Shown: piece by piece, positions 1 through 64,000 of the stretch
How the letters are laid out: every line of letters starts with the position of its first letter
Position numbering within the stretch: the stretch's first letter is position 1
IMG/VR virus record: IMGVR_UViG_3300021197_001653
Location: 40,435-104,434 of that record
Strand: one strand, 5' to 3'
Origin: a virus
Length of the DNA: 64,000 nucleotides
Notes under the pieces: generated by a model
Database searches by the model: none
The model's input: only the letters and a program-made list of their open reading frames with translations
What the model was told of the DNA's origin: nothing
Made by a program: the position numbers and the translations under genes

Positions 1-1
1 T

Positions 2-3000
2 GGTTCACAAACTACAATTTCACCTTTTAGTGAATTAATATATTTAGATAAAGGAGCTACATTGGGTGGTGGGGACACTAATGAAATAGTTGGTAGTATA
101 CCTTTAGTAAAAATTAATGTATTAGATGATAATTATACACATATAAAAGTATATGCTATAAAATATACATCTTATAATGAAATACCTTCTATATCTCTTA
201 TTAAAGATGAGGAAATAGATTCTTTTTCTAGTTATAGTTTTACTGATGATGGTAATAAAATTAGTGATTTAAGCACATCTGAATTTATATTTTTAGGATC
301 AAACCCTATTACACCTAAACATATAGAATCTAAAGATAATAGATTATTTGTTTCTAATTATACAGAGACAGCTTATGATTTAAATATAGATATGAGGGCT
401 TATGGTCATGATTCATTAGGTTCATCTAAATTATATACAGGTAATGTTTTATTTGTAAATAATGTATTAACAGGTAACTTTCAATCATTTAGCGCTGGTC
501 AAGAATTATCATCTTATAATTATAGTACTAAATTAGATGCTATTAATCCAAATTATGATACATATAAATATCAGAAGAATGGTTCTATAGTAGGTGGTGA
601 AGGTTTATATGTTACGTATGAATTAGTTCAAAAAGTATCTAGTCAATTACGTGGTAATATAAAATATAATAGATTCTTAAAAGATAATGAAATATATAGA
701 ATTGGTATTCAATTTTATAATAAATTAGGTCAAAAAACTGATGTTAAATGGATAGCTGATTTTAAAACTCCTTCTGGAAATTTACAAGGTAATTATAATG
801 TACTTAAAGTTGATATTAAACAAACTGAATTTAATGATTATATTAACTCATTAAACTTAACAGGTAATGATATACCTACTGGATATAAAATAGTAAGGGC
901 AGAAAGGAATATAAAAGATATGACAATACTTTGTCAAGGTTCTTTAACTGGTATGATGCTTCAGACAACACAAGATGCTAAAAATTATAATTATTGGAAA
1001 ACAGAGGTTAATAGAGCTAATCATTCTAAAAATGAGGTTAAATTACCTATACCATTAAGTAGAGGTTTTGTATTACCTTCTACAGAAACATCTTTATTTC
1101 CTACTTCTAATTTAACACAAATGAATGAAGGTAGGTCTGAAAAACTTGATGAAATATATAGAGATAATGATACTGATTATAAAAGACAACAATCTTGGCA
1201 ATATACTAAAATGATGCAAATGCATTCACCTGATATATTATTCAATACAGGTTTAGTATTTGGTAATGGTTTAAGTTTAAGAGTTAAAGGTATGGTTCAA
1301 CATACTACAACACATCATAGATATAATAAAATAAATACAGTTAGTAAATCTATTGTAGAAAATGATGTTTATTACAATATAAATAATTTAAGATCTAGAA
1401 GAAAAGCTGAATCTTTTGGTACGTTTGGACCAGTATATGATGGTGAAACGGATAATAGGACTGATTTTTTATCATATAATAGAAGATATGGTTATTATAT
1501 AAATGGTGAGAATGAAGATAATATTATATATGGTAGTCCAGAAATAACTGAGAGAGGACAGGGTACAACTGCTTATAATGGAGATAGTAGATATAATTAT
1601 ACAAATAGTTTAGAATCAGTTATATCAGACCAATATAAAGGTAGTAGTAGAGATGATGCTGCTATGGAAGGTATTAATAGTTTTGGTGAGAGGTGTTTAA
1701 CTATAGTTCTTGGTGCAGACAATTCTCTTGAAGCAGATAGACCTGCTATGGAAGATATTGTACCATCTAACATTGGTAATATAAACGGATTACTATTAAC
1801 TGAAGTAGTAAGACCAACATCTTATATTTATACAGGAGATATATATGGTGGTTTATCTGTAGAAGATAAATCTAGAACTACTTATATTGAGATAGGTCCT
1901 TATAATGATATTTCTGCTGTAGCTGAAGATATAGAGAACTGTGGTGATATATATGTACAATTATATAGATTTGGTAGACTATTAAAAACAGATACTGAAG
2001 TGTATGATCCTACAAAATTACAATTAACTGAAATTATAGAGCACCCTATTGAATCAACAGTTAACCTATTGAATAGAAATGATATTTCTTTATTAGGATG
2101 GGATAATAAATTTCAACCTAGATATGATGAGTTTCATAATTATAACAGAGTGTATAGCCAATTGTCTAATTTAATAAAAGCATCTACTGATTCATTTAAA
2201 TTTAAAAAAATAAATCAGTTTAGCACAAGAATTATATCATCTAAACTTAAAGTTCCTGGTGAATTTATAGATAGTTGGACAGACTTTTTAGAAAATGAGA
2301 CAATGGATTTAGATGGTAAATATGGTTCAATTAATAGTTTAATTAACGCTAATGATATGATATATGCTTTACAAGATAGTGCTATATCAAAATTAAGTAT
2401 TAACCCTAGGATTCAAACACAAGGTAGTGATGGCTTAGGTATTGAATTAGGTACAGGTGGTATATTATATGACTATAACTATATATCTACTAAATCAGGT
2501 ACAGTAAATAAATGGTCTGTTTTTAACACACCTTATGGGTTTTATTACTTTGATTTATTAAATAAGAGTTACAATAGGGTAAGTAAAGGTATAGAAAATT
2601 TATCTTCATTAAAAGGTTTACATGCTCATTTTCAAAATAATATAGACTATACGCAATTAATTAAAGATAACCCTTTATTACAACAAGGTGTTGTAGGTGG
2701 TTATAATAATATTAATAAAGAATCTTTTTTAACTGTATTACAAGGTAGTGAAAGTTTTACTATTGGATTTAATGATAAAAAAGATTACTTTACTAGTTTT
2801 TATGATTTATTACCTAACATGTATATAAATAAAGGTTTTAAATCTTTGCTTATTAATCCTGATAATAATAAGTTATATGATTTAGGTGAGGGTGAATATA
2901 GTAATTATTTTGATGTTAAATATCCTTCTTATATAACACTAATACTTAATCCTGAATCAGATTTAGATTGTATATTTGATAATATAGAGTTTAATTCTGA

Positions 3001-3265
3001 AATTTATTTAAACGATATAGATCAACCTAATAATACATTAACTCATATACAAGCATATAATGAATACCAAAATAGTGGTAAGATACCATTAATATTAGGA
3101 AGAAGTACAAATTTAAGAAGGAAATTTAGAAAATGGAGAGCTGATATACCTAGAGAAGGTAGGAATAGAATAAGAAATCCTTGGATATTTTTAAAATTAG
3201 AATTAGATAGTGAAACAAATTATAAAATGATATTACATGATATAGTTGTAAATTATACAGTATAA
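2..3265 (+). CDS. Tail stabilisation / tail tubular-nozzle protein (P22 gp10-like, crAss-like phage); 5'-truncated by window edge
   Basis: Frame is open from position 2. Motifs recalled from crAss tail stabilisation proteins (YRIGIQFYNK..KWIAD, GDIYV, DSWTDF...DLDGKYGSI, C-terminal RKFRKWRADIPR..RIRNPW). Lies upstream of cargo/vRNAP genes. Confidence 0.75.
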   Translation, partial: GSQTTISPFSELIYLDKGATLGGGDTNEIVGSIPLVKINVLDDNYTHIKVYAIKYTSYNEIPSISLIKDEEIDSFSSYSFTDDGNKISDLSTSEFIFLGSNPITPKHIESKDNRLFVSNYTETAYDLNIDMRAYGHDSLGSSKLYTGNVLFVNNVLTGNFQSFSAGQELSSYNYSTKLDAINPNYDTYKYQKNGSIVGGEGLYVTYELVQKVSSQLRGNIKYNRFLKDNEIYRIGIQFYNKLGQKTDVKWIADFKTPSGNLQGNYNVLKVDIKQTEFNDYINSLNLTGNDIPTGYKIVRAERNIKDMTILCQGSLTGMMLQTTQDAKNYNYWKTEVNRANHSKNEVKLPIPLSRGFVLPSTETSLFPTSNLTQMNEGRSEKLDEIYRDNDTDYKRQQSWQYTKMMQMHSPDILFNTGLVFGNGLSLRVKGMVQHTTTHHRYNKINTVSKSIVENDVYYNINNLRSRRKAESFGTFGPVYDGETDNRTDFLSYNRRYGYYINGENEDNIIYGSPEITERGQGTTAYNGDSRYNYTNSLESVISDQYKGSSRDDAAMEGINSFGERCLTIVLGADNSLEADRPAMEDIVPSNIGNINGLLLTEVVRPTSYIYTGDIYGGLSVEDKSRTTYIEIGPYNDISAVAEDIENCGDIYVQLYRFGRLLKTDTEVYDPTKLQLTEIIEHPIESTVNLLNRNDISLLGWDNKFQPRYDEFHNYNRVYSQLSNLIKASTDSFKFKKINQFSTRIISSKLKVPGEFIDSWTDFLENETMDLDGKYGSINSLINANDMIYALQDSAISKLSINPRIQTQGSDGLGIELGTGGILYDYNYISTKSGTVNKWSVFNTPYGFYYFDLLNKSYNRVSKGIENLSSLKGLHAHFQNNIDYTQLIKDNPLLQQGVVGGYNNINKESFLTVLQGSESFTIGFNDKKDYFTSFYDLLPNMYINKGFKSLLINPDNNKLYDLGEGEYSNYFDVKYPSYITLILNPESDLDCIFDNIEFNSEIYLNDIDQPNNTLTHIQAYNEYQNSGKIPLILGRSTNLRRKFRKWRADIPREGRNRIRNPWIFLKLELDSETNYKMILHDIVVNYTV

Positions 3266-3296
3266 TAATATTTATTATAAATAAACTATAAATAAA

Positions 3297-3328
3297 TTTG
3301 GTTTATTCAATAATTTTTAGTATATTTG
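3297..3328 (+). promoter_or_regulatory. Bacteroidota housekeeping-sigma promoter (-33 TTTG / -7 TAnnTTTG)
   Basis: TTTG (3297-3300), 20-nt spacer, TATATTTG (3321-3328): exact consensus match in the intergenic gap before the cargo operon. Confidence 0.75.
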
Positions 3329-3378
3329 CAGTTCAATTATAGAATTTAAACTCATTTTATAAAATTTAATTAAGTTAG

Positions 3379-3413
3379 TATAGGGGTATTATAATAAATA
3401 TCCCTATATTTTT
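3379..3413 (+). terminator. Hairpin followed by T-run just upstream of the cargo gene
   Basis: TATAGGGGTATT-loop-AATATCCCTATA followed by a T-run. Confidence 0.45.
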
Positions 3414-3423
3414 AAAATAAGAT

Positions 3424-5304
3424 ATGAAAAATAAATATTTAAATGAATTTAATGAAGGTGGAAAACACTCTCAAAATCCTTTAGGTGGGATACCTCAAGG
3501 AATTGGTAGTAATGGTAAGCCTAATTTAGTTGAACAAGGTGAGACATCCTTTGATAGTAAAAATGGTAAATACATTTTTAGCGACAGTTTAGAAACAAAT
3601 GACATTATGAAAATAGATTTAATTAGCGAGTTTAATTTACCTAAATATATTAAGGGTAAATCTTTTTCTGAAGCTAGCAAAGCTATTAATAATAAGTTTA
3701 AAGATAGAAATGATAAAGCGTCTTTAAATACACAAAAAGAATTATTAAATAGACTTACAGAAGCCCAAGAATATACTAAAATGCAGAAAGCATTAAAAAA
3801 TAATTCACAAGAGGTACCTGATAATATGAATGGGGTTGTTCCGGAAGGGATGAATCAATTCAATGAAGGTGGTTTTTCTAATTTTATAAAAGAAAATGGT
3901 GAAGGTATTGCTTCTGCTGGAAGCGGGGCATTAAAGATGATTGGTAATTTAAGTGGCGAGGGTGTTTCAACTAATGCTGCATCTGCTGGATTATCTGGGG
4001 CTGCTGAAGGTGCAATGGCTGGAGCTGCTTTAGGTCCATTAGGAGCTATTGGAGGAGGTATATTAGGAGGTGTAACAAGTTTAATTGGATCTGGTAAAGC
4101 TAAAAAAGAGCTTTTAGAGAAAAATATGAATGATACACAAGGTTTTAGAAATGACAAATTAAATACATTTAAGTATGGTGGTAGTTTAAGATCTAATAAA
4201 TATGCATTAGGAGGTCAAATAGATCCTAATGATAGTAGAATTCCTGAATATGCCCAAGGTGATAAAAGATTTGAAGGTGTGCCATTTAGAAGTAATAGGT
4301 ACGAAAGGTTATTATCTGATATAAAGAAAAAACATAATACTTCAATTGATACAAGTGGTGTAAGTGATTTATATAGAGCGGCACCATTAGCTAAATCAGT
4401 ACAAGGTGGTTCACCAAGTGCATTAGGAACATATAGAGATTTACTTATGAAAGGTCGTAAAGGTAGACCAGAAACAACCCCTATTACAGAAGCTGATATG
4501 AAATTAGATCTTTTAAAGGGTATTAATAGCACAACATCTAATTCATTTAGAAATGGTGGATCTATATCATCATTAAAACCATTAACAACAAAAGAAGATT
4601 TACAATTTAGAGCTAATCCTTTAGATAATTTAAATACACCCACTTTACAAGGTAGACCATCCCCTGAATTACCAAAAGAACAAAGTAATTTTAGAAAACT
4701 ATTAGGTCAAGGAGCTAGTTATTTAAAAGATAATGCACCTAAATTAGCAAGGTTAGCTCCTGTAGCTACGAATGCATTACAATTATCTAACTTAAAAAGA
4801 CCTCAACATGAATCTTTAAATAGATTAAATACTAGATATAAAAGAGATTTAGTAGATGAGAAGACTTTACAAAATTTAGTTAATGAACAATACGGCGGTA
4901 CAGCTGAAAAACTTGCTAATGCAGCAGGTGGCTCAACAAGTGGGTTGAGAGCTAGTTTATTAGGAGCTCAATTAAACAAATCAAAAGCTTTATCAGATGC
5001 TTTTTCAAGAGCTGATCAAAATAATAGATCTGAAAATGAATTATCTCAAAAATTTAATTTAGGTGTTGATAAAATTAATTTACAACAAGATAATTTAGAA
5101 GGTGATATAAATGCTAAGAATAGAGGATCATTTGAAAGTAATAAGTCTAAATTAATATCCCAACTTGGTACTGATGTGGGTCGTATTGGTAAAGAAGCTA
5201 GTCAAATGGCATCAGTAGCTAAAATGTTTGGTTATACTTGGGATGGTAAATTCATGAGAGATAAGAAAGGTAAAATAATTAACCTTAATAAAGGAACTAA
5301 ATAA
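3424..5304 (+). CDS. Virion cargo/ejection protein with glycine-zipper membrane segment
   Basis: 626 aa. N-terminal GGKHSQNPLGGIPQG...NLVEQGET motif typical of crAss-like structural proteins, glycine zipper (GAMAGAALGPLGAIGGGILGG), repeated Nx[FY]xxGG. Confidence 0.65.
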   Translation: MKNKYLNEFNEGGKHSQNPLGGIPQGIGSNGKPNLVEQGETSFDSKNGKYIFSDSLETNDIMKIDLISEFNLPKYIKGKSFSEASKAINNKFKDRNDKASLNTQKELLNRLTEAQEYTKMQKALKNNSQEVPDNMNGVVPEGMNQFNEGGFSNFIKENGEGIASAGSGALKMIGNLSGEGVSTNAASAGLSGAAEGAMAGAALGPLGAIGGGILGGVTSLIGSGKAKKELLEKNMNDTQGFRNDKLNTFKYGGSLRSNKYALGGQIDPNDSRIPEYAQGDKRFEGVPFRSNRYERLLSDIKKKHNTSIDTSGVSDLYRAAPLAKSVQGGSPSALGTYRDLLMKGRKGRPETTPITEADMKLDLLKGINSTTSNSFRNGGSISSLKPLTTKEDLQFRANPLDNLNTPTLQGRPSPELPKEQSNFRKLLGQGASYLKDNAPKLARLAPVATNALQLSNLKRPQHESLNRLNTRYKRDLVDEKTLQNLVNEQYGGTAEKLANAAGGSTSGLRASLLGAQLNKSKALSDAFSRADQNNRSENELSQKFNLGVDKINLQQDNLEGDINAKNRGSFESNKSKLISQLGTDVGRIGKEASQMASVAKMFGYTWDGKFMRDKKGKIINLNKGTK

Positions 5305-7115
5305 TGGCTAATAGATATACAAATATAACAACTTCTCAATATGATCCTATGTCGTTACAGGAATTAATGGCTGCTCCATCTTATTTAAGGAAGCAACATG
5401 ATGATTTAGAATCACAAGCTAGTAAATTAGGAATAATTGATTCTAATAGATTGGATGTAGATAATGAGTTAGTTACAGGGGAAATAGGTAAATTTGAAGA
5501 AGGTGTAGGTTCTTATGTAGATCAATTAGCTACAGAAGGTTTTAATCCTACTAGCAAAAGAGGTTTATATAAACTAGCTAAACAAAGAAGAGATTTATTA
5601 TCACCTGAAGGTTCAATAGGTAAAGCAAAAAAAAGTTATGATGCTCATGCTAAAAATAAACAGGTTCTTTCTAAAATGTATCAAAGTGGTAAAATTAGTA
5701 AAGATAAATATGAATTAGGTATAGCTAAATCATTACAAGATTATACTAATACTGGTGGTATTGCTAATCAAGGTGTTTATAATGACTTTAATGCAGTTAA
5801 GGATACGGATGTTATTGAGAAGGCCAGAAAGGTAGCTTTAGATATACAAAGGAATCCTAAAATATTAGAATCATTTGGTCTTATAAAAAAAGGTGATAGA
5901 TATTATGATATTAAAACTAGAAAAGAATATACTCAACAAGGAGCTATAAAATTTGGAATTAAAAATACATTAGCGTTAGATCAAGATGTAATGTCTGATT
6001 TAAATCAGAGAGAACAATTAGGAATGCTTGGTGATAATACAGCTAGTGATTATTTAAATACATTAGGGTCTTTAGATGAAGTAATATACTCTAAAAATAA
6101 ACAAACACAAACTAGACGTGGTTTCTTTGATCCTTTGGAAATAGCCGCTAAGAAGAAAGCATTAGATAAAGCATACGAGACTAAAAATGTTGATTTTGAA
6201 GGGTTTGTTACTGGAAAACAAGTAATATATGATGAAGATTCAATAAATGATTTACAAAGGATAGTAAGTGGTAAGACACAAATTGATGAAACTAAATATG
6301 TAAATCATGGTGATGCATCTTTCTTATCAGCAATAGCAGATATATTTTCAGGTAAAGCACCAAAAAAACCTATAGTATTTAAGGAATTAAGTGGTGAATT
6401 AAAAACTAAAACTGAAAATATATTTAATGGTTTAAAAAGAACAGGTGTGCTTAGTGAAAATGCGTTAATAAATGATAAAGCTACACTTAAAGCTGTTGTA
6501 AATTATATGCAAAATAACCAAGCTGTTGTAATACAACCAAATCTTATTAAACATGGTGATGTGCTTAAATCTGAAAAAATTGGTAAAGACATTATTAATA
6601 ATGCTTCTAGTAGAGAGTTTTATAATACTAAAACTGGTAAAATAATGACATATGAAGATATGATAGATAAAGGTTACCTTACTGCTGAGAAAAATGATAA
6701 TTATAAAGCTACAACATATAGAGGTAGTTTAGGTGCAGATAATATGTATTCATTAAAAGTTCCTGCACATGCAAGAGCTGGTTATATTACACCACATGTA
6801 CTAAATATAAAAGGTCAAGAGTTTTTAGTTCCTGGTAGTAGATCTCAATTAAATAGTCAGAAACATTTAATGGATTCTAAATTTAATAGAGTATTCCAAA
6901 AATTAGCTACTCAACCTGGTTTACCAACCAATTTTCAATGGAAAGATCCACGTAATCAAAAAATTAGAGACGTTGAAATAATGAGATTATCTAAAACGAG
7001 TGAAGAATATCAAAAATATGGAGCACCTTACTTAATGAATATAGATGGTGTTTTAAAACCAATTAGCGAAGGTATTTTTAGAAGAATGCAAGCTGATTTA
7101 AATATGCAAAACTAA
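5304..7115 (+). CDS. Virion cargo/ejection protein (hypothetical)
   Basis: 603 aa, TAATG-coupled to neighbours. MANRY N-terminus and synteny between tail and vRNAP genes. Confidence 0.55.
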   Translation: MANRYTNITTSQYDPMSLQELMAAPSYLRKQHDDLESQASKLGIIDSNRLDVDNELVTGEIGKFEEGVGSYVDQLATEGFNPTSKRGLYKLAKQRRDLLSPEGSIGKAKKSYDAHAKNKQVLSKMYQSGKISKDKYELGIAKSLQDYTNTGGIANQGVYNDFNAVKDTDVIEKARKVALDIQRNPKILESFGLIKKGDRYYDIKTRKEYTQQGAIKFGIKNTLALDQDVMSDLNQREQLGMLGDNTASDYLNTLGSLDEVIYSKNKQTQTRRGFFDPLEIAAKKKALDKAYETKNVDFEGFVTGKQVIYDEDSINDLQRIVSGKTQIDETKYVNHGDASFLSAIADIFSGKAPKKPIVFKELSGELKTKTENIFNGLKRTGVLSENALINDKATLKAVVNYMQNNQAVVIQPNLIKHGDVLKSEKIGKDIINNASSREFYNTKTGKIMTYEDMIDKGYLTAEKNDNYKATTYRGSLGADNMYSLKVPAHARAGYITPHVLNIKGQEFLVPGSRSQLNSQKHLMDSKFNRVFQKLATQPGLPTNFQWKDPRNQKIRDVEIMRLSKTSEEYQKYGAPYLMNIDGVLKPISEGIFRRMQADLNMQN

Positions 7116-10100
7116 TGGAAGATGAATTTGACATAGAAAATTTATACCCTGAATTAGACCCAGCTACATTATCTAACCCAGATAATGTTTCTTCTATTAT
7201 ACAATATAATAGTAAACTTGGGGAATCTCAATATGATGATGGGTTTTTAGCACACTTACATCAAGATGAAGGTGATATAGATACCGCTTTAAATTCATAT
7301 AGAGCTAGTAAACAATCTGGTTGGGATCAATTAGGTAATTCATTAGGTAGACTTACTAATATTATACCAGAAGCTATTGGTGGGATTGCATCAGCATTTG
7401 ATTTTGAAGATTATTTTAATTCTAATCAGGAAGTTGGTAACTGGTTAACTACAATGATGGATGAATGGAAAGAAACTACAACTGAAGCTTTACCAATATA
7501 TAGAGAAAATCCTGGTAAGTCATTAGATTTTGGTGATTCAGGATGGTGGTTTGAAAACGGTTCATCTTTAGTTAATTCTATAGGTGGATTTGCTATATCT
7601 GGTGGTGTTATAACCAAAGGGTTAGGTGGTTTAAGTAAACTTTCTAGAGTTGATAAGCTAGCTAAAATGATAGGGGGAGTAAATAAAGCTAATAAAGTAG
7701 GTCAAGTTGCTCAAACAGCTACTACAGCTACAATGCTTAACCAAGCTGAATCTATAATGGAAGCTACCCAAGTATTTGATTCAACATATAAATTTGAATT
7801 TGATAAATTAAGTGCTGCTAATGATCCAGATGCTGAATCTAAAGCTAAACAAAAAGCTGCTGATGCCGCTAAATTAACTATTAATGCTAATAGAGCTAAT
7901 ATAATTTTAAATTTATCATCTGCTAATTTATTTTTAAAAGCACCTAAATTAACAAGCAATATACTTAAAAAGGAAACATTTAGAAGTAATTTAACTAGAG
8001 GTGGTGTTGAAGGTGTTCAAGAATCAGCTGAGGAAGTTATAAATTTAATAGCTGGTGATATAGGTAGAGCTTTTGGTGAAGATAAAGATTATAGTTTAAG
8101 TGCGGTATTAAATAATTTAAATGCAGCTGAAGCTACTGAAGCAGCCTTATTAGGTTTTATAGGTGGTATGGGTCAAACTGTTATCACAAAAGAAGGTGTT
8201 AATAGACTTAATAAAACTATTGATCCTGATACAGGTGAAAAAATATCAGTTAGAGATTATAATAAAAAACAATATGATCAACAACAAGAAATAATACAAG
8301 AATATGATGATAATGCTAAGGAAAATAATATTAAAACATTTACAAATGCATTTGATAGTATAAAAGATAATTTGATATTACAAAAAGCTTATAAAAAAGC
8401 TATTAAAAATGAAGATAATGAAGAGGCTCAGAGACTAGCTAATTTAACATTAGGTGTCCAATCATTTCATGCTTTTAAAAATGGTACTACTGAAAACCTT
8501 ATTAAATTATACGAAGAATTAAAAAAAGGCCCTCAGAAAGAGGGAATGGGTGAAGATTATAAAGAAAAAGCTTCTGCTGCTATTTCTAATATTAAAAAAT
8601 TAGAAAAATACTATAATTTTTCACAAGAATTTGCTAATAATAAAGAGGTATATCTTAATAGGAACATAGATGTAGAATTAACTAATGAACTTAATAATTA
8701 TAATAATTTATTAACAGAAAAAGAAGGTGATTTAAATAGTAAAATAGAGCATAAGTTAAAATATAAGAGATATGCTAAATTAAACTTTCATCCTCAAGAT
8801 AGACCTAAAATAAGCCCAACTCCTGTTACTGCTAGTGATTTAGATACTGAAACAGAAAATGTTTTAAAAAATAAGTTTAAATCTACTATAAAGAAGTTAC
8901 CTGAGTATAAAGCCTATGTTGATACTCAAAATAAGATTGATGATATATTATCTAAAATTGATAAAAATGACAATGATTTTAATAAAATAACATCTGATAA
9001 GTATCAAACATCTTACAAAAAGAAGATTGAATCTATTGATAAAGCTATTAAAAATTCTATTGATAAACAACAAGCTAAAGTAGAAAAAGAAATTAAAACA
9101 GAAGAAGCGGAAGCAATTAAAGAGGAAGAAAAAGCTGTTAGAGCAGAAAAAGTTACTACCCAAGCAGTTGATGCTGAAACAGAAAATATTACAAATGATG
9201 TGCATAAAGCAGTCTCTAACTTAAAACCATATGATATTTTTACTATACCTGAAAGCCTTAGTGCTACACATGCAGGTAAACAATTTTATTTAGATGGTAG
9301 TTCATCAACAGATGATATAAAAGTATTAAAAGATACTAATACTGGAAGTAATATTATTATTGAAGTACCTACTTATAAGAAAACTCAAGCTAATAATTAT
9401 GATATAGATGATTATGCTACATCTGAAGGTGGTGATATTAATAGAGTAGTTACAAATAATGAAAATACTTTAGATACTAATCCTGATAAAATAGGTAATG
9501 GTTCTAAATTAATAAGTACTGATAATAAAGGTAAAGCGTTTGATTTTATCAAAAAAGATTATGCAGCTTATTTAGATTATGAAAAAGAACCTATTGATAA
9601 GATTGGAACTATTGTAAAGTTCAGTTTAAATACAAACGATTTAAAGAATCCTAAATGGACAAAGGCTACGGCATTATATAAAAAAGGTATTAATACCTTA
9701 AATGATACTGAAATTGAATATTTAATAGATTATTTACCAATTGATGCTGTACTTACAGATAAAATTAAGGCTCCTATTGAAACTATACCTACTACTGAAC
9801 AAGATCCAGTTAGATATATCAACAGTTCTAGAATATTAAGAAAGAATATTATTAACGAATTAATGAATGGTAAATCTCTTAATGAGCTTAATACAACTAT
9901 TGAAGGTCAATATGAAGGTGTTTTAAAAGTTGATGAAAAAGTTGATGGTAAGGTTCTTGAAAACTCCATAATGGACTTACATTTCTTAAAAGGTAAAAGT
10001 AAGGCTGATAAAATTAAAACAATTAAAGAAAATATAGGTGTTGTTAATGATAATGGTGATATTACATTTGTAAATGGTGCAAAAGTACCAATGAAAGTTA

Positions 10101-11281
10101 GTTCTAAAGGTGAATTTTACTTAAGAATGCCAATGGCAAACGGTAAACCTTTCTATTTAAAACTAAATAGTAAGAAAATATCTATTGATCATGCTTCATT
10201 ATTACATGATTTATATTCTGTTAGAATAAATGATACTGACTTAACTAAATCTACAAGAATTAATGAGTTAGAACCATCACTAGCATCTAAAATTAATAAT
10301 GTTTTAAAAGATGAGGTTAATCTTATAGGGACTAAAGGTGATTTAACAATAAAAGATGTTATTGACTTTTTAGTATGGGATGGGGCTAAGTCAATTAAAT
10401 CTAGAATTAAATTAGAAGGTACTGGAACTGAAGGAGGAAGGCAATTTATATATGGTAATCCTGGTTTAAATGGTGCTATAGTTAATAAAGGTGAGGTTAT
10501 TAATAAAGAAAATTTTACTAATTGGCTAACTTCTGATAAAAGATATTCAATATCATTTAAACCTAAGAAAGGTCAACAATCTAAAGCTAGTATATCTATA
10601 AATGATAAATATTTAGAATACTTATTAGATAATAAAATATTAAATACAAACGCTGTTGTTGGTGAGAATAATCCAACTTTTCAAGGTTTTACAACAATTT
10701 ACTTAAATAGTAATGGTATAGAGAAATCCAAAGTATCGCCAAAGTTTGATTCTAAAGTAGATGGTGATTCTGATGATTTAGTTAGTAGAATTGTAGGTTC
10801 AAATACTTATCTTGCATCTATTAAAAGTGGTAGGCTGTTTTCAGTAAATAAAAATATTGAATCTCTTCATACTAGAATAATGAGTAATGCAGAACTAGTT
10901 AGTAGTGTAGTTAAAGATAATAAGATAATAGATCAATTTGAAAAAGAAAATAATGCGGATGACTCATTTGATTTATTTCAAGATAGAGTTCTTGTAAGTT
11001 TAACTAGATATAGTGCACCAACTCCTAATTTAAAAGAAAAACTTGAAATTAAAGAAGTACAAAAAAAGAAAGAGAAAATAATACCTAAAGATGAAGTTAA
11101 TGTTTCTGATAGATTAATACAAGATTTAACAATACATTTAGCAACAGCAGGATTACTTAGATTAGATAAACAGTTTGAAAAAACATCTAAGAAAGGTAAT
11201 AAAGCATTATTTGAATATTTAAAAAATATAGCTGATTCTAATAAAGAAGATATAGCTGCAATTATTAAAAAATGCCAATAA
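7115..11281 (+). CDS. Large virion cargo protein (vRNAP-associated ejection protein)
   Basis: 1388 aa. Hydrophobic Gly/Ala-rich N-terminal helices, coiled-coil centre, directly upstream of the vRNAP as in crAss-like phages. Confidence 0.6.
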   Translation: MEDEFDIENLYPELDPATLSNPDNVSSIIQYNSKLGESQYDDGFLAHLHQDEGDIDTALNSYRASKQSGWDQLGNSLGRLTNIIPEAIGGIASAFDFEDYFNSNQEVGNWLTTMMDEWKETTTEALPIYRENPGKSLDFGDSGWWFENGSSLVNSIGGFAISGGVITKGLGGLSKLSRVDKLAKMIGGVNKANKVGQVAQTATTATMLNQAESIMEATQVFDSTYKFEFDKLSAANDPDAESKAKQKAADAAKLTINANRANIILNLSSANLFLKAPKLTSNILKKETFRSNLTRGGVEGVQESAEEVINLIAGDIGRAFGEDKDYSLSAVLNNLNAAEATEAALLGFIGGMGQTVITKEGVNRLNKTIDPDTGEKISVRDYNKKQYDQQQEIIQEYDDNAKENNIKTFTNAFDSIKDNLILQKAYKKAIKNEDNEEAQRLANLTLGVQSFHAFKNGTTENLIKLYEELKKGPQKEGMGEDYKEKASAAISNIKKLEKYYNFSQEFANNKEVYLNRNIDVELTNELNNYNNLLTEKEGDLNSKIEHKLKYKRYAKLNFHPQDRPKISPTPVTASDLDTETENVLKNKFKSTIKKLPEYKAYVDTQNKIDDILSKIDKNDNDFNKITSDKYQTSYKKKIESIDKAIKNSIDKQQAKVEKEIKTEEAEAIKEEEKAVRAEKVTTQAVDAETENITNDVHKAVSNLKPYDIFTIPESLSATHAGKQFYLDGSSSTDDIKVLKDTNTGSNIIIEVPTYKKTQANNYDIDDYATSEGGDINRVVTNNENTLDTNPDKIGNGSKLISTDNKGKAFDFIKKDYAAYLDYEKEPIDKIGTIVKFSLNTNDLKNPKWTKATALYKKGINTLNDTEIEYLIDYLPIDAVLTDKIKAPIETIPTTEQDPVRYINSSRILRKNIINELMNGKSLNELNTTIEGQYEGVLKVDEKVDGKVLENSIMDLHFLKGKSKADKIKTIKENIGVVNDNGDITFVNGAKVPMKVSSKGEFYLRMPMANGKPFYLKLNSKKISIDHASLLHDLYSVRINDTDLTKSTRINELEPSLASKINNVLKDEVNLIGTKGDLTIKDVIDFLVWDGAKSIKSRIKLEGTGTEGGRQFIYGNPGLNGAIVNKGEVINKENFTNWLTSDKRYSISFKPKKGQQSKASISINDKYLEYLLDNKILNTNAVVGENNPTFQGFTTIYLNSNGIEKSKVSPKFDSKVDGDSDDLVSRIVGSNTYLASIKSGRLFSVNKNIESLHTRIMSNAELVSSVVKDNKIIDQFEKENNADDSFDLFQDRVLVSLTRYSAPTPNLKEKLEIKEVQKKKEKIIPKDEVNVSDRLIQDLTIHLATAGLLRLDKQFEKTSKKGNKALFEYLKNIADSNKEDIAAIIKKCQ

Positions 11282-11284
11282 AAT

Positions 11285-14200
11285 ATGGGAAAAATATGTA
11301 ATAGACTTGCTGTAACTAATAACCAGCATTCAGAACTATTTAATACTTTACTTAGTATTGCTAATAACAATGAAGAGTTAGCAGATGAGTATTATGCTTT
11401 TTTTAAGAGTGAAAGATTTATTAATGATTTTGGTGATTATCAAGATCAATATACTAATTTTGATGCTGCTAATTTAAAAATTAGTGAAAAAAGATTAGAT
11501 ATTAATCATGAACCTAAGTTATTTCTTGATAAAAAATATAATAGTTATTACTATAAGAATAAACATCATAAAAAAGTATATTACCCTAGTAGTACTAGAA
11601 ATTTAAATGTATATTATTCAAGTGAAGCTATTGACTCTATATCTAAAATTTTAGCATTAGACTTTTTAAAACCAAGAATAGGTGATGATTTTAATGATTT
11701 AAATCTAAATAAAGAAAAAGGTAGATTAATAGATAGTATTAAAAATAAATTAGAGTCTAAAATTAAAGAACTTAAATCAGGCCCTAGTATTATAGAAAAA
11801 ACTAAAGGTGGGGTATTAGAATTAACATTACCTCACTTAAATGAATGGGTTAAGAATGTTGAAGATTATTATAAATCTATTAATTTAAACTACGTTGAAA
11901 CAACTGAACAAGATGATGTTGATGAAGATACATCAGCCCCTGGTCATGCATATGGGTTATCTTCTTTTGAAAAGAATTCAAAAGATAATGTTACGAGTAA
12001 TATAAAACTTAGACTTTCTTTATTGCAACATGGGACAGAGGTGGATTATTTATTTTATGAACCTATATTAATATCTTTTGATGAAGTCAATAGTTCTTTA
12101 CAGAAAACTTTAACTAATAGTATTGCTTTAATGAAAAATGGTCAACAAGAAGACTTGTTTGAAATATATAAGCAAGAGATACATACATTATCATTAAAAA
12201 AACCTTATTTAAAATCTTTAACAGCTCAATTAGATAATATTACTGATATTAATTTAAAGTCTCAATTTGTAAGAGCATTTAATCTAGATAAAAATAATTT
12301 TATAGGTACAATATATGATATAACTAAAGACAATATTATTGTAGATGTATTAAATTTATCTGATGTTGGCTCTAAAACCAATATGGTTAAAAATAACTGG
12401 ACATATTCTTTTATTAAAACTGTATCAAATTCTAATCTTGAGATTGATGAGGCATCTATTACTAAGATAAATGATATAGAATCTGCTTTTAAAGGATTTT
12501 ATGGTGATAAAAATAGTGGTTTTAGAAAAGATGTATATAAAGGTACTGTAAACCTAGAAAGGGCTAGTGATGAAATTAGAAATATATTAAATGACTTAGG
12601 TATAAATACAACTGAAAATGGATTTAATCATTATTTAGATGGTTTAGAAACTAGTACAGCTGATAAAGATTTAAGAATAGAAAACTTAAGTAATTTATTA
12701 TCTAGTGTTAATTATTTATTTAAGAGTTTAAAAACTATAACTACTAAGAATTATAAAGATATTTTAAATAGTCAGAATGAAATAACAAACTTAGCTAAGG
12801 CTGAGTCATTCTTTATTTCAGAAGGTTCTGACGCATCTATATTTTCAGTAGGTAAATCTAAATGGGTTTATTCTAACCCTTCTTACTTATCTAATAAGGT
12901 AAAAGAATGGAATAAGGATATTACATATTTAGATAATCATTTCAATGCTAGTGAATTTAATAAAGGTTCTCATTATATGTCTACCATGTTAAACACTCCT
13001 AGTTTAGTTAAAAATCTTACTTTAAATGTATTTAATTCACTGCAAGTAAAAAATGACGCTGTCAATGCTAGTGATGGTAAAACATTATCTAAGAATGATG
13101 CACTTGCAGATTCATATAATAAAATATTAGGTTATAAAAAACCAGGTGGGAAGTCTTATTTTAATACTCCTACACCAGCAGATAAATCAACTCAATATCA
13201 AATAGGTATTCCTAATGAGCTAATGGTGGAAACTAATGCTTCATTTGATAGAGATACTAATCAAGTTGTTATAAATGATTCAGCTTATGAAATATTAGTA
13301 AGCTATATTGTATCTGAACATAATAGAATGAGAAAAGTTCAGAAGGAGATTGATTCTGGTACAACTACAATGATAGAGCATTACCATATAGGTAGAAAGA
13401 ATGGTATTAAGTTTCAAAGTATTCCTGAATTAAACCATGATAATTTTAAAAACTTAGGTTTTAATTTTGAACTATATGGTGAGAGTGGAGAAGTTTTAGA
13501 TATTGATTTAACTGTTGAAGCTAAAGCTCAAATTAAAGAATATATTAAAGATATAGTATCTAAAAACATTAAAGTTTTTTATGATACATTATTTGATAAG
13601 AAGTTGTTATCATATAATGCAGATGGTGTGATTATCAATAAAGGTATTGACAGTAGTATATGGTCTTCATATGATTCTAGATTTAGACCATTAAAGGTTG
13701 CGTCAGATATATTTATAAATGGTTTAATATCTCAGATAGAATATTCTAAAATGTTCTCTGGTGATGTAGCTTATTATAAAAATGCAGATGATTATAAGAA
13801 AAGAATACCTGCTACATATACAGATGGGTTGCAGTTATACACGCAATCATATGATAACCCTGTTGATCAAAATAAAGAAAATTATTTTAACATTGCTGTT
13901 ATCAATAATGTAGTAGTAAAAACACCTTATTATGAAGAATTAGTAAAATTAGTAGGTGAAGATATAGCTAGTAAATATTCTGACATTAACTCTACTGATG
14001 CACAAGCATGGATTACTCCTGAAAGATGGAAGTTTTTAATGGTAAGGTTAGGTAAATGGTCAAATGTACATGATTCAATTTATGACAAGTTTAATAACCC
14101 AAATGCTGAATATACTTCTACTGAATTAAAACAAGTAGCACAACCCTTAAAAGGTGTGTATTTTGAGATTAATAATGGTGTACCTGTTTACTTAAAGTAT

Positions 14201-17200
14201 TCACAAGCTGTATTAGTTCCTAATATGGTTAGAAATAATAAAGGGTTGCAGACATTAGTTAATAAAATGAAGGATGCTGATATACAAGAACTTATTACAA
14301 TTGATGGTGTAAAAGTTGGTGCAGCAAAACCTGTTAAAACTCATACTGATGAAGGTATTGTTTTAAATAACTTTGAATTAACACCATATCAATTAAAGAA
14401 TAGTGGTTGGAAACTTCAACAAGATTTACCTATTAAGACATTCAAGTTAACTGAAGTAGGTTCTCAGATTCAAAAGAATATATATGCTGGTTTATCAAGT
14501 AATTTAGATAAAACATTTGATGTTAATGATATTGAAATGAGTGGTTCTGAATTAATAGAATACATTAATAATATAGTAGCTCAATTATCTAATAAAGGTA
14601 AGGATAGATTCACAAAGGAATTTGATGTTGATGATAATAATAAAATCAATAATATAGACGCTCTTACTGATACACTATTAGATGAATTAAAAACTAGAGG
14701 TGCTTCTAAAAATGTCATACAAGCATTAGAAAGTGGTATTACCCCTTATGCTATACCTGGATATCAGCAAAAAATACAGAATGTATTTGCATCTATTGTA
14801 TTAAAGAGATTAGTTAAAATTAAGACTAATGGTGGTTCATTTATTCAGATGTCTAACTATGGTTTAAATAAAGATGAAGCTGATAATAAAGGTGTTATAT
14901 GGACTCCATGGGCTAAGGAAACTACACATGAATATGAGGTTATAGGTGAAAAGAATGGTAGACAGATAATTAGACCTGCTGGTATGTTAATCAGTGGTAG
15001 TTTAATAGCTAAATATATACCTAACTATAAGAAATATAGTACTGCTCAATTATTTGGAACAAAAGAGAATGATTATAAAGATGCAATGATAGATAAGAGA
15101 ATTCTAGATTCAATAATAGGATATAGAATACCTAATCAGCATTTAGCGTCTAATGATGCATTAGAGGTTGTTGGTATATTACCAGAAGAAATGGGTGATA
15201 CTGTTATTGCTTATACAGGTATTACAACTAAGACTGGTAGTGATTTTGATATTGATAAGATGTATCTAATGATTCCTTCAATTAAAGCTATAAGAAAAGA
15301 TGGTGACGTATCTAAATTAAAGTATGTAGAAGATGAAGGTCTTAGTTTGGAAGATCAATCATTAGCTCAGTTACAAAATAGTTTAATTCAAGCTTATAAG
15401 GCTGTTATATTAAATGAAAATGTGATTGAAGATGTAATGACACCCATTGATTTTGATTTTATTAAAGATGATATATTAGATTTATTTCCTAAAGATCCTA
15501 TTGAAGCATATGATACATTTAATATCAATAAAGATGTAGATTTAAAATATGAATTTATGGCTGGAAACGCTGGTATTGGTCAAACTGCAAATATGCTAGT
15601 TGATCATAACAGAGGGTTAATGGCTGATATATATTTAAATGATACTGATATTGGAATGGGTTTTAAAAATGATAAAGGTTTCACTACATTTGACACAGAA
15701 TACTCTGAAGTATTAAATGAAATAAAAGACCCTAAATTAAAAAGTATTAAAGTAGCACATTCTTTATCTGCAATAATGAATGGTTACGTTGATATAGCTA
15801 AAGATTCATATATAACAAGAGGTAACTGGACTACACAAACAGCTAATGTTGGATTTATGTTAATAAGAGCTGGTGTACATCCATTTAAGGTGAATGCTTT
15901 ATTAGGACAACCTATTATTAGAGAGTATGTTGATTTTATAACTAACTCAGAATCTAAGATAATTAATGAAACTAGTAATATTAAAGATAAGTTTAAACAA
16001 GAACAAATAAGAAAATTATTAGAAAACGATACATCAATAATTACAATTAATGGTATATCATTAACTAAACGTAAGATATATAAATTAGTAGATAGTAAAC
16101 CAACCCTTAATAAATTAGCTACAATATTTAAATTAAAAGAAGCTGATGAAGAAGTGTTAGATTTATATAAGCATTTAAAGTCATTAGATAAATTATTTGA
16201 AGATACTAAATCTGCTAATGCTAGTAACTTATCATTAAAAGATCTTAGATACAATGTAAAGAATCCTAAGTCTGCTAAGTTACAACCTGAGATATTAAAT
16301 TGGTTCTATGAATTAGTAGATAACTCTAAGAAACTAGTGGAGAACATTAATGCATCTAAAGTTGATGTGAATGGTTACGGTAAGAATATTGGATCTTTAA
16401 TTGTTACAACTAATCTAATAAATAAATTATTAAATGAGAAAGAAAGTGGTAGTTTTATGGGGTATGCTTCAAAGCTTCATTATAATAATGAACCAACAAT
16501 ACTAGGGGCTTATACTGAGAATTCAGTTAATTATATTAAAGATGTAATGCAAGCTAATCCATTATTTTTTGCTACGGCTAATCAGTCAATAATTAATACA
16601 TTTAATGATATTTCTAAGAGTATTACTAATGAAAATTTAATGAATCCTAAACTAGCTGATAAATTAGAAAAAGATTTTTATTCATATTTATTAAGTGGTT
16701 TTGAACCATTAAAAACTAGCCAAGAAGAGAAAGAAGATTTAATAAATAATTTACCTGATAGATTAATGGCTTATTCTAAAGAAAATGAAAACTTATTCAT
16801 AAAAGAATTAGATATTAAATTAGGGGATGATAGTATTTTTTATATTACAATGAATAATAAGAAAAAAACTCCTGAATATCAAACTGAATTAACAAATGCA
16901 TGGTTAGATTTAATAGTTGAAAATAAAAAATTAGGTAATGATTTAATTAAATATTCTTATTTAACATCTGGATTTAAAATGAATATAAATCAGTTTTATA
17001 CTTATATACCATATCAATTCTTTGCTGAAGGGCATATAGATGAGTATATTAATGAAACATTATTTGAGTTGAGTAATTCAGATATATCAGATAAACAATT
17101 TAGTACACAATTCTTTTCTCATAATATTACTGATTACCAACTTGTAGGTAAAATACATGGTAGTCAATTGAATAAAAAAGGATTATCTAATCCAGCAGGT

Positions 17201-17707
17201 GTTATTTTAGAACCTAATGAAAACTTCAAAGGTGTTAAAGAATATTATGTATATGAAGTTAGTAGTGAAGTTGAAGGTAAAATAAAGAAAAGAACATTAT
17301 TATTTAAACTATTAGGTTATGATAAAGATAATGCAGCTATTTTAAAAAGAGTACCTGTTCATGGTAAGAAAGATTCAAAAGGACATAGGATAGTAGAATG
17401 GTCATTTGGTAATGAAATAACTACAAAAGACAATGATATATTAATACAACCTACCACTGAAAATTTACTTGAATTAGAAAACCAAATAGATGAAAGATAT
17501 AATCCTGATAAAACCAAAGAAGATGATTTTGAAAATATGTCTGATTTAGATGAGAATATAACACAAGAAGTAAAAGAATTATGGGCTTTTCATTCCAAAG
17601 TAATATTAGAGAAACATAGTAATGTTACTATACAAGATTTCGCTGATATTGTAAATAAGAATGATAAGGAAGAAGTAGAAAACTGGATAAAAAATTGTTA
17701 TGAGTAA
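11285..17707 (+). CDS. Virion-packaged DNA-dependent RNA polymerase (phi14:2 gp66-like)
   Basis: 2140 aa. Catalytic loop TKTGSDFDIDKMY, plus GYRIPNQ, TDAQAWIT, PTPADKS and VDIAKD motifs. Confidence 0.92.
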   Translation: MGKICNRLAVTNNQHSELFNTLLSIANNNEELADEYYAFFKSERFINDFGDYQDQYTNFDAANLKISEKRLDINHEPKLFLDKKYNSYYYKNKHHKKVYYPSSTRNLNVYYSSEAIDSISKILALDFLKPRIGDDFNDLNLNKEKGRLIDSIKNKLESKIKELKSGPSIIEKTKGGVLELTLPHLNEWVKNVEDYYKSINLNYVETTEQDDVDEDTSAPGHAYGLSSFEKNSKDNVTSNIKLRLSLLQHGTEVDYLFYEPILISFDEVNSSLQKTLTNSIALMKNGQQEDLFEIYKQEIHTLSLKKPYLKSLTAQLDNITDINLKSQFVRAFNLDKNNFIGTIYDITKDNIIVDVLNLSDVGSKTNMVKNNWTYSFIKTVSNSNLEIDEASITKINDIESAFKGFYGDKNSGFRKDVYKGTVNLERASDEIRNILNDLGINTTENGFNHYLDGLETSTADKDLRIENLSNLLSSVNYLFKSLKTITTKNYKDILNSQNEITNLAKAESFFISEGSDASIFSVGKSKWVYSNPSYLSNKVKEWNKDITYLDNHFNASEFNKGSHYMSTMLNTPSLVKNLTLNVFNSLQVKNDAVNASDGKTLSKNDALADSYNKILGYKKPGGKSYFNTPTPADKSTQYQIGIPNELMVETNASFDRDTNQVVINDSAYEILVSYIVSEHNRMRKVQKEIDSGTTTMIEHYHIGRKNGIKFQSIPELNHDNFKNLGFNFELYGESGEVLDIDLTVEAKAQIKEYIKDIVSKNIKVFYDTLFDKKLLSYNADGVIINKGIDSSIWSSYDSRFRPLKVASDIFINGLISQIEYSKMFSGDVAYYKNADDYKKRIPATYTDGLQLYTQSYDNPVDQNKENYFNIAVINNVVVKTPYYEELVKLVGEDIASKYSDINSTDAQAWITPERWKFLMVRLGKWSNVHDSIYDKFNNPNAEYTSTELKQVAQPLKGVYFEINNGVPVYLKYSQAVLVPNMVRNNKGLQTLVNKMKDADIQELITIDGVKVGAAKPVKTHTDEGIVLNNFELTPYQLKNSGWKLQQDLPIKTFKLTEVGSQIQKNIYAGLSSNLDKTFDVNDIEMSGSELIEYINNIVAQLSNKGKDRFTKEFDVDDNNKINNIDALTDTLLDELKTRGASKNVIQALESGITPYAIPGYQQKIQNVFASIVLKRLVKIKTNGGSFIQMSNYGLNKDEADNKGVIWTPWAKETTHEYEVIGEKNGRQIIRPAGMLISGSLIAKYIPNYKKYSTAQLFGTKENDYKDAMIDKRILDSIIGYRIPNQHLASNDALEVVGILPEEMGDTVIAYTGITTKTGSDFDIDKMYLMIPSIKAIRKDGDVSKLKYVEDEGLSLEDQSLAQLQNSLIQAYKAVILNENVIEDVMTPIDFDFIKDDILDLFPKDPIEAYDTFNINKDVDLKYEFMAGNAGIGQTANMLVDHNRGLMADIYLNDTDIGMGFKNDKGFTTFDTEYSEVLNEIKDPKLKSIKVAHSLSAIMNGYVDIAKDSYITRGNWTTQTANVGFMLIRAGVHPFKVNALLGQPIIREYVDFITNSESKIINETSNIKDKFKQEQIRKLLENDTSIITINGISLTKRKIYKLVDSKPTLNKLATIFKLKEADEEVLDLYKHLKSLDKLFEDTKSANASNLSLKDLRYNVKNPKSAKLQPEILNWFYELVDNSKKLVENINASKVDVNGYGKNIGSLIVTTNLINKLLNEKESGSFMGYASKLHYNNEPTILGAYTENSVNYIKDVMQANPLFFATANQSIINTFNDISKSITNENLMNPKLADKLEKDFYSYLLSGFEPLKTSQEEKEDLINNLPDRLMAYSKENENLFIKELDIKLGDDSIFYITMNNKKKTPEYQTELTNAWLDLIVENKKLGNDLIKYSYLTSGFKMNINQFYTYIPYQFFAEGHIDEYINETLFELSNSDISDKQFSTQFFSHNITDYQLVGKIHGSQLNKKGLSNPAGVILEPNENFKGVKEYYVYEVSSEVEGKIKKRTLLFKLLGYDKDNAAILKRVPVHGKKDSKGHRIVEWSFGNEITTKDNDILIQPTTENLLELENQIDERYNPDKTKEDDFENMSDLDENITQEVKELWAFHSKVILEKHSNVTIQDFADIVNKNDKEEVENWIKNCYE

Positions 17708-20700
17708 GATAAGTTGTATAAATATAAATAATAAGGAATATAAGGCTTTAGTAGAGGATAGTAATCTATCACCTATTGTAGTTGAATTTAAGATTGCTAA
17801 ATGGCAAAGTGAGACAGGTTTAGACAGGTTTCCTTCTAAAGATGAATTAATGTCTTTTGATGGGGTTAGTTATAATTTAAAAGCTGTAGATATATTATCT
17901 TCTGATAAGGCTATACAAGTCTTTAAAAAGGGTAATAAGAACAACTGGGAGTTATCTAAAATTCTTACAGAGCTTCAAATACCTAAAGAGCAGAAACAAC
18001 TTATATTAGATAAGGGTTTGACTAATAAAGATGAAATCATATTAGCTTTATTAGCTGATAATAGTTTTGCTGTTGAAATTAATATTGCTACTACTAAATC
18101 AGCTAATAGTGTGGATGATTATGATACAGCCTATGAGCAGCAGTATGGTCAAGGAGATATTGTAGGAAGTAATACACAGCATTACTCAAATTTAACAGTT
18201 CCAGGTGGTATTAATTATACAGAAAATGAAATATCTACACCTGCTATAACACCTAATATTAAAGGTCATGCTCAATTTAGTACTAATCAAGGTATCGGAT
18301 GGTTTAGGAGCGATGAACAAAAAGAAGATTCTAATTTAAGTATAGAAAAAGGACGTTTAATAGATAATAAAATTTATACTAAAACTCGTAGAATACTAGA
18401 ATTACAATCTGATTTATTTCAGAAAGGTAGAGATTCTAAGTTATTAGTTGGTGAGAGGTCAATAGATGGAGGTGGTACATTTAATATAAAAGATCATGAA
18501 TACAAAAGAAGTATAAATGGTGAATTTAGTGTAAGATCACCTGAAGATGGTTCTGATACTGTTGAAGATGGTGGTATTGTAGTAATAAAAAATATTTCAG
18601 AATCAGAATATTTTGATGCATTAAGAACATTAAATAATACTAATGAAGATAATCAATTTCTACAACTTTTAAATAAAAAAGGTAATTGGGTTAATTTCTT
18701 TATTCAATCTATAGTACAAGATAGTATTAAGAAAGGTTATAAAAAAGTATTATTTCCTACAGGTAATACTGCTGCTACTGTTGAAGGTCATACTACTATA
18801 GCTGATGATATAAAGAATACAAATAAAATAATAAAGATATTAGAAGATAATAAAGTAGAAAAAAATCCTGATGTTGAATCACCTAGGCAAGCTTATAGAT
18901 TTAAAATAAGTGAACATAATGATTATAACTATGCCGCAACACAATCTGAAGCTGAAGGAGATAGAAAAGCTAAAATTGATTACTTAAAATATAGAAATAA
19001 AGAAAGAAAAGAACAAGGTGTTGAAAAACTTGCTCCAATTGAAGCTTTTTATAATAATAAAGTAACGAGAACACTTGATAAACTATATGCAGTAAATAAA
19101 ATTACTGATAAATATGGTAACACTTGGAATGAAATAGATTTATCTCAAGATATAAGTCAAACGATATTATTAAAAGATTTATTAAATGAGAATATAAAAG
19201 ATAGAGTATTTGAAAATAACGTTACAACCCCTACATTTAATAATGATCCTAATTTAAGAGGTGATTTTGTAAAGACTATGAGGTTATTATTTAACAATAA
19301 GACATCTAATGTAATGGCTACAGATGTTTTAGAGAACATATTGAATAATTTTGAGGATATATCTGATATATCTAAACCAGTATTGGAAAAGGTCTTAAAA
19401 AAACTACAGGTAACTAATGCTAAGGTTCTATTTGTTGGTCAAAGTAAAATGGCTACTGAAGGAGCTGTAATGCAATATAACCCTCATGATAAGACAATTA
19501 GAGTTTCTAAGAAGTTTTTAACAGGATTAGATCCTAAATTTTTAAGTAGAGTGTTTATACATGAGGTAGTGCATAGTGTAACCCACCATGTAATAACCAA
19601 ACCTACCACAATGGAAGATAAGATATTTGGTGATTTCATCAAGAAGTCTTATGACTACTATAAATCTAAAATAGACAATGCGGATTCATATAACGGTTTC
19701 AAAAATATTGATGAGTTTATGGCTGATTTCTTTACTGATAAGGATTTTGCTAATAAAATTAAAGAAGTTGATAAGAAAAATAAAAATAAATCGTTTTTAT
19801 CAAAATTAATATCATATCTTAAAACATTATTTGGTATAAATAAAAATGAAACTCCTGCTTATAATAAAGTAATGGATTCTATTTTATCTAATGCTAAAGT
19901 TGATGTATTAAACAAGAATTGGAATGATGTTGTTTTTGAAAAGAACATAACTGAAATTCCTGCTTACTACAAGTTAGGTAGTATTGATAAAAAATTAAAT
20001 TATTTTATTGATGGTATTAAAGATAATTTAGAAGAAAATATTAGAAATTATGATAATCTTATAAAGAAAGTTAAAAAACCTCAATCAATTAAATTATATA
20101 ACGATAAACTAAAAGAATTATTATTTCATATTAATGAATTGGATGAAGGTAATAAATGGCAAGGTATTTCTTTATTTGTAAATCAAATGAATAATAGTAT
20201 TAATTCTCTTAAAGCAAAACTTCATACTGAAAACTTTCAAAATAAAGATGTAGTAACTACTATTAATCTATATAATAAGTATTTAGAATCATATGATATT
20301 ATTGAAGATATAAGACAATTTCTATCCGACACTAAAGCAGAAATTAAAACTGGTAAAGAAAATATTCCAGTTACTCTTGAAGATATTATAGCAATAAATG
20401 ATGTATTAGAAGAAGCTAGTGGTCAATATAATGGTTTAAAAGGTGATGTATTTTCATATCTTAAAAAAGCATTCATTGAAAAGTATAATAAAAAAGAATA
20501 TGCTACTGAAGTATTATATAAATATAGAAAGAAGCTAGGTAAACAATATAAAGATTTAAAGATTACAGAATCTAAAAAATCTTGGGTTGCTAAACAAATG
20601 AATGGTCCTTATAAAGAAGAGATTGCTCAAAAAGTAAAAGAACATGTAACTGGTATTGTAGAAGATCATGCATTTGATATAACAACAGCTACTGCTGTAA

Positions 20701-23093
20701 TGAATACTAGTATTAATACTAATTCAAAGTTAGTTCAGATGTTACATAATTTAATTGCTAAAACTAGAGATGTAATTATAACAAAAACTAGAAAGAAGGA
20801 TTTAGATTTAATTTCATTACATGATAAATTTATTAAAGATAAAGGTAATAAAAAACCTTCTGCTTTATATAGTGAATTAATTGAGTATGATAAGGTTAGC
20901 GATAATTATTATCTAAAAGGTGAATATTCAATTAAGTTTAAACAAGAACATGATAAACAATTTAATAAATATATTGAAGAACTTAAAGAAATTGCAACCA
21001 ATAAAGGTACTAATTCTGATGAATATAAATATTACTTTGATAATTCTAATTTTAACAAATGGTTAAAAGATAATGTTGTTAAACAAGGTGATGTAGAAAG
21101 ACCTTCTAATAAATGGAAAAATGATTTATCTAAGTTGTCTAATATAGAAAAACAAGTATTAAATGAATTTACAAGTATTATTAAAGATACACAAAAGAAA
21201 ACATTTAAAATAAATAGTTTAATTTCTAGACCTTTAAAAGGTGCTGTATATATGAAGTTACCATCTATTACTAAGAAGGATTTAGAAAGAGCTCTAGAAG
21301 GTAATATAAAGGGTTTTTATAAAGACAAAATAAAAGATTTAACAAAAGTTAGAGTTGATGATATTGGTTATGAAACTAAACTAGTTAAAATGAATAATAA
21401 ACCACTTAATAATGTTAAGATTAATTTTAGAGGTGATTTATCTAGTGACCAACAATCTTTAGACCTATTTACTATAATGGCTTTGGAATATAAAAATGGT
21501 ATTAATTATGAAGAAAAACATAAACTTGAAAATGATGCCCATATATTAAAAGAAATAGCTAAAAATAAGAAATATTATGTTACATCTGCCGCTAGTAGGG
21601 TTCCAATTTTAGGAGCTCATATAAAGAGAAATAAAAGACTTATACAAGATGGTTCTACGAGTAATACTTATAAAAGAATTAATAGCCTTATAGAGTCTAA
21701 TGTATATGATATTTTACATAAAAATTCTGGTAAAATAGGTAAATACGATGTAAATAAAATTATTGGATTTGTAAATGGATGGACGGGTGCTGTTGGTATG
21801 ACATTAAATGAAGTTACAGCTACAGCCAATGTATTAAATGGTAAAGCTCAATTATTTTTAGAAGCTATATCAGGTTCACATATTAAAGCTAAATCTATTG
21901 CTAAAGCTGAGAAATTATATTTTAGTAATTTAGGAGAAATCGTAAAGGATATAAAATCACCAGTTAAAAGATCATTTACTAATCAACTTACTGAAATGTT
22001 TGATACATTTGGTACAGTTAGTGTAGGTCAAAAACAAGCATTTATTAAAAACACAATGATAAAAGCTATTGGAAACTTTGGGTCTGGTCAATTTATGCAA
22101 GATTCAGGTGAACATTGGATGCAATCTGTATTAACAATGGGTGTTTTAGATAGTGTAAAAGTAATGAATTCAGATCATAACTTTATTGATAAAAATGGTA
22201 AAGTGGTTAAAACTGAAAAAGAAGCTGCTTCATTATTAGATATGATATCATTAGTAAATGGTGAATTAAAAGTTAGTAAAAAATTCTTATATACATCTCA
22301 TACACCTAATGTAGCATATAATGAAGGTGGTAAAGAATTAATAGATAAGTTTCTTAAAAAGAAAATATTTGATACAATGGGAGCGTATGATGTTAATATG
22401 CAACCTGAAGCTCAAAGACATGCTTTTGGTAAATTAACTTTAATGTATCGTAAATTCTTAGTTCCAATGGGTGTAGCTAGATATAGAGGGTTTAGTACAT
22501 TTAATAAATCATATGATGAGTTAAGACCAGAACAAAAATTTTTCTCAGAAGCATTACAAGAATATGAAGAAGGTTATTATACTTCAGCATTAAGATTTGT
22601 AAGTACAACTGCTTTACCTGCTCTAAAAGAACTTAATTATAAAATAATAAAAGAAAACTGGAGTGAACTTACTGATTATCAGAAGAAGAATATTCATAAA
22701 GCAGTTACAGAAGTAGTTATTACAGCTGTCTTATTACCTTTATTATCTATAATATTACAATCAATGGCAGATGATACTGAAGATGATGAATTTTTATATT
22801 TTTTATTATTAGAATTTAGAAGATTAGAATCTGAATTGTCATCATATAGAAATTTAAGTGAGCAATGGAGAATATTAGAGTCACCAATTCCTTCAGCAAG
22901 AATGGTTCAAAACTCAAGTAAACTTATACTTAGATTAATCAATCCTAGTCAATGGGGTGAAAGGTATAAATCAGGTACAAATAAAAATATGTTTAGAATA
23001 AAAAGGGAAGTTGAAAGATTAACACCAATTTTAAATTCAAGAAGTATTACTTATAAAGATAAATATAATTATATGTTAAAAATGGTGCAATAG
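17700..23093 (+). CDS. Large multidomain virion protein with zincin-like metallopeptidase motif
   Basis: 1797 aa. HEVVH followed by DEFMA (zincin). N-terminal GGINYTE...ELQSDLFQKGR...GYKKVLFP domain seen in phage polyvalent proteins. Follows the vRNAP gene. Confidence 0.65.
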   Translation: MSKISCININNKEYKALVEDSNLSPIVVEFKIAKWQSETGLDRFPSKDELMSFDGVSYNLKAVDILSSDKAIQVFKKGNKNNWELSKILTELQIPKEQKQLILDKGLTNKDEIILALLADNSFAVEINIATTKSANSVDDYDTAYEQQYGQGDIVGSNTQHYSNLTVPGGINYTENEISTPAITPNIKGHAQFSTNQGIGWFRSDEQKEDSNLSIEKGRLIDNKIYTKTRRILELQSDLFQKGRDSKLLVGERSIDGGGTFNIKDHEYKRSINGEFSVRSPEDGSDTVEDGGIVVIKNISESEYFDALRTLNNTNEDNQFLQLLNKKGNWVNFFIQSIVQDSIKKGYKKVLFPTGNTAATVEGHTTIADDIKNTNKIIKILEDNKVEKNPDVESPRQAYRFKISEHNDYNYAATQSEAEGDRKAKIDYLKYRNKERKEQGVEKLAPIEAFYNNKVTRTLDKLYAVNKITDKYGNTWNEIDLSQDISQTILLKDLLNENIKDRVFENNVTTPTFNNDPNLRGDFVKTMRLLFNNKTSNVMATDVLENILNNFEDISDISKPVLEKVLKKLQVTNAKVLFVGQSKMATEGAVMQYNPHDKTIRVSKKFLTGLDPKFLSRVFIHEVVHSVTHHVITKPTTMEDKIFGDFIKKSYDYYKSKIDNADSYNGFKNIDEFMADFFTDKDFANKIKEVDKKNKNKSFLSKLISYLKTLFGINKNETPAYNKVMDSILSNAKVDVLNKNWNDVVFEKNITEIPAYYKLGSIDKKLNYFIDGIKDNLEENIRNYDNLIKKVKKPQSIKLYNDKLKELLFHINELDEGNKWQGISLFVNQMNNSINSLKAKLHTENFQNKDVVTTINLYNKYLESYDIIEDIRQFLSDTKAEIKTGKENIPVTLEDIIAINDVLEEASGQYNGLKGDVFSYLKKAFIEKYNKKEYATEVLYKYRKKLGKQYKDLKITESKKSWVAKQMNGPYKEEIAQKVKEHVTGIVEDHAFDITTATAVMNTSINTNSKLVQMLHNLIAKTRDVIITKTRKKDLDLISLHDKFIKDKGNKKPSALYSELIEYDKVSDNYYLKGEYSIKFKQEHDKQFNKYIEELKEIATNKGTNSDEYKYYFDNSNFNKWLKDNVVKQGDVERPSNKWKNDLSKLSNIEKQVLNEFTSIIKDTQKKTFKINSLISRPLKGAVYMKLPSITKKDLERALEGNIKGFYKDKIKDLTKVRVDDIGYETKLVKMNNKPLNNVKINFRGDLSSDQQSLDLFTIMALEYKNGINYEEKHKLENDAHILKEIAKNKKYYVTSAASRVPILGAHIKRNKRLIQDGSTSNTYKRINSLIESNVYDILHKNSGKIGKYDVNKIIGFVNGWTGAVGMTLNEVTATANVLNGKAQLFLEAISGSHIKAKSIAKAEKLYFSNLGEIVKDIKSPVKRSFTNQLTEMFDTFGTVSVGQKQAFIKNTMIKAIGNFGSGQFMQDSGEHWMQSVLTMGVLDSVKVMNSDHNFIDKNGKVVKTEKEAASLLDMISLVNGELKVSKKFLYTSHTPNVAYNEGGKELIDKFLKKKIFDTMGAYDVNMQPEAQRHAFGKLTLMYRKFLVPMGVARYRGFSTFNKSYDELRPEQKFFSEALQEYEEGYYTSALRFVSTTALPALKELNYKIIKENWSELTDYQKKNIHKAVTEVVITAVLLPLLSIILQSMADDTEDDEFLYFLLLEFRRLESELSSYRNLSEQWRILESPIPSARMVQNSSKLILRLINPSQWGERYKSGTNKNMFRIKREVERLTPILNSRSITYKDKYNYMLKMVQ

Positions 23094-23117
23094 GCATCGT
23101 TCATAGTTAAAGGGTCT

Positions 23118-23157
23118 AAAAAAAAGGATAGTGTCAATTAAGATGCTATCCTTTTTT
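23118..23157. terminator. Bidirectional intrinsic terminator between convergent gene blocks
   Basis: A-run-GGATAGTGTC-loop-GATGCTATCC-T6 at the point where + and - strand blocks converge. Confidence 0.85.
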
Positions 23158-23207
23158 ATGTTTAATATAATTACAATTATTAAACTCTGCGTATTCTTTT
23201 TCTTTTT

Positions 23208-24113
23208 TTACAATTCTCCCTGTGTGCGATTTTTTTCTTTTCTAACATGTGTTTTATACAATGTATAAAAATTTCCTGTATAATATTGTTTAATATTTTT
23301 ATAATTCTCAATCATGAATTTACAGAATAATGGATGTTTATTATAGTTACTAACTAAATTCATAAACGCATTCATAAAGAACATTTTTACTTTATATTTA
23401 TCAAGTTTTATATGGTCTGGATGACCTATAATATATTTTGTTAATGTATCTATATATAATCTATCTGTAACAGCTCTTAACTTATCTACAAAATCTAGTT
23501 GTAAAAAATTATCATCAATTATATTATAAAAAGTTATCTCCCATACATAATTATATTCTGAGTTATCACCACTTTTAATAATATTCATTAATTGATAATG
23601 ACTTTTAATATATCCCCAATTTGGTACAGGGCTTTTATATTTTATGTCACCAAGTTCTAATTTCCATTTAACTAAATTTTTAGATACTATAGCTAAATCT
23701 TCTTCAATACCATCTTTTCTATCAATAAGTTCATTTGTACAATGTTTTCTTAATATATTGTAACCTTTTACATCATGACACCATTTAACCATGTTAATAT
23801 GGTTATAAACAATTGGTATTCTTTGTATTGCAAATTGTAATCTTGATGGTATATGTTTAAACGTTTTATTATTACTTGCAGTATATAATAATAAATCATG
23901 TAATGTGTCTTGTGCTGAAGCATTGTGAATTACTACCTCTTTAGTTCCTTTATAAAATCTAGATGATATATCACTTAATGGTTTCCCATAACCACGTAAG
24001 CCTAAATATGTTTTAATATAAGGTATATCACTGTGATTAGCTATTATTTCTAGCCTTTTTACAGGAAAATTAGGATCAATATTATTTATTACTGCGTCTC
24101 CTATTATTAACAT
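23208..24113 (-). CDS. Hypothetical protein, possibly degenerate nucleotidyltransferase-fold
   Basis: 301 aa. N-terminus MLIIGDAVI..P.FP resembles the phage 'MLLIGS.A....P...D.D' family but lacks GS and DxD. Confidence 0.35.
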   Translation of the reverse strand: MLIIGDAVINNIDPNFPVKRLEIIANHSDIPYIKTYLGLRGYGKPLSDISSRFYKGTKEVVIHNASAQDTLHDLLLYTASNNKTFKHIPSRLQFAIQRIPIVYNHINMVKWCHDVKGYNILRKHCTNELIDRKDGIEEDLAIVSKNLVKWKLELGDIKYKSPVPNWGYIKSHYQLMNIIKSGDNSEYNYVWEITFYNIIDDNFLQLDFVDKLRAVTDRLYIDTLTKYIIGHPDHIKLDKYKVKMFFMNAFMNLVSNYNKHPLFCKFMIENYKNIKQYYTGNFYTLYKTHVRKEKNRTQGEL

Positions 24114-24379
24114 TTTTTTTCAATTTGTTTAAGTTTTTTATATATTTCTTTTTTAATTTGTTTTTTAGAATAAATACTTTTTAAGTATAACATTCTAATT
24201 TCTACATGAGCTATCTCTTGTTCAACTTTAGTTGATAAATCTTTAGTAGGTTTATTCATCTGTTGTGTTAAAATAAGGGCTAACTCTTGAAGTTCCTCAA
24301 TTGTTTTTGACATATTAAATTCTTTTGAATTTTTATCAAAAATACTCTCTGTTCTTTCTAACAAGTTTTTTCCAAACAT
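24107..24379 (-). CDS. MazG-like NTP pyrophosphohydrolase
   Basis: KTIEELQEL...EQEIAHV helical ExxE...ExxD/H pattern. Confidence 0.6.
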   Translation of the reverse strand: MFGKNLLERTESIFDKNSKEFNMSKTIEELQELALILTQQMNKPTKDLSTKVEQEIAHVEIRMLYLKSIYSKKQIKKEIYKKLKQIEKKC

Positions 24380-25557
24380 TCGTCAATATTTTTATAATAT
24401 ATAATTTCTCCTATCATTTGATAATATGATATCATAGCATCAAACCATATTTTTTCTTGTGTATCTTCAGTTACTATAATATATACATGACCTACTTTAT
24501 TATTATCTCTAAGTCTACCAATTCTTTGTAATAAATCTTCACTATTACTATAATAAGACATTACTATACAATTATCTAAATTATTTAAATTAGCACCTTG
24601 TTTTAATTTCTTAAAACTACCTATCGTATCAATTAATCCACTATTAAACTTATTTTTAATATATTCATTTTGTGATTCAGTATTAATATGAGATACTACA
24701 TTTGGAGTAACATTTAATAATGATTGTATAGAATTACTAAATATAATAGATTTAGTATCTAATTTATACAATAATTTACTAACTATATCAATTTTAGATG
24801 GTAAATCATATAATAATCTAGCCCTTTCATTTCTAGATTTATTAAATTCCCTTAATCTATCTGGTTCTGTTGGAGCAAAAAAACTTTTATTATATCTATC
24901 TTGCCAATATTGATAAGACCTAGCTTCTGTAATTGAAAAATTTCTATTACCTTTTTTAACATCAATTGTTTTAGTAGTTGTATCTAATTTATGCCTTATA
25001 ACATGTATTTTTAAATCTCTAGTTGTTTCATCCTTTAAAGAATCTTTTAAAGTATAATTAAAACAAATTGGTGCTATTCTTTTTAATAAACCACCTTTTG
25101 TTACTACTTTATCACCTATTATATAACTAGTTGATTGTTTAACCTTGGCAGTTAAACCAATTATAGCTTTATATTTATTATTAAAGAAAAACTGAGAATA
25201 ACTAGGTGTTAAACCATCTGGTATTTCATCACATATAACTAAACCTAACTCTCTATTATGAATTTTATAAGCTTTTTGATAACAAGCAAATTGTAAATTA
25301 TAGTCTTTTAACACATCTCTTTTAAATATTAGATTATATTTAGCTATTTCTCTTAATAAATCTTCTTTTCTATCTTTTACTTCAGCTAAGAATAAATGAG
25401 TGATAGATTTATCAAATGGCATTGTATATAACGCATGTAATGCAATAAATGTTTTACCTAACCCTGTTACTATTTGACATGTGCCTTTTTTTCCAGCTTT
25501 TAACCAACACGCTAGAGCTTTTCTTTGAACTTTTTCTTTTTTGTGTATACTTTTCAT
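24358..25557 (-). CDS. Superfamily 2 DNA helicase (UvsW/Res-like)
   Basis: Walker A TGLGKT, Walker B ICDEIP, motif III GLTA, motif VI QRIGRLR. Confidence 0.85.
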   Translation of the reverse strand: MKSIHKKEKVQRKALACWLKAGKKGTCQIVTGLGKTFIALHALYTMPFDKSITHLFLAEVKDRKEDLLREIAKYNLIFKRDVLKDYNLQFACYQKAYKIHNRELGLVICDEIPDGLTPSYSQFFFNNKYKAIIGLTAKVKQSTSYIIGDKVVTKGGLLKRIAPICFNYTLKDSLKDETTRDLKIHVIRHKLDTTTKTIDVKKGNRNFSITEARSYQYWQDRYNKSFFAPTEPDRLREFNKSRNERARLLYDLPSKIDIVSKLLYKLDTKSIIFSNSIQSLLNVTPNVVSHINTESQNEYIKNKFNSGLIDTIGSFKKLKQGANLNNLDNCIVMSYYSNSEDLLQRIGRLRDNNKVGHVYIIVTEDTQEKIWFDAMISYYQMIGEIIYYKNIDECLEKTC

Positions 25558-25645
25558 AATTAATGTATAATAATGGTATTGCTATACCTATTAATATGTA
25601 TATGCAAGGTATGATTAATATTAGTATTTCTTTTATAATATTCAT
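25454..25645 (-). CDS. Small membrane protein (uncertain; overlaps helicase 5' end)
   Basis: Hydrophobic N-terminal helix. Fills the gap after the 25.66-kb hairpin. Confidence 0.35.
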   Translation of the reverse strand: MNIIKEILILIIPCIYILIGIAIPLLYINYEKYTQKRKSSKKSSSVLVKSWKKRHMSNSNRVR

Positions 25646-25661
25646 AATAATTCTTTTTTTA

Positions 25662-25695
25662 ATAATAAGGGGTAAATAAAAATACCCCTTATTAT
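25662..25695 (-). terminator. Intergenic hairpin downstream of nrdA
   Basis: ATAATAAGGGGTA / TACCCCTTATTAT 13-bp inverted repeat with a weak U-tract. Confidence 0.45.
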
Positions 25696-25712
25696 ATCAT
25701 AAAATAAAATTT

Positions 25713-27350
25713 TTAAGCTTCACAGCTTACACACTCATTAATTTCTCTAGCAAAAGATTGTGCGGAACTTTGACTAAATTGATAATAGAGTGTTTTAATA
25801 CCTTCTTCCCAAGCATAAAGATATAATTTGTTTATTTCTTTAGCTGATACAGAAGGATGTATCATTAAATTTAAGGATTGAGACTGATCAATGTATTTTT
25901 GTCTCTGTGCTCCTTGAAGTATAAGCTCTTTCGGGCTAATCTCTATAAAAGATTTAAATACTTCTTTGGTAGGAAAATCCAAGTGTTGAACTGAACCATC
26001 ATTTTTAAGTATAGTTTCCCATACTTTTGGTGTATTTAAGTCATACTTTTCTAGTTCTTCAACTAACTTTGTATTTCTATATACTGTCTTAATTTTTGCT
26101 AAATCCTTAACAAAATAATTAGACTTAATTGGTTCAATACCCATAGATACTTGACCTAGTATAAATGAGCTTGATTTAGTTGGAGCTACTGCTATTAAAG
26201 TTGTGTTTGCAAAACCTTCACGGATTGACTTATAACCTAAATATTCAGTACACCATTTAGATGTATTATCAGTTTTTTCTTTCAATGTTGAAAACACATC
26301 ATGATTAAACTGTTTAGCTGCTAAATCTTCAAAACCTATAAGGTTTTCCTGTAAATAAGAATGATATCCTAAGACACCTATACCTATTGCTCTATGATTC
26401 TTAGCGAATCTCCAAGCTCTTTTCATCCCTGGCATATGTTCAGATTTTTTAATAAAATCTTCAATAACCGCGTTTAAAAATAAAGTATATGTTTCTATAG
26501 CATCGCATTTCTTAATATTCTCCCAATGCAATAAATTTAATGAACCTAGACAGCACACGAACGAATTGTAACTATCAGTAGGTAATTGTATTTCACTGCA
26601 AAGATTACTCGCAGTAATATCTAACCCTAATTCCTTATAAGGGGAATTATTATTAGAATTATCTTTAAACATGATATAAGGGAATCCAAATTCACTACGT
26701 CTTTGAATAACCTTAGCCCATATTTTTCTTTTATTTTTATCACCATTTTTCATGGATTGCATCCATTCATCTGTGACTGTTACACCATATTGTAAATTTT
26801 GAATAGGGTTACCTTCTGTACCTATATCTAAAAAGTCTAGTATGTCAGCATGTTCAACTGGTAAATATACAGCACAAGCTCCTCTACGGGCTTCTGCTTG
26901 TTTACACACGTCAATTATACTATCATATATTTTAGCATAGTGGATTGGGCCATCAGCTTTACCACCTATAGATATTGAAGACCCCCTTGGTCTAATATTA
27001 CCTAAATACATAGATGTACCACCACCATATTTAGACATCATTCCTATTTCTCTACCAGCGTTTAATATACTATCCATTGTATCATCTACATTAGAACCAT
27101 AACAACTAATTGGTAAAGCTTTTTCATATCCAAAATTACACCAAACTGGTGTTGATAATGAGTAATATCCTTTGGACATATAATATTCAAATTTTTCAGC
27201 AAAACCCTTTATATTTAAAATCCTTTCAGCATATACTGCTATATCTTTAATTCTTTGTTCTGGAGAGATACCACCTTTTAGGTAACCTCTAGATAAGAAT
27301 TTTCTACTTTCATCATTTAACCAATAATATTTTTTATATTCTTTCTTCAT
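25713..27350 (-). CDS. nrdA: Ribonucleotide reductase alpha subunit (class I, no ATP cone)
   Basis: ISC, GGG, SNLCSEI (thiyl Cys), APTKSSS, DQSQS, KTLYY, C-terminal CxxC. Probable ATG at 27350. Confidence 0.95.
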   Translation of the reverse strand: MKKEYKKYYWLNDESRKFLSRGYLKGGISPEQRIKDIAVYAERILNIKGFAEKFEYYMSKGYYSLSTPVWCNFGYEKALPISCYGSNVDDTMDSILNAGREIGMMSKYGGGTSMYLGNIRPRGSSISIGGKADGPIHYAKIYDSIIDVCKQAEARRGACAVYLPVEHADILDFLDIGTEGNPIQNLQYGVTVTDEWMQSMKNGDKNKRKIWAKVIQRRSEFGFPYIMFKDNSNNNSPYKELGLDITASNLCSEIQLPTDSYNSFVCCLGSLNLLHWENIKKCDAIETYTLFLNAVIEDFIKKSEHMPGMKRAWRFAKNHRAIGIGVLGYHSYLQENLIGFEDLAAKQFNHDVFSTLKEKTDNTSKWCTEYLGYKSIREGFANTTLIAVAPTKSSSFILGQVSMGIEPIKSNYFVKDLAKIKTVYRNTKLVEELEKYDLNTPKVWETILKNDGSVQHLDFPTKEVFKSFIEISPKELILQGAQRQKYIDQSQSLNLMIHPSVSAKEINKLYLYAWEEGIKTLYYQFSQSSAQSFAREINECVSCEA

Positions 27351-27444
27351 TAATCTCTCTACATTTATCAATTATATCTTCTTTTAATTCATCTGTCAAT
27401 GTTTGTAAAGGAAGATTAATAATCCATTCTTCAAAATTTTCCAT
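27334..27444 (-). CDS. Small acidic hypothetical protein (36 aa) between nrdB and nrdA
   Basis: Hand translation MENFEEWIINLPLQTLTDELKEDIIDKCREINEERI. Starts right after the nrdB stop. Confidence 0.45.
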   Translation of the reverse strand: MENFEEWIINLPLQTLTDELKEDIIDKCREINEERI

Positions 27445-27445
27445 A

Positions 27446-28420
27446 TTAAAATAAGTCATCTTCTGTTATACTTTTAGATTTCTTATTATAATCAATAGAT
27501 TTTTTATAAAAGAAATCCCCTTCTTTTGTTGATTTAATTTCTACATCAAACCATAGTGTAGGTTCAAGTAGTTCTACATTTATTTCAAAAATTGGTTTCA
27601 TTCCAATCTTAGCCAAAGAATTATTAAATCTATTTTTAATAAATTCTTTAATAACATCTTTTGATAAGAATTCTAATTCACCTTTTTCAAATATCCAGTC
27701 TAAGATACCACATTCTGCAATATATGCTTTATTACATGCTGAATAAACTAACTTATCAAAATCATCATCAAACCATTCAGGGTTTTCTTTTTTAATAATA
27801 TTAATTATTTCTGCACCAAAATTACCATGGATATCTTCTTCTTTTGAAGTAGCTTCAACAACGTTACTAATACCTTTAAATAAATTTTTTTCTTTATTAA
27901 AAGACATCATTATTAGAAATTGACTAAATAAAGAAACATGTTCTATAAATAAACTAAATAATAATACACTTTTAGTGTACATTTTATCTGATTTACTTCT
28001 AGTACCGTCTAAATATTTGGCTAAATACTTAATCCTACCTTGAATAGCAGGTTCATTTATTACATCTTTAAATTTATCTTCTAAACCTAATATACGTAAT
28101 AGACGAGCATAAGCATCTTTATGTCTTACTTCTGATTCAGCAAATGTCATTCCAACATCGCCAATCTCAGTAATAGGCATTCTTTTATACATATCTGCCC
28201 AAAATGTTTTAACGTTAACTTCTATCTGTGCGATAGCTAGCATAGATTTTTCTATAGCTGATCTTTCAACGTCATTAATATTAACTTTAAAGTCATTTAT
28301 ATCAGATGTGAAATTAAATTCATCATCTATCCAATATGAATGTCTGATTGCATCTTTATATTTTAGCAAATCAGGATATTCATATGGTAATATATTAACT
28401 CTCTTTTTAAATATACTCAT
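27446..28420 (-). CDS. nrdB: Ribonucleotide reductase beta subunit (class Id / NrdBi-like)
   Basis: Ferritin-like ligands QIEVNVK, ESEVRH...Y, IEHVSLFSQF, KEEDIH. C-terminal DFF...DDLF. Confidence 0.93.
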   Translation of the reverse strand: MSIFKKRVNILPYEYPDLLKYKDAIRHSYWIDDEFNFTSDINDFKVNINDVERSAIEKSMLAIAQIEVNVKTFWADMYKRMPITEIGDVGMTFAESEVRHKDAYARLLRILGLEDKFKDVINEPAIQGRIKYLAKYLDGTRSKSDKMYTKSVLLFSLFIEHVSLFSQFLIMMSFNKEKNLFKGISNVVEATSKEEDIHGNFGAEIINIIKKENPEWFDDDFDKLVYSACNKAYIAECGILDWIFEKGELEFLSKDVIKEFIKNRFNNSLAKIGMKPIFEINVELLEPTLWFDVEIKSTKEGDFFYKKSIDYNKKSKSITEDDLF

Positions 28421-28469
28421 TCTTATTTTTGTTTTTACAAAAACAATTTCTTACCTCTTTTCAGAAATT

Positions 28470-28940
28470 TTATTTTCCTGTACTTCCAAAACCACCATCA
28501 TCTCTAATACTGGGTCTTAAAGTTTCAACTTCTTCCCAATAAGCATTTTGTGTTTTCTCAAAAAATATTTGGGCAACTCTATCCCCCTCTTTATAAGGGA
28601 AAGGGGATAATATTAATTCACTATTTACTTCCTCCTCTATATAAGAGACTACATCTCTAGGGATAGCTTCAAATTTAATCATCCATTCCCCTCTGTAATC
28701 AGAGTCTATTTGCCCTGGGCTATTTTGCATAACCCATCCTTTTTGTGTAAAACTGCTTCTTGGTACTATAACACCTTTATAACCAATAGGAATCTCTGTA
28801 GAGAACCCTAATTTTATAGTAGCTAAATTATCTTTAACAATAACTTCTCTAGCAACAACGTCATAACAAGCTGCTTGTTTTGTACTTTTTTTTGGTAATA
28901 CAGAATTAAGATCTAATTTCTTTATCTTTATCTTTATCAT
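28470..28940 (-). CDS. dut: Trimeric dUTPase
   Basis: ACYD, PRSS, GQIDSDYRGE, GDRVAQ, RDDGGFGSTG. Probable start ATG at 28940. Confidence 0.95.
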   Translation of the reverse strand: MIKIKIKKLDLNSVLPKKSTKQAACYDVVAREVIVKDNLATIKLGFSTEIPIGYKGVIVPRSSFTQKGWVMQNSPGQIDSDYRGEWMIKFEAIPRDVVSYIEEEVNSELILSPFPYKEGDRVAQIFFEKTQNAYWEEVETLRPSIRDDGGFGSTGK

Positions 28941-29496
28941 CTTTTGTGTATATATATTTTGATATATTAAAAGTTTCATTTTCTTCTTTCATAATGTCTG
29001 TTAATTCAGCATCATTAGATATAGAAACTTTTAAATCTTTTTCTATTTTTCTTTTTAATTTTTCATCTTTAAATAAAATTTGTTTAACTTCCAATAGAAA
29101 ATTTATTGCATTTGGATTATACTTATATATATTAGAATAAAAATCTAATATTAATTCTTTACCATCTTTTTTATATTTTGAATATTTACCAAGTTTAAAT
29201 TGGTTATATTCATGCATATATTCTTCTGGGAATTTAAAAATATAAAGGACTTGGTCATTCATATCTATTAAATCAACAAAATATTCATTATTGGTAATTT
29301 CATGTTCATATTTAGTGTATTCAGGAGTCTTAAATGAAAAATCATGTTGTATCATTATACAATCTTTGTATTTTCCTAAATCGTCAAATATGTAAGTATT
29401 AACTAAATTCTTGTAAAATTTCTTTTGGAAACCAACTAATTCTGATAATAACGGTAATAAATATGTTTTAGATTTATTATATCTAACTTTTCCCAT
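28906..29496 (-). CDS. Conserved crAss-like hypothetical protein
   Basis: 196 aa. TYLLPLL and F..GKYSK motifs, syntenic downstream of the PD-(D/E)XK nuclease. Confidence 0.55.
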   Translation of the reverse strand: MGKVRYNKSKTYLLPLLSELVGFQKKFYKNLVNTYIFDDLGKYKDCIMIQHDFSFKTPEYTKYEHEITNNEYFVDLIDMNDQVLYIFKFPEEYMHEYNQFKLGKYSKYKKDGKELILDFYSNIYKYNPNAINFLLEVKQILFKDEKLKRKIEKDLKVSISNDAELTDIMKEENETFNISKYIYTKDDKDKDKEIRS

Positions 29497-29499
29497 TTA

Positions 29500-30510
29500 T
29501 TACTTATCTATCTTGATGTACTCATCATACATATTAATAACACCATCACTTTCATAAATATTTTTTTTCATATTAAATATTTTATTATCGTAATGCCATT
29601 TAATTTCTTCAATTAATGTATCTAAACCTTTATAAGAGTATCCAAAATTTGTTGTAAAACCTTTTAAAGCAGCTTTATGCCACTTATCACTAATAATAAA
29701 TACACATGGTATTCTTTCATAGCGTGATATATATAAAAATTTAAATGGTAGTAATTTATAACCTTTTAATTTAAACTTTTTTTTAATATGATTAAATGCT
29801 TTTTGATATATTGCTTCTTGCAAATAATATCTCCATTTTAAATAACTTGTTGTAAATTCTGAAATATCACCTTGTCCGGTTTTTAAATCAATAATTTGTA
29901 CAGTTTTGTTATCATGATCTATTAATAGTTTATCAATTATACCTCTAAATTTCATATTATTATATGTTAAGGTAAATTTATATTGGTTATGATTCTCTAA
30001 ATCATTAATTAAAATATGTTTTGAGTGTTTATGTGTTAACAGTATATCTGCTAGTTCATTCCCTTTAGCTAATTCTTCTGTAGTTAATAAAATTTTTGTT
30101 TTAGATTTATACTGAGCTTTAATATAATTTATAAACTCTTTATTTTCTATATAACCTATCAAGGTTTCTTCTTTAGCTCTTTTCCAGAAATTATTAGCTT
30201 CAATTATGTTTAAAATTTGTTTTTTACTAGGTATTTTATTATAGTTCTCAAGTAACAAATCGGCTAACTTTCCTAAAGTTGCGGTTGGTTTCTTACCATC
30301 AAATACAAAATACTTAGTTTTAAAAGCTGACTTATCCAATAATAAATCATCTACTAATGCGCCCATAAAAACAGCATTAGATTTAACTTTTGTTTTGTGT
30401 ATTAATGCTCTAGGTCCATTTCTGTCGTAATCAGAAGCTCTACTATAACTTAATACTAATTCATCTACTTCATTTGAGCTTGTATAAAGCTCGTCCAATT
30501 CTTTATTCAT
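29500..30510 (-). CDS. PD-(D/E)XK exonuclease (RecE/ExoVIII-like)
   Basis: LSYS, RGIIDKL...IIDLKT, YYLQEAIY. Confidence 0.85.
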   Translation of the reverse strand: MNKELDELYTSSNEVDELVLSYSRASDYDRNGPRALIHKTKVKSNAVFMGALVDDLLLDKSAFKTKYFVFDGKKPTATLGKLADLLLENYNKIPSKKQILNIIEANNFWKRAKEETLIGYIENKEFINYIKAQYKSKTKILLTTEELAKGNELADILLTHKHSKHILINDLENHNQYKFTLTYNNMKFRGIIDKLLIDHDNKTVQIIDLKTGQGDISEFTTSYLKWRYYLQEAIYQKAFNHIKKKFKLKGYKLLPFKFLYISRYERIPCVFIISDKWHKAALKGFTTNFGYSYKGLDTLIEEIKWHYDNKIFNMKKNIYESDGVINMYDEYIKIDK

Positions 30511-30521
30511 ATATTGTTGTT

Positions 30522-30782
30522 TTATACAGCAGTTAATTTTGCAATGTATAAATCTGTAAAAATATCTTCTAATTTATTAGAACATTTTAATTGTGTTTCA
30601 ATTACAGAATCATTAGATGTAAAATTCTCTATTGCATTATAATAATCTACTTTTTCAGAACATTTAATTCTTAGTAAATTATATTCATGTTTCTGGGTTA
30701 ATAAAACCACTTGTTTATATTCCATATCGTTAAATACAGTCATTGATAAATTTAATATTTCTTGATATAATTCTTTATTCAT
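30522..30782 (-). CDS. Hypothetical protein
   Basis: 86-aa ORF tightly packed in the operon. Confidence 0.55.
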   Translation of the reverse strand: MNKELYQEILNLSMTVFNDMEYKQVVLLTQKHEYNLLRIKCSEKVDYYNAIENFTSNDSVIETQLKCSNKLEDIFTDLYIAKLTAV

Positions 30783-30784
30783 AT

Positions 30785-31252
30785 TTAAAATAATTTTATA
30801 TAGACACCTGGATTATCTTTATCTACAGAGTAAAAAGGTTTTTCCCTTATATTTTCTGCAGTTGGTAATTCACCATCTATTGTCATGGGTACAGGAAATA
30901 CATATTTAACATTATCATCTTCAATAAAATCATGTGCTGTAAATAAATCTTGTATAATTTCAACACTATTACTAAAATCAAATAATCTTTTACTATTTCT
31001 TACCTGATGATATCCTATAAATATAGGATCACCCTTATCTTTTTTCATTTCCATAAAAGAATTTCTCAATTCTTCTATTTGATTAGGTCTGCTTTTATCT
31101 ACATAACCTTTTATAATTTTTTTACCAGAATTAAAATGTTGTATACCTTTACTTCTAATATATTTAGACACAGTAGGGGAATGAAATATCCCCCTTCCGG
31201 TCTTAATTTTAGAATTTTTTAAACTTGGCACATTTCCTGATATGAAAATCAT
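30785..31252 (-). CDS. RusA-like Holliday junction resolvase
   Basis: GNVPSLKNS, FDFSN...IQD....FIEDDN, DKDNPGV. Confidence 0.75.
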   Translation of the reverse strand: MIFISGNVPSLKNSKIKTGRGIFHSPTVSKYIRSKGIQHFNSGKKIIKGYVDKSRPNQIEELRNSFMEMKKDKGDPIFIGYHQVRNSKRLFDFSNSVEIIQDLFTAHDFIEDDNVKYVFPVPMTIDGELPTAENIREKPFYSVDKDNPGVYIKLF

Positions 31253-31282
31253 ACTATTAAAAATTTCTCATAAACTTTGTTT

Positions 31283-31669
31283 TTAAAAACGTGGTTTTGC
31301 ATAATCTGCAAAGTCACCAGATTCAATGACTTTAACGGCATCTTTGTCGCCAAAATAAATCTGAGCTTCAATTTCTTCACCATTATCCAATATTACTGGA
31401 ATAGTTGTTCTTTTATACCATGAACCATCATGATTTTCAGGATCATATCCTTCTAATCTATCTACTCTTGGTAACTGAGATTCAGATACATTATACACTT
31501 CCACGCGTACGTTACTAATTTCTTCATTTTTGGTAACAAAAGGTATACCACTTGCTGTAAGTTTATACTTTTCTTTTGTTAATCCACTACTAATAAGTTT
31601 TGAATCACCTAAAACAGGGTTATTTGAATAACCCTTTCTTAATGTTCCATAAACTGCTATTTTAGCCAT
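31283..31669 (-). CDS. Gamma-glutamylcyclotransferase (AIG2/GGACT-like)
   Basis: VYGTLRKG, EVY, DRLEGY (catalytic Glu), WYKR, SGDF. Confidence 0.9.
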   Translation of the reverse strand: MAKIAVYGTLRKGYSNNPVLGDSKLISSGLTKEKYKLTASGIPFVTKNEEISNVRVEVYNVSESQLPRVDRLEGYDPENHDGSWYKRTTIPVILDNGEEIEAQIYFGDKDAVKVIESGDFADYAKPRF

Positions 31670-31671
31670 AA

Positions 31672-31812
31672 TTATTTATTTTTTATAAAAATTTTCATTG
31701 TTCTATTATTATCCTGTAATTGAATTTCATCAATTTCCATAGACATATTAATATATTGACGACCTTTTTCATCAATTATTTCTATTCTAGTTACTTTTGT
31801 TGTGTTTACCAT
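31672..31812 (-). CDS. Small phage protein (46 aa)
   Basis: Hand translation MVNTTKVTRIEIIDEKGRQYINMSMEIDEIQLQDNNRTMKIFIKNK. Fills the gap and matches a KVTRxExID..GR.Y...QD..RTxKIF pattern seen in phage ORFs. Confidence 0.6.
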   Translation of the reverse strand: MVNTTKVTRIEIIDEKGRQYINMSMEIDEIQLQDNNRTMKIFIKNK

Positions 31813-32510
31813 TTTATACAAAAATCTGAACCATTATTTTCTGTTATTATTTCATTAATTTCTTTAAAATGATTACAATCCCACTTATTTATTTTTTTTA
31901 TATTTTGTGGGTTAGATGCTTCTAATATATAATTAGAATCCTCATTTATAAATTGTTTGAAATATTGAGCTTCTTCACCCCATAAACAATATATTATTCC
32001 GGTTCTATTAGTACTTAATGCTTTTATAATTTCTCTCGTAAAGTTTCTCCAATGTAATAAATTAGAGCCACTTTTATCCTTCTCTACAGTCATTGCTGCA
32101 TATAGAGGTAGTACACCTTGGTTTGTCCAATTTTCTAAAGTAGTATCAATATTTAATCTAAAACCATTATATTGAGTTTCCTCAATCGTTTTTTCTATTT
32201 GATATGTTGCATTTTCAAAACCAACAAATATATTATCCCTTTGTGCAAATGGTATCCCTGTATTAACATTATCATTATAAGGTTCTTTTCCTAATATAAC
32301 CACTCTAACTTTATAAAAATTAACCAATTGAAATGGTTTAAATATAACGTTTTTTTTTTGTGGATATAACATTCTAGATTTATAACTTTCATTAAGGAAT
32401 ACCATTAAATTATGCATATAAGTGGATGTTAATAATATATTTAAATAATGAGTCCATTCTTTAAAAATATCTCTATAATCTATGTCTAATTTATAAATAC
32501 TTTTATTCAT
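31806..32510 (-). CDS. ung: Uracil-DNA glycosylase family 1 homologue (altered catalytic motifs)
   Basis: YP....IF.PF, VRVVILGKEPY, GIPF, LENWTNQGVL, LWGEEAQ, CNHFKEIN...I.W. Confidence 0.8.
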   Translation of the reverse strand: MNKSIYKLDIDYRDIFKEWTHYLNILLTSTYMHNLMVFLNESYKSRMLYPQKKNVIFKPFQLVNFYKVRVVILGKEPYNDNVNTGIPFAQRDNIFVGFENATYQIEKTIEETQYNGFRLNIDTTLENWTNQGVLPLYAAMTVEKDKSGSNLLHWRNFTREIIKALSTNRTGIIYCLWGEEAQYFKQFINEDSNYILEASNPQNIKKINKWDCNHFKEINEIITENNGSDFCIKW

Positions 32511-34489
32511 TATATTATAGTTCTATTATTATAGTTTTCAACAAATATATTAATTGCTGTTTGTGAGCGAGCATGTGAAGTAGACCATGTTAATATATTA
32601 TCTAAAGTCCTTGTAGCTTCTCTTGAAATAGGTCTATTTAAAGTGAATCTATATATACCACCATTGTTTTCTAACTCATATTCATTTTCCCCTCCACGTA
32701 CAGAACGTAATATAATTCTTCTTCTAGTAGCTCGAGTTGAAGTATTTGTTGGTTCACGCCTACTAGTTCCATAACCACGCGCAGTACCTCTTAGCATTCG
32801 TTGCACCGCTGATGGGTTTTCTGCACCAAATGATTCAAAAGTAAAACTTGGAGGTTCACCTACTAAATCATTTATAACACCTTTTTTTTTAATATAATCA
32901 TTATTTATACCTTTTAAAGTTTTAAGTTCATCCTTAGTATATAATCCCTTATTAATATAAGGTTTTACTTTTTGTAATGAGCTATTACCCCATGGTATAC
33001 GAGATTTATATTTAAAATCATTTTCTTCAGCTATTAAATCTCCAGAAGCTGTTTTTCTAAAAAAATATTTTTTTCTTATATCCATGTAATTAGTAATATC
33101 TCTATATAGACCAGAGCCACCATTTATATTATAAACATTACTAATAATATCATGTAATGATAATGTTGTAAATGTTTGAGGGGTTGTTAATATATCTGTT
33201 TGATGTTTAATTGTAAAATTAACAATACCTGCACAAATATACATATAGTTCATTACTTTATTTATATCAGTAGTAGGTGTATGAATTCTAAATTCAACAG
33301 TTTGTTTATTACCAAATAATAAAGGTATTAAATTAACCCAATAATACCTACTTCTAATATTCCATTTACTTCTTCCTTCTGGGTCAGATGGGTGAGAATG
33401 AACATTTTTTAATTGAGAATCTACATCTGAATAATTTTGACCCATAGATAAATATTTATATAAAATGGAAAAATTTTTACGTATATCATCTACGTTATCC
33501 ATTATTGGGTCCATTAATAAAATTGTAGATTTAACATCTAAAGGTTTAGTATAATGTTTTCTTTTTATACCATAGTTATATTTTTTATGTAAAGGAAACA
33601 TTTCAAAAATATTATCCTGTAAAATATATAACATTTTATATAATGCTAAAAAGAATTTTTCTGTTCTAGGTATATTACCTAAATGTAAATGAAGAGAACA
33701 ATTATTATCATACTCTGTTTTATTATTTAATTCTTCTACACAATCTATAACGGTTTGTAAACCTTTATTACCTTGTAATGGTATTGTAACATACTCTAAA
33801 CCTCTAATACTCCCATCTCTTAAAGGTATTAAACCTAAATTATTAGTTATAGATGGTGATATAGTACCACGCACTGTTTCAAATTCTAAACCAAAAGTTA
33901 AATCCCCTATTAAAGGACCATACTTACTAACATTATTAGTTATAGTAGGTTTATAATTTTGTTTATACATTTTAATATAATCAGTCATTATATTTCGTGA
34001 ATCATAACTTAATCCACGTTTATAATCTTGATTACACTCTCCAATTTTGTAAAATTGAATAGAATCTACTTTGTTTCTATCATAATACATATTGTCATAC
34101 ATACTTATCATAAATCTTGTATTACTTTTCAGTAAATCATCATTTACAATATTATATGTATTTCCGTCATATCTAACTCTAGTATCATAATTGTTGCTAT
34201 CCAACAAAGAAAAAGAACCTAAAATAGGCTCTTGTTCTTCATTAAATGCTACAATACCTTTGATAACATAAACGTTAGCGCTAATAACATATCTTTTTAC
34301 ACTATGATCATATACTAAACGACCACTATTTAATCTAATATGTTTATTTTCTTCTGGTATTAAATAGCAATCTCCAGAATTTTCAATTGTAATATCCCCT
34401 ATTAAATAATAAAGATCTTTTACTTTTTTACATTCTTTTTTACTAACTTCTTTACCAGAAACTGTTGTTACTAATTTTTTCATTATCAT
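32510..34489 (-). CDS. Putative amidoligase (Amidoligase_2 / COOH-NH2 ligase fold)
   Basis: TFGLEFE, DGSI..LEYVT.PL, CSLHLHL, RYYWVNL, TVEFRIH. Confidence 0.8.
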   Translation of the reverse strand: MIMKKLVTTVSGKEVSKKECKKVKDLYYLIGDITIENSGDCYLIPEENKHIRLNSGRLVYDHSVKRYVISANVYVIKGIVAFNEEQEPILGSFSLLDSNNYDTRVRYDGNTYNIVNDDLLKSNTRFMISMYDNMYYDRNKVDSIQFYKIGECNQDYKRGLSYDSRNIMTDYIKMYKQNYKPTITNNVSKYGPLIGDLTFGLEFETVRGTISPSITNNLGLIPLRDGSIRGLEYVTIPLQGNKGLQTVIDCVEELNNKTEYDNNCSLHLHLGNIPRTEKFFLALYKMLYILQDNIFEMFPLHKKYNYGIKRKHYTKPLDVKSTILLMDPIMDNVDDIRKNFSILYKYLSMGQNYSDVDSQLKNVHSHPSDPEGRSKWNIRSRYYWVNLIPLLFGNKQTVEFRIHTPTTDINKVMNYMYICAGIVNFTIKHQTDILTTPQTFTTLSLHDIISNVYNINGGSGLYRDITNYMDIRKKYFFRKTASGDLIAEENDFKYKSRIPWGNSSLQKVKPYINKGLYTKDELKTLKGINNDYIKKKGVINDLVGEPPSFTFESFGAENPSAVQRMLRGTARGYGTSRREPTNTSTRATRRRIILRSVRGGENEYELENNGGIYRFTLNRPISREATRTLDNILTWSTSHARSQTAINIFVENYNNRTII

Positions 34490-34497
34490 CTTTATAA

Positions 34498-36366
34498 CTA
34501 ATCTGTTTGTTCTACTCCCATTATTTCTTGAGTCCCTATCATGAAAATATTCAATACTTCAATAGCTTTTTTAGCTTTTGGATTATCTTCAAATTTCTGT
34601 AGTTTTTCTAAATACATAGGTGTAGCTTGGAAAGATTCATTAAATATATTTTCTAATAAATTATCTAATAACTTATCCTGTTCTTTTTTAGTTTTCATTT
34701 TTTCTTCATTGACTATAGATTCCTCAACATTCTTTAATATATTACTATCTTCAAATTTAACGAGATCAATAACTTTAGGATTCTTTTTAGTACGTTGATC
34801 ATTTCCATTTTCGTCAAGAAGATCTTTACATATAGACATGTTAATACAATTACCTTTATCTATAGTATATATTCTATCAGCACCCAATGGTGAAATAGTA
34901 CCATTATATATTTCATTATTATAATATATAAGTTGTTTATTATTAGCTGCATCCATTATATCTATATTTATAACAGGATGTTTAGCACAAGCAGATAAAG
35001 CCATAAAATCAAATTCTCTACCTATTTTTTTCATATCTAAACATGCGTAATAATCAAAAGGTGTTTTAATATGAACACCTTTATGTAAATATTGTATATA
35101 ATCTCTAATACTAACATTAAAAGGATCTCCAAATAATAAAGGTATATAATCTTTTCTTATAAACTCTTTTGAAATTGCTGGAAAATTTTTCTTAGTAAAC
35201 GCCTTATTAATTAATGATTTGAAATACTGTTCAGAAGCAGTATAATCATCACCTAATTTATAGAATCCATAACCTTTAATATAAATAAACATACCATCAA
35301 GAAGAGTACCATTTCTTCTATACCGAAAGTTTTTAAAGACACTACGTTCTTTAATATCTCCAGATTTAAATACAGGTTTTTCTTTATGTATGTTAGATTC
35401 ATTTTTAATCTTAACACTTGAATTTTGAGAGTTTATTTCACTGTCTAAATTCATTTGGTGTTGTGTTCCAGCAGCCTCCATAAGCCTATTATTATGATGA
35501 TTACAATTACGAGGACGCGCATTTCTCCCATAGTTAGTATGTGATCTAGTATTGGGATTAGAGGCATGATTTTGCCAACGCTCCTCTCTTTTAATAACAG
35601 ACGTTGTTGTCTTTTTTATAGTACCGTTTACAACTTTATAAACTCTATTATGAGGAACTGTTTCAATATCTTTTTCTATACCACCTATAGTTATTAAACT
35701 ATCTTTTATTGATGAAATATACATACTGTGTTTATTCTCTTTCCAAATAAATAATGGTCTTTCTTCAAAAACACCGTCCTGTGTATAATTTTTTAATAAT
35801 GATGCTCCGTGATACATATATAATGCATTAGGTTCATTAGTGTTAGTAAACATTAAAGCAGCAGCACCATTATAATCATTTAATGGTTCAAATCCTTTAC
35901 TTTTATAAATACATTCTAATAATAATTCACTATCAATTTTCTCCCTTGTACTATGAACAGTAGTATGTTTATTTTCAACAACTGTTGGTGCACGCAATTC
36001 AACTTTATATTTAGGGGCTAATTCTTTATGATTTAATAATGTTCCATTGTGAACACCAATAAATTCATAACCTTCTTTTCCCCCACCAAAGCCAAAAGGA
36101 TGAGCATTATCTTCGCTTTTACTACCAACACTACTTGCTCTTGTGTGCCCTATTACAACAGGATATTTTTCAGGTAAAGGATAACCTTTATTTACTACAA
36201 AATCTCTATATACTTTGTTTGCATAAGCACCTATATAAACCTCACCGTCAACAGTAACCCCACAAGAGTCAGTTCCACGCTTTTCATTTAATACACCTAG
36301 CATATCAAATTTCATTTTATTAAACTTTTTAGGGTCTTTACCAGCCCATCCGAATATTCCACACAT
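34498..36366 (-). CDS. Class II (Ntn) glutamine amidotransferase with long C-terminal extension
   Basis: N-terminal MCGIFG, RGTDSCG, GHTRASS, NAHPF, HNGTL, DSE. Confidence 0.9.
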   Translation of the reverse strand: MCGIFGWAGKDPKKFNKMKFDMLGVLNEKRGTDSCGVTVDGEVYIGAYANKVYRDFVVNKGYPLPEKYPVVIGHTRASSVGSKSEDNAHPFGFGGGKEGYEFIGVHNGTLLNHKELAPKYKVELRAPTVVENKHTTVHSTREKIDSELLLECIYKSKGFEPLNDYNGAAALMFTNTNEPNALYMYHGASLLKNYTQDGVFEERPLFIWKENKHSMYISSIKDSLITIGGIEKDIETVPHNRVYKVVNGTIKKTTTSVIKREERWQNHASNPNTRSHTNYGRNARPRNCNHHNNRLMEAAGTQHQMNLDSEINSQNSSVKIKNESNIHKEKPVFKSGDIKERSVFKNFRYRRNGTLLDGMFIYIKGYGFYKLGDDYTASEQYFKSLINKAFTKKNFPAISKEFIRKDYIPLLFGDPFNVSIRDYIQYLHKGVHIKTPFDYYACLDMKKIGREFDFMALSACAKHPVINIDIMDAANNKQLIYYNNEIYNGTISPLGADRIYTIDKGNCINMSICKDLLDENGNDQRTKKNPKVIDLVKFEDSNILKNVEESIVNEEKMKTKKEQDKLLDNLLENIFNESFQATPMYLEKLQKFEDNPKAKKAIEVLNIFMIGTQEIMGVEQTD

Positions 36367-36373
36367 GTTTTAA

Positions 36374-37186
36374 TTATTTATTTATTAAACTTTCTTTTTT
36401 GATAATTTCTATTTCTTTTAATAACGATATAGATTCTTCTTTATCATTATTATCAATACAATTTTTTATTCTACTTTCCAATCTAGACAGTATACTGTTT
36501 ACAGTACCTGAATTAACTAATTCAATAGCTTCCATTGTTTTATCAAAGGCCCATTTCATTAACTCGTCACTACCAATCCAGAAATTAGATAATGTTCTAT
36601 ATTCAACACCATATTCTTTTATTCTGAAACAACCAGCTTTACCATACATTTCTCTACGCCTATCATCAGGATCTAATGTGATAGATTCTAAACCTAAAGT
36701 CATGTCCATAGCATATATGATTTTCTCACTAATTTCTAAGTCTGGGTTTTCAAATCCAATATGGATATGACCACCCGCAGTTCTTAAACTACTTTTAGGA
36801 GAAGGCGGGTTATTAGGCTCTTTCAAATATACATTAAAATCTGGGTCACATCCAAACATTTTTGCTTGTTTTGTATTTAAATACTTTTTATCAAGCTCAT
36901 TAGATGCTGATATATCTAATGTACAGTCAAATTGCTTTGCATGTAATGTAAGATAATCTAACACATAATTAATGTTATCTGTAAATTCTAAACGAGTCGC
37001 AGAAGGTGGTATATTAAACTCAACCATTACATTATCTTCTTGAACAGCATGTCCATCTACACTAATTGATTTAGGGGTATGTTTAGTACCTCCTATTAAT
37101 CCTTCAGCAGAGATAATTTCATCACCTCGTTTTAAGAATATTTCTGGGTCACAACCTAATGTAACTTTGTTTACTAATTTTTTCAT
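36374..37186 (-). CDS. phiEco32-like COOH-NH2 ligase type 2
   Basis: LGCDPEIFL, GGTK..P, QEDNVMVEFN, FGCDPDFN, RTAGGHIHIG, RRREMYGKAG.FR.K.YGVEYRTLSNFW. Confidence 0.9.
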   Translation of the reverse strand: MKKLVNKVTLGCDPEIFLKRGDEIISAEGLIGGTKHTPKSISVDGHAVQEDNVMVEFNIPPSATRLEFTDNINYVLDYLTLHAKQFDCTLDISASNELDKKYLNTKQAKMFGCDPDFNVYLKEPNNPPSPKSSLRTAGGHIHIGFENPDLEISEKIIYAMDMTLGLESITLDPDDRRREMYGKAGCFRIKEYGVEYRTLSNFWIGSDELMKWAFDKTMEAIELVNSGTVNSILSRLESRIKNCIDNNDKEESISLLKEIEIIKKESLINK

Positions 37187-37217
37187 TTTTTTTGTGAAAT
37201 TTTTGTGAAAATTTTTA

Positions 37218-37940
37218 CTATAATAAATATGATTGTAACAATTTAGTTATAAATGTTACTGTTTCCTCTGGGCAATCATCATGTTCTGGATGACCCTGTA
37301 TACACATTTGTCCTCTGCTAAATAATATTATTTCAGGTTCTAAAAATCCATGTGGTAATTTAACATCTTTATTTGCACCATTTAAATAAACATTACTGTT
37401 AAAAACTTTAGACCATGCTAATAAATCCCAATTACTAGAAGGTACATTAAAAGGAAACATCATTTGATGATGCGTTGATGATATCTCAAAATTTGCAATA
37501 ATATGACTTTCTAACTTAGAACTTATTAAATGTTTTTTTTTATGATTTTCAACATGTTGAATTAATTTACCACCATTCATAACTGTTATAAATTGAGCAC
37601 CTCTACAAATACCTAACATTCTAACACCTGAACCATTAAAAGAATGATATATTCTTTCTTCTTTTTTATCTCTATTAATATCAGTAACAGTATGAGCACC
37701 TTGTTGTTCTCCATATAATTTAGGGTTTACATCAGCACCCCCTGTAAAAACAATAAGATTAAATGCTCTATAAGGCATACCATCACTTGCTTTTTCTTCT
37801 GCTATATATTCAGAAAATGTAGTAACTCTAGTAATTTTATAAATTTTATTTAAAAAATCTATATATGCTTTTGATTCACCATCACTAATTAGAATTTTAA
37901 TTGATTTTTTTTTTCTTGTGATTATTTCTTTCTTACTCAT
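37218..37940 (-). CDS. Class I GATase / peptidase C26 (gamma-glutamyl hydrolase-like)
   Basis: TGGADVNP.LYG, GICRGAQ, STHHQ, QGHPE catalytic triad. Confidence 0.88.
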   Translation of the reverse strand: MSKKEIITRKKKSIKILISDGESKAYIDFLNKIYKITRVTTFSEYIAEEKASDGMPYRAFNLIVFTGGADVNPKLYGEQQGAHTVTDINRDKKEERIYHSFNGSGVRMLGICRGAQFITVMNGGKLIQHVENHKKKHLISSKLESHIIANFEISSTHHQMMFPFNVPSSNWDLLAWSKVFNSNVYLNGANKDVKLPHGFLEPEIILFSRGQMCIQGHPEHDDCPEETVTFITKLLQSYLL

Positions 37941-38790
37941 TATTAAACTTTTTTAACAACATTTTTGGAATCTCTTCAATATATTTTTGTTTAGTTACAT
38001 CACCAAATGAAGGCGCTGAATTAATTTCAACAATAATAAATTGAGGATCACTACGTAAATTCCCTTCTTTATTTCTAGAGCCCTGGATTCTTAAATCTAC
38101 AGCTCCAAAATCTAAACCTACAGAGTTTAATGCTTTTACTGATTCTTTTACAACTGTTTTCCAATTAGTTGGTCTATCAAAATCAGAGTTACTTTCTAAA
38201 ATCCAAACAGAATTAGAATCATTTCTAAACCATTTAGCATTTTCAGGAGTATCCTTTTTCATCATTTTTCTACAAGTATAAAAACAACCGTCTTTATTTA
38301 CATGCAATCTATATTCTCTGTTATAATTATGAAATTTTTCAAAAACATAATTTGTTAACGTTTTACCTTTACTCCAATTTTCTAAAGATTCAAGGTTATC
38401 GTGTTTTATATTACCTCGTCCTCTACTTCCAAAATTACTTTTTGAAATTATTGGAAAAGGTGTTTTATCAGTACCTACTTGTGATTGTAACTCTTGTACA
38501 ATTTGAGTAATATTATTACCCCTTGTCCATATTGCAGTTACAACTTTATTATCTTTGAAACATTCTTTCATTAATAATTTACTACTACTATTTTTAATAG
38601 CAGTTACGGTATTTAACTCTACTCTTTTACCACCATTATTGATGGTATCAGGTATTTTAGTAGTTGAACCGAATCTAACTACTGATTTAAAAGGTAATAA
38701 GGGCAACTGTTTACCATTTTTACTTCTTAAATCTGAGTGAGAAGGGTGTCTACTTCTAATTTGTGGTCTAAATGCTGTTATTTTTTGCAT
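37933..38790 (-). CDS. ATP-grasp ligase (RimK/phiEco32-like)
   Basis: GSRGRG, REYRLHV, GLDFGAVD, EINSAPS. Confidence 0.88.
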   Translation of the reverse strand: MQKITAFRPQIRSRHPSHSDLRSKNGKQLPLLPFKSVVRFGSTTKIPDTINNGGKRVELNTVTAIKNSSSKLLMKECFKDNKVVTAIWTRGNNITQIVQELQSQVGTDKTPFPIISKSNFGSRGRGNIKHDNLESLENWSKGKTLTNYVFEKFHNYNREYRLHVNKDGCFYTCRKMMKKDTPENAKWFRNDSNSVWILESNSDFDRPTNWKTVVKESVKALNSVGLDFGAVDLRIQGSRNKEGNLRSDPQFIIVEINSAPSFGDVTKQKYIEEIPKMLLKKFNNE

Positions 38791-38795
38791 GATAG

Positions 38796-39197
38796 TTATA
38801 TATAATTTTTAATTCCTGTTCTTAATGAATGTTCTTTCCAATCTCCATAAATTAATTTTTTAAGTTTTGAAGTATTTTTATTATACACATATACTAATGT
38901 TCTACCAAAAGGTGTTTGTATAATTTTTCTATTGAATGTATTTTTATCAAGGTCTTTTTTACTAATGCAACCTTTTTGTGCATTTATAACCTGTTTTATA
39001 ATTGAAGGTTTAACTTCATATACATCCATCACAATAGATGTTCTTCCATCTAATGTTATAGCTGGTTCATCTGATTTTAATTTAAACATAGAAAATTCAG
39101 GTTCAGTAGTATAACTACCAATATGTTTAGATTCCCCTAATTCTTTATTTAATTTTAATCCTTTCATAAAAGGACCATAAAAAGCTATTTTTGTCAT
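38796..39197 (-). CDS. Second GGCT-like protein, probably catalytically degenerate
   Basis: AFYGPFMKG, DVYEV, YVYN, GDW. Lacks the DxLEG Glu. Confidence 0.7.
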   Translation of the reverse strand: MTKIAFYGPFMKGLKLNKELGESKHIGSYTTEPEFSMFKLKSDEPAITLDGRTSIVMDVYEVKPSIIKQVINAQKGCISKKDLDKNTFNRKIIQTPFGRTLVYVYNKNTSKLKKLIYGDWKEHSLRTGIKNYI

Positions 39198-39203
39198 TTT
39201 TTT

Positions 39204-40232
39204 CTAAAGAGACATGTTTATAACATTATCCCATAATTTTTTTGATTCGTATATACCATTTTTTTTTATTAGATCACTAAAATCTTTACACTTATATTGT
39301 GAAGGTATTTCTACCTGATAAAAACCAAATTCTATAGCTAATTCTTTTCCAAATTTTCTACCCCAATTTATTTCTTTATCATAATCATTATCATAAAATA
39401 TTAAAATTTCATCAAATCTTGATTTTAGTTCTGTAATAATTTGTTTTTTGGGTTTTACACCCTCTGCTTGTAATGATATAGCTGGTATCCCCAACACTTC
39501 ATTTATAGCCATTACATCTTTTAATGATTTAGTAATTATTAATTGACTACCTTTTTTAGGTAATTGTGCCCAACCTTGCCATACAGAACTATCATGGTTA
39601 TTTAACCATTTATAATTTTTACTAAAAGGTTGATAAATTTTATATGTAGGTTTTCCATCTTTATATTCTGGAAAACAATACGCATGTTTAGATGCTAGTA
39701 TTGGTTTACCATTTATAAAAATATAAGATATTTTTTCTACATTATATTTAATTAAAGTTTTTTTTGATATTCCAAAATTGTACCAGTATACATAATCTTT
39801 TAATGTAAACCCTGTTGTTTTTCTACCAATTTTGAAACTTTTAGCTGTATCTAATAAATCATCTCTGTTTTCTTTGTCAATTAAGGATATATCTCTAACA
39901 GTTTTTTTATTAATATTTCTTACAATAAATTTATGATCTATACCAAAATCTATAGCAATTTTACTCATTGCATCAAAAAAACTTAATCCAAATTTAATTT
40001 GTACAAATTTAATACAATCCCCACCACCTAATCTAAAATCATTAAAGCATACTTCACCATGTCTACTTAAAAAGTATCCAAAAGAAGGTTTCTTATCATC
40101 TAATAGAGGTGATTTTAATGCTGTATTTAATATAACATCCTTTTTTGAATAAAGTTTATATATATCAATATCAGAAATTTCTTTTAATAAACCATCTTTG
40201 CTTACATATGTAGCATTTAAATTTATTGTCAT
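39204..40232 (-). CDS. DNA primase (crAss-type, Toprim)
   Basis: SPL.DD.KPSF, GDCIKFV, KIYQP, IITKSLKDVM, YDND, KDFSD. Probable start at 40232, after the terminator. Confidence 0.88.
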   Translation of the reverse strand: MTINLNATYVSKDGLLKEISDIDIYKLYSKKDVILNTALKSPLLDDKKPSFGYFLSRHGEVCFNDFRLGGGDCIKFVQIKFGLSFFDAMSKIAIDFGIDHKFIVRNINKKTVRDISLIDKENRDDLLDTAKSFKIGRKTTGFTLKDYVYWYNFGISKKTLIKYNVEKISYIFINGKPILASKHAYCFPEYKDGKPTYKIYQPFSKNYKWLNNHDSSVWQGWAQLPKKGSQLIITKSLKDVMAINEVLGIPAISLQAEGVKPKKQIITELKSRFDEILIFYDNDYDKEINWGRKFGKELAIEFGFYQVEIPSQYKCKDFSDLIKKNGIYESKKLWDNVINMSL

Positions 40233-40248
40233 AATATTATTTTTTAAT

Positions 40249-40274
40249 AAAAAAACAGGGGAATAATCCCCTGT
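40249..40274 (-). terminator. Intrinsic terminator after the SSB gene
   Basis: ACAGGGGA-loop-TCCCCTGT then a T-run on the minus strand. Confidence 0.75.
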
Positions 40275-40288
40275 CTTATTAATTATTA

Positions 40289-40903
40289 TTATAGTGTTGT
40301 CCAATCAGTAGTTGTACCAGCAGCGGTTGGACTTGTTATATCCATTCCTGAAGCAGGTAAACTATCATCATCTGCAACAACTCTAATCATTAAATCATTA
40401 GCACCTTCCCTTAATTTAGTAGAACCGTCTTCACTAGCTCGTTCAATAAAGTTAAAATATCTAAGATTTAAATAACCTTTTTTACTTGGATAATCTTTAG
40501 TTCCATAAGTAACAAATACGTTAAATTTGGAATCACCAGCATTATCACCAATTATTTTAAAAAGTATATCGACAATACTTTTTGGAGTCATCCCAGCTGT
40601 ATCAGGGTATTTGTATGTAGGTCCTACTACAGCTCGTGCTATATGTAAAACCCTACTTATTTCCCTTTTTGCAGCTACTTTAACTTGCTCCTCAGTTTGT
40701 CCATCTCTTTTTGTTGGATAATTAAACCAACCTGTTAATAATCCACCATCATTATCTTTTACAATTAATTTATAAGGTGAATTTGTTTCTGGCTCACCAG
40801 GTTTTCTAACATCAACTGATATAGTGACATTTTTTGCTACCCCTGCTGCTCCGTTATTAAAAATTGTAGTTTCCTTGAAATCTTTCCCATTTAAATCAAA
40901 CAT
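40289..40903 (-). CDS. Putative single-stranded DNA-binding protein
   Basis: 204 aa, acidic flexible tail ending DWTTL. Position between the AAA ATPase and primase as in crAss-like replication modules. Confidence 0.55.
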   Translation of the reverse strand: MFDLNGKDFKETTIFNNGAAGVAKNVTISVDVRKPGEPETNSPYKLIVKDNDGGLLTGWFNYPTKRDGQTEEQVKVAAKREISRVLHIARAVVGPTYKYPDTAGMTPKSIVDILFKIIGDNAGDSKFNVFVTYGTKDYPSKKGYLNLRYFNFIERASEDGSTKLREGANDLMIRVVADDDSLPASGMDITSPTAAGTTTDWTTL

Positions 40904-40934
40904 CCGTCATCATTCCGTCCATAAACCATCCTCG
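40901..40934 (-). repeat. Shared purine-rich 5' leader, copy 1 (SSB gene)
   Basis: mRNA sense GAGGAUGGUUUAUGGACGGAAUGAUGACGG-AUG. Confidence 0.7.
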
Positions 40935-40980
40935 TTTTAATTCTTCCTACTTTATATATCCTATAAATTCTTTATAGTGA

Positions 40981-41739
40981 TTATATAAATATTTTTGACC
41001 AATCTACTGTAATCTTACCTGATTGATCAGATTCTGCAACCACTAACTCTTTATCTTTTAAATGTTCACTTCTTGAACCTGATAATAAGTTTTGTGATGC
41101 TGCAAAATTAATTATTGTTTTATTCTCTTTTCTATAGAGATACCCAACACTGTCTACTTTTGAACAAAGAATTGAAGACATTCTACCTGTTAAGGCTAAA
41201 CCTCTTTCATTCATTTCTTTGCCATTTTCTTCAACTAATTTATCTTTAACATGACCCATTATTAATAATGTATCACATATTGATTCTAAATCATTTATTG
41301 TTTGGGATAAAGCTAGTCTAGTATATCTATAACCTGCACCGTTAGGTAAATCTGTTACATCTAGACCTTTCCAATTTCGTCCCATTGTTGTATCTCTATA
41401 CATCTTATTAGCTAATGGTAATACTATATCTTCTAATGCTGTTACTGTATCTATTGCTATGTATTTATAAACATAACCTTTTTTTTTCATGTTAGCATCG
41501 TTAATACTATTAATTAACTTTTTTAATGTAATAATAGGTAAACATTTGTCTATATTAGATTGATGAATCACATCATATTTTAAGGCATCAACAAAGTTGG
41601 TTCCTTCTTCTAAATCTATAATAAGACAATTGTCTAATCCTGCTAAAGCCGTAGTCTTACCCATTTTAGGTTGACTAAAGATAATCATACTTTTAGGATT
41701 AACTCTATTAGCTTTAATTTTTACTTGTGGTAATTCCAT
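40981..41739 (-). CDS. AAA_24 / Sak4-like ATPase (recombination)
   Basis: SQPKMGKTT, IIDLEEG, IAIDTVT, LPNGAGY, GH.K. Confidence 0.85.
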   Translation of the reverse strand: MELPQVKIKANRVNPKSMIIFSQPKMGKTTALAGLDNCLIIDLEEGTNFVDALKYDVIHQSNIDKCLPIITLKKLINSINDANMKKKGYVYKYIAIDTVTALEDIVLPLANKMYRDTTMGRNWKGLDVTDLPNGAGYRYTRLALSQTINDLESICDTLLIMGHVKDKLVEENGKEMNERGLALTGRMSSILCSKVDSVGYLYRKENKTIINFAASQNLLSGSRSEHLKDKELVVAESDQSGKITVDWSKIFI

Positions 41740-41770
41740 CTACATCATCATCCGTCCATCTCCATCCACT
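41737..41770 (-). repeat. Shared purine-rich 5' leader, copy 2 (Sak4-like gene)
   Basis: mRNA sense GUGGAUGGAGAUGGACGGAUGAUGAUGUAG-AUG. Confidence 0.7.
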
Positions 41771-41774
41771 ATTT

Positions 41775-42242
41775 TTATGTGGTTATAAATTCAGAGTATC
41801 TTATATTACAATTAACAAAACCTTGACCTTTAAAAGTACGACTAGGTCTAGTTGTAATTATATCTTTAAATCCAAATGAATAAAAGTTTTCACCATGAAA
41901 ATTATCTTTCCTTATGTTTGGGCAATATATAAAACTTAATGATCTATTTTTAGTTTTTAATGTATCTTCCAATTCAATAATTTTAGTAAATATGGTATTT
42001 ATTTTTGTTTCTGGATAATAGAATTTAACTAGTTTAATTATATCATCTAGTGAACGATATCTTCTTGCACCACAATGTCTACCTCCTCTAGTGTATACTG
42101 TTGTATTCTCACCTGTGGTAAATATTGTTTCTTTTATAATCTGTTCAATACTAGATACTTCAATATCTCTAAATTTAATTTTCCTACATTGAGAGTAATA
42201 TTGTTCAACATCCTCTCGTGTTATTACTTCTCTTTTTGTCAT
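41775..42242 (-). CDS. Hypothetical protein, family A (RS..D....P...C..I), paralogue of intron cargo ORFs
   Basis: HCGARRYRSLDDI...YYP...IYCPNIRK resembles 53760-54242 and 51661-52053. Confidence 0.6.
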   Translation of the reverse strand: MTKREVITREDVEQYYSQCRKIKFRDIEVSSIEQIIKETIFTTGENTTVYTRGGRHCGARRYRSLDDIIKLVKFYYPETKINTIFTKIIELEDTLKTKNRSLSFIYCPNIRKDNFHGENFYSFGFKDIITTRPSRTFKGQGFVNCNIRYSEFITT

Positions 42243-42262
42243 TTTTTTATAATATGATTAAA

Positions 42263-42397
42263 TTATACAAATAACCATTTCTTTTTATTTTTATTAGTAA
42301 AACGTGTTACTTTACGTTTTTTTTTACTATATATTTTTCTCTTTATCAATCCAATTGTTGTAATATGTAAATATAGTTGTCTTCTTGTGTTACTCAT
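42263..42397 (-). CDS. Small highly basic peptide (44 aa)
   Basis: Hand translation MSNTRRQLYLHITTIGLIKRKIYSKKKRKVTRFTNKNKKKWLFV. A-rich leader, fills the gap. Confidence 0.4.
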   Translation of the reverse strand: MSNTRRQLYLHITTIGLIKRKIYSKKKRKVTRFTNKNKKKWLFV

Positions 42398-42416
42398 TTT
42401 TGTGAAATTTTTACGT

Positions 42417-42740
42417 TTATATTAATGTTGATAAATAAGCTCCTAGCACAAACCCAATTGTACTAGGTATAGGAAAAATATAATTCTTTCCTAAATTACT
42501 TACATATTTATTTCTATTTAGTATTCTGCTTTCTACTTGTTTGTATACAAAATACATACCTGATAATTTTAAAGCATTAGACATACTAATATCTTTTAAA
42601 AATAAAGCTACAAATGCAATTACAATACCACTAGTAACCCCAAATAAGAAGTTTACTATAACATGTTGTAATATTTCTGTCCAAGATACATCTTTAGCAT
42701 CTAAAACATTTCTCTTTTTACTTAAAAATTTATTTTTCAT
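42417..42740 (-). CDS. Membrane protein (hypothetical)
   Basis: 2-3 hydrophobic helices. Confidence 0.6.
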   Translation of the reverse strand: MKNKFLSKKRNVLDAKDVSWTEILQHVIVNFLFGVTSGIVIAFVALFLKDISMSNALKLSGMYFVYKQVESRILNRNKYVSNLGKNYIFPIPSTIGFVLGAYLSTLI

Positions 42741-42979
42741 TATAATTTTTTATATTTTCCTATTGGGAATATTTTTCTAAAATGTTTTTTGTGCATAGGA
42801 TTAAACGATATTATAGGATGACCTTCTGCCATCCCTATCCAATTAGGAAACATCATTATAATCACTATAGGATTACCTTTATATTTATCATATAATTTTC
42901 TATTTAATATTGTCATTATAAATATGTTATTAATCCAAATAATATACATAAATGTAATATTTGGTCTATTGCTGTCCAA
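42740..42979 (-). CDS. Hypothetical protein (true start probably near 42917)
   Basis: ORF in the operon. The annotated 5' part overlaps the upstream gene. Confidence 0.4.
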   Translation of the reverse strand: MDSNRPNITFMYIIWINNIFIMTILNRKLYDKYKGNPIVIIMMFPNWIGMAEGHPIISFNPMHKKHFRKIFPIGKYKKL

Positions 42980-43260
42980 TTAATCATTTGCCTTTCATTC
43001 TTACCTTTAGGTAATAACATATCTATTAAGAAATGACTAGTACCATTAAGTGTTATAATAGCTAATATTGAACCATATTCATAATTAAAATACAATAAAA
43101 GACATGTGAAAAATATAGTAAAGGGTAATATATTAATTAACATATGCTCCATTACAGCACTTAATCCCTCTATATCTCTACCCTTTCTTCTAGCAACATG
43201 TCTTGGTTGTAATACCCAATCAAATAAGAAATGAAGTATTACTAATAATATATATATCAT
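42916..43260 (-). CDS. DUF3307-like membrane protein
   Basis: HFLFDWVLQP..., SHFLID, DQILH. Confidence 0.7.
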   Translation of the reverse strand: MIYILLVILHFLFDWVLQPRHVARRKGRDIEGLSAVMEHMLINILPFTIFFTCLLLYFNYEYGSILAIITLNGTSHFLIDMLLPKGKNERQMINWTAIDQILHLCILFGLITYL

Positions 43261-43988
43261 TTTATTTGTTTTACAAAATTAATTAATTTATTTTGATTAC
43301 AGTATGATGATTCATTATACTTCCATATTGAAATTACATCATTAACAGACAAGCATCTTTTATTCATTAATAAATAATTTTCAGCATTTTCTTTTTTACC
43401 AAAAATATATTTTTTATCACATAATAAACTATTAGTATTAGCTGTACTTGTGTAATAACTAGTTGCTTTATTAGCGATAACATAATACTTATTACCTTTA
43501 AACATAGGTACACCATCATTTGTTATAAATAATGGTTTTAATACTCTTTTAGCATATTTTATTAGTAAACCAGCATTTTCTTTAGTTGAATTATTCTCTC
43601 CTAACCATAACCTAATTGAATTTTTTATAATTTCAAATCTTTTTATTACTTGAGTATAACTTGGTCTATTTTTTAATACATCACCAATAGTAAATACTTC
43701 ACCATCACTAAGTCTTTTAATTGAATAAATTTTCATACCAGATTTAATAAGTTTATCAACAAATTCATCTGTATAACCTTCCATTATATTTTCAATAATA
43801 GATGGTGATGTTTTTCTATTTAATGATAATATTTCATAATCTTTTTCAATCACTTCTTCCCAAAATTCTGGATGATCACTACATATTAATGTTTTATCTG
43901 GTGTGGACCAAGCAATAATATTTATATCATTTATATACCCTAGCTGCGGAGAACCAGGGTATATTTTAATTAATCTATATTTTTTCAT
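43257..43988 (-). CDS. Hypothetical Bacteroidota-phage protein
   Basis: YPGSP.LG, PEFWEEV.EKDYEILS, SIKRLSDGEVFTIGD, PLF.T.DGV motifs. Confidence 0.6.
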   Translation of the reverse strand: MKKYRLIKIYPGSPQLGYINDINIIAWSTPDKTLICSDHPEFWEEVIEKDYEILSLNRKTSPSIIENIMEGYTDEFVDKLIKSGMKIYSIKRLSDGEVFTIGDVLKNRPSYTQVIKRFEIIKNSIRLWLGENNSTKENAGLLIKYAKRVLKPLFITNDGVPMFKGNKYYVIANKATSYYTSTANTNSLLCDKKYIFGKKENAENYLLMNKRCLSVNDVISIWKYNESSYCNQNKLINFVKQIK

Positions 43989-43999
43989 GATTCTTTTAT

Positions 44000-44725
44000 T
44001 TAAGCCTTCACCATTACTTCAATTGGATTTTTAACACCTATTAAATTAATTATTTGGGTTATAGCAAAAGGGCAGTTAAACTCTTCGGGGTGATATTGAA
44101 ATGCTAAAATTGGTAAACTTTCATGTCTGAAAGCTTCAACAATAGTTAATACCTCACCATTTTTTTTAAATTTTTTAGCAACTAAATGTTTATGATCATG
44201 TAATGAATTACAACCTTGATATACAGCAGTGTGACCAATACCAATTAATCCATCTCCTAACTTTTTAACAGCTTGATGATGTATTGTATTAATTTTAATC
44301 TCTTCATTATCTTCTGTAATCATAGTTTGATTAGTAGATACTCTATCATCTCTATCTTGTTGATGACCAATAATATGTTGGTATAATGACCCACCAAACA
44401 TTACATTTAATGATTGCATACCTCTACATATCCCTATAATAGGCTTTTTAGCATCAATAAATGCTTTTGCTATAGTCATGTCCATAAATTCATAATGGGC
44501 ATTAGAACGACCTGTTGCAGGATGAGGTGCCTCCCCATATCTAATAGGGTTTACATCTGCCCCACCAGGTATTAATAATACATCACAAGTATCTACTATT
44601 TCTTTAGGATTATCACTAGGTGTTATTAATCTAGGTATTCCAAAAAGACCTACAAAATTCATATAAGCTGTTGATTGACCTACTTTTCCATTAAAACTGT
44701 CTGCGTAAATTGCTATTATTTTCAT
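44000..44725 (-). CDS. Second peptidase C26 / gamma-glutamyl-GABA hydrolase-like protein
   Basis: PGGADVNP.RYG, GICRGMQ, NTIHHQAV, QYHPE. Confidence 0.9.
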   Translation of the reverse strand: MKIIAIYADSFNGKVGQSTAYMNFVGLFGIPRLITPSDNPKEIVDTCDVLLIPGGADVNPIRYGEAPHPATGRSNAHYEFMDMTIAKAFIDAKKPIIGICRGMQSLNVMFGGSLYQHIIGHQQDRDDRVSTNQTMITEDNEEIKINTIHHQAVKKLGDGLIGIGHTAVYQGCNSLHDHKHLVAKKFKKNGEVLTIVEAFRHESLPILAFQYHPEEFNCPFAITQIINLIGVKNPIEVMVKA

Positions 44726-44748
44726 GTTTATTTTATTTATTTTATATT

Positions 44749-45186
44749 TTAATACTGTTTAAGCTGAATATTTAATAATTTCTCTGGTAAAAATTTTTCA
44801 GGGCATGTCAAAAAGAGTGTTTTACCCCAATCGATATATTCTGTAGCATCTTCATTACTTTTTTTACCATAATCTTTATATTGAATTTGGACATAAGGTT
44901 TTTTAATAGAATCATCTATTTTAATTCTTATGTTTTCTATATCACACTCAATATATTTATAATAATCATTAACTTTGGCAAACATTTTTACCTTGTTTTC
45001 TTTCTTTGTTGAACTATTCCAACTTGCAGCTATTAAGAAATAACTACCATTTGAAGATGTTGTTTTATGTTGATCATTTACCAATTGTCTTAATTCAAAT
45101 GATTCTGTTATATAAATATCTTTTGTTGAATAATGACAAGATGTAAATAATCCTAATATTAATATTAATTTAAATAATGTTTTCAT
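44749..45186 (-). CDS. Putative lipoprotein
   Basis: Signal peptide with lipobox LFTSC. Confidence 0.6.
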   Translation of the reverse strand: MKTLFKLILILGLFTSCHYSTKDIYITESFELRQLVNDQHKTTSSNGSYFLIAASWNSSTKKENKVKMFAKVNDYYKYIECDIENIRIKIDDSIKKPYVQIQYKDYGKKSNEDATEYIDWGKTLFLTCPEKFLPEKLLNIQLKQY

Positions 45187-45191
45187 AATAT

Positions 45192-45716
45192 TTATCTTTT
45201 AATTCCTAACTCCTCTAATGTTTTTGGTATATAATCTATTTGTTCACATGATACACCAATATACCTATCATCTTTAGTACCTTTATGTGTATCTCTAGTA
45301 TTAGATATTGTTTCTTTAACTACACTATATTCATGTAAATGAGCATGTATATTTTTAGAAACCCTATATTCTAATTCTTGAGGATGTATTGGGCAATGTG
45401 TTAAGAATACACCTTTATAACGAACCATTGAAGCTACTGACTTAACATATTTTAATAATTCTGGTATATGTTTAGCTTCATCATGATTACCCAGTATTAC
45501 TTTTTTAATACCATTCATTTGATCTAGATAAAAATACCACTTATCTGTGTGCATTGTTATATCCCCCATTAAATAAGTTACATCTTTTTTATGAACTACT
45601 GAATTATGTTTTTTGATTATATATTCAGCCATCTCAAAAGAATCTTTAAAACCTCTTCTTTTAGCACATGATTCATGTCCAAAATGATGATCTCCTATAA
45701 ATCTTACAATACTCAT
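45192..45716 (-). CDS. Calcineurin-like metallophosphoesterase
   Basis: GDHHFGH, MGD, GNHD, THCP, HAHLH. Confidence 0.9.
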   Translation of the reverse strand: MSIVRFIGDHHFGHESCAKRRGFKDSFEMAEYIIKKHNSVVHKKDVTYLMGDITMHTDKWYFYLDQMNGIKKVILGNHDEAKHIPELLKYVKSVASMVRYKGVFLTHCPIHPQELEYRVSKNIHAHLHEYSVVKETISNTRDTHKGTKDDRYIGVSCEQIDYIPKTLEELGIKR

Positions 45717-45720
45717 TTTT

Positions 45721-46008
45721 TTATTTTTTTAGTTGTTTTTTTCTTTCTTTCATTAATCCCATATAAGTACCAAAAGCACCACCTCCTATGTGTCCTATAA
45801 GAGGTAGTATTTTTAGTTCTAATATTGAATCAACACCAATTGCAACAGCCACTAACCATGATACACCTATACCTATACCTGTAAGTATAGATGGTAGTAC
45901 CAATAATTTACTAGTATATATTACATTTAAGGTTCTTAACCATAAAAATGCACTTTGACTAATAAATACAATTACTGCTAGTTCCAAATTTGATAAATTT
46001 TCAAACAT
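45721..46008 (-). CDS. Small membrane protein (DUF5698-like)
   Basis: Three TM helices, LRTLNV, GG.FGTY.G. Confidence 0.6.
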   Translation of the reverse strand: MFENLSNLELAVIVFISQSAFLWLRTLNVIYTSKLLVLPSILTGIGIGVSWLVAVAIGVDSILELKILPLIGHIGGGAFGTYMGLMKERKKQLKK

Positions 46009-46012
46009 AGTT

Positions 46013-47554
46013 TTAATTATTTTTTATTCTATCTCTAATTTCAAAGAGACTTACTTGATTATATAATTGTCCATCTTGGAATATTACTTTAAGTTCACCT
46101 TTAGCTTCAGATTCCCAATCTTGTTCATTTAATAGAACATACTTACCATCTGTTTCAATAACTGATAATAAACCTTTAGCTGATTTCTTAGAACCATCTC
46201 CAGTTTTAGGGTCTTTAAATATAGATTTACCTACTTTGATAATATCTGGCATTCCTGATGAACATACATTTTTAAAACATTCCTTTTTAAATTCTACATA
46301 TGTAGCTTTAAAAGCTTGACCATGGCTATCTCTAGTATTAAATTGATAAGTAAAACTACCAATTCCAGCTACCCAATTAATAGAAGCAAAACCTTTATCC
46401 ATTAATCTTTGGCAGATTTGATTAGCTCTATCATAAGTAATAGCATCACCATATATTAATCCTACATGTTCATCTAAAAGTTTAAAACCTTTTTCTGTTT
46501 CTGTAGTACCAAATATTTCAGATAATATTTCAATAGCACCTTTATGTTCAGGTGTATCAGGTATATTTTTATAATCACCACAAATAATATCTACTGGATT
46601 ACCACTATCAGGTCTAAATACTACTTTACCATTTCTAGCCATAATAGCTTCTTTTCTCTGAGGAACTACTTCTGTTAAAAATTTCCAGAAATCAAATCCA
46701 TCACAAACTATTGAAACAATACCTGTTGGAAACTTTTCTAAAATAGCATCTAAATAAGCTAATTCTTCTCCATCTTTAGGATTAAAATAAGCACATTGAA
46801 CTGAATGTTCTGTTGCAGGGACACTAGTTTGTACTAAATTAAATTTATCCCAATCGTTCTGACCTGAATCATAATAATATTGAGCATCTAAATAAGATGA
46901 AACTGTATCTCCACCACTAAATGATGTATCGTGCCCTAAACCTATTGAACTTGATGCTTCCCAACCAAAGTCTCCTCTGGCACTAAAATCATGTCCTTGA
47001 AATTGAACAAAATCAGTATTACCTACTGTTTTTATTGCATAATCTTCAAATAATAATCTATAATCATTAGCTATAGTAGCTGTAGTAACTTGATGCCATA
47101 TTTCAGATGACATATAAGTTTCTAAGTAATTGGTTAACCAATAACATTTTGGATCAGTATTATACATTGTCATGTATGGTACTCCAAATGGCACTTTAGA
47201 ACCCTCTGGTAAACCTTTGATAACTAATGGTAAATAACCTAATTTATGTAAATAAGATAAATGATCTACAGCATATTCAGCACCAGTGAATGATGTTAAT
47301 TGCTTTTTAATAAAATTCATTACATCATCATGTGGTAAGTCAAAGAAATCTTGAAATTTATCTTTCAATAATCTCACTAGTCTTTGTTGACCAAATGATA
47401 TTACATAATCTTTATTAGGTCCTTTATAATGTTTACAATGTCTTGCTGTTGCATTACTATACACAGTTACTGTATTAGATGGATACATTTGTCTATGAAA
47501 CAATTTATATGCGTCTAATAATAATACTATTAATCTTAAGTGTTCTCTTTTCAT
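46013..47554 (-). CDS. nadV: Nicotinamide phosphoribosyltransferase homologue (Nampt/Namat)
   Basis: DAYK..H..MYP, HDFSARG, SVPATEHSV, SIVCD, RPDSGNP, YGDAIT, KDPKT..GSKKSAKG. Confidence 0.92.
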   Translation of the reverse strand: MKREHLRLIVLLLDAYKLFHRQMYPSNTVTVYSNATARHCKHYKGPNKDYVISFGQQRLVRLLKDKFQDFFDLPHDDVMNFIKKQLTSFTGAEYAVDHLSYLHKLGYLPLVIKGLPEGSKVPFGVPYMTMYNTDPKCYWLTNYLETYMSSEIWHQVTTATIANDYRLLFEDYAIKTVGNTDFVQFQGHDFSARGDFGWEASSSIGLGHDTSFSGGDTVSSYLDAQYYYDSGQNDWDKFNLVQTSVPATEHSVQCAYFNPKDGEELAYLDAILEKFPTGIVSIVCDGFDFWKFLTEVVPQRKEAIMARNGKVVFRPDSGNPVDIICGDYKNIPDTPEHKGAIEILSEIFGTTETEKGFKLLDEHVGLIYGDAITYDRANQICQRLMDKGFASINWVAGIGSFTYQFNTRDSHGQAFKATYVEFKKECFKNVCSSGMPDIIKVGKSIFKDPKTGDGSKKSAKGLLSVIETDGKYVLLNEQDWESEAKGELKVIFQDGQLYNQVSLFEIRDRIKNN

Positions 47555-47555
47555 G

Positions 47556-48452
47556 TTAAAAATTATAAATTAGAAATTCAGATATATGCATTGGTTTCAT
47601 CATTAAATGTTTTACATTCTCTAATGTAGCATGTGTATCATCTATTAATGTTACTTGATGTTTTTTTAATTTGTAAAATTGACGCAAATTTTCAAGCATT
47701 TCTGCTTTATGTCTACCAGAATTTACAAAATGTCTACGATCTTTTGGTATATTATAATGTTTATCTAACCATTTCATTTTTTCAATATAAGAAAATGAAT
47801 TTGGTATAGCTGATAAAATATACAATTTATGTTTTGCTGGGTCTAAAGCATTTAATTTATCTATCACCATTTGTACAGGTGGTAAATATTTAAATAATTG
47901 ACTGTTAACAAAATCTATTTTACCATTTATTTTAGGTAAAGTAGTTAATGCAGCTAATACACCATCCATATCTATAAAAATATGTTCATGTGTAAAAAAT
48001 TCTATAACTGATATTTTATTAACTAAATTAGATAATATTTGAAATTGGGCATTTTCTTTTGCAGATTTTTCTATAATAGCTTCAACAGGAACTTTTCTTT
48101 CCCTAATTGAATTTCTTTTTAAACACACTTCAATAGGTGTTTTAATATGTATTAATTCTACATAATAACCTTTTTCTTGAAGCATTTTTATAATTCTTGT
48201 TGTATAAGAATTATTAATACCTCCACCGTCCATTATCAATTGTATTTTTTCATCTGATAATAAATTCATAACTTTTTCAGCTTTCTTAACACTCCATTCA
48301 TGAAGTAAAAAAGCTTTATTTGGGTTATAATCTTTATGAGATTCCTTATATGCATCTGCTGACACAATCTTATAATCTCTTACATTATCTTCCACATTAA
48401 GCCAGGAACTTTTACCTGCTAATGGAAGACCCATTAAAATTTTTGCTTTCAT
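47556..48452 (-). CDS. P-loop kinase (AAA_33/PNK-like) fused to HAD 5'(3')-deoxyribonucleotidase-like domain
   Basis: GLPLAGKS...SAD, CLKRN..R; then FIDMDGVL, LSA.P, LIDD. Confidence 0.8.
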   Translation of the reverse strand: MKAKILMGLPLAGKSSWLNVEDNVRDYKIVSADAYKESHKDYNPNKAFLLHEWSVKKAEKVMNLLSDEKIQLIMDGGGINNSYTTRIIKMLQEKGYYVELIHIKTPIEVCLKRNSIRERKVPVEAIIEKSAKENAQFQILSNLVNKISVIEFFTHEHIFIDMDGVLAALTTLPKINGKIDFVNSQLFKYLPPVQMVIDKLNALDPAKHKLYILSAIPNSFSYIEKMKWLDKHYNIPKDRRHFVNSGRHKAEMLENLRQFYKLKKHQVTLIDDTHATLENVKHLMMKPMHISEFLIYNF

Positions 48453-48459
48453 TTTTTAT

Positions 48460-48618
48460 TTATTTTTTAATCCATTTATTAAAAACTACGGGATAATTCT
48501 TAACATTATCAACACTTTTTGGTGTTTTACCACATTTACATTTTGGTATTGACATTGCAAATCGTTCTATTTTTATTATTTGTTTACAACAAGTATATAA
48601 TCTTGGTTTACCATACAT
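48460..48618 (-). CDS. Small Cys-containing (zinc-ribbon-like) protein, 52 aa
   Basis: Hand translation MYGKPRLYTCCKQ...PKCKCGKTP... Fills the gap between the prs-like and kinase genes. Confidence 0.5.
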   Translation of the reverse strand: MYGKPRLYTCCKQIIKIERFAMSIPKCKCGKTPKSVDNVKNYPVVFNKWIKK

Positions 48619-48619
48619 A

Positions 48620-49474
48620 TTAAAACATTTTTATAATTTCTAAATTTTTAGGCATACCTTTAATTATATCAGAACCACCTTTTTCTCTAACTTCTTGATA
48701 ATGATAAGTATCAAATTTACTATTAGTTGTAAATACTTTATCAAAATAATTAGTAACTGGATCATTACCTAAATCTTGTACAGTCATATGACTTACAGCT
48801 AAATAGAGTTTGCCCACGTTACAATCTTTTAACATAGTAGCTAATCCTTTAAAAGTACCACCATATACAGATATATCATCTATAATAAGGATATCTTTAC
48901 CTCCAAAATTAATTCTTGGTAAATTTTGACTTAATTTAGTTTTACCATCTTTATCATAAGTACGTGACTTACTTGCAGAAGCTGTTTCCCCCTTCCAATC
49001 TAACTTTTCACAAAGTTTCATTAAAGGTTTAAATCCACCCGCATCAGAAGACATTAATATTAAACTTTCTACAAAATCTTTTTTTGAACCTTTAATATCT
49101 TTAGCACGTTTAATCATTACTCTTTTAATAAAATCACTGTTATCAATAATCTCTACATTATCCATCATAGCTTCTACTACTTCAGGATTATGTGGATGAA
49201 ATATCTTGAAATTAGCGTTTATCCCATTAAGAAATTTACATACTAATTTTAAACCACTTGATTCTCCTGTATTAAATCTTCTATCTGCTTGAGCATCTAA
49301 TAAATTTGGTATGATTATAGTAGGTTTATTTTTATGTACATTCCAATAAGCATCCACTGCTTGATTTAAGTGCCATAAACTTTCATAACCATTTATTCTA
49401 AATGAATTATTATGTAATCCAACAGATATATTATTTACATAACTACTCCCATCTGGGTATTTGTTTATTTCCAT
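48620..49474 (-). CDS. Ribose-phosphate pyrophosphokinase-like protein (candidate ADPR-PP synthetase, Adps)
   Basis: YPDG, AQADRRF, HPHN, SSDAGG, K.R, IIDDISVYGGTF, YLAVSH. Confidence 0.85.
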   Translation of the reverse strand: MEINKYPDGSSYVNNISVGLHNNSFRINGYESLWHLNQAVDAYWNVHKNKPTIIIPNLLDAQADRRFNTGESSGLKLVCKFLNGINANFKIFHPHNPEVVEAMMDNVEIIDNSDFIKRVMIKRAKDIKGSKKDFVESLILMSSDAGGFKPLMKLCEKLDWKGETASASKSRTYDKDGKTKLSQNLPRINFGGKDILIIDDISVYGGTFKGLATMLKDCNVGKLYLAVSHMTVQDLGNDPVTNYFDKVFTTNSKFDTYHYQEVREKGGSDIIKGMPKNLEIIKMF

Positions 49475-49475
49475 A

Positions 49476-49643
49476 TTAATTTATTGTTTTATTTACCATT
49501 CTTATAAATCCTCTTATAAAACATAAGAGACTTAATATTTTCATATCAGCTCCATAAAATATAATTCCTAATGTATAAAAAGGCATTATAACAAACGATA
49601 CCGCTGTTATTACTATCCAAGCTAATATTTCATATATATTCAT
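49476..49643 (-). CDS. Small membrane protein (55 aa)
   Basis: Hand translation MNIYEILAWIVITAVSFVIMPFYTLGIIF... Fills the gap. Confidence 0.5.
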   Translation of the reverse strand: MNIYEILAWIVITAVSFVIMPFYTLGIIFYGADMKILSLLCFIRGFIRMVNKTIN

Positions 49644-49644
49644 C

Positions 49645-50208
49645 TTAAGTCATTTTAATTCTTAATTTTTTAATTGTTTTATGACAATACTTTATTTGGT
49701 GAATACAATCATGTATTGCATTATGTTTCTCACCAACAAATTTCATATTCTTCTTTATTTCTGGTATCATACAGCTTGTAGTTCTAACATCACGTTCTAA
49801 CCAAGTATTCCAAAAGGCATTGAATGTGTATCCAATACTTTTTCTATACCAACCGTTTAATATACCAATGTCAAATCTGTTTGAATTACCCCACACTTTA
49901 ATTTTTTTATTGTCTTTAAGACTATTAAAATATTTTTGGAATTCTATACCAACTTCAACATATGTATTTTTACTTTTAGATAGCTTTTGGAACAAAGTTT
50001 CATTTGTTCTGTGCCACCATGCTAATGTACCTTTATCAAATTTATACCCATTTTTTATTTGATGGTCTAAATTAATAGACATCTCAAACACATTCTTAGA
50101 TATATCACCTGTATTTATATTAAAAGGTACAGCTGCTATTTGGATTATAGCACAACCAGGCTCTCTACCTGCTGTTTCTATATCCAGCATTAAATCTGTA
50201 TACTTCAT
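49645..50208 (-). CDS. DEDDh 3'-5' exonuclease (DUF5051/Rv2179c-like)
   Basis: LMLDIET, WGN..RFD, RDVRT, HNAIHDC. Confidence 0.85.
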   Translation of the reverse strand: MKYTDLMLDIETAGREPGCAIIQIAAVPFNINTGDISKNVFEMSINLDHQIKNGYKFDKGTLAWWHRTNETLFQKLSKSKNTYVEVGIEFQKYFNSLKDNKKIKVWGNSNRFDIGILNGWYRKSIGYTFNAFWNTWLERDVRTTSCMIPEIKKNMKFVGEKHNAIHDCIHQIKYCHKTIKKLRIKMT

Positions 50209-50211
50209 CTC

Positions 50212-50532
50212 CTACTTCAAATTTTTATCAATATATCTGTCATCCATATCTTTTCTGAATAGATGCATATATGATAGGAACATTGCATTACATAATATAT
50301 GTCCAACATGTTCTATTTTACTCTCTGGGTCATTGTCTTCACCGTCTATAAACGCATTTAAATGCCTTTGTAGGCTCTCACACGTTTCAGTGATACTAAC
50401 CCCTTTCTTCCAATTATTTGGGCTGTATTTCTTAGCTCCAAACATTAGTACTTTAATCATTGGTTCCATAGCTTTCCAGCTTATCAATGACCATTTTAAC
50501 TTACCTTCATTAAATCTATCTCCTTGCTCCAT
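50212..50532 (-). CDS. dATP/dGTP diphosphohydrolase domain protein (DUF5664)
   Basis: GKLKWSL, FGAKKY..NNW.KG, SL.RH, GEDNDPES..H..H..CN. Confidence 0.85.
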   Translation of the reverse strand: MEQGDRFNEGKLKWSLISWKAMEPMIKVLMFGAKKYSPNNWKKGVSITETCESLQRHLNAFIDGEDNDPESKIEHVGHILCNAMFLSYMHLFRKDMDDRYIDKNLK

Positions 50533-50545
50533 TGTTAAAATTTAT

Positions 50546-50582
50546 AAAAAATATGCAAAGGCTACTTAAAACCCTTGCATAT
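50546..50582 (-). terminator. Intrinsic terminator downstream of dnaB and the small ORF
   Basis: ATATGCAAGGG-loop-CCTTTGCATAT-T-run on the minus strand. Confidence 0.7.
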
Positions 50583-50593
50583 TATATATTTAT

Positions 50594-50701
50594 CTAGTAA
50601 TTGTATCTACTAGCTCTTTTCCAAATCATTCTAGGGGTATTTCTATATAACCCAACGATTCTGTTTTTAAAATAATTATCTCTAATTTGCGGTGTTACCA
50701 T
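50594..50701 (-). CDS. Small basic peptide (35 aa)
   Basis: Hand translation MVTPQIRDNYFKNRIVGLYRNTPRMIWKRASRYNY, starting 4 nt after the dnaB stop. Confidence 0.35.
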   Translation of the reverse strand: MVTPQIRDNYFKNRIVGLYRNTPRMIWKRASRYNY

Positions 50702-50705
50702 TTAT

Positions 50706-51653
50706 TTATCTTATTGTATTTACAAAATCATAAACTTGTTTCATATTTACTTCATCTTTTGGTAAAGGTAGCTCTTTAAAGTAATTCACTGCACCATCAA
50801 AATATAATGGGCAGATAGTACCAGCACCGCCTTCTCTACCACCTAAAATTTCTAAGAATCTAATATTATCTTTAAAAAATCTAATATCATAATCTTTGTA
50901 TTCAGGTATTTCATGTCTAAAAGGATTAAATAATCCTAATATAACATCAGCATCTCTCTGGGTAAGTTTACAATCCCCTAATCCATCTAAACTAGGTTTA
51001 AGCTTGTTAGCTTTAAAATTATCTAAACTCTCTTGAGAAGATGCTTGCTGTTGTATTACTACAAGTGAATATTTATATTTGTTACGTAGTCTAATTAAAT
51101 AATCTGACGATAATTTAACAATAGATGCATGTAAACCCATTTGTTTACCATCTATACTCTCCGTGGAGATTAAACTAATATGGTCAATAAAAACCATAAC
51201 ATATTCATCTGGATCATTTGGTTCATAATAATCATCAATCTCTTTTTCAAAGAGCTCACCTGTTTTATTATTTACAAATTCAACTTTCTTAGTATGTTGT
51301 GTTCCATTATTAACCGCATATTCTCTAACAAATTTATATATACCTGTTGGATTTCTAATATCATCAATGAATTCAACTATTTCTTCAATTTTCTCAAAAT
51401 AAGGTTTATATTTCTCAATAACTTCTAATACGTTATCTGGTAATACATTATCTTCCTTGGTACTTCTTAAATCTTTAGGTGCTATTCTTATTCCCTCTTT
51501 TACATAAAGTATATTAGAGAATGCTGATAACATTTTTTGTTCTTTAGACATCTCTAAAGTAAAATAAAATATTTTTAATCTTATGTTTAAGTCGTTATCT
51601 ACGACTTGTTGAATAGTATTATACAGATAAAGCCAATCAGCTATCTGCGTTTT
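50706..51653 (-). CDS. dnaB: Replicative DnaB-like helicase, exon 2 (315 aa, begins at Walker A Lys)
   Basis: Begins KTQIADWL. FTLEMS, FIDHISL, VIQQQ, DCKLTQRDADVILGLF, REGG. Confidence 0.9.
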   Translation of the reverse strand, partial: KTQIADWLYLYNTIQQVVDNDLNIRLKIFYFTLEMSKEQKMLSAFSNILYVKEGIRIAPKDLRSTKEDNVLPDNVLEVIEKYKPYFEKIEEIVEFIDDIRNPTGIYKFVREYAVNNGTQHTKKVEFVNNKTGELFEKEIDDYYEPNDPDEYVMVFIDHISLISTESIDGKQMGLHASIVKLSSDYLIRLRNKYKYSLVVIQQQASSQESLDNFKANKLKPSLDGLGDCKLTQRDADVILGLFNPFRHEIPEYKDYDIRFFKDNIRFLEILGGREGGAGTICPLYFDGAVNYFKELPLPKDEVNMKQVYDFVNTIR

Positions 51654-51660
51654 CAATTTG

Positions 51661-52053
51661 TTACTTATTAAATATAGAATTGTATAGATTTTCTAAATAC
51701 TCTGGTGTATATTTACCATAATTTGAAAATCTAAAGGTGTTTTTATACCTATTAGTTACTCGTTCTTCAGATACACACCAAAATTTATGTTTATGAGTAT
51801 ATTTGAAAAACACTATATTTTTAATATCAGGGCATCTATATGCTCTAAATTGTTGTGATACTAAGCATTCCATTAATAATGCTTCACTCACACCTTTAAA
51901 TCTATATAATTTAAATAAATCTCCAAAAGTTCTTCTTGCATATATTTTATCATCATTTTTAAAAAGTTTAAATTTAAAATAATCTAAAACTACATTTCTA
52001 GGTCTACTTGGGCATTTATTATTTAAGTCCTTTATTAATTCTTCTTTATTCAT
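51661..52053 (-). CDS. Intron cargo ORF (P9.2-type loop), family A hypothetical
   Basis: 130 aa. RRTFGDL...YRCPDIKNIVF. Almost wholly enclosed by the 13-bp stem. Confidence 0.65.
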   Translation of the reverse strand: MNKEELIKDLNNKCPSRPRNVVLDYFKFKLFKNDDKIYARRTFGDLFKLYRFKGVSEALLMECLVSQQFRAYRCPDIKNIVFFKYTHKHKFWCVSEERVTNRYKNTFRFSNYGKYTPEYLENLYNSIFNK

Positions 52054-52127
52054 TTTTTTCTATATTTAATTGGTTCAGTCATTTCTGCTGAACTCTATAA
52101 TTTATAATAAAAAAATATAAAAATTAA

Positions 52128-52769
52128 TTAATCAACACAATTTAATAACCATGTTTTAATAGTATTACCACTGTTGCTATTTATAGCTGTTTCATGAGAG
52201 TCTGTTAACTCTTCTAACCCAGTATCAACAATACTAAAACGATTATGATTTGTATTTGTAGATAACACTGCCATACAACTAGTGTTCTCTTTAATTAATT
52301 CAAAACAAGTTTTAGATATATGTGTTGTTAATTCACGTCTTTCCTCTGCATTTATAGTATTAAACCTTTGACCAAAGTTATAAATAGATGTAGAAAAAGC
52401 ATTTAAATTATATATTTGATTTACACCACAACTAATCTCTGAACCACTTAAAGATAAACTGGGGCTAGCATTATAATTTCTTCTACCAACATTATATGTG
52501 ATATCAAAATCATATGCACGACCTACATCCATATTAATAACAAGCGCTTCTTTAATAGAATCTAATGTTGGATTAACAACAGGTTCTTCTACTACTTCCT
52601 CAACAATTGCTTGTCTAATTTCTTCAAATAATTTCTTTGAATAAGAAGCTATTTTATTCTTATCATTTTCTATATTATACATATCTCTTGTACTCCCTAA
52701 TATAATATAAGGATTACCTTTTGTTAATGCATAATTTTTAGCATTAATACAAGTTACTTGTTTTGCCAT
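52128..52769 (-). CDS. Intron cargo ORF (L9), family B hypothetical
   Basis: 213 aa. N-terminal CI....LTKG..Y SH3-like module, C-terminal SCGVNQIYNL...NSNSGNTIKTW. Confidence 0.65.
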   Translation of the reverse strand: MAKQVTCINAKNYALTKGNPYIILGSTRDMYNIENDKNKIASYSKKLFEEIRQAIVEEVVEEPVVNPTLDSIKEALVINMDVGRAYDFDITYNVGRRNYNASPSLSLSGSEISCGVNQIYNLNAFSTSIYNFGQRFNTINAEERRELTTHISKTCFELIKENTSCMAVLSTNTNHNRFSIVDTGLEELTDSHETAINSNSGNTIKTWLLNCVD

Positions 52770-52828
52770 TTTAATTAATTTTTTAAATTTTTATTGTTTA
52801 TATTTATAGTTCGGACTGTCTCATCAAC

Positions 52829-53086
52829 CTAACTACACATACATGTATTGTCTCCTCCACATTTACATTCATTAGGTTGCTCATTGTCAGTCTCTACACC
52901 GTTTTGTAATTTTTTTAATATTAAATATTTAATATCCTTAAAAGGAGTATCTTTTTCAATATCCTTTTTTACTAGAGATATTAAATAACCAATATCTTTA
53001 TTATCAATTGACGGCACGGGATTGTCTTTAATTTTGTCATTTTTTATGACACTTTTAACTTGCTCACTATTTTTATCGCTAGTCAT
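52829..53086 (-). CDS. ORF reading through the intron catalytic core (coding status uncertain)
   Basis: 85 aa. ATGA overlap with the upstream stop. Spans P5'/P4'/P6/P7/P8 and stops in the P8 3' strand. Confidence 0.35.
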   Translation of the reverse strand: MTSDKNSEQVKSVIKNDKIKDNPVPSIDNKDIGYLISLVKKDIEKDTPFKDIKYLILKKLQNGVETDNEQPNECKCGGDNTCMCS

Positions 53087-53721
53087 TTTATTCTAGGTAT
53101 TAATAAATTTCTTTGTAATTCTGCATATTTTTCAGATTTACTTACCATTAATTTAATAGTACTTATCGTTAACTTATTTTTAGAAACAGGTTTAAATAAA
53201 TTATTTATATAACCATTTGTATTCAATTTGTCAATAAATTGATTCCAGCTTCTATATGTATAAAAATGATTTAGTCTATTATTTACAGGTACAACATCCA
53301 TACTATTACGAATACTTGAACCACCACTTGAATAATGGGCTAATAAAATAGCATTATATGGTTTCACACCATTATCTATCAAATCAACCATTTTAACTAA
53401 TATTTTCTTTAATGTTCTAGTTCTAACATACCTACATAATTTAAAAAAGATTCTTTGATTTTTATTTTTAAATTTAATTTTACTTTCAAATATAAAACTT
53501 TCTTCTTTAATATTATGCAATTGCATTATTTTATCAAATTTCTTAAATAAAGTAATTAATAAAGTACATTCTTCTTTACTACCTGTAAATTTATGAATAT
53601 GGTGATTTTGATAACCATCACTACAATTCATATACATATGTATACTATATACATTACCACTACGCCATTTATTATTACACGATGATGGTATTCTAGTCAT
53701 TTTTGTTAAACTTGTTGCCAT
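53083..53721 (-). CDS. Intron cargo ORF (L5), hypothetical
   Basis: 212 aa between P5 strands UCUUUAA (53733-53739) and UUAAAGA (53025-53031). Confidence 0.65.
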   Translation of the reverse strand: MATSLTKMTRIPSSCNNKWRSGNVYSIHMYMNCSDGYQNHHIHKFTGSKEECTLLITLFKKFDKIMQLHNIKEESFIFESKIKFKNKNQRIFFKLCRYVRTRTLKKILVKMVDLIDNGVKPYNAILLAHYSSGGSSIRNSMDVVPVNNRLNHFYTYRSWNQFIDKLNTNGYINNLFKPVSKNKLTISTIKLMVSKSEKYAELQRNLLIPRIK

Positions 53722-53759
53722 TTTTTATTTTTTTAAAGAGTTTCCCCGTTAGCTAATAT

Positions 53760-54242
53760 TTATAAATTTAATTGATCATTTCGTATATCAATTAATTGAT
53801 TATACGAAATACCATCCACTCCTACTTTCTCACCAAAGTATTTTTTACTATAATTGGTGATGAAATTTTTTCTACAAGGATTATCCTTACTAAACCCACC
53901 TACAACAACAAACTTATTTACTTGGGTACACCATACTAAATAGCATCTATTATCATGATTTAATTCTGCTACTATTCTGATTACTGCGTCAATAGTTGTT
54001 ATTGGAAACCTACTTCTAACGATAGAAGTTAATTCAGATATAGACCTACTTGATGATCTATTACATTGAATATTACCATTCTTGTGATATGTGTTTGGTC
54101 TTTTTTCTAAAAATTGTCTTAAGAAACTTTTTCTTGTCTTTGTTAATGGAATATCTGTTTCATTAACATAAATTATTTTCGTGATAGTTTTCATTCTTAT
54201 TATTAATATTAACCTCCAAAAATATCTAATAACTTTTTTCAT
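53760..54242 (-). CDS. Intron cargo ORF (between P2 and P3), family A hypothetical
   Basis: 160 aa. QCNRSSSRSISEL...SRFP...VWCTQVNK. Confidence 0.65.
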   Translation of the reverse strand: MKKVIRYFWRLILIIRMKTITKIIYVNETDIPLTKTRKSFLRQFLEKRPNTYHKNGNIQCNRSSSRSISELTSIVRSRFPITTIDAVIRIVAELNHDNRCYLVWCTQVNKFVVVGGFSKDNPCRKNFITNYSKKYFGEKVGVDGISYNQLIDIRNDQLNL

Positions 54243-54271
54243 GTTATTTATTTAAAAGTTAGATTGTTTAT

Positions 54272-55177
54272 TTATTTTTTTATTGATGCATATGCTTCTG
54301 GCATCACACTTCTTTCTGCAAAATTTATAAATGGTTCTACTGCTTCCGATTTTGTTTTAGATAAATCAGCTATAGCTTCTTCCATTAATCTTCCTTTTTT
54401 TTCTTCTTTGGAATTCTGAGTTTTAAGATTATTTTCTTTTGATACTTCTTTTTCTATTTTTTTTTCATTTAATACATGTTCTCCAGGATTAAAATGATAT
54501 ACATTTATTGTATTTTTGGAATTATTATTAACATACGAGTATTGCAATTGAAATCCTAATCTTTCAACAAAATCTTTTGCGGTACTTTGGTTATCTGTAA
54601 TATGTGCAATTTTTGCAGCTCTATCAACATTTAAATGATCAAAGATAATTTTATAATCACTTATTATTAAATTTTTATATCTACAATATACACCACTACT
54701 ATTCTCAAAGTTAAATAATATTTGACAACCACAACAATCTGAATGTGGTGTTTGTTTAAATAAACTTATACCCGGTCCATTATTTTTAAATATTGATAGT
54801 TTACCATTAGAATCTTTTATACGAACAAATGAGGTATCACTAATACTTATTTGACTACTTCGTGAATTTGAATTTGTTACTTTTAAATGTCTTTGATACC
54901 ACGGTTCATTTAATACCATATCATTTTCATTTATTATTCTATTTATTATAACGCCATCAGATAGTTTTAAACCTTCTCGTATATGAAATGCCCATGAATA
55001 TGTATATAATTCAGTTATAGGATGTTTAGAATTAGCAGGCCGACTACCTTTTTTATTATTTTGAAAAAAATAATATAGATTATTTAATTTAATTACATGA
55101 CCTATTGTATATGTGCCATTAATACTTCCTTCTACATGTATCTGATCATTATCTGATAATTTTTCTAGTTCTTTCAT
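54272..55177 (-). CDS. Intron cargo ORF (between P2 and P3), family B hypothetical with GNAT-like C-terminal motif
   Basis: 301 aa. YFFQN..GS...Y.YSW N-terminal module, DCCGCQILFNF, NQ..AKDFVERLGF, NNNSKNTINVY. Confidence 0.65.
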   Translation of the reverse strand: MKELEKLSDNDQIHVEGSINGTYTIGHVIKLNNLYYFFQNNKKGSRPANSKHPITELYTYSWAFHIREGLKLSDGVIINRIINENDMVLNEPWYQRHLKVTNSNSRSSQISISDTSFVRIKDSNGKLSIFKNNGPGISLFKQTPHSDCCGCQILFNFENSSGVYCRYKNLIISDYKIIFDHLNVDRAAKIAHITDNQSTAKDFVERLGFQLQYSYVNNNSKNTINVYHFNPGEHVLNEKKIEKEVSKENNLKTQNSKEEKKGRLMEEAIADLSKTKSEAVEPFINFAERSVMPEAYASIKK

Positions 55178-55227
55178 TTTTTATAATCTTTTTTCCATAT
55201 ATATTACTATATACAGGGGCAAAATCT

Positions 55228-55398
55228 ACCCACTTTACTATTCGCTGTTATAAGATAATATTTACCTTTTTCTATACCAGGTAATTCATTTTCAAATCTT
55301 GGTAAACCCCATGGTATACAATTTACCTTTCCAGATAGAATTCTATTTTTTCTATCTACTAAATTTTCATAAACTCTACTATATAATGTCTTTTTCAT
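55228..55398 (-). CDS. dnaB: Replicative DnaB-like helicase, exon 1 (57 aa, ends at Walker A Gly)
   Basis: MKKTLYSRV...NCIPWGLPRFE..LPGIEKGKYYLITANSKVG. The unspliced frame stops 6 codons into the intron. Confidence 0.9.
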
Positions 55399-55567
55399 AT
55401 ATTTTTTCATACAATATTTTAAGATATTCATTTTGTGCATGAATATCATATTTTCCTTTATTGTTAATAAATTGTGCTTTATTAACTTTTCTTCTACTTA
55501 ACGACGGTATAACTATATATTTTTCAGTATGATATACCGTTTTTATAAATTCTTCTAATGTTAACAT
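55379..55567 (-). CDS. Hypothetical protein
   Basis: 62-aa ORF coupled between the 55.6-kb gene and dnaB. Confidence 0.5.
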   Translation of the reverse strand: MLTLEEFIKTVYHTEKYIVIPSLSRRKVNKAQFINNKGKYDIHAQNEYLKILYEKIYEKDII

Positions 55568-55571
55568 AATA

Positions 55572-56180
55572 TTAATTTATTTGAGATGTCCAATCCTTAC
55601 TATTATCCATACCTATTTCATCTATATATGCTGATAATCTAGAAGATTCTTCTTTATTAATATTTTGTTTAAATATAAAATATTCTGCGTTTTGTAAAAA
55701 TGTTGTATTACTATTAAATTCAAGCAAATATAAATCTGCTGCTTTTAATATATCATTAAAACTATAGCTAGGATTTTCTTTCATCCATCTAGTAAGCTTT
55801 TGCTTACATGTTTTTGGAGTACCCATAGAACCTGCTTTTAGACCTTTCCATTTATGTCTATATTCATCAATTCTATCATCTATTTCCTGGTTTATTACTC
55901 TTTTAGATTTTTTTATAATCTTCTTTTTTTTATTAAAAGATATATCAATATCAGTAATAAGAAATTCTAATAAATCCATAGATTTACTTCTAAGTATTAT
56001 TATTTCTTCTGAATCTTTTTTAATTATTTTGATAAATTTATTTTCTTCTAATTTTTTTATACTTATATTTATATTTCCATTATCTTTCTTCATATAAAGA
56101 TTAATAAGAAATATGAATTCTTCAACTGAAAGTTCAAATTCTTTTAATATATTAAAATTTAATATAAAACTTTCTTTCAT
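55572..56180 (-). CDS. Putative replication initiator / helicase-loader-like protein
   Basis: wHTH-like N-terminus, YR..W, IL.A...Y...LQNA.YFIFK...SRL..Y. Directly upstream of dnaB. Probable start at 56180. Confidence 0.5.
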   Translation of the reverse strand: MKESFILNFNILKEFELSVEEFIFLINLYMKKDNGNINISIKKLEENKFIKIIKKDSEEIIILRSKSMDLLEFLITDIDISFNKKKKIIKKSKRVINQEIDDRIDEYRHKWKGLKAGSMGTPKTCKQKLTRWMKENPSYSFNDILKAADLYLLEFNSNTTFLQNAEYFIFKQNINKEESSRLSAYIDEIGMDNSKDWTSQIN

Positions 56181-56202
56181 GTTGTTATTTATATTTTTAT
56201 GC

Positions 56203-56388
56203 TTAATATAAAGGTTCATCAATATCTTCTTCAAGCGGGACTAGACCTGTTGGTTTACCATCAGCATCTACTTCACAATATTTACACTCTGAAGATTTAA
56301 AATAACCTTTCTTTTGTGAAATAACTTCTTTACTACCAAAGCATTTCGGGCATAATTCTTTATTTTTATTCATATTAAAATATATCAC
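56203..56388 (-). CDS. Small zinc-finger protein (CxxCxG...CxxC)
   Basis: CPKCFGS...CKYC...PTG. Confidence 0.55.
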   Translation of the reverse strand: MIYFNMNKNKELCPKCFGSKEVISQKKGYFKSSECKYCEVDADGKPTGLVPLEEDIDEPLY

Positions 56389-56581
56389 TCATTTTAAGAG
56401 TGAATTTTTCTGACTCAAGTATTTTGAATTCCTTAGTATAGGCTAGTATTTCTTCAATACTAACATCTATATTAAAATATATTTTTATTTTTTGTGAAAC
56501 TAAAAACGGGTTAAGGCTATCACAACTTGAGATTACTAAATTAATAATAAATTTTCTTTCTGAATATGTTATTTTATCCAT
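56375..56581 (-). CDS. Hypothetical protein
   Basis: 68-aa ORF overlapping both neighbours. Confidence 0.5.
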   Translation of the reverse strand: MDKITYSERKFIINLVISSCDSLNPFLVSQKIKIYFNIDVSIEEILAYTKEFKILESEKFTLKMSDIF

Positions 56582-58544
56582 TTACGATTGGATTTATTAA
56601 TTTGTTAGTTTCATTATAATAATAATTATAATGTAAATCATATTCTTTTATTTTGTGAACATTATGTAATTCACATTTATAACCAGCTTCAATATTACTC
56701 TCTCTATCTTTAGGTTCAACTTGCACATCTTCAATACCATACATAAATATGTTTGTTTGAAGAGGGCTTAACAATGCTAATTTAGCAGTGTCAGTCATCA
56801 TATTCTTTTCAAGAGGTGGTAATTTTTTAATTAACTGATTACCTGTTTTAGATATATAGTATCTATTTACTCTACCTAAAGGATTATCTATTATCTTTAT
56901 ACCATTTATAACTCGTTCATATAATTTATTGCGACCTTTTGACTTGTTACCAATACAGAAATCAAATATTCCGTAATTTTTACAATCTTTTCCAAAATTA
57001 TAGTCGCCCTTGAGAGTTAAATGGTTGTTAATAGTATTTTCAATAGGTATACCATTAATAAAATAATTAGCCGCAGCTAATGATACAATTCTTTTACTAT
57101 GGTTTTTATGATAGTCTCTATCTATCTCATAAGCACCTTTAAATTTAACATCACTATCAGATATAACGTTAATATAATTATTAACATCACGCATTATTAA
57201 TTTTTTACATTCTTGTGCTTCCAATGCAATACCTGATAATTTTTCCATTTTTTTACATACTTCATCAACTAAGTGTTTTTCACTTCGTTTAATAATATAT
57301 GCTGCACCATCTGTATTTTCAAATATTGGTTTGCAATACGATGTAGCATCTACTACCCATTCTGTTAACATAGTTAATAATAACTGACCATTGATTGTAA
57401 TAGCTAATTGCCATTTAGGGTCATATAAATAAGCATATTTATCTTTACTCAAACCATATGCACTATTAAGAATAATCTTTAATACATAATTTCTAGGGTC
57501 TGATTTAGGATAAGTCTTTCTTTCTTTATAAAATCCTTCATACTTTTCACTAAATACCTTTTCTGGTATATGTTCTGGATGTAATTTGTTTTTAAATGAT
57601 AAATGAGGGTAATATGAAGCAAAATCCAAATCGTAAATCATATATTCATCGTTAGATTCATATATACCTGGTTTACTAAATGAATGAAGCCCACCTTCAC
57701 CATATTCTCTTTTAACACTTAAATATTCTGTTGAATATTCTAATTTGGTTGAAAAACCTTCACTGTTTTTTTTCCAAACAACATTTTTAAAATAATCTAA
57801 TACTTCTATATTTTGTTTATGCTTAAAGCTAATATATGGAAATATAATATCATTGATTGGTATACGATATCTATCTGTACGCATTTTACGTAGATTTTTA
57901 TAACTTACACCCATATCTTTTGATAAATATTTACCAAATACTTCTTTAGCAATCTTTGTCTCTGAAGCATTAATTAAATTAAGACCTTCTAGATTAGAAT
58001 AGAATTGTCTAATAGCAATGTGTTTAGTACTTAACATAAAAAATTTATGTGTAGCATCTAAATCATTACGACAATAACTTCTTACAACGTCCATCTCTGA
58101 TTCTTTGAGAATACTACCTACTGCATAAGGCAGGTCTTCTATATTGTGCATTCTCATGGCAAATTCAAGCCATTTAAGAGAGGTTCTCTTATTTTTGTTA
58201 TCATAGTGCCATATTCTATACAAATCAAGCTGAGGTATTTTAACTAAATTATCCCATATACTACTATATTCTGCTTCAATAACATTTTGAACTTCCTTAT
58301 AAATATCGTAAGAACTCCAATTTTTATTGTTTTTTAATATAGTATTATGTAATACTGGATAATCAAAGTTAACATTGTTAAAACCTATCAACTGTAACTT
58401 ATCTTGTTCAAGGAACATCCTAAGCTCCTCAATTTCATTCATTCTATCACTAATTTCATATTCAATATACTTATTAGTACTCAAATCTTTAAAACTAGCT
58501 AAGAAAAAATTAGGATACGTTTCTAAATCGTATATATACATCAT
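56574..58544 (-). CDS. Family B DNA polymerase with 3'-5' exonuclease
   Basis: Exo YDLETY, GFN...FD, YCRND. Pol motifs DLDFASYYP, KIILNSAYG, ENTDG, VNNY, KGAYE. Confidence 0.92.
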   Translation of the reverse strand: MMYIYDLETYPNFFLASFKDLSTNKYIEYEISDRMNEIEELRMFLEQDKLQLIGFNNVNFDYPVLHNTILKNNKNWSSYDIYKEVQNVIEAEYSSIWDNLVKIPQLDLYRIWHYDNKNKRTSLKWLEFAMRMHNIEDLPYAVGSILKESEMDVVRSYCRNDLDATHKFFMLSTKHIAIRQFYSNLEGLNLINASETKIAKEVFGKYLSKDMGVSYKNLRKMRTDRYRIPINDIIFPYISFKHKQNIEVLDYFKNVVWKKNSEGFSTKLEYSTEYLSVKREYGEGGLHSFSKPGIYESNDEYMIYDLDFASYYPHLSFKNKLHPEHIPEKVFSEKYEGFYKERKTYPKSDPRNYVLKIILNSAYGLSKDKYAYLYDPKWQLAITINGQLLLTMLTEWVVDATSYCKPIFENTDGAAYIIKRSEKHLVDEVCKKMEKLSGIALEAQECKKLIMRDVNNYINVISDSDVKFKGAYEIDRDYHKNHSKRIVSLAAANYFINGIPIENTINNHLTLKGDYNFGKDCKNYGIFDFCIGNKSKGRNKLYERVINGIKIIDNPLGRVNRYYISKTGNQLIKKLPPLEKNMMTDTAKLALLSPLQTNIFMYGIEDVQVEPKDRESNIEAGYKCELHNVHKIKEYDLHYNYYYNETNKLINPIVNG

Positions 58545-58573
58545 CTTCTTTCTTCATCTTCTATAATTTTAAT

Positions 58574-58605
58574 AAAAAGCATGGGAATACTATGACTCCC
58601 ATGCT
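58574..58605 (-). terminator. Intrinsic terminator upstream of the polymerase gene
   Basis: AGCATGGGA-loop-TCCCATGCT-T-run on the minus strand. Confidence 0.75.
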
Positions 58606-58629
58606 AAAATAAACAATTACTATTGCAAA

Positions 58630-59088
58630 TTACTCTTCCCCATCGGTTGAAGGTTCTTGGCTAGTACCTTCAGGATTTAAAGCATTTGCATAGTGCTGTG
58701 GTAATTCACTAATTTGTGCTATTAAACCAACTAGTTTATTAGCTTCTTGAGTGAATTCTTTCATTTTTTTGTTCTTAGCTTTTTGCATCTCAGCTTCTTG
58801 TTGTTTAATACAACGATCATAAGCTATTTTTGCTACCATTAATGCTTTAGCACCGTCTTTAAAACGTTTAGCTAATGCCTCTTCTTCTTCTTTGTAAACT
58901 TCCTGCATTAATGTAGGAACACTACTAGAATTTAATTGTTTAACAGGTTTAATGTTACCTTCTCCTTGGAAAATAGTACTTAAACCTTCCATTGCTTTAC
59001 TAAAAGCATCTACAATTTTCTTTGTTTCTTTACTTTGATTGTTTTGAGAACTGTTTTCTCCTTGCACATTTTCTTTAACTTCTGACAT
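58630..59088 (-). CDS. Hypothetical coiled-coil protein
   Basis: 152 aa, helical. Confidence 0.6.
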   Translation of the reverse strand: MSEVKENVQGENSSQNNQSKETKKIVDAFSKAMEGLSTIFQGEGNIKPVKQLNSSSVPTLMQEVYKEEEEALAKRFKDGAKALMVAKIAYDRCIKQQEAEMQKAKNKKMKEFTQEANKLVGLIAQISELPQHYANALNPEGTSQEPSTDGEE

Positions 59089-59479
59089 GTTTACTAAATT
59101 TTAAATTATGATTATTAACTGTACTTACTATTGATTTCATTTGAGCTTCAAAACATAATTGTTTAAAGTCAAAATTAAGTTCATCTATACATTCATTGTA
59201 TAAATCTATCTTCGCATTAGAATAATTACCACCATATTGCGATCTATTTAATTCTAATGATTCAATTACACCATCTATTACTAAACATTCAATGTTTTTC
59301 ATATTTATACCTGCGCCACTAGGTTTAAATAAATTATGTTTAGCGTGACGTCTTAATAATGTGTAAAATTCACCTTTTGTTATTTCACTAACATTAAATG
59401 ATAGTCTATTTTTATATGCAAATAAGCATAATGCTGGTATGACTACTCTTAATTCTATTTTAATTGCTTGTTTATTCAT
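59075..59479 (-). CDS. Hypothetical protein
   Basis: 134-aa ORF. Confidence 0.55.
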   Translation of the reverse strand: MNKQAIKIELRVVIPALCLFAYKNRLSFNVSEITKGEFYTLLRRHAKHNLFKPSGAGINMKNIECLVIDGVIESLELNRSQYGGNYSNAKIDLYNECIDELNFDFKQLCFEAQMKSIVSTVNNHNLKFSKHVRS

Positions 59480-59494
59480 TGTTTATTTTTTTAG

Positions 59495-59568
59495 TGGACC
59501 CAGAGAGATTTGAACTCCCGACCCTCTGATTATGAGTCAGATGCTCTAACCAACTGAGCTATGGGTCC
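59495..59568 (-). tRNA. tRNA with CAU anticodon (Ile2-like; elongator Met alternative); CCA not encoded
   Basis: GGACCCA-TAGCTCAGTTGGTTAGAGCA-TCTGA-CTCATAA-TCAGA-GGGTC-GGGAG-TTCAAAT-CTCTC-TGGGTCC-A forms a complete cloverleaf. Confidence 0.93.
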
Positions 59569-59575
59569 TTGATTA

Positions 59576-59899
59576 TTAACTAACCACGCCGTTTTTAGGT
59601 GATAAACCAAAATCATGAACTAATTCTCTTTTATTTTTAGCAGCTATTGCATTAAAGATAGTAGTGATTGATTCTCTTAAATTAACATTTTTGTCTATAA
59701 CAAAATTTCTAATACCTCTTTTATTCTTTCCAATTCTAGCTTCAGTAATAATTCTACCTCTAGCTTTATTAAATTGATTTTTTTTACTACATAAAGCTAT
59801 TGATACTGTAGCAGTACTTTCATCTTTACTTGTTACTAACCCCATAGTAAATTTATGATTACTTCTTGTTGTTCCGTGTTTAAAAATTACATCACTCAT
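59576..59899 (-). CDS. Hypothetical phage protein
   Basis: A.CS....F.K..GR....R motif common in phage ORFs. Confidence 0.6.
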   Translation of the reverse strand: MSDVIFKHGTTRSNHKFTMGLVTSKDESTATVSIALCSKKNQFNKARGRIITEARIGKNKRGIRNFVIDKNVNLRESITTIFNAIAAKNKRELVHDFGLSPKNGVVS

Positions 59900-59929
59900 G
59901 ATATTTCTATTTTAATTGTTTAATTTAAT

Positions 59930-60157
59930 TTATGTTCCGTATTCAAGTTTTAAATGTTCATCTAATGCAATATCTAATTGGTTATCTAAATGAGCATATT
60001 CTACATCTGTAAAAGGTTCTTTTTTATGAAGTATTGTAAAATCTTCAACCAGTATCATTACATCATCTGATGACATTGTACTCATTATTAAACGTTCTAT
60101 TAATAATAAATTTGATAAATCATCAGTAGTATAATCAATATCTTTTATATAACTCAT
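59930..60157 (-). CDS. Hypothetical acidic protein
   Basis: 75-aa ORF. Confidence 0.5.
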   Translation of the reverse strand: MSYIKDIDYTTDDLSNLLLIERLIMSTMSSDDVMILVEDFTILHKKEPFTDVEYAHLDNQLDIALDEHLKLEYGT

Positions 60158-60445
60158 AATTATGTATTCTTTTTTTTAATGTTTTTAAAGCATTATAATA
60201 TATTACATTATACATACATATTAAAACAATATTAACTTTCTTTAAAGCTTATTTAAAATGTCTTATAAGGGTATGTGAAAGCTCCTCAGCTTAACCTGTT
60301 AGGAGCACGTTCACAAAAATATTTTTAAATAGCTATACAAATAAATATATATATAATATTATATAATATATATACTATTTCTTTTGTTACTTTTCTTTGT
60401 TGGTGTTATTAGTATAAAAATAATTATACATTATAACTAAATATA

Positions 60446-60592
60446 TTATATTACATCACGTAATAAATTGTGCCTAATATGAGCACCTAATTCATTATCA
60501 TTTGGAAACTTTTTAGCTATTTGCTTTAAGCGACTTAATGATATATCTTCCTTTACTTTTGAATGAGTCTGGTGTATTTTATTTTTCTCCAT
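60446..60592 (-). CDS. Small hypothetical protein (48 aa)
   Basis: Hand translation MEKNKIHQ...IAKKFPNDNELGAHIRHNLLRDVI (PND.ELG..IR motif). Confidence 0.55.
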   Translation of the reverse strand: MEKNKIHQTHSKVKEDISLSRLKQIAKKFPNDNELGAHIRHNLLRDVI

Positions 60593-60620
60593 TTCTTAAT
60601 TATTAATTGTTTATTTTTAT

Positions 60621-60652
60621 AAAAAATAAGGGGATAGAATTACCCCCTTATT
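60621..60652 (-). terminator. Intrinsic terminator
   Basis: AATAAGGGGG-loop-TCCCCTTATT-T-run on the minus strand. Confidence 0.7.
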
Positions 60653-60697
60653 CTACGACAGCTAAAAACACAGGTGTTTAACACCCATTATTTAAAT

Positions 60698-61057
60698 TTA
60701 TACGTTTAAAGTTATTGTTGGATCTTTTTTTTCAGGATTTAAAATATTTCTAAAATCATCAAGAACCATTGCAATTATTATTTCTCTATACTCAGGTGTC
60801 ATTTCTGACCAATGAATACAATGTATTGCTCTATATATATCTAATCTATCTTGCGGTATAATAATATTAGATACTTTTGCACATTCATTAACAGTACATA
60901 AACTAAACCATTTATCTACTTTTAACATATTTTGCAAAGCATGTGCTGTAGTTTGTTTTTGTATATTAATACTATTTTGTTTTAATATATTATCTACATT
61001 ATTGTATAATCTATCAAAACTATTAGATTTTATTAATTGTAATCCAAATGCTTTCAT
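60698..61057 (-). CDS. Hypothetical phage protein
   Basis: FSLCTV..C...HCIHWSEM motif. Confidence 0.6.
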   Translation of the reverse strand: MKAFGLQLIKSNSFDRLYNNVDNILKQNSINIQKQTTAHALQNMLKVDKWFSLCTVNECAKVSNIIIPQDRLDIYRAIHCIHWSEMTPEYREIIIAMVLDDFRNILNPEKKDPTITLNV

Positions 61058-61059
61058 TA

Positions 61060-61494
61060 TTAATATCTTTTAGTTCTATGTTCAAATATATTTAACTTAA
61101 TTGTATTTTTAATTAATTTTGGCCTATAGTTACTTCTTGGTGCATACATTGCTTGAATACCATGTGGTAGACTATATGTAAATTTAATTGTTAACTTGTC
61201 TAAATCAATTGTAGTTATTATACCATCTTTAACATCCTTAATGAATTGTTGTGGTATAGCAGGTAAACCTCCCATTCTATCATCATTAGTGGCAACTACT
61301 TTATGTAATTGTTTATTTGACATGAATGTATTTAATCTAGATATATCTTTAGAGTTTTTAACACATTGACATAACTGATTGTTATTTTTCCAAATATAGT
61401 AATCTTTATCTATTAGTTTAGATGTAATTAAAATATAATGCAATCCGTTAATTGTTAATAACTTACAAGGTCTATTTAATTTAGTTGATTCCAT
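61060..61494 (-). CDS. Hypothetical Bacteroidota-phage protein
   Basis: KVVAT.D...LPAIPQQFI motif. Confidence 0.6.
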   Translation of the reverse strand: MESTKLNRPCKLLTINGLHYILITSKLIDKDYYIWKNNNQLCQCVKNSKDISRLNTFMSNKQLHKVVATNDDRMGGLPAIPQQFIKDVKDGIITTIDLDKLTIKFTYSLPHGIQAMYAPRSNYRPKLIKNTIKLNIFEHRTKRY

Positions 61495-61518
61495 TATTTT
61501 TATTTTTTAAAGGGTGAA

Positions 61519-61553
61519 AAAAAGTCTTAATACTAATAATATTAAGACTTTTT
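61519..61553. terminator. Perfect inverted repeat, possible bidirectional terminator
   Basis: AAAAAGTCTTAATA-loop-TATTAAGACTTTTT. Confidence 0.6.
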
Positions 61554-61678
61554 ATAATTTGATCTTATTTTATTTTTTTTAATTATTATATATAATTACT
61601 TATACTGGATCTTTATTCCTGTACATATTGGCTAGATTTAAAAATTTATAATAAATGTTGATATTTTTTAAGGTTTTT

Positions 61679-61712
61679 AAAAAAATAAAGGGTAAATTAC
61701 TCTACCCCTTAT
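61679..61712 (-). terminator. Intrinsic terminator
   Basis: TAAGGGGTA-loop-TACCCTTTA-T-run on the minus strand. Confidence 0.65.
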
Positions 61713-61760
61713 TATACTACTAATAAGTAGTTTTTTGCCGACCCACTTACCTCCCTTATA

Positions 61761-62123
61761 TTATTCTGATACCGCAATACTAAGTATTATTACTAATACT
61801 AAAAGTATAATTACAAATATCATAACAGTGTAAAAAATACCACTATAATTATCTATTTTATATTCTATTTTATTAGTGGTGGGGTTTATTAATAATATAT
61901 CTTTATACTTTGTTATATATGTTTTATATACAATAGTATCTTTCTGAATATAATTTAGATCTTTTCTTGATAATACATCACTATAACTTTTTACTTCTTT
62001 TGTAATTACTTGTAAATTTTTATTAACACTTTTTGTCGTTATCACATTATCAGATACTATATTACTATTTGAACATGATAATGTTGTTAATGATATAATA
62101 ATAATTAATATATATTTTTTCAT
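61761..62123 (-). CDS. Putative lipoprotein with C-terminal TM helix
   Basis: Lipobox TLSC and a hydrophobic C-terminus. Confidence 0.6.
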   Translation of the reverse strand: MKKYILIIIISLTTLSCSNSNIVSDNVITTKSVNKNLQVITKEVKSYSDVLSRKDLNYIQKDTIVYKTYITKYKDILLINPTTNKIEYKIDNYSGIFYTVMIFVIILLVLVIILSIAVSE

Positions 62124-62126
62124 TGT

Positions 62127-62888
62127 TTATTTAATTAAAGTTCTTATTCTACTATCATCAGCTACTTTATCCCAAGCTGTTACCACAACACCATATACTT
62201 TACCACCAAAATTAAATGGTGCTATAATAATAGGATCTAATGGTTCAGGTCTTGGTGATTTAAGTTCTGGCATGTCTTTTTTTGTCTCTACAGGTTTAGC
62301 TTCATTTCCAATTTTAACAATTGATTTACCTTTAAAATCAAAATGACTTAATGGTGCTACAATATTAAAATAATTAGCTAAATTAACATCCATTATAGCT
62401 TCATGTTTACTATTTTTATCAAACATAAAATTATTTGCTTTTGGGAATGTAACACGTTCAGTCATATTTTCAGCTATTGTGCCTAAATGTGACTTAAATG
62501 ATTCTAATTCATTAATGTTTTCTTCTTCAATCGCTTTATCATAAAATGATAATGATGATATAATTAAATTATATTCATTACAAATATCATTTAATACATT
62601 ATAATTTACAACTACAAATGGAAAGAATAACTCAGTCAACATTGATAATGCTTGTTTCATAGCAAATGCACGTTGAGACTTTTCATTCTTTTCTTGAATC
62701 TCAGCGTTATTATACCTAACTTTCTCAATTGCTTTTTTAGTAACATTTTTAATACCAAAACTATCTAGTTTATCTTCAAAATTTGTAACTTCTTCAACTA
62801 TAACAGTCTTTTTCTCTGTAACTGGTCCATTTAATAATAATACATCAGGTTTAATTTTTTGTTTTTTTACTTTATCTACGATATTCAT
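62127..62888 (-). CDS. Conserved hypothetical phage protein
   Basis: IVAP..HF, DPIIIAP...VVVTAWD motifs. Confidence 0.6.
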   Translation of the reverse strand: MNIVDKVKKQKIKPDVLLLNGPVTEKKTVIVEEVTNFEDKLDSFGIKNVTKKAIEKVRYNNAEIQEKNEKSQRAFAMKQALSMLTELFFPFVVVNYNVLNDICNEYNLIISSLSFYDKAIEEENINELESFKSHLGTIAENMTERVTFPKANNFMFDKNSKHEAIMDVNLANYFNIVAPLSHFDFKGKSIVKIGNEAKPVETKKDMPELKSPRPEPLDPIIIAPFNFGGKVYGVVVTAWDKVADDSRIRTLIK

Positions 62889-63373
62889 GATAATTGTTTT
62901 TTATGTTGTTTTTTTAAATTCTTTATTCTAGTATTATATTCATTATTAATATAACAATATTTAACAATACTTTTTCTTATATTTAAAGCACCGTTCCATC
63001 CATTTCTGGCACTATAATCTTCTACGGCATTAAAATTTAACAAAACCAGTCCTATAAATCCTATTATACCAAAGACTATAACACTTGTATCTATCCAACC
63101 CTTACTAATTTCAGTTGTTGGAAGCCATGCTAAATAGTTATAATATGCAAAAAATATTATTAAATGTATTAATACATGTATAATAACAGAAACAACTGTT
63201 CCTTTTTGTAAAGCATTTAACATATCTTGGCTAAAACTATAATTTCTAGAATTTTGACTTTCTATTTTACAACAATTAAGTGAGTCAACTATTGTACATA
63301 TACCAACGAATGTAAATATCCCACTAAATACATATAATATTATTTTTAACCCTTCTAAGTTTTCTACTGTCAT
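62885..63373 (-). CDS. Membrane protein (3 TM)
   Basis: Hydrophobic helices. Confidence 0.6.
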   Translation of the reverse strand: MTVENLEGLKIILYVFSGIFTFVGICTIVDSLNCCKIESQNSRNYSFSQDMLNALQKGTVVSVIIHVLIHLIIFFAYYNYLAWLPTTEISKGWIDTSVIVFGIIGFIGLVLLNFNAVEDYSARNGWNGALNIRKSIVKYCYINNEYNTRIKNLKKQHKKQLS

Positions 63374-63384
63374 AATTATATAGT

Positions 63385-63897
63385 TTAAATTAAATTCATT
63401 ATTTCTTTAATAGCATACCATTCTGGTACAAATATATGTGTTAACGCAGTAGATAACGTTAATAAACCAATTATAAATATAATTCCGCCCACTATTAAAT
63501 ATATAAAACCATATGTATTATTTTCAGTAATGTATTCTTTTGGTAATTCTTTTACGTATCTTATTTTTTTAAAACGTATTGTAGATAATATTAATAATAT
63601 AATACCTATTATAAATGGTAATAAATATGCAACACCTTCAATGAATTTTAATTTAACTATAATAGCAAATCCTTCTTCTGCCATTGGTGTTACTTTATCA
63701 ATAGTATTATTAAAACCATCGATTATTTTATCGGAATATTTATCTATAATCCTTTCAGTTTGTGTTGTTGTAATATCGTTTTTCTTTTCTTGAGCATTTA
63801 ATGTTAACCCAAGTATTACAAATATTGTAAATAGTAATTGTTTCATTTTTTTTAATTTAAATTTATACTGTCTCTTAAAATAATTATAATAATCCAT
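63385..63897 (-). CDS. Secreted/membrane protein
   Basis: Signal peptide from MKQLLF...LNAQ (start probably near 63846), two TM helices, C-terminal PEWYAIK. Confidence 0.6.
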   Translation of the reverse strand: MDYYNYFKRQYKFKLKKMKQLLFTIFVILGLTLNAQEKKNDITTTQTERIIDKYSDKIIDGFNNTIDKVTPMAEEGFAIIVKLKFIEGVAYLLPFIIGIILLILSTIRFKKIRYVKELPKEYITENNTYGFIYLIVGGIIFIIGLLTLSTALTHIFVPEWYAIKEIMNLI

Positions 63898-63931
63898 ATA
63901 TTAAATATAGGGATTATACTAAATATAATAG

Positions 63932-63962
63932 CAAAGATAAATGTTTTTTTATCATATCCATA
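63932..63962 (-). promoter_or_regulatory. Probable Bacteroidota-type promoter
   Basis: TATG-N19-TATCTTTG on the minus strand (-7 box exact, -33 box one mismatch). Confidence 0.45.
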
Positions 63963-64000
63963 TTGGAACTTTTTTATTGTACACATTAATAATATTTATC

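Follow-up and report, generated by a model that had tools for sequence, protein, structure and literature searches.

A helicase gene interrupted in its Walker A motif

The window, a 64,000-nt stretch of DNA, comes from the 104-kb genome, rated complete, of a marine crAss-like phage (IMGVR_UViG_3300021197_001653). A DnaB-like helicase gene in it was found in two parts; its exons, the insert between them and the ORFs and RNA elements of that insert all lie on the minus strand. Exon 1 (55228..55398, 57 codons) ends with ..ANSKVG, its last codons being AAA GUG GGU (K V G) up to position 55228. The Met at 55398 was taken as the helicase start since relatives use the equivalent Met; the frame given by the ORF caller reaches upstream to 55449 and gains six intron codons before an in-frame stop (UAG, 55209–55207). 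Exon 2 (50706..51653, 315 codons, DnaB-like, phrog_19) starts with KTQIADW, opening with AAA ACG (K T) at 51653, and is also readable from a TTG at 51656. When 51654–55227 was excised in silico, an in-frame A-N-S-K-V-G-K-T P-loop was obtained, in a protein of 372 aa if the start is Met 55398. The first-pass annotation had described a dnaB gene split at 55228/51653 by a 3574-nt insert, and the junction residues and the restored 372-aa frame were as claimed. The split gene was the one match to phrog_19 in the 104-kb genome, and the only DnaB-like gene.

The helicase was uninterrupted at exactly the same junction in about 50 related phage contigs, and 41 distinct intron-less alleles (L003 and 40 others) had the exons adjacent at the same base. 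A homologous insert of 761–3598 nt was found in about 30 distinct alleles, including that of the cultured Cellulophaga phage phi14:2, for which the exon junction was predicted at NC_021806 13149|15766. The RefSeq annotation of phi14:2 has DnaB beginning no earlier than an internal Met and gives exon 1 as a hypothetical protein. Some other alleles of the intron carry LAGLIDADG_2 genes, and others have a second intron 9 nt upstream (RF00028, 96.5 bits) with a GIY-YIG gene. The differences between alleles in both exons were 0.31–0.46 at third codon positions versus 0.07–0.16 at second positions; by this measure, both exons are under purifying selection.

Helices of a probable distributed group I ribozyme

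The insert has the boundaries of a group I intron (51654..55227, 3574 nt), with A 55227 as its first base and a terminal G (omega-G) at 51654. P1, the P10 guide and P2 (55195..55231) were located by position and covariation. P1 pairs GGGU 55231–55228 with GCCC 55220–55217 and places a U.G pair at the splice site; P10 is UUUU/AAAA with the guide UUUU at 55224–55221; and P2 is a 9-bp stem (55216–55208 / 55203–55195) closed by a GUAA loop. Across alleles, 94% of the P1/P2 cells were paired and 10 of the 13 pairs had changed on both sides, a level reached by none of 500 shuffles. The U.G pair at the 5' splice site was present in all 23 distinct rows, the 3' terminal base of the intron was G in all alleles, and a P1 variant, UUGGU/GCCAA, occurred in L005 and L070. 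P10 of phi14:2 was AUUU/AAAU, matching the different exon of that phage.

The catalytic core (52804..53031) is homologous to the core of L062 that matches RF00028. The 5' strands of P4 and P5 lie apart from it at 53733..53749 (ACGGGG 53749–53744, AAAC in J4/5, UCUUUAA 53739–53733). P4 pairs ACGGGG with UCCCGU 53021–53016, and P5 pairs UCUUUAA with UUAAAGA 53031–53025. They are followed by P6 (GCCGU/ACGGU, 53015–53011 / 52902–52898), P7 (GACUG/CAGUC, 52892–52888 / 52818–52814) and P8 (AACCUAA/UUAGGUU, 52878–52872 / 52832–52826). J8/7 reads GAUGAGA (52825–52819) in the window versus GAAGAGA in L062. The strands of P9 (CUAUAA 52809–52804 / UUAUAG 52100–52095) are about 700 nt apart; the segment 52058..52100 holds the P9 3' strand, a GAAA-loop hairpin (P9.1, 52093–52073) and the 5' strand of P9.2 (52070–52058). 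The 3' strand of this 13-bp stem (51679–51667) and the tail AAGUAACAAAUUG, which ends in omega-G, make up 51654..51679. P1–P10 were thus all present in the window, spread over about nine segments of 20–70 nt.

One P4 pair, compared over 26 alleles, was G:C in 18, U:A in 7 and A:U in L002. P5 occurred in several compensatory versions with loops from 4 to about 950 nt, position 5 of P7 was A:U in 14 alleles, G:C in 7 and G.U in 1 with no mismatch, and P8, P9 and P9.1 also covaried. Each of the helices proposed earlier (P1, P2, P4–P9, P9.1 and P9.2) showed compensatory changes across alleles, including those pairing over 700 nt, and P10, the 13-bp stem, the GAAA hairpin and omega-G were found at the places indicated. 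P3, which had been placed only tentatively, exists as a helix, but its position had to be corrected to CUCA 54420–54417 (followed by GAAU) pairing with UGAG 52883–52880 (P3'). It was fully paired in 10 of 11 alleles, with the compensatory versions CUCA/UGAG, UUCA/UGAA, UUCC/GGAA and CUCU/GGAG. Judged from the allele sequences, the helix set is far beyond chance, compensatory changes maintain the helices in about 25 independent alleles, and the covariation shows selection for the group I structure in the intron family, as distinct from present activity of the window allele.

Additional stems were found around P3. P2.1 (54425..55190), read from the sequence and formed in the computed fold, is predicted to pair AAGAUUAU 55190–55183 with AUAAUCUU 54432–54425 and encloses the conserved part of ORF1. 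P3.2 (53751..54371; AGCUGAU 54371–54365 / AUUAGCU 53757–53751) encloses ORF2. In relatives P3.2 has 8–13 bp, reaching 13 bp with compensatory changes in L049 and L014; the 7-bp P3.2 of the window was not significant alone (38 of 300 shuffles), nor was the 8-bp P2.1 individually. A 337-nt ORF-deleted version of the window intron folded into every expected nested helix, a result that is partly circular because the cuts were placed at stems. The presence of two elements between P3 and P4 (P3.1 and P3.2) is non-standard for group I introns, and their names are provisional.

The shortest allele, L062 (positions 5240–6000, 761 nt), has a contiguous core and matched Rfam RF00028 over the full length of the model with 67.1 bits (E 3.6e-17, model positions 1–253; gathering score 50). 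The window intron gave no match to this model at the gathering score or at E<=10, and the ORF-bearing allele L005 likewise gave none. Because the core of the window intron is interrupted by ORFs and so escapes the model, its membership is based on covariation and on its homology with L062. L062 occupies the same site, has P1/P2 with a GUAA loop as in the window, and shares with the window the motifs ACGGxGAAA, xCCGUGCC, GUAGAGACU, GAxGAGAxAGUCC and CUAUAA..UUAUAG. It differs in having one ORF after P9, P7.1/P7.2-like elements and a P3 that adjoins P4, whereas in the window type (B1) P7.1/P7.2 are absent, P3 is separated from P4 by P3.1 and P3.2, and P6 and P8 carry coding insertions. The features of a group I intron observed here were the restored frame together with uninterrupted alleles, a U.G-bearing P1 with an internal guide, omega-G with P10, and a covariation-supported core P3–P9 with the P3/P7 pseudoknot and J8/7.

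Other classes of intervening element were considered and rejected. For an intein or split intein, the exon 1 frame stops after six codons and there was no Hint or intein Pfam hit; for a group II intron, neither an Rfam group II match nor a reverse-transcriptase domain was found. For an IStron, no transposase family scored above threshold, a trace of DDE_Tnp_Tn3 (E 0.064) being far below the cut-off.

Six ORFs carried by the intron

Six coding-strand ORFs of at least 85 aa were found in the intron, at six positions. The first-pass annotation had counted five ORFs at four sites. Its placement of ORFs in L5, L9 and the P9.2-type loop held, but the count and the four sites did not, an 85-aa ORF at 53086–52829 having been missed. 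Nor are there two ORFs directly after P2: ORF1 alone occupies the interval from P2 to P3, and ORF2 is past the P3 5' strand, in the P3.2 loop. Five of the ORFs sit in the loops of P2.1, P3.2, P5, P9 and P9.2, and ORF4 runs from L5 to P8 through the core.

ORF1 (54272..55177, 301 aa) is conserved to near residue 225; its C-terminal tail reads through P2.1', the P3 5' strand, P3.1 and the P3.2 5' strand. ORF2 (53760..54242, 160 aa) has a winged-helix-like fold, and its paralogues are ORF6 (51661..52053, 130 aa, P9.2 loop) and a free-standing gene at 41775–42242. This family was the commonest cargo across alleles (22 members), and no nuclease motif was found in it. ORF3 (53083..53721, 212 aa) occupies the P5 loop. 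ORF5 (52128..52769, 213 aa) occupies the P9 loop and has an SH3-like N-domain and a GNAT-like C-domain, of which the C-domain of ORF1 is possibly a weak relative. Among the nuclease classes considered (LAGLIDADG, GIY-YIG, HNH, PD-(D/E)XK and EDxHD), no Pfam or PHROG nuclease family was found in any of the six ORFs, and the window intron does not present itself as a mobile intron with its own homing endonuclease; comparison of ORF3 with LAGLIDADG gave an hhalign probability of 0.3%. The cargo proteins were without similarity to known maturases, and no terminator-like site was found on the coding strand within the intron.

ORF4 (52829..53086, 85 aa, with a Cys-rich tail) begins in L5 and continues through P5', P4', P6, J6/7, P7, P3' and P8, its stop codon UAG lying in the P8 3' strand. 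Its frame was kept in all 17 B1-type alleles, in which the spacing between P4' and P7 was always a multiple of 3; ORF4 was absent from compact alleles such as L062. A 3.6-kb intron with a translated core and translated loops would be expected to fold poorly under ribosomes.

The comparison of dnaB among relatives, proposed earlier as a check, yielded ORF-free loops as well as intron-less alleles. The P3.2, L5, L9 and L9.2 loops each had an ORF-free version in some relative, and in several relatives the interval from P2 to P3 was empty; on this ground the ORFs are regarded as insertions into loops.

Interpretation and relation to known introns

We consider it very likely (probability about 0.85) that the only DnaB-type helicase gene of the phage is interrupted, within its Walker A codons, by a group I intron. 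The idea of a distributed ribozyme hosting genes, put forward in the first-pass annotation, was supported by the clean insertion site, the family match of L062, covariation, the ORF-free loops and selection on the exons. From the sequence we infer that the window allele still splices, and a probable course of splicing and cargo expression can be outlined. None of the sequencing runs recorded as RNA was found to contain the stretch. The whole 4.7-kb region would be transcribed as a single pre-mRNA, and ribosomes on exon 1 would halt at the UAG six codons inside the intron. Long-range stems would draw the core segments together, after which an external guanosine would attack behind the U of GGU at the U.G pair of P1. 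Exon 2 would be aligned by P10, the terminal G 51654 would serve exon ligation, and ligation would restore GGU|AAA ACG (G-K-T) and the 372-aa helicase. The cargo proteins might be made from the precursor, from the excised intron, or from promoters, although no promoter was detected.

A decayed intron that no longer splices, leaving the helicase inactive or as two polypeptides (57 aa, and 316 aa from the TTG at 51656), is improbable. A gene in pieces has a parallel in Aeromonas phage Aeh1, where an endonuclease gene splits nrdA, and such a state would agree with the readability of exon 2 from the TTG, with the missing RF00028 match, and with a heavy ORF load and a core-crossing ORF that should impede folding. 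But the break separates G from K in the Walker A GK[ST], so that the fragments must rebuild the P-loop across a gap, and exon 1 gains only six codons and no dimerisation segment. Moreover, the window retains intact core helices, J8/7, U.G pair and omega-G, with compensation wherever these depart from the relatives, the structure is kept in about 25 alleles, and both exons show purifying selection. That the insert is no intron at all, being a mobile gene cassette at the DNA level, an assembly chimera, an intein or a group II intron, is hardly credible: the interior does resemble ordinary phage genes and the window lacks a recognised endonuclease, but the same arrangement recurs in a phage that is cultured and fully sequenced, as well as in about 30 independent contigs. 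No transposase, recombinase, reverse transcriptase, Hint domain or group II match was found, and covarying RNA helices are unexpected in a plain cassette.

A dependence of splicing on protein deserves somewhat more weight, although it is doubtful. The RNA would then have lost the ability to fold alone and would need an intron-encoded or host maturase or chaperone, for example the products of ORF4, ORF2 or ORF6. The great length of the intron with its distant pairing partners, the ORF4 frame held over the core in every B1-type allele, and the prevalence of the nuclease-free winged-helix-like family would fit such a dependence, and host RNA chaperones are reported to aid the introns of phage T4 (PMC3984707). 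On the other side, no cargo resembles known maturases, the LAGLIDADG score of ORF3 is negligible, and compact alleles such as L062 do without ORF4. Protein-assisted splicing refines the group I intron explanation rather than contradicting it.

More speculatively, and rather unlikely at present, the intron might be a heritable cassette platform in which at least six ribozyme stem-loops serve as interchangeable cargo slots and cargo expression is mechanically coupled to helicase mRNA maturation. Translation of ORF4 could then unfold the core, and ribosome traffic on it could time or throttle the making of the helicase. Another possibility is that the product of ORF4, or the winged-helix proteins, represent a novel type of maturase.

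In textbook accounts a phage group I intron is compact and has one endonuclease gene at most. The usual reason given for small and rare introns in protein genes is that translation interferes with ribozyme folding (PMC3984707). The intron family described here, from crAss-like phages of the environment, accommodates as many as six ORFs, one of them overlapping the catalytic core, and its host gene is the one gene the phage needs for unwinding its DNA. If the intron does splice, the limits of ribozyme folding under coupled transcription-translation would be widened, introns would act as carriers of ordinary, possibly adaptive, viral genes, and the DnaB annotation would be corrected in phi14:2 as well as in many genomes from metagenomes. 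It would also be a warning that such introns escape scans with covariance models, since RF00028 detected neither the window intron nor the majority of alleles. The cultured relative phi14:2 makes the splicing prediction directly testable.

No description of a multi-gene, ribozyme-distributed group I intron in phages was found in the searchable literature. Group I introns are known to be numerous in the core genes of Crassvirales genomes. Endonuclease domains led to those reported for crAss-like phages from gut metagenomes, which lie in the MCP, PolB, primase, ATP_43b and RNAP genes; that study was found to mention neither an intron in DnaB nor introns with several genes (Yutin et al. 2021, PMC7886860). 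Other phage introns carry one homing endonuclease gene (PMC3984707). The window intron shares with those of T4 td, nrdB and sunY (nrdD) a conserved motif of a DNA-metabolism gene as the site of the group I ribozyme, the 5' U.G, the terminal G, an in-frame stop soon after the 5' splice site, and ORFs that avoid the core by lying in terminal loops; relatives of the window intron also carry LAGLIDADG genes. T4 introns are about 0.6–1 kb with one ORF in one loop. The window intron, in contrast, is 3.6 kb long with six ORFs in as many positions, lacks a recognisable endonuclease, and has one ORF translated through P4'–P8 and the extra stems P2.1 and P3.2.

In an IStron, an IS200/IS605-type element is joined to a group I intron (PMC4227781). 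Like the window intron, it is a composite element that combines a bacterial-type group I ribozyme with more than one non-endonuclease ORF. Its cargo is a transposon, with transposase genes, placed at the 3' end, whereas the window intron has no transposase and its ORFs are distributed through the ribozyme. The hexacoral mitochondrial ND5-717 group I intron houses other mitochondrial genes, its cargo sitting in one large loop. In both ND5-717 and the window, maturation of an essential gene requires the removal of RNA coding for other proteins; the window intron differs in being viral, not organellar, and in having its cargo spread over at least five loops and varying between alleles.

Helicase gene split at the Walker A codons

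The exon-1 ORF of the helicase gene (55449-55207, minus strand, 80 aa) was found to end with ...ITANSKVG-RFCPCI*, and the exon-2 ORF (51656-50706, minus strand, 316 aa) to start with (TTG)-KTQIADW. The exon-2 protein was a DnaB-like helicase (phrog_19, E 1e-7), and its closest cultured relative was from Cellulophaga phage phi14:2 (Crassvirales, Steigviridae; 55% identity). Between GGU (55228) and AAA (51653) lay 3574 nt with six same-strand ORFs, ORF1 to ORF6, of 301, 160, 212, 85, 213 and 130 aa; the first-pass annotation had recognised the gene cluster but had counted five ORFs. A genome search with Pfam DnaB_C gave no match and missed this very gene as well, so it was uninformative. phrog_19 was used in its place, and in the 104-kb genome, whose virus record is rated complete, it matched this gene only.

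For comparison, ~120 related loci were taken from viral and metagenome collections. In 41 distinct intron-less alleles, exons 1 and 2 were contiguous at the exact predicted base (...AGT AAA GTA GGT|AAA ACA...), and the insertion in dnaB proposed earlier was thereby confirmed at precisely the claimed junction. About 30 distinct alleles, phi14:2 among them, had an insert at this junction (761-3598 nt); they came from numerous independent samples (Tara, JGI, IMG/VR). Among the intron-bearing alleles, the divergence of both exons was 0.31-0.46 at third codon positions versus 0.07-0.16 at second positions, implying that the split gene was still under coding selection. In the RefSeq record of phi14:2 (NC_021806.1 12982-16707), exon 1 is labelled 'hypothetical protein g024' and DnaB (g029) begins at an internal Met (15865). 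Homology would place its helicase gene at 12982..13149 joined to 15766..16707, with g025-g028 within the intron.

In a quick tree built from exon 2 proteins, the two intron subtypes, B1 (that of the window) and the compact B2, fell in separate parts, and intron-less alleles were nested among intron-bearing ones, with at least six changes of intron presence or absence on starred branches. This pattern fits a mainly vertical inheritance in which precise loss or gain recurred.

Group I core and covariation of its helices

The shortest allele, L062:5240-6000, has a non-coding stretch as its first 280 nt. When the L062 stretch was searched alone against Rfam RF00028, the entire model was covered with 67.1 bits (gathering score 50, E 3.6e-17). 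L062 and the window share the insertion site, the 5' end GUGGGU|A..UUUUGCxCC, the P2 hairpin with a GUAA loop, and the motifs ACGGxGAAA, xCCGUGCC, GUAGAGACU, GAxGAGAxAGUCC and CUAUAA...UUAUAG. The window itself gave no Rfam group I match at gathering and none at E<=10 on 51500-55400, because ORFs lie between its motifs; L005 (5890-8010), an allele with ORFs, gave no group I match either. The lack of a group I match in gathering mode on ten short alleles, L062 among them, was a failure of the filter, as L062 on its own reaches 67 bits.

Covariation was found throughout the core. In P1/P2 (23 distinct rows), 94% of cells were paired and both sides had changed in 10 of 13 pairs; none of 500 shuffles was as high, and slid controls were 26-52% paired. 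P4 was ACGGGG/UCCCGU in 18 of 26 alleles, ACGGUG/UACCGU in 7 and ACGAGG/UCUCGU in L002, with loop lengths from 22 to 965 nt. P5 occurred as UCUUUAA/UUAAAGA, CCAUUA/UAAUGG, CCUUUU/AAAAGG and UCAUU/GAUGA, and in L005 as a 13-bp version; P7 occurred as GACUG/CAGUC in 7 and GACUA/UAGUC in 14, with G.U in one and mismatches in none. P6, P8, P9 and P9.1 were likewise examined: P9 was present as CUAUAA/UUAUAG, CUACAU/AUGUAG and CUGAAA/UUUCAG, and the constant CAGAAAUGA loop of P9.1 was surrounded by ten different stems.

P3, which the first-pass annotation had left open, was placed in the window's subtype as YUCN/NGAR (CUCA/UGAG, UUCA/UGAA, UUCC/GGAA, CUCU/GGAG), fully paired in 10 of 11 alleles. The 5' strand of P3 in the window, CUCA (54420-54417), lies within the C-terminal tail of "ORF1". 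The earlier hint that UAGCU before P4 might be P3 was rejected, as no covariation linked it to the P3' segment; UAGCU belongs to P3.2, as the 3' strand of that stem.

By homology and covariation, the window's insert, a real feature, is assigned to the group I intron class, and the proposed distributed group I ribozyme hosting genes is supported on the same grounds, namely homology to the RF00028-matching L062 and covariation of the helices. We put the probability that the feature is a functional intron at about 0.85, and we infer that it is spliced. A search of sequencing runs for window 51300-55500 listed no RNA run with this stretch, and a single DNA metagenome run with a small share of it. 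Inside the intron, no terminator-like sites were found on the coding strand, and the promoter scan stayed at chance level.

ORFs in the loops and across the core

Each ORF in the window's intron occupies a loop. Several of these positions are free of ORFs in other alleles: P2 leads directly into P3 (L062, L026, L024, L023), L5 is a GAAA tetraloop (L062, L093, L072), P9 is CUAUAU-GGUGAC-AUAUAG (seven alleles) and P9.2 is a short hairpin (L011, L051). The other loops with ORFs would be closed by two more stems, P2.1 and P3.2. The putative P2.1 (AAGAUUAU/AUAAUCUU), read from the sequence, would enclose ORF1. The 3' strand of P3.2 is a conserved UUAGCU directly before P4; in L049 and L014 this stem grew to 13 bp and showed compensatory changes, in L002 it was a hairpin capped by GAAA, in L026, L024 and L023 it was a short hairpin with no ORF, and in the window it had only 7 bp. 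Two stems, P3.1 and P3.2, between P3 and P4 are unusual among group I introns, and their labels are therefore provisional. In a script-built 337-nt ORF-deleted version of the window, all nested helices formed (z = -10.8 vs shuffles, ViennaRNA), a consistency check only and partly circular, since this version was cut at the stems.

ORF4 (53086-52829, minus strand, 85 aa) starts in L5 and reads through P5', P4', P6, J6/7, P7, P3' and P8, with its stop codon in the P8 3' strand. Its frame was open and identical in 17 of 17 alleles of the window's subtype, in all of which the P4'-to-P7 spacing (108-198 nt) was a multiple of three. The peptide motif NPVPS is translated P4'/P6, NGVETDNEQP is translated J6/7-P7-P3', and the Cys-rich tail is encoded by the P8 loop. 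The G/A change in P7 turns D into N in ORF4 and was paired with a change in the non-coding P7' strand; such RNA-level covariation indicated that the RNA constraint was real as well. Compact alleles of subtype B2 have identical RNA motifs without ORF4. Protein and RNA constraints overlap on the same bases of ORF4 and the core.

ORF2 and ORF6 form part of a single family (22 plus 5 members), which occupies two different intron sites. Its AlphaFold model (pLDDT 87) showed a winged-helix fold at residues 34-118, with a middling Z of about 7. With ORF2 as query, tblastn found nothing in 50,697 phage records, and a family profile run against 5.8 billion proteins gave 17 matches, hypothetical proteins only, several of them on contigs of ~100 kb. 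A free-standing 155-aa paralogue with an RS.DD...YCP motif (41775-42242, minus strand) adjoins a Sak4-like ATPase gene, so that the family is found both inside and outside introns. ORF5 has an SH3-like N-domain and a GNAT-like C-domain (pLDDT 87, Foldseek probabilities 0.96-0.99, E about 4e-3), to which the C-domain of ORF1 was weakly related (hhalign E 0.002, probability 15%).

Cargo searches of PDB sequence profiles gave no match, matches to Pfam and PHROGs were sub-threshold only, and no recognised homing endonuclease was found among the window's cargo. A protein-atlas feature lead (scores 0.82-0.85) pointed to ORF3 as a degenerate LAGLIDADG protein, but this reading was not supported, with an hhalign probability of 0.3% against the true LAGLIDADG family carried by other alleles. 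LAGLIDADG_2 genes (E 1e-34) were present in other alleles of the intron, in some directly 3' of the P7 5' strand (L023:4801-5421, L055:4761-5381, L119:2639-3259). Subgroup IA introns carry P7.1/P7.2 directly after this strand.

Neighbouring introns and known systems

A second canonical group I intron (intron A) was observed 9 nt upstream, after ..ANS, with an RF00028 score of 96.5 bits in L005. It was present in L002:4230-5427, L005:4904-5943 and L006:5265-5788, and also in L050, L053, L055, L072, L089 and L114, often with a GIY-YIG/NUMOD1 gene; a 9-nt mini-exon, AAAGUKGGU (K-V/I-G), remains between intron A and the window-site intron. A related intron with the same P2 and GUAA loop lay 4 nt upstream of the window's site in L084, L082 and L098 (junctions 5' AAGGU| and 3' ..G|AGGAAAA), giving three intron positions within 13 nt of the Walker A codons. 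In L114 and L119, a further group-I-like core (ACGGGGAAAA..CAAUCCCGUACC..CGACUA) was seen in the last ~110 nt ahead of the exon 2 match, which began only at residue 33-36; this suggests that exon 2 has yet another intron after ~35 codons in these two phages. The window also has a tRNA-Met gene (59494-59568, minus strand; anticodon CAU, 75 bits) upstream of the replication module, and relatives have one or two tRNAs in the equivalent location.

Group I introns are known to be abundant in Crassvirales (PMC7886860). For protein genes, translation is regarded as a limit on introns (PMC3984707). In IStrons, a group I intron is joined to a transposon (PMC4227781). In the literature searched, whose coverage was incomplete, neither a multi-gene phage group I intron nor, for Crassvirales or Cellulophaga phages, an intron in DnaB was described, which is not proof of novelty. 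Like free-standing endonuclease genes, the ORF2/ORF6 family also occurs outside introns; unlike them, it lacks a nuclease motif. One endonuclease gene per intron is the norm in phages (PMC3984707), and within the literature searched the multi-ORF group I intron architecture is new for phages.

Follow-up and report, generated by a model that had tools for sequence, protein, structure and literature searches.

The replicative helicase gene of a marine crAss-like phage was found to be interrupted by a 3574-nt insert (55227..51654, minus strand of the window, i.e., the whole 64,000-nt stretch of DNA analyzed). As judged from its sequence, this insert is a group I intron, and it appears to encode no homing endonuclease of known type. 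Since six genes are placed in its loops and no homing nuclease could be recognized, the intron seems to be a bay in which accessory genes are swapped. We estimate at about 0.6 the probability that this nuclease-less intron is a modular landing site for small, clade-specific accessory genes, based on the identity of the intron, the structure of its core, the modularity of its cargo and the predicted folds of two cargo families.

Intron site and helicase exons

The DnaB-like helicase gene was split between the G and the K of the Walker A motif, the ATP-binding loop, and the two exons were located as follows.

55228..55398, minus strand: helicase exon 1, by tblastn against the uninterrupted helicases of L005 and cr108_1 and phi14:2 g024
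50706..51653, minus strand: helicase exon 2, PHROG 19, DnaB-like helicase, beginning AAAACG (KTQIADW)

Exon 1 probably starts at the ATG at 55398 (57 codons), with further in-frame ATGs at 55410 and 55449, and ends in ANSKVG (GTGGGT), the last exon base being U55228. Exon 2 showed 42-55% identity to annotated replicative helicases of crAss-like phages. Removal of the intron down to G51654 and joining of the exon end at U55228 to exon 2 would restore the reading ANSKVG followed directly by KT. In two relatives, L005 (75% aa identity) and cr108_1, the helicase was uninterrupted and contiguous at exactly this point. In every lineage the exons were conserved as far as the junction, with 68-81% identity and no frameshifts, and in phi14:2 and L007 exon 2 had no start codon at the junction and in-frame stops just upstream.

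Other kinds of interruption were rejected: a group II intron, as the insert does not begin with GUGYG; an intein, as there were many stops, separate ORFs and no Cys, Ser or Thr at +1; independent translation of exon 2, given the missing start codon in phi14:2 and L007; and stop-codon recoding, as TAA follows.

Ribozyme core and covariation

The elements P1/P10, P2, P3, P4, P5, P7, P8, P9 and P9.1 of group I introns were all present, and the helices were supported by base-pair covariation over about 24 related phage contigs. The parts of the core are listed below.

55195..55227, minus strand: 5' end of the intron with the P1/P10 guide sequence and P2, conserved in 16 of 16 loci
54413..54423, minus strand: P3 5' strand region, AAACUCAGAAU, with CUCA at 54420-54417, then a small hairpin
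53733..53755, minus strand: P box, UAGCUAACGGGGAAACUCUUUAA, with the P4 5' strand ACGGGG (53749-53744), then the P5 5' strand
52804..53028, minus strand: 3' half of the core, comprising Q, R, P3', P8, S and the P9 5' strand
53023-53013, minus strand: Q of the 3' half, AAUCCCGUGCC
52900-52888, minus strand: R of the 3' half, GGUGUAGAGACUG
52822-52813, minus strand: S of the 3' half, GAGACAGUCC
near 52809-52804, minus strand: P9 5' strand
52073..52103, minus strand: P9 3' strand, AAAUUAUAGA, and P9.1 hairpin, GUUCAGCAGAAAUGACUGAAC, from aligned strands
51654..51665, minus strand: 3' end of the intron, AGUAACAAAUUG, with the terminal omega-G at 51654

At the 5' end, GCCC (55220-55217) pairs with the exon 1 GGGU to form P1, in which the splice site is marked by a U.G pair and for which L007 had UUGGU/GCCAA; the guide UUUU (55224-55221) can pair with the exon 2 AAAA as P10. 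P2 is a 9-bp hairpin (55216-55195) closed by a GNRA-type GUAA loop and was found in 16 of 16 loci, with compensatory changes among them. P3, formed by CUCA (54420-54417) and UGAG (52883-52880), is only 4 bp long; across 20 loci 96% of its cells were paired, with CG/UA and AU/CG/UG/UA exchanges. P4 was paired in all 24 loci and had three variants, including the compensatory ACGAGG/UCUCGU and ACGGUG/UACCGU. Position 5 of P7 was G-C in 10 loci and A-U in the other 14 (100% paired), and P8 (52879-52873 with 52831-52825) was 99% paired, with six pair types at position 1. For each of these four helices, none of 500 shuffles reached the observed level. For P5, P9 and P9.1, the aligned strands were read directly; the P9.1 loop, CAGAAAUGA, was conserved and its stems covaried (13 loci). 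A 13-bp stem (52070-52058 with 51679-51667) encloses the last gene in the last loop. The 3'-end motif was conserved in most relatives, and G was terminal in every copy read.

The core fragment of the window scored 9.1 bits (E 8.3) against Rfam Intron_gpI (RF00028), whose gathering threshold is 50 bits; the score is low because the 5' half lies 0.7-1.5 kb away. Compact copies of the same intron type reached 45.0 bits (E 1e-10, 5'-truncated) and 30.9 bits (E 4.8e-6). Rfam scans of the whole window and of 57 kb of loci did not find Intron_gpI, which reflects a filter effect, since a textbook intron that neighbors this one in some relatives gave 97.5 bits when scored alone (copy of L008). On the sequence evidence, the catalytic core is intact but divided into about seven pieces. 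An uncommon trait for a group I intron was the presence of two hairpins separating P3 from P4.

Genes carried in the loops

Six small ORFs of 301, 160, 212, 213, 130 and 85 aa, all on the minus strand, were found in the intron and are designated here by their length. The earlier note had listed five cargo proteins; all five are real ORFs that lie between the helicase exons, and the list lacked the sixth, the 85-aa ORF at 53086..52829.

54272..55177, minus strand: c301 (family F8), in the slot between P2 and P3
53760..54242, minus strand: c160 (family F3), in a hairpin loop just 5' of P4
53083..53721, minus strand: c212 (family F7), in the P5 loop
52829..53086, minus strand: c85 (family F0), running through P5', P4', P6, L6, the P7 5' strand, P3' and P8
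52128..52769, minus strand: c213 (family F2), in the P9 loop
51661..52053, minus strand: c130 (family F6), in the last loop

The A-rich leaders described earlier for the cargo genes were borne out by counting, as the A fraction in the 20 nt upstream was 0.50-0.65, compared with 0.55 upstream of 39 other genes and 0.41 when all ATGs were taken. No terminator-like hairpin was detected on the coding strand within the intron, and promoter-like sites occurred at chance level. Given these leaders and the lack of an own promoter or terminator, the probable template for translation of the cargo is the helicase pre-mRNA or the excised intron.

The AF2 model of c213 (pLDDT 92.6) consisted of an SH3-like N-domain and a GNAT-like C-domain with the invariant Cys114. 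Residues 67-213 were aligned with GNATs at VIA Z of 7.0-8.6 and rmsd of 2.6-3.7 over 106-120 residues, middling values that speak for the fold only and not for the function, and Foldseek E values ranged from 1e-3 to 1e-2. About four-fifths of the top 50 VIA chains were GNATs, and most of the others were SH3 domains placed on the N-terminal domain (Z about 7). c213 is predicted to have a GNAT alpha/beta fold. No Pfam hit was obtained for c213 when an acetyltransferase profile was sought, and none of its 24 homologues was named. At the site of the acetyl-CoA motif Q/R-x-x-G-x-G/A, the window protein reads SCGVNQIYNLN and the family consensus SCGIxEIxGIN. The motif NPNSGN.I was shared between c213 and c301 (hhalign 50%, E 1.6e-4), and the structure rows of c301 in the Atlas included GNAT clusters at low TM, the Atlas model having a pLDDT of 0.37. 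c301 probably shares the GNAT-like module of c213. It had homologues in L004 and L041, and the P3 5' strand falls within the coding sequence of its C-terminal tail.

The families of c160 and c130 were paralogues (hhalign 82%, E 1e-5), with Arg and Cys invariant and Ser, Asp and Leu almost so. The AF2 model of c130 had a pLDDT of 86, and most of its top VIA rows were winged-helix or related DNA-binding domains, at Z of only 4.0-4.9 and Foldseek E of at least 0.056, which weakly suggests a winged-helix-like fold for the c130/c160 family. Seven homologues of c160 and 17 of c130, the latter all unnamed, were collected. PDB profile searches with the c213 and c160 families returned chance rows only. 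Cargo paralogues within the window were absent by blastp; a profile search did detect one of c160 outside the intron, at 41775-42242 (E 6e-13). c212 had neither a match nor a name from Pfam, PDB or the source annotation, its Atlas model was poor (pLDDT 0.46), and its family comprised 59 clusters in the representative library.

Cargo in related phages

The same intron was present at the same site in 16 relatives with differing gene sets, ranging from 1.2 to 3.8 kb between lineages, with a smallest copy of 1157 nt. In the slot table of these 16 loci, families F3, F6, F7 and F9 each occupied two different slots. No cargo family was present in all copies: c212 was found in 4 of the 16 loci and c160/c130 in about 11. 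In L031, free-standing c160-like and c213-like genes were located upstream of an uninterrupted helicase. The intron was polymorphic in its presence among close relatives, and the same intron type occurred in other genes (L020, L038), so something moves the intron. The cultured Cellulophaga phage phi14:2 also carries it, and its RefSeq helicase is not annotated as joined.

A LAGLIDADG gene was found inside this intron in two lineages only, L033 and L036. A second, textbook intron lies 9 nt upstream in three lineages, with a GIY-YIG gene in two of them (L004, L007); the window is without this neighbor. Either gene would offer a conventional route of mobility that needs no nuclease in the window.

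One alternative put forward in the earlier note was a domesticated, neutral landing site for accessory genes. The varied cargo of the relatives, the shifting loops, the free-standing paralogues and the two predicted non-nuclease folds strongly support the landing site; this support does not extend to "neutral" and "domesticated".

Search for a homing endonuclease

None of the six ORFs was assigned to a homing-endonuclease family by Pfam (E<=0.01), PHROGs, NCBIfam or PADLOC, the families sought being LAGLIDADG, GIY-YIG, HNH, His-Cys box, PD-(D/E)xK and EDxHD, and a profile search of 39 relatives of c212 was also without nuclease profiles. The same Pfam scan recognized LAGLIDADG_2 (1.4e-18) and GIY-YIG with NUMOD1 (4e-10) in the introns of relatives, so it was able to detect such families. 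The earlier statement that the cargo holds no recognizable homing endonuclease thus withstood searches of four HMM libraries, the positive controls having been detected by Pfam. The second alternative of the earlier note, a new class of homing nuclease or maturase among the ORFs, was neither strengthened nor contradicted. The structural comparison proposed with it, carried out on the c213 and c130 models, gave SH3/GNAT and winged-helix chains and no nucleases.

It is unlikely, though not negligibly so, that the intron is a conventional mobile one whose homing endonuclease is an unassigned ORF of a new family, the others being extra cargo. The polymorphic presence of the intron, its position in the P-loop, a classic homing target, and the occurrence of its type in other genes would fit such an element. 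The first candidate would be the c212 family, whose genes were inside this intron in all four loci with visible context and which is large, followed by the winged-helix-like c160/c130, the commonest variable cargo with its invariant Arg and Cys. Against these points, no nuclease motif or profile matched at any threshold tried, no cargo family is common to all copies, the winged-helix family has free-standing paralogues, and a 130-aa winged helix leaves scant room for a catalytic domain. A weak lead from c212 to LAGLIDADG found no further support: the Atlas feature search, based on a language model, listed LAGLIDADG clusters at 0.82-0.83, in a range below 0.9 where scores are often due to chance, hhalign against the LAGLIDADG ORFs of the relatives gave 0.1%, and neither Pfam at E<=10 nor PDB profile searches lent support.

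The ORF through the ribozyme core

Only c85 recurred in almost every copy, the clustering containing 26 such ORFs; it was absent from the compact copies L007 and L020. In its 25 long versions, the distance from Q to R was always a multiple of 3, in spite of 14 distinct lengths. Conservation was limited to the RNA-constrained blocks KDNPVPS and NGVETxxEQP; elsewhere it was hypervariable in length and residues, with C-terminal tails that were often Cys-rich, and it was assigned to no family or fold.

The near-universal presence of c85, its kept frame over 14 L6 lengths, its path through P4', P6, P7 and P8 and its Cys-rich tails could be explained if the family acted as a maturase, or as a device coupling translation to splicing, that aids the folding of the fragmented ribozyme and for that reason lets large loop insertions be tolerated. 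We consider this quite improbable, as a conserved RNA-binding protein would not be expected to vary so strongly outside the RNA-constrained blocks, and the compact copies do without it. Ribosomes on the cargo ORFs, above all on the core-crossing c85, should interfere with folding of the ribozyme.

Discussion

If the intron is a landing site for accessory genes, the long-range helices P3, P4, P5, P7 and P9 and the terminal 13-bp stem would join the pieces of the core, with each cargo gene looped out of a peripheral loop, and splicing at U55228 and G51654 would give ANSKVG-KT. Accessory genes would come and go in the loops, or shift between them, as in a set of slots; those seen are SH3+GNAT-like and winged-helix-like genes, members of the c212 family and further ones. 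Inheritance of the intron would be mostly vertical, and it may spread when the nuclease of a related phage, possibly the GIY-YIG of the intron 9 nt upstream or the LAGLIDADG of some copies, cuts an intron-less allele and repair copies the intron along. A stronger statement, which we regard as rather unlikely, is that the intron is an exchange platform for cassettes in which translation competes with ribozyme folding, or that a new class of homing nuclease is represented by c212 or the winged-helix family. If the platform were real, cargo expression and helicase production could be alternative, timed outcomes of one transcript. That the intron no longer splices and the helicase gene is a relic, its function supplied otherwise and the ORFs forming an island between gene fragments, is very improbable: the great length, the fragmented core and its sub-threshold Rfam score would fit, but the exons are conserved to the junction, all core helices are intact in the window and maintained by compensatory changes across lineages, and exon 2 could not start on its own in phi14:2 or L007.

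Phage group I introns are usually described as a ribozyme with at most one homing-endonuclease gene, and introns with one such gene in a loop are known from T4 (td/I-TevI, nrdB, sunY), SPO1 and Twort. As in these, a group I ribozyme was found at a conserved site of a DNA-metabolism gene, with ORFs looped out of peripheral helices, a 5' exon ending in U, an intron ending in G and a stop codon soon after the 5' splice site. In relatives, the GIY-YIG+NUMOD1 intron 9 nt upstream (97.5 bits) is itself a textbook example. Unlike them, the window intron holds six ORFs in six loops instead of one and no recognizable nuclease, measures 3.6 kb compared with about 0.25-1.1 kb, has a core in about seven pieces with one ORF through most of it, and contains the two hairpins between P3 and P4.

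Phage genomes contain hypervariable islands of accessory genes ("morons", plastic regions), and the cargo resembles them: its genes are small, evolve fast, are restricted to clades, occur patchily and have free-standing paralogues. What sets this island apart is its place in a ribozyme, itself within an essential gene, with slots set by RNA loops. Free-standing endonuclease genes are able to mobilize neighboring DNA or endonuclease-less introns, as in the intronless homing of T4 and the "collaborative homing" of the cyanophage psbA intron. In a like manner, the nuclease-less intron could be copied by co-conversion if the GIY-YIG enzyme encoded 9 nt away (L004, L007) cut the intron-less allele nearby; as the window is without that intron, this would require co-infection with a relative.

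Literature searches turned up no description of this intron. Introns of crAss-like phages have been identified by the signature domains of endonucleases, for the most part in the Delta and Zeta groups, and the alpha-gamma group was reported to be without such insertions (Yutin et al. 2021, PMC7886860). The present intron belongs to the same virus order and, like those, is a group I intron in a core gene, theirs being replication and structural genes; it differs in having no endonuclease domain and in its occurrence in the Cellulophaga phi14:2 lineage (Steigviridae).

A marine crAss-like lineage that includes a cultured phage thus has, in the helicase P-loop, an intron of 1.2-3.8 kb with up to six genes that are not recognizable as nucleases, and these gene sets, held in separate RNA loops, are reshuffled between relatives. 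If the intron splices, a group I core would withstand insertions at six or more places simultaneously, introns could be safe harbors for accessory genes, and such elements would be missed by surveys of endonuclease domains and by the current RefSeq annotation of phi14:2. Because phi14:2 and its host are culturable, it can be tested directly whether the intron splices and homes and whether its cargo is translated.

Results

The window was part of an IMG/VR virus record of 104,434 bp. The closest cultured relative of the phage was Cellulophaga phage phi14:2 (Crassvirales, family Steigviridae), and the minus strand carried every gene of the window from about 23 kb onward, including both parts of a replicative helicase gene. 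The helicase was uninterrupted in two relatives, cr108_1 and the IMG/VR contig L005 (75% identity), in which the halves were contiguous exactly at the split point of the window's own copy (W). The arrangement in W deduced from these contiguous alleles was as follows.

Helicase region of W
Ending near 55228, minus strand: short ORF with the N-terminal helicase part, last residues ...ANSKVG
55227..51654, minus strand: insert of 3574 nt, splitting the codons for G-K of GKT
51656..50706, minus strand: ORF in which the DnaB-like helicase match begins only at the second half of the Walker A motif

The sequence identified the insert as a group I intron, with predicted splicing after U as the final exon base and G as the final intron base. 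The segment UUUUGCCC, just inside the intron, could pair with GGGU of exon 1 to form P1, which includes a U.G pair, and also with AAAA of exon 2 (P10). P2 was a 9-bp hairpin with a GUAA cap; all of the 16 related loci compared had it, with numerous compensatory changes. The other core elements were scattered between the ORFs, which are named here by their length in amino acids (c301 to c85). P3 of only 4 bp and the two hairpins separating P3 from P4 were unusual. No description of this intron was found in the literature searched.

Remaining core elements of W
P box ACGGGG: upstream of c212
Q box UCCCGU, R box GGUGUAGAGACUG, P8 and S box GAGACAGUCC: within and just after c85
P9 3' strand and P9.1 hairpin: between c213 and c130
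Intron 3' end: AGUAACAAAUUG

An R-box pattern search of IMG/VR returned 31 stretches, including 29 new loci, and together with loci from a protein search about 24 non-redundant copies were compared. P4 was paired in 24 of 24 copies, including the variants ACGAGG/UCUCGU and ACGGUG/UACCGU, and position 5 of P7 was always paired, as G-C (10 copies) or A-U (14 copies). P3 was paired in 96% with two covarying positions, and P8 in 99%; in 500 partner shuffles the observed pairing of P3, P4, P7 and P8 was never reached. The Rfam model Intron_gpI scored 45 bits (E 1e-10) and 30.9 bits (E 4.8e-6) on compact introns of this type, while the 3' core piece of W reached 9.1 bits, a low score explained by the distance to its partner strands.

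Three relatives carried, 9 nt upstream of the main intron, another group I intron of textbook form (L004:3227-4433, L007:3904-4952 and L008:4262-4794). The copy in L008 scored 97.5 bits with Intron_gpI, and those in L004 and L007 carried a GIY-YIG+NUMOD1 gene. The 9-nt micro-exon between both introns, encoding K-V/I-G, was AAAGTGGGT, AAAGTTGGT or AAAATTGGT. When about 57 kb (L001, L004, L008 and L013) was scanned by cmscan with an E-value threshold, an intron scoring 97.5 bits as 266 nt alone was missed, so Rfam negatives on long AT-rich stretches were considered untrustworthy.

The earlier note had seen no known homing endonuclease among five intron ORFs; profile searches bore this out. The insert also held a sixth ORF, of 85 aa. 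No nuclease family match was obtained for the six ORFs of W in Pfam, PHROGs, NCBIfam or PADLOC, and the same Pfam scan, as positive control, readily found one LAGLIDADG and one GIY-YIG+NUMOD1 ORF among the relatives. The structural comparison that the note had proposed gave a fold likeness for c213 and weak matches only for c130. The AlphaFold model of c213 (pLDDT 92.6) was SH3-like in residues 1-55, and residues 67-213 of this predicted model resembled GNAT acyltransferases (Z 7-8.6, about 110 residues aligned), which made up about four-fifths of the best 50 matching chains. The 24 homologues of c213, all unnamed, shared an invariant Cys, which is Cys114 in c213. The proteins c130 and c160 belonged to one superfamily (hhalign 82%), and the c130 model (pLDDT 86) matched mostly winged-helix or related DNA-binding domains with Z ≤ 4.9. 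A C-terminal NPNSGN.I motif was common to c301 and c213. For the c212 family of 59 clusters, no Pfam match, PDB match or source name was found; a weak language-model lead to LAGLIDADG was unsupported by the profile-profile test and was rejected.

Each ORF of W looped out of its own peripheral element of the ribozyme.

Placement of the six ORFs in W
c301: P2-P3 interval, its tail running through the P3 strand
c160: hairpin loop just 5' of P4
c212: L5
c85: across P5', P4', P6, L6, P7, P3' and P8
c213: L9
c130: last loop, with a 13-bp closing stem (52070-52058 with 51679-51667)

The distance from Q box to R box took 14 different values among the 25 long versions and was divisible by three in every one, which means that selection keeps the core-crossing ORF (c85) open. 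Conservation of the c85 protein was confined to two blocks that are RNA-constrained too. At L018:883-1548 a GNAT domain (Pfam Acetyltransf_1, 2e-6) was fused to the N-terminus of the core-crossing ORF, which indicated a bona fide acetyltransferase also among the L5 cargo of this intron type.

At the same site, the intron ranged from 1.2 to 3.8 kb with differing gene sets in the 16 relatives analysed, and recurrent cargo families changed slot from phage to phage. The smallest copy (L025, 1157 nt) had a single F3 gene besides its core ORF and no other cargo, and a LAGLIDADG gene was present in this intron only in L033 and L036.

Slots of recurrent cargo families
F3 (c160-like): before P4, or 3' end
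F6 (c130-like): L9, or last loop
F7 (c212-like): before P4, or L5
F9: L9, or last loop

Cargo relatives also occurred outside the intron. A free-standing paralogue of the c160 family lay at 41775-42242 of the window, minus strand (profile E 6e-13), and c160-like and c213-like genes were located upstream of the uninterrupted helicase in L031. The same intron type, with identical P, Q, R and S boxes, was found in another gene at L020:10173-11160 and L038:7769-9270; this gene, possibly a DNA polymerase, sits upstream of a replisome-organizer gene, and the helicase of L020 is uninterrupted. A small ORF just upstream of exon 1 in W (55379-55567) matched the c130 profile weakly (1e-4).

Discussion

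The best-supported reading is that the intron has no nuclease of its own and that its loops are slots in which accessory genes can be exchanged, as indicated by the differing gene sets at one site and the movement of families between slots. Of the two alternatives in the earlier note, this corresponds to the landing site. The intron would be inherited vertically, and it may at times spread by co-conversion through the nucleases of related introns. The other alternative, a new nuclease among the cargo or a maturase, is less likely: the nuclease could be c212 or a member of the winged-helix-like c160/c130 family, and the maturase role could fall to the core ORF.

The A-rich leaders ascribed to the cargo ORFs were borne out, their A-richness being equal to that of other genes. 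A Bacteroidetes-type TAnnTTTG box, present at the GIY-YIG genes of relatives, was absent from the short spacers of the W intron. There was no terminator-like hairpin on the coding strand within the W intron, and sigma-70-like sites were at chance level. From these features together we infer, as the simplest reading, that either the pre-mRNA or the intron after its excision would serve as messenger for translating the accessory genes in the loops.

Additional observations

In the RefSeq record of phi14:2 (NC_021806), the helicase was annotated from an internal ATG as 280 aa (g029, L001:6001-6942) and not as joined, and exon 1 was a separate entry, "g024, hypothetical protein" (L001:3217-3411). 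The phi14:2 copy of the helicase intron, 2616 nt long and holding g025-g028, was unannotated, although the record does annotate an intron in PolB. Exon 2 was split again at other positions in L014 (10109-12157), L033 and L036, which suggests more introns or inteins in the helicase gene. Directly 3' of the splice site, the first exon 2 codons, QI[A/T]DWL[F/Y], formed an imperfect palindrome or hairpin (window 51645-51620, minus strand; for example CAAATAAC-TGATTG-GTTATTTG), and so did those of relatives, with an apparent compensatory change in L008 and a weaker form in the intron-less L005. Its role may be that of an extended exon structure or of a nuclease target. A tRNA-Met (CAU) gene was detected within the replication module at 59494-59568 of the window, minus strand (ARAGORN; Rfam 75 bits).

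Follow-up and report, generated by a model that had tools for sequence, protein, structure and literature searches.

A core-spanning open reading frame that is probably maintained by selection in td-like group I introns of marine crAss-like phages

We propose that an 85-codon open reading frame (ORF) that runs through the catalytic core of a td-like group I intron is probably kept open by selection, as one copy of a family-wide, core-spanning frame of such introns in marine crAss-like phages. Dual coding, in which one RNA stretch would serve as both ribozyme and message, is well supported by the comparison of related introns. A reading of this DNA from sequence alone had named dual coding as one of two possibilities, and it is strongly supported by frame conservation, gene-like codon usage and a Cys-pair signature in the P8-loop part of the peptide. 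We infer that the ORF is translated, that its peptide is functional and that its translation limits or times splicing. Overlap between an ORF and an intron core ("core creep") is already known; new here are its extent, covering both core domains, the family-wide conservation of phase, the two in-frame variable hairpins and the lack of a recognisable endonuclease.

The window that we analysed is a stretch of 64,000 nucleotides (positions 40,435 to 104,434) of a 104,434-bp IMG/VR virus record, IMGVR_UViG_3300021197_001653, whose helicase is similar to the helicases found in crAss-like phages, Cellulophaga phage phi14:2 among them. The genetic code of the record is the standard one: 87% of the record is spanned by ORFs of 100 aa or more, TAG is the terminator of 10 of them, one tRNA-Met is present, and a search of the record for a suppressor tRNA found none. 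Read-through of TAG is ruled out by the absent suppressor tRNA and by the TAG codons that end these 10 long ORFs. All features described below, including the 85-codon ORF, lie on the minus strand.

The helicase insert and its group I features

A DnaB-type helicase gene is interrupted within its Walker A codons, between G and KT, by a 3574-nt insert.

55207..55449, minus strand: helicase exon 1 ORF, reading ...ITANSKVG
51654..55227, minus strand: predicted td-like group I intron, 3574 nt; last base of exon 1 at 55228 (U of GGU), terminal G of the intron at 51654
50706..51653, minus strand: helicase exon 2, starting KTQIADW (PHROG 19, DnaB-like, E 1e-7)

The limits of the insert, 55227..51654, are set by an intron-less helicase allele (L005, reading ...ITANSKVGKTQIADW), and taking out these nucleotides rejoins ANSKVG-KTQ in frame. 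Neither the L005 nor the L022 helicase is interrupted at the insertion site. Exon 2 begins at 51653 (AAA ACG = K T), and its relatives are 68-82% identical. Introns occupy the identical helicase site in L003, L013, L014, L015, L018, L021, L026 and phi14:2. In L014 (after residue 105) and L023 (after about residue 36), exon 2 is broken again by inserts of ~1.1 kb, which are probably further introns.

As Rfam never detects the intron, we tested the features of a group I ribozyme one by one. RF00028 gave no match to the intron family, at the gathering threshold or at E<=10, in the window, 11 loci, L026 and the whole genome; the long insertion in every loop is the likely reason for this miss. RF00028 does match the neighbouring upstream tandem intron of L007 (L007:5672-5891, 96.5 bits). 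Two tandem group I introns lie in the helicase P-loop codons of L004 (~5428), L007 (~5944; also L012) and L008 (~5790; also L011), parted by a 9-nt micro-exon (AAAGTGGGT, AAAGTTGGT or AAAATTGGT) coding KVG or KIG.

The intron elements outside the 85-codon ORF, or at its end, are as follows.

55195..55220, minus strand: P1 guide GCCC (55220..55217), pairing with exon GGGU, and P2 hairpin with a GUAA tetraloop
54417..54420, minus strand: P3 5' strand CUCA, within the 301-aa cargo ORF (54272..55177)
53733..53748, minus strand: P4 5' strand CGGGG (53748..53744) and P5 5' strand UCUUUAA (53739..53733)
52814..52834, minus strand: P8' AGUUAGGUU (52834..52826), J8/7 GAUGAG and P7' CAGUC; holds the TAG of the 85-codon ORF
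52809..52804 with 52100..52095, minus strand: P9, CUAUAA with UUAUAG, flanking the 213-aa cargo ORF (52128..52769)
52073..52093, minus strand: P9.1 hairpin with loop CAGAAAUG

At the 5' junction, which follows GGGU, a GCCC located 7 nt downstream forms a P1 with U·G at the splice site, a pair found in 12/12 sequences. The P1 guide tracks the exon across host genes, with UUGGU/GCCAA, GCGU/GCGC and GGCGU/GCGCC besides GGGU/GCCC. In an alignment of 12 sequences, 92.8% of the P1 and P2 cells were paired, with compensatory changes in 9 of 13 pairs; pairing this high was reached by 0 of 500 shuffles, and slid controls were poor. P2 is a hairpin with a GNRA cap.

Covariation also supports P3, P4, P5, P7 and P8, and with them a conserved P3-P8 core that includes the P3/P7 pseudoknot. 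The P3 5' strand sits in a motif AA[UC]UC[ACU]GAAU past P2, and it covaries with its partner P3', the segment between P7 and P8, as four pair types (UUCA/UGAA, UUCC/GGAA, CUCU/GGAG and CUCA/UGAG). Placement of this strand next to P4 failed, as did an earlier split-P3 model; covariation locates it after P2, inside the 301-aa ORF. P4 occurs as three types (CGGGG/UCCCG, CGAGG/UCUCG and CGGUG/UACCG), P5 covaries in L026 (CCAUU/AAUGG), and the P9.1 stems covary. Pairing in P7 and P8 amounts to 98%, against poor slide controls, and the last P7 pair is AU in 8 and GC in 5 sequences. Relatives have a closed GUGA hairpin at the place of the window's ORF-bearing P9. In the window, and in those helicase relatives whose 3' junction was inspected, exon 2 (AAAAC.. 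or AAATC..) follows a terminal G. For comparison we took the T4 td sequence from the T4 record: the two introns have in common the motif ACGGGGAA (P4), the J8/7-P7'-P9 GUGA hairpin and a 14-nt identity over J5/4-P4'-P6 (AGACAATCCCGTGC / AGACAAUCCCGUGC). From these sequence features we conclude that the insert is a putative td-like group I intron, IA2-like by subgroup, with every loop occupied.

Six ORFs (301, 160, 212, 85, 213 and 130 aa) occupy ~93% of the intron, with gaps of 7-74 nt.

54272..55177, minus strand: 301-aa cargo ORF
53083..53721, minus strand: 212-aa cargo ORF in loop L5, with homologues in L5 of L003 and L007
52128..52769, minus strand: 213-aa cargo ORF in P9
51661..52053, minus strand: 130-aa cargo ORF, ending 7 nt upstream of the 3' splice site, with homologues at the equivalent position in L014, L015 and L021

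Individual cargo ORFs have homologues in the same loop across relatives, in mosaic combinations. The 3' part of the 301-aa ORF also overlaps the core, at the covariation-backed P3 5' strand and the hairpin that follows it, so overlap between ORF and core is not confined to the 85-aa ORF. Pfam and PHROG searches returned no family for any of the six ORFs (window 51661-55177, minus strand), the 85-aa ORF included. The same searches found no homing endonuclease domain (LAGLIDADG, GIY-YIG, HNH, His-Cys box or PD-(D/E)xK) in the 85-aa ORF, in 10 homologous core-spanning ORFs or in the five other cargo ORFs.

A cultured phage, Cellulophaga phage phi14:2, has this predicted helicase intron too, unannotated, at approximately 13150-15765 (L134 = NC_021806 11500-19500), and the literature searched did not mention the intron. 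Its predicted exon junction runs from ~13149 (..AAAGTGGGT) to ~15766 (AAATCACAA..) of NC_021806. Accordingly, g024 corresponds to exon 1, g025-g028 to cargo, with g027 (75 aa) as the counterpart of the 85-codon ORF, and g029 "DnaB" is a truncated exon 2 that lacks the first 33 exon-2 codons. This corrects the annotation of phi14:2-type helicases, which by this reading are intron-split and currently appear as a truncated DnaB and a "hypothetical" exon 1. Family members in L022, L025 and L027 (=L017) reside in other host genes, and their P1 guides fit those exons (GCGC.., GCCCC); such exon-adapted guides indicate mobility of the family, though no endonuclease is recognisable. Rfam tmRNA genes (58-75 bits) lie on three viral contigs with introns of this family (L017:8081-8424, L018:9765-10142 and L025:708-1042).

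The core-spanning open reading frame

The ORF and the core elements inside it are listed here in the order of translation.

52829..53086, minus strand: 85-codon core-spanning ORF, ATG start, stop TAG at 52831..52829
53031..53025, minus strand: P5'
53021..53017, minus strand: P4' ("Q")
53015..53013 with 52900..52898, minus strand: P6
53013..53031, minus strand: P5' UUAAAGA, J5/4 CAA, P4' UCCCG, U and P6 5' GCC, whose codons read K D N P V P
52903..53010, minus strand: L6, the P6 extension, a long imperfect hairpin that codes residues 27-61
52871..52900, minus strand: P6' GGU, J6/7 GUAGA, P7 5' GACUG, J7/3 ACAA, P3' UGAG and P8 5' AACCUAAU, translating as G V E T D N E Q P N
52892..52888, minus strand: P7 5' strand ("R")
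52883..52880, minus strand: P3'
52878..52871, minus strand: P8 5' strand

The frame thus begins in L5, passes P5'-J5/4-P4'-P6, the P6 extension hairpin, P6'-J6/7-P7-J7/3-P3'-P8 and the P8 extension, and stops in P8'. These coordinates bear out the sequence-only reading, which had described a frame open through Q, P6, R (P7) and P8 to a TAG in the P8 3' strand. An unconstrained fold of 241 nt retrieves P6, P7 and P8. The ATGA overlap that was read at the start of the ORF is present as well: 53083..53721 and 52829..53086 have 4 bases in common, and by these coordinates the junction is predicted to join a translationally coupled gene pair. The accompanying statement that start-stop overlaps are common in this genome held only in part. 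Among 62 minus-strand neighbour pairs, 28 lie within -20 to +10 nt of each other, but just 3 ATGA and 2 one-base overlaps occur, in counts that rest on a crude ORF call.

An open frame of this length had been called improbable by chance, and in agreement with this only 21 of 200,000 sequences were free of stops when the 258 nt underwent mononucleotide shuffling. Between P4' and the stop, 6 and 12 stops interrupt the two alternative frames of this copy. We also scored codon usage with log-odds trained on the long genes of this genome. The ORF scored +0.40 per codon and its L6 part +0.59, compared with 0.60 ± 0.13 for real genes and -1.28 ± 0.39 for off-frames; none of the off-frame windows attained the score of the ORF.

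Frame conservation, loop-encoded peptides and competing explanations

We scanned viral and ocean metagenome contigs with patterns made from the conserved sequences of P6'-P7 and P4' and so found homologous introns; most lie at the same helicase site and some in other genes. Frame conservation in homologous introns, a check that the sequence-only reading had proposed, gave a positive result. In introns with a long L6, the distance from P4' to P6' falls in one class mod 3 in 24/24, and 23/24 read without a stop through L6 and on into P7. From P4' into P6', these 24 introns contain 1 stop in the coding frame versus 115 and 175 in the other two (L108, an artefact of two adjacent GC-rich introns, was left out of this set). 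Their L6 interiors have a median identity of 57% and a maximum of 80%, and they form at least 10 clusters at 65% identity, so the 24 introns are not near-duplicates. From P4' to the stop, 13 homologues contain 0 stops in the coding frame versus 93 and 181 in the other two. Codon phase plays no part in RNA structure, so signals like these, tied to one phase, point to translation.

Both ends of the ORF vary. Among the first 15 distinct family members, 14 have an ORF with an in-frame ATG, and in 8 of these 14 the AUG lies 3-8 codons ahead of P5'; the window ORF has a 19-codon lead, and the other 5 carriers have N-terminal extensions of 36-64 residues. Copies end in P8', in P7', within L8 or right after P7; L032 and L123 end just past P7, and L121 has a stop inside L6. 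In td-like relatives whose P6 is compact (28-53 nt), the phase is mostly lost and there is no ORF. One of them, L007, is the fifteenth member of the set above and lies at the same site; its frame is open for just 23 codons and lacks an ATG, so an intron of this family can do without the ORF. L049 has a 26-codon mini-ORF of core sequence only.

At the protein level, the invariant columns of a 12-protein alignment are N22, V24, P25, G63, V64, T66, E69 and P71 only, and all of these are core-encoded. The remaining columns can hardly be aligned, and the loop-encoded parts vary in length and sequence. We therefore set aside the database "homologues" of the ORF as evidence for a protein: they are similar mainly at the core-encoded motifs, and so are mostly echoes of ribozyme conservation rather than independent protein evidence. 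Models of the 85-aa protein, with three helices, are of low confidence (AlphaFold2 pLDDT 59, ESM Atlas 0.44). Crude dN/dS of the loop-encoded parts was 0.25-1.5 in very small, partly saturated samples, the lowest value coming from the poorly aligned L8 of L018/L021.

The L8 peptides have a distinct composition. They contain 6.0% Cys compared with 0.82% in the proteins of this genome (P about 2e-24), and 10 of the 24 L8 peptides carry two Cys pairs of varied spacing, including CxCx5CxC in the window ORF and CxxC..CxxC in phi14:2 g027. As a sequence signature, these pairs would make sense only at the level of a peptide, and the CxCx5CxC motif at the end of the 85-aa peptide probably binds metal. 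A 47-aa module is found in L6 of L025 and in L8 of L027 (BLASTP E 1e-7). The loops are also structured RNA. The window's L6 has a minimum free energy of -21.6 kcal/mol, a stability that none of 200 shuffles equalled (z -4.17). Each of the 13 tested L6 segments has a negative z-score (-1.4 to -4.7), and among long L8 segments the values go down to -6.4. Together, the structured loops and the kept phase identify L6 and L8 as hairpin extensions of P6 and P8 that are also held in frame.

These data bear on a reading in which the frame is open only for the passage of ribosomes and the peptide is irrelevant. Coupled translation would cover the nascent RNA across the 3.6-kb intron and could avert premature termination or decay before exon 2, or ribosomes could chaperone refolding of the core. 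An upstream ribosome is known to aid group I splicing (PMC3073962), ~93% of this intron lies under tightly packed ORFs, the core-encoded residues alone are invariant, and the loop-encoded sequence stays open at a crude dN/dS near 1. However, the Cys-pair enrichment of L8 and the module common to L6 and L8 are signals at the peptide level, and the compact relative L007 has an untranslated core. We regard this explanation as unlikely, though it merits consideration.

It is still less probable that the ORF is a functionless relic of neutral core creep whose copies are open for want of time. Core creep is established, with overlaps of up to 81 nt (PMC3073962), and the variable ORF ends and the stop acquired by L121 would fit such a history. 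Yet L6 is ~57% identical in at least 10 lineages and 23 of 24 copies are nonetheless stop-free, with 24 of 24 in phase, whereas the other frames meet a stop every 7-11 codons; the gene-like codon usage also argues against a relic.

An untranslated open frame that arose by chance or as a by-product of RNA constraints is very improbable. Core element 2 (P6'-P7) is open in one frame only, so any long open frame there must take that phase, and the loops are structured RNA. But RNA structure without a phase cannot give 1 stop versus 115 and 175, nor a uniform mod-3 class of L6 or a conserved AUG in L5, and shuffling gives this copy by itself a probability of 1e-4.

We consider it scarcely credible that there is no intron and that an inserted cassette left the helicase gene in pieces, with the ORF as an ordinary small phage gene: in T4-like phages genes split by free-standing endonuclease genes are known, and Rfam finds no group I intron at the locus, but the split falls between G and KT of Walker A, the insert is bounded by U·G/P1 and a terminal G, the core helices covary, the guide changes with the host gene and the core resembles that of T4 td.

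Known overlaps and the probable consequences of translating the core

Group I introns normally halt the exon frame early, which excludes ribosomes (PMC3073962), and the window intron does the same: the exon 1 frame enters it by 21 nt and is halted at a TAG (55209..55207) within P2. The closest comparison is T4 td with its ORF for I-TevI, which has the same core type and also overlaps core helices. There, an ORF in the P6 loop overlaps the core by 20 nt at its 3' end (P6a, P6.0 and P7; PMC3073962). In the account given by that review, ribosome occupancy of the td core sequence lowers splicing (Gibb & Edgell, reviewed in PMC3073962), so even an overlap much smaller than the one in the window impairs splicing when occupied. 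In contrast to td, the window ORF starts upstream in L5, crosses P5', P4', P6, P6', P7, P3' and P8 and ends in P8', whereas the I-TevI stop precedes P7; and unlike I-TevI, the 85-aa product has no endonuclease domain, and the majority of its conserved residues are dictated by the core. In the T4 td record (L029:13236-15113, minus strand), the I-TevI frame is open for 43 codons upstream of its ATG, to a TAA at intron nt 1-3, and this upstream frame reads P4' as D-N-P-V, in the same phase as the window family.

Other cases have been described as core creep (Edgell, Chalamcharla & Belfort 2011; PMC3073962). A LAGLIDADG ORF in the Synechococcus lividus LSU intron covers 81 nt over P6/P7/P3/P8/P9.0/P9, the largest of these overlaps, and a GIY-YIG ORF in B. 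thuringiensis nrdF overlaps by 56 nt, though the authors warn that many overlaps depend on uncertain ORF calls (PMC3073962). As in those introns, the ORF in the window and several catalytic-core helices use the same nucleotides: codons are common to core helices, ORF ends vary, and starts lie 3-64 codons ahead of P5'. The earlier cases are single recognisable homing endonucleases with their body in one loop, whereas the window family keeps one phase through both core domains and has no recognisable endonuclease fold. Among crAss-like phages, group I introns are known from the gut Delta and Zeta groups, where they were found via endonuclease domains (Yutin et al. 2021, PMC7886860). These self-splicing introns lie, as the window intron does, within core replication or structural genes; the present family differs in that it interrupts the P-loop codons of the helicase in marine phi14:2-like phages and bears cargo without a recognised domain.

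Long structured intron RNA that doubles as codons also occurs in mitochondrial group I introns, in which ORFs in frame with the upstream exon run through core sequence. The products there are LAGLIDADG or GIY-YIG proteins, and their ORFs continue the exon frame; in the window, by contrast, the exon frame terminates in P2, and the ORF lies inside the intron with a predicted coupling to another cargo gene.

On the reading that we favor, that selection maintains the frame, translation would begin in L5, in this phage by ATGA termination-reinitiation from the 212-aa gene and in most relatives at an AUG a few codons upstream of P5'. The frame would then be read from P5' through the P8 extension hairpin and end at a stop codon within P8' (or P7'). 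Ribozyme core and codons would share one set of nucleotides, so that the core would fix the invariant residues (..DNPVPS.. and ..NGVETxxEQP..) and the two peripheral hairpins would encode the peptide segments that vary while staying in frame. Ribosomes that read through would melt the 3' strands of P5, P4, P6, P7, P3 and P8, and because they would unwind these helices, translation of the ORF and the catalytic fold would be mutually exclusive in any one RNA molecule. Helicase mRNA would come only from transcripts, or in time windows, in which the ORF is not being read, and the ATGA junction would send ribosomes from the 212-aa L5 gene directly into the core. Competition or temporal ordering between ORF translation and helicase splicing would be the most likely consequence. 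The sequence-only reading had suggested that ribosomes crossing the core exert translation-dependent control of helicase splicing; by analogy this is plausible, and it is mechanistically reasonable because ribosome occupancy of the core impairs splicing of T4 td.

A broader reading joins these elements, and we advance it tentatively, as a rather unlikely extension. The intron family might be a systematic dual-coding platform in which the P6 and P8 extensions fold as hairpins and serve as in-frame slots that swap peptide modules (the 47-aa module, Cys4 knuckles), ribosome transit acts as a timer or switch for helicase splicing and the peptide possibly feeds back on its own intron.

As phi14:2 is cultured and strand-specific RNA-seq of its infection has been published (GEO GSE133609; bioRxiv 10.1101/2020.03.07.982082), the question can be put to test. 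Compared with earlier single cases with doubtful ORF calls, the family as a whole offers phase-specific conservation across both core domains, and it is a clean natural system in which one sequence is under both ribozyme and coding constraints. It also bears on how translation is reconciled with self-splicing where transcription and translation are coupled. As the host gene encodes the replicative helicase, any interplay between the two would touch the timing of phage replication.
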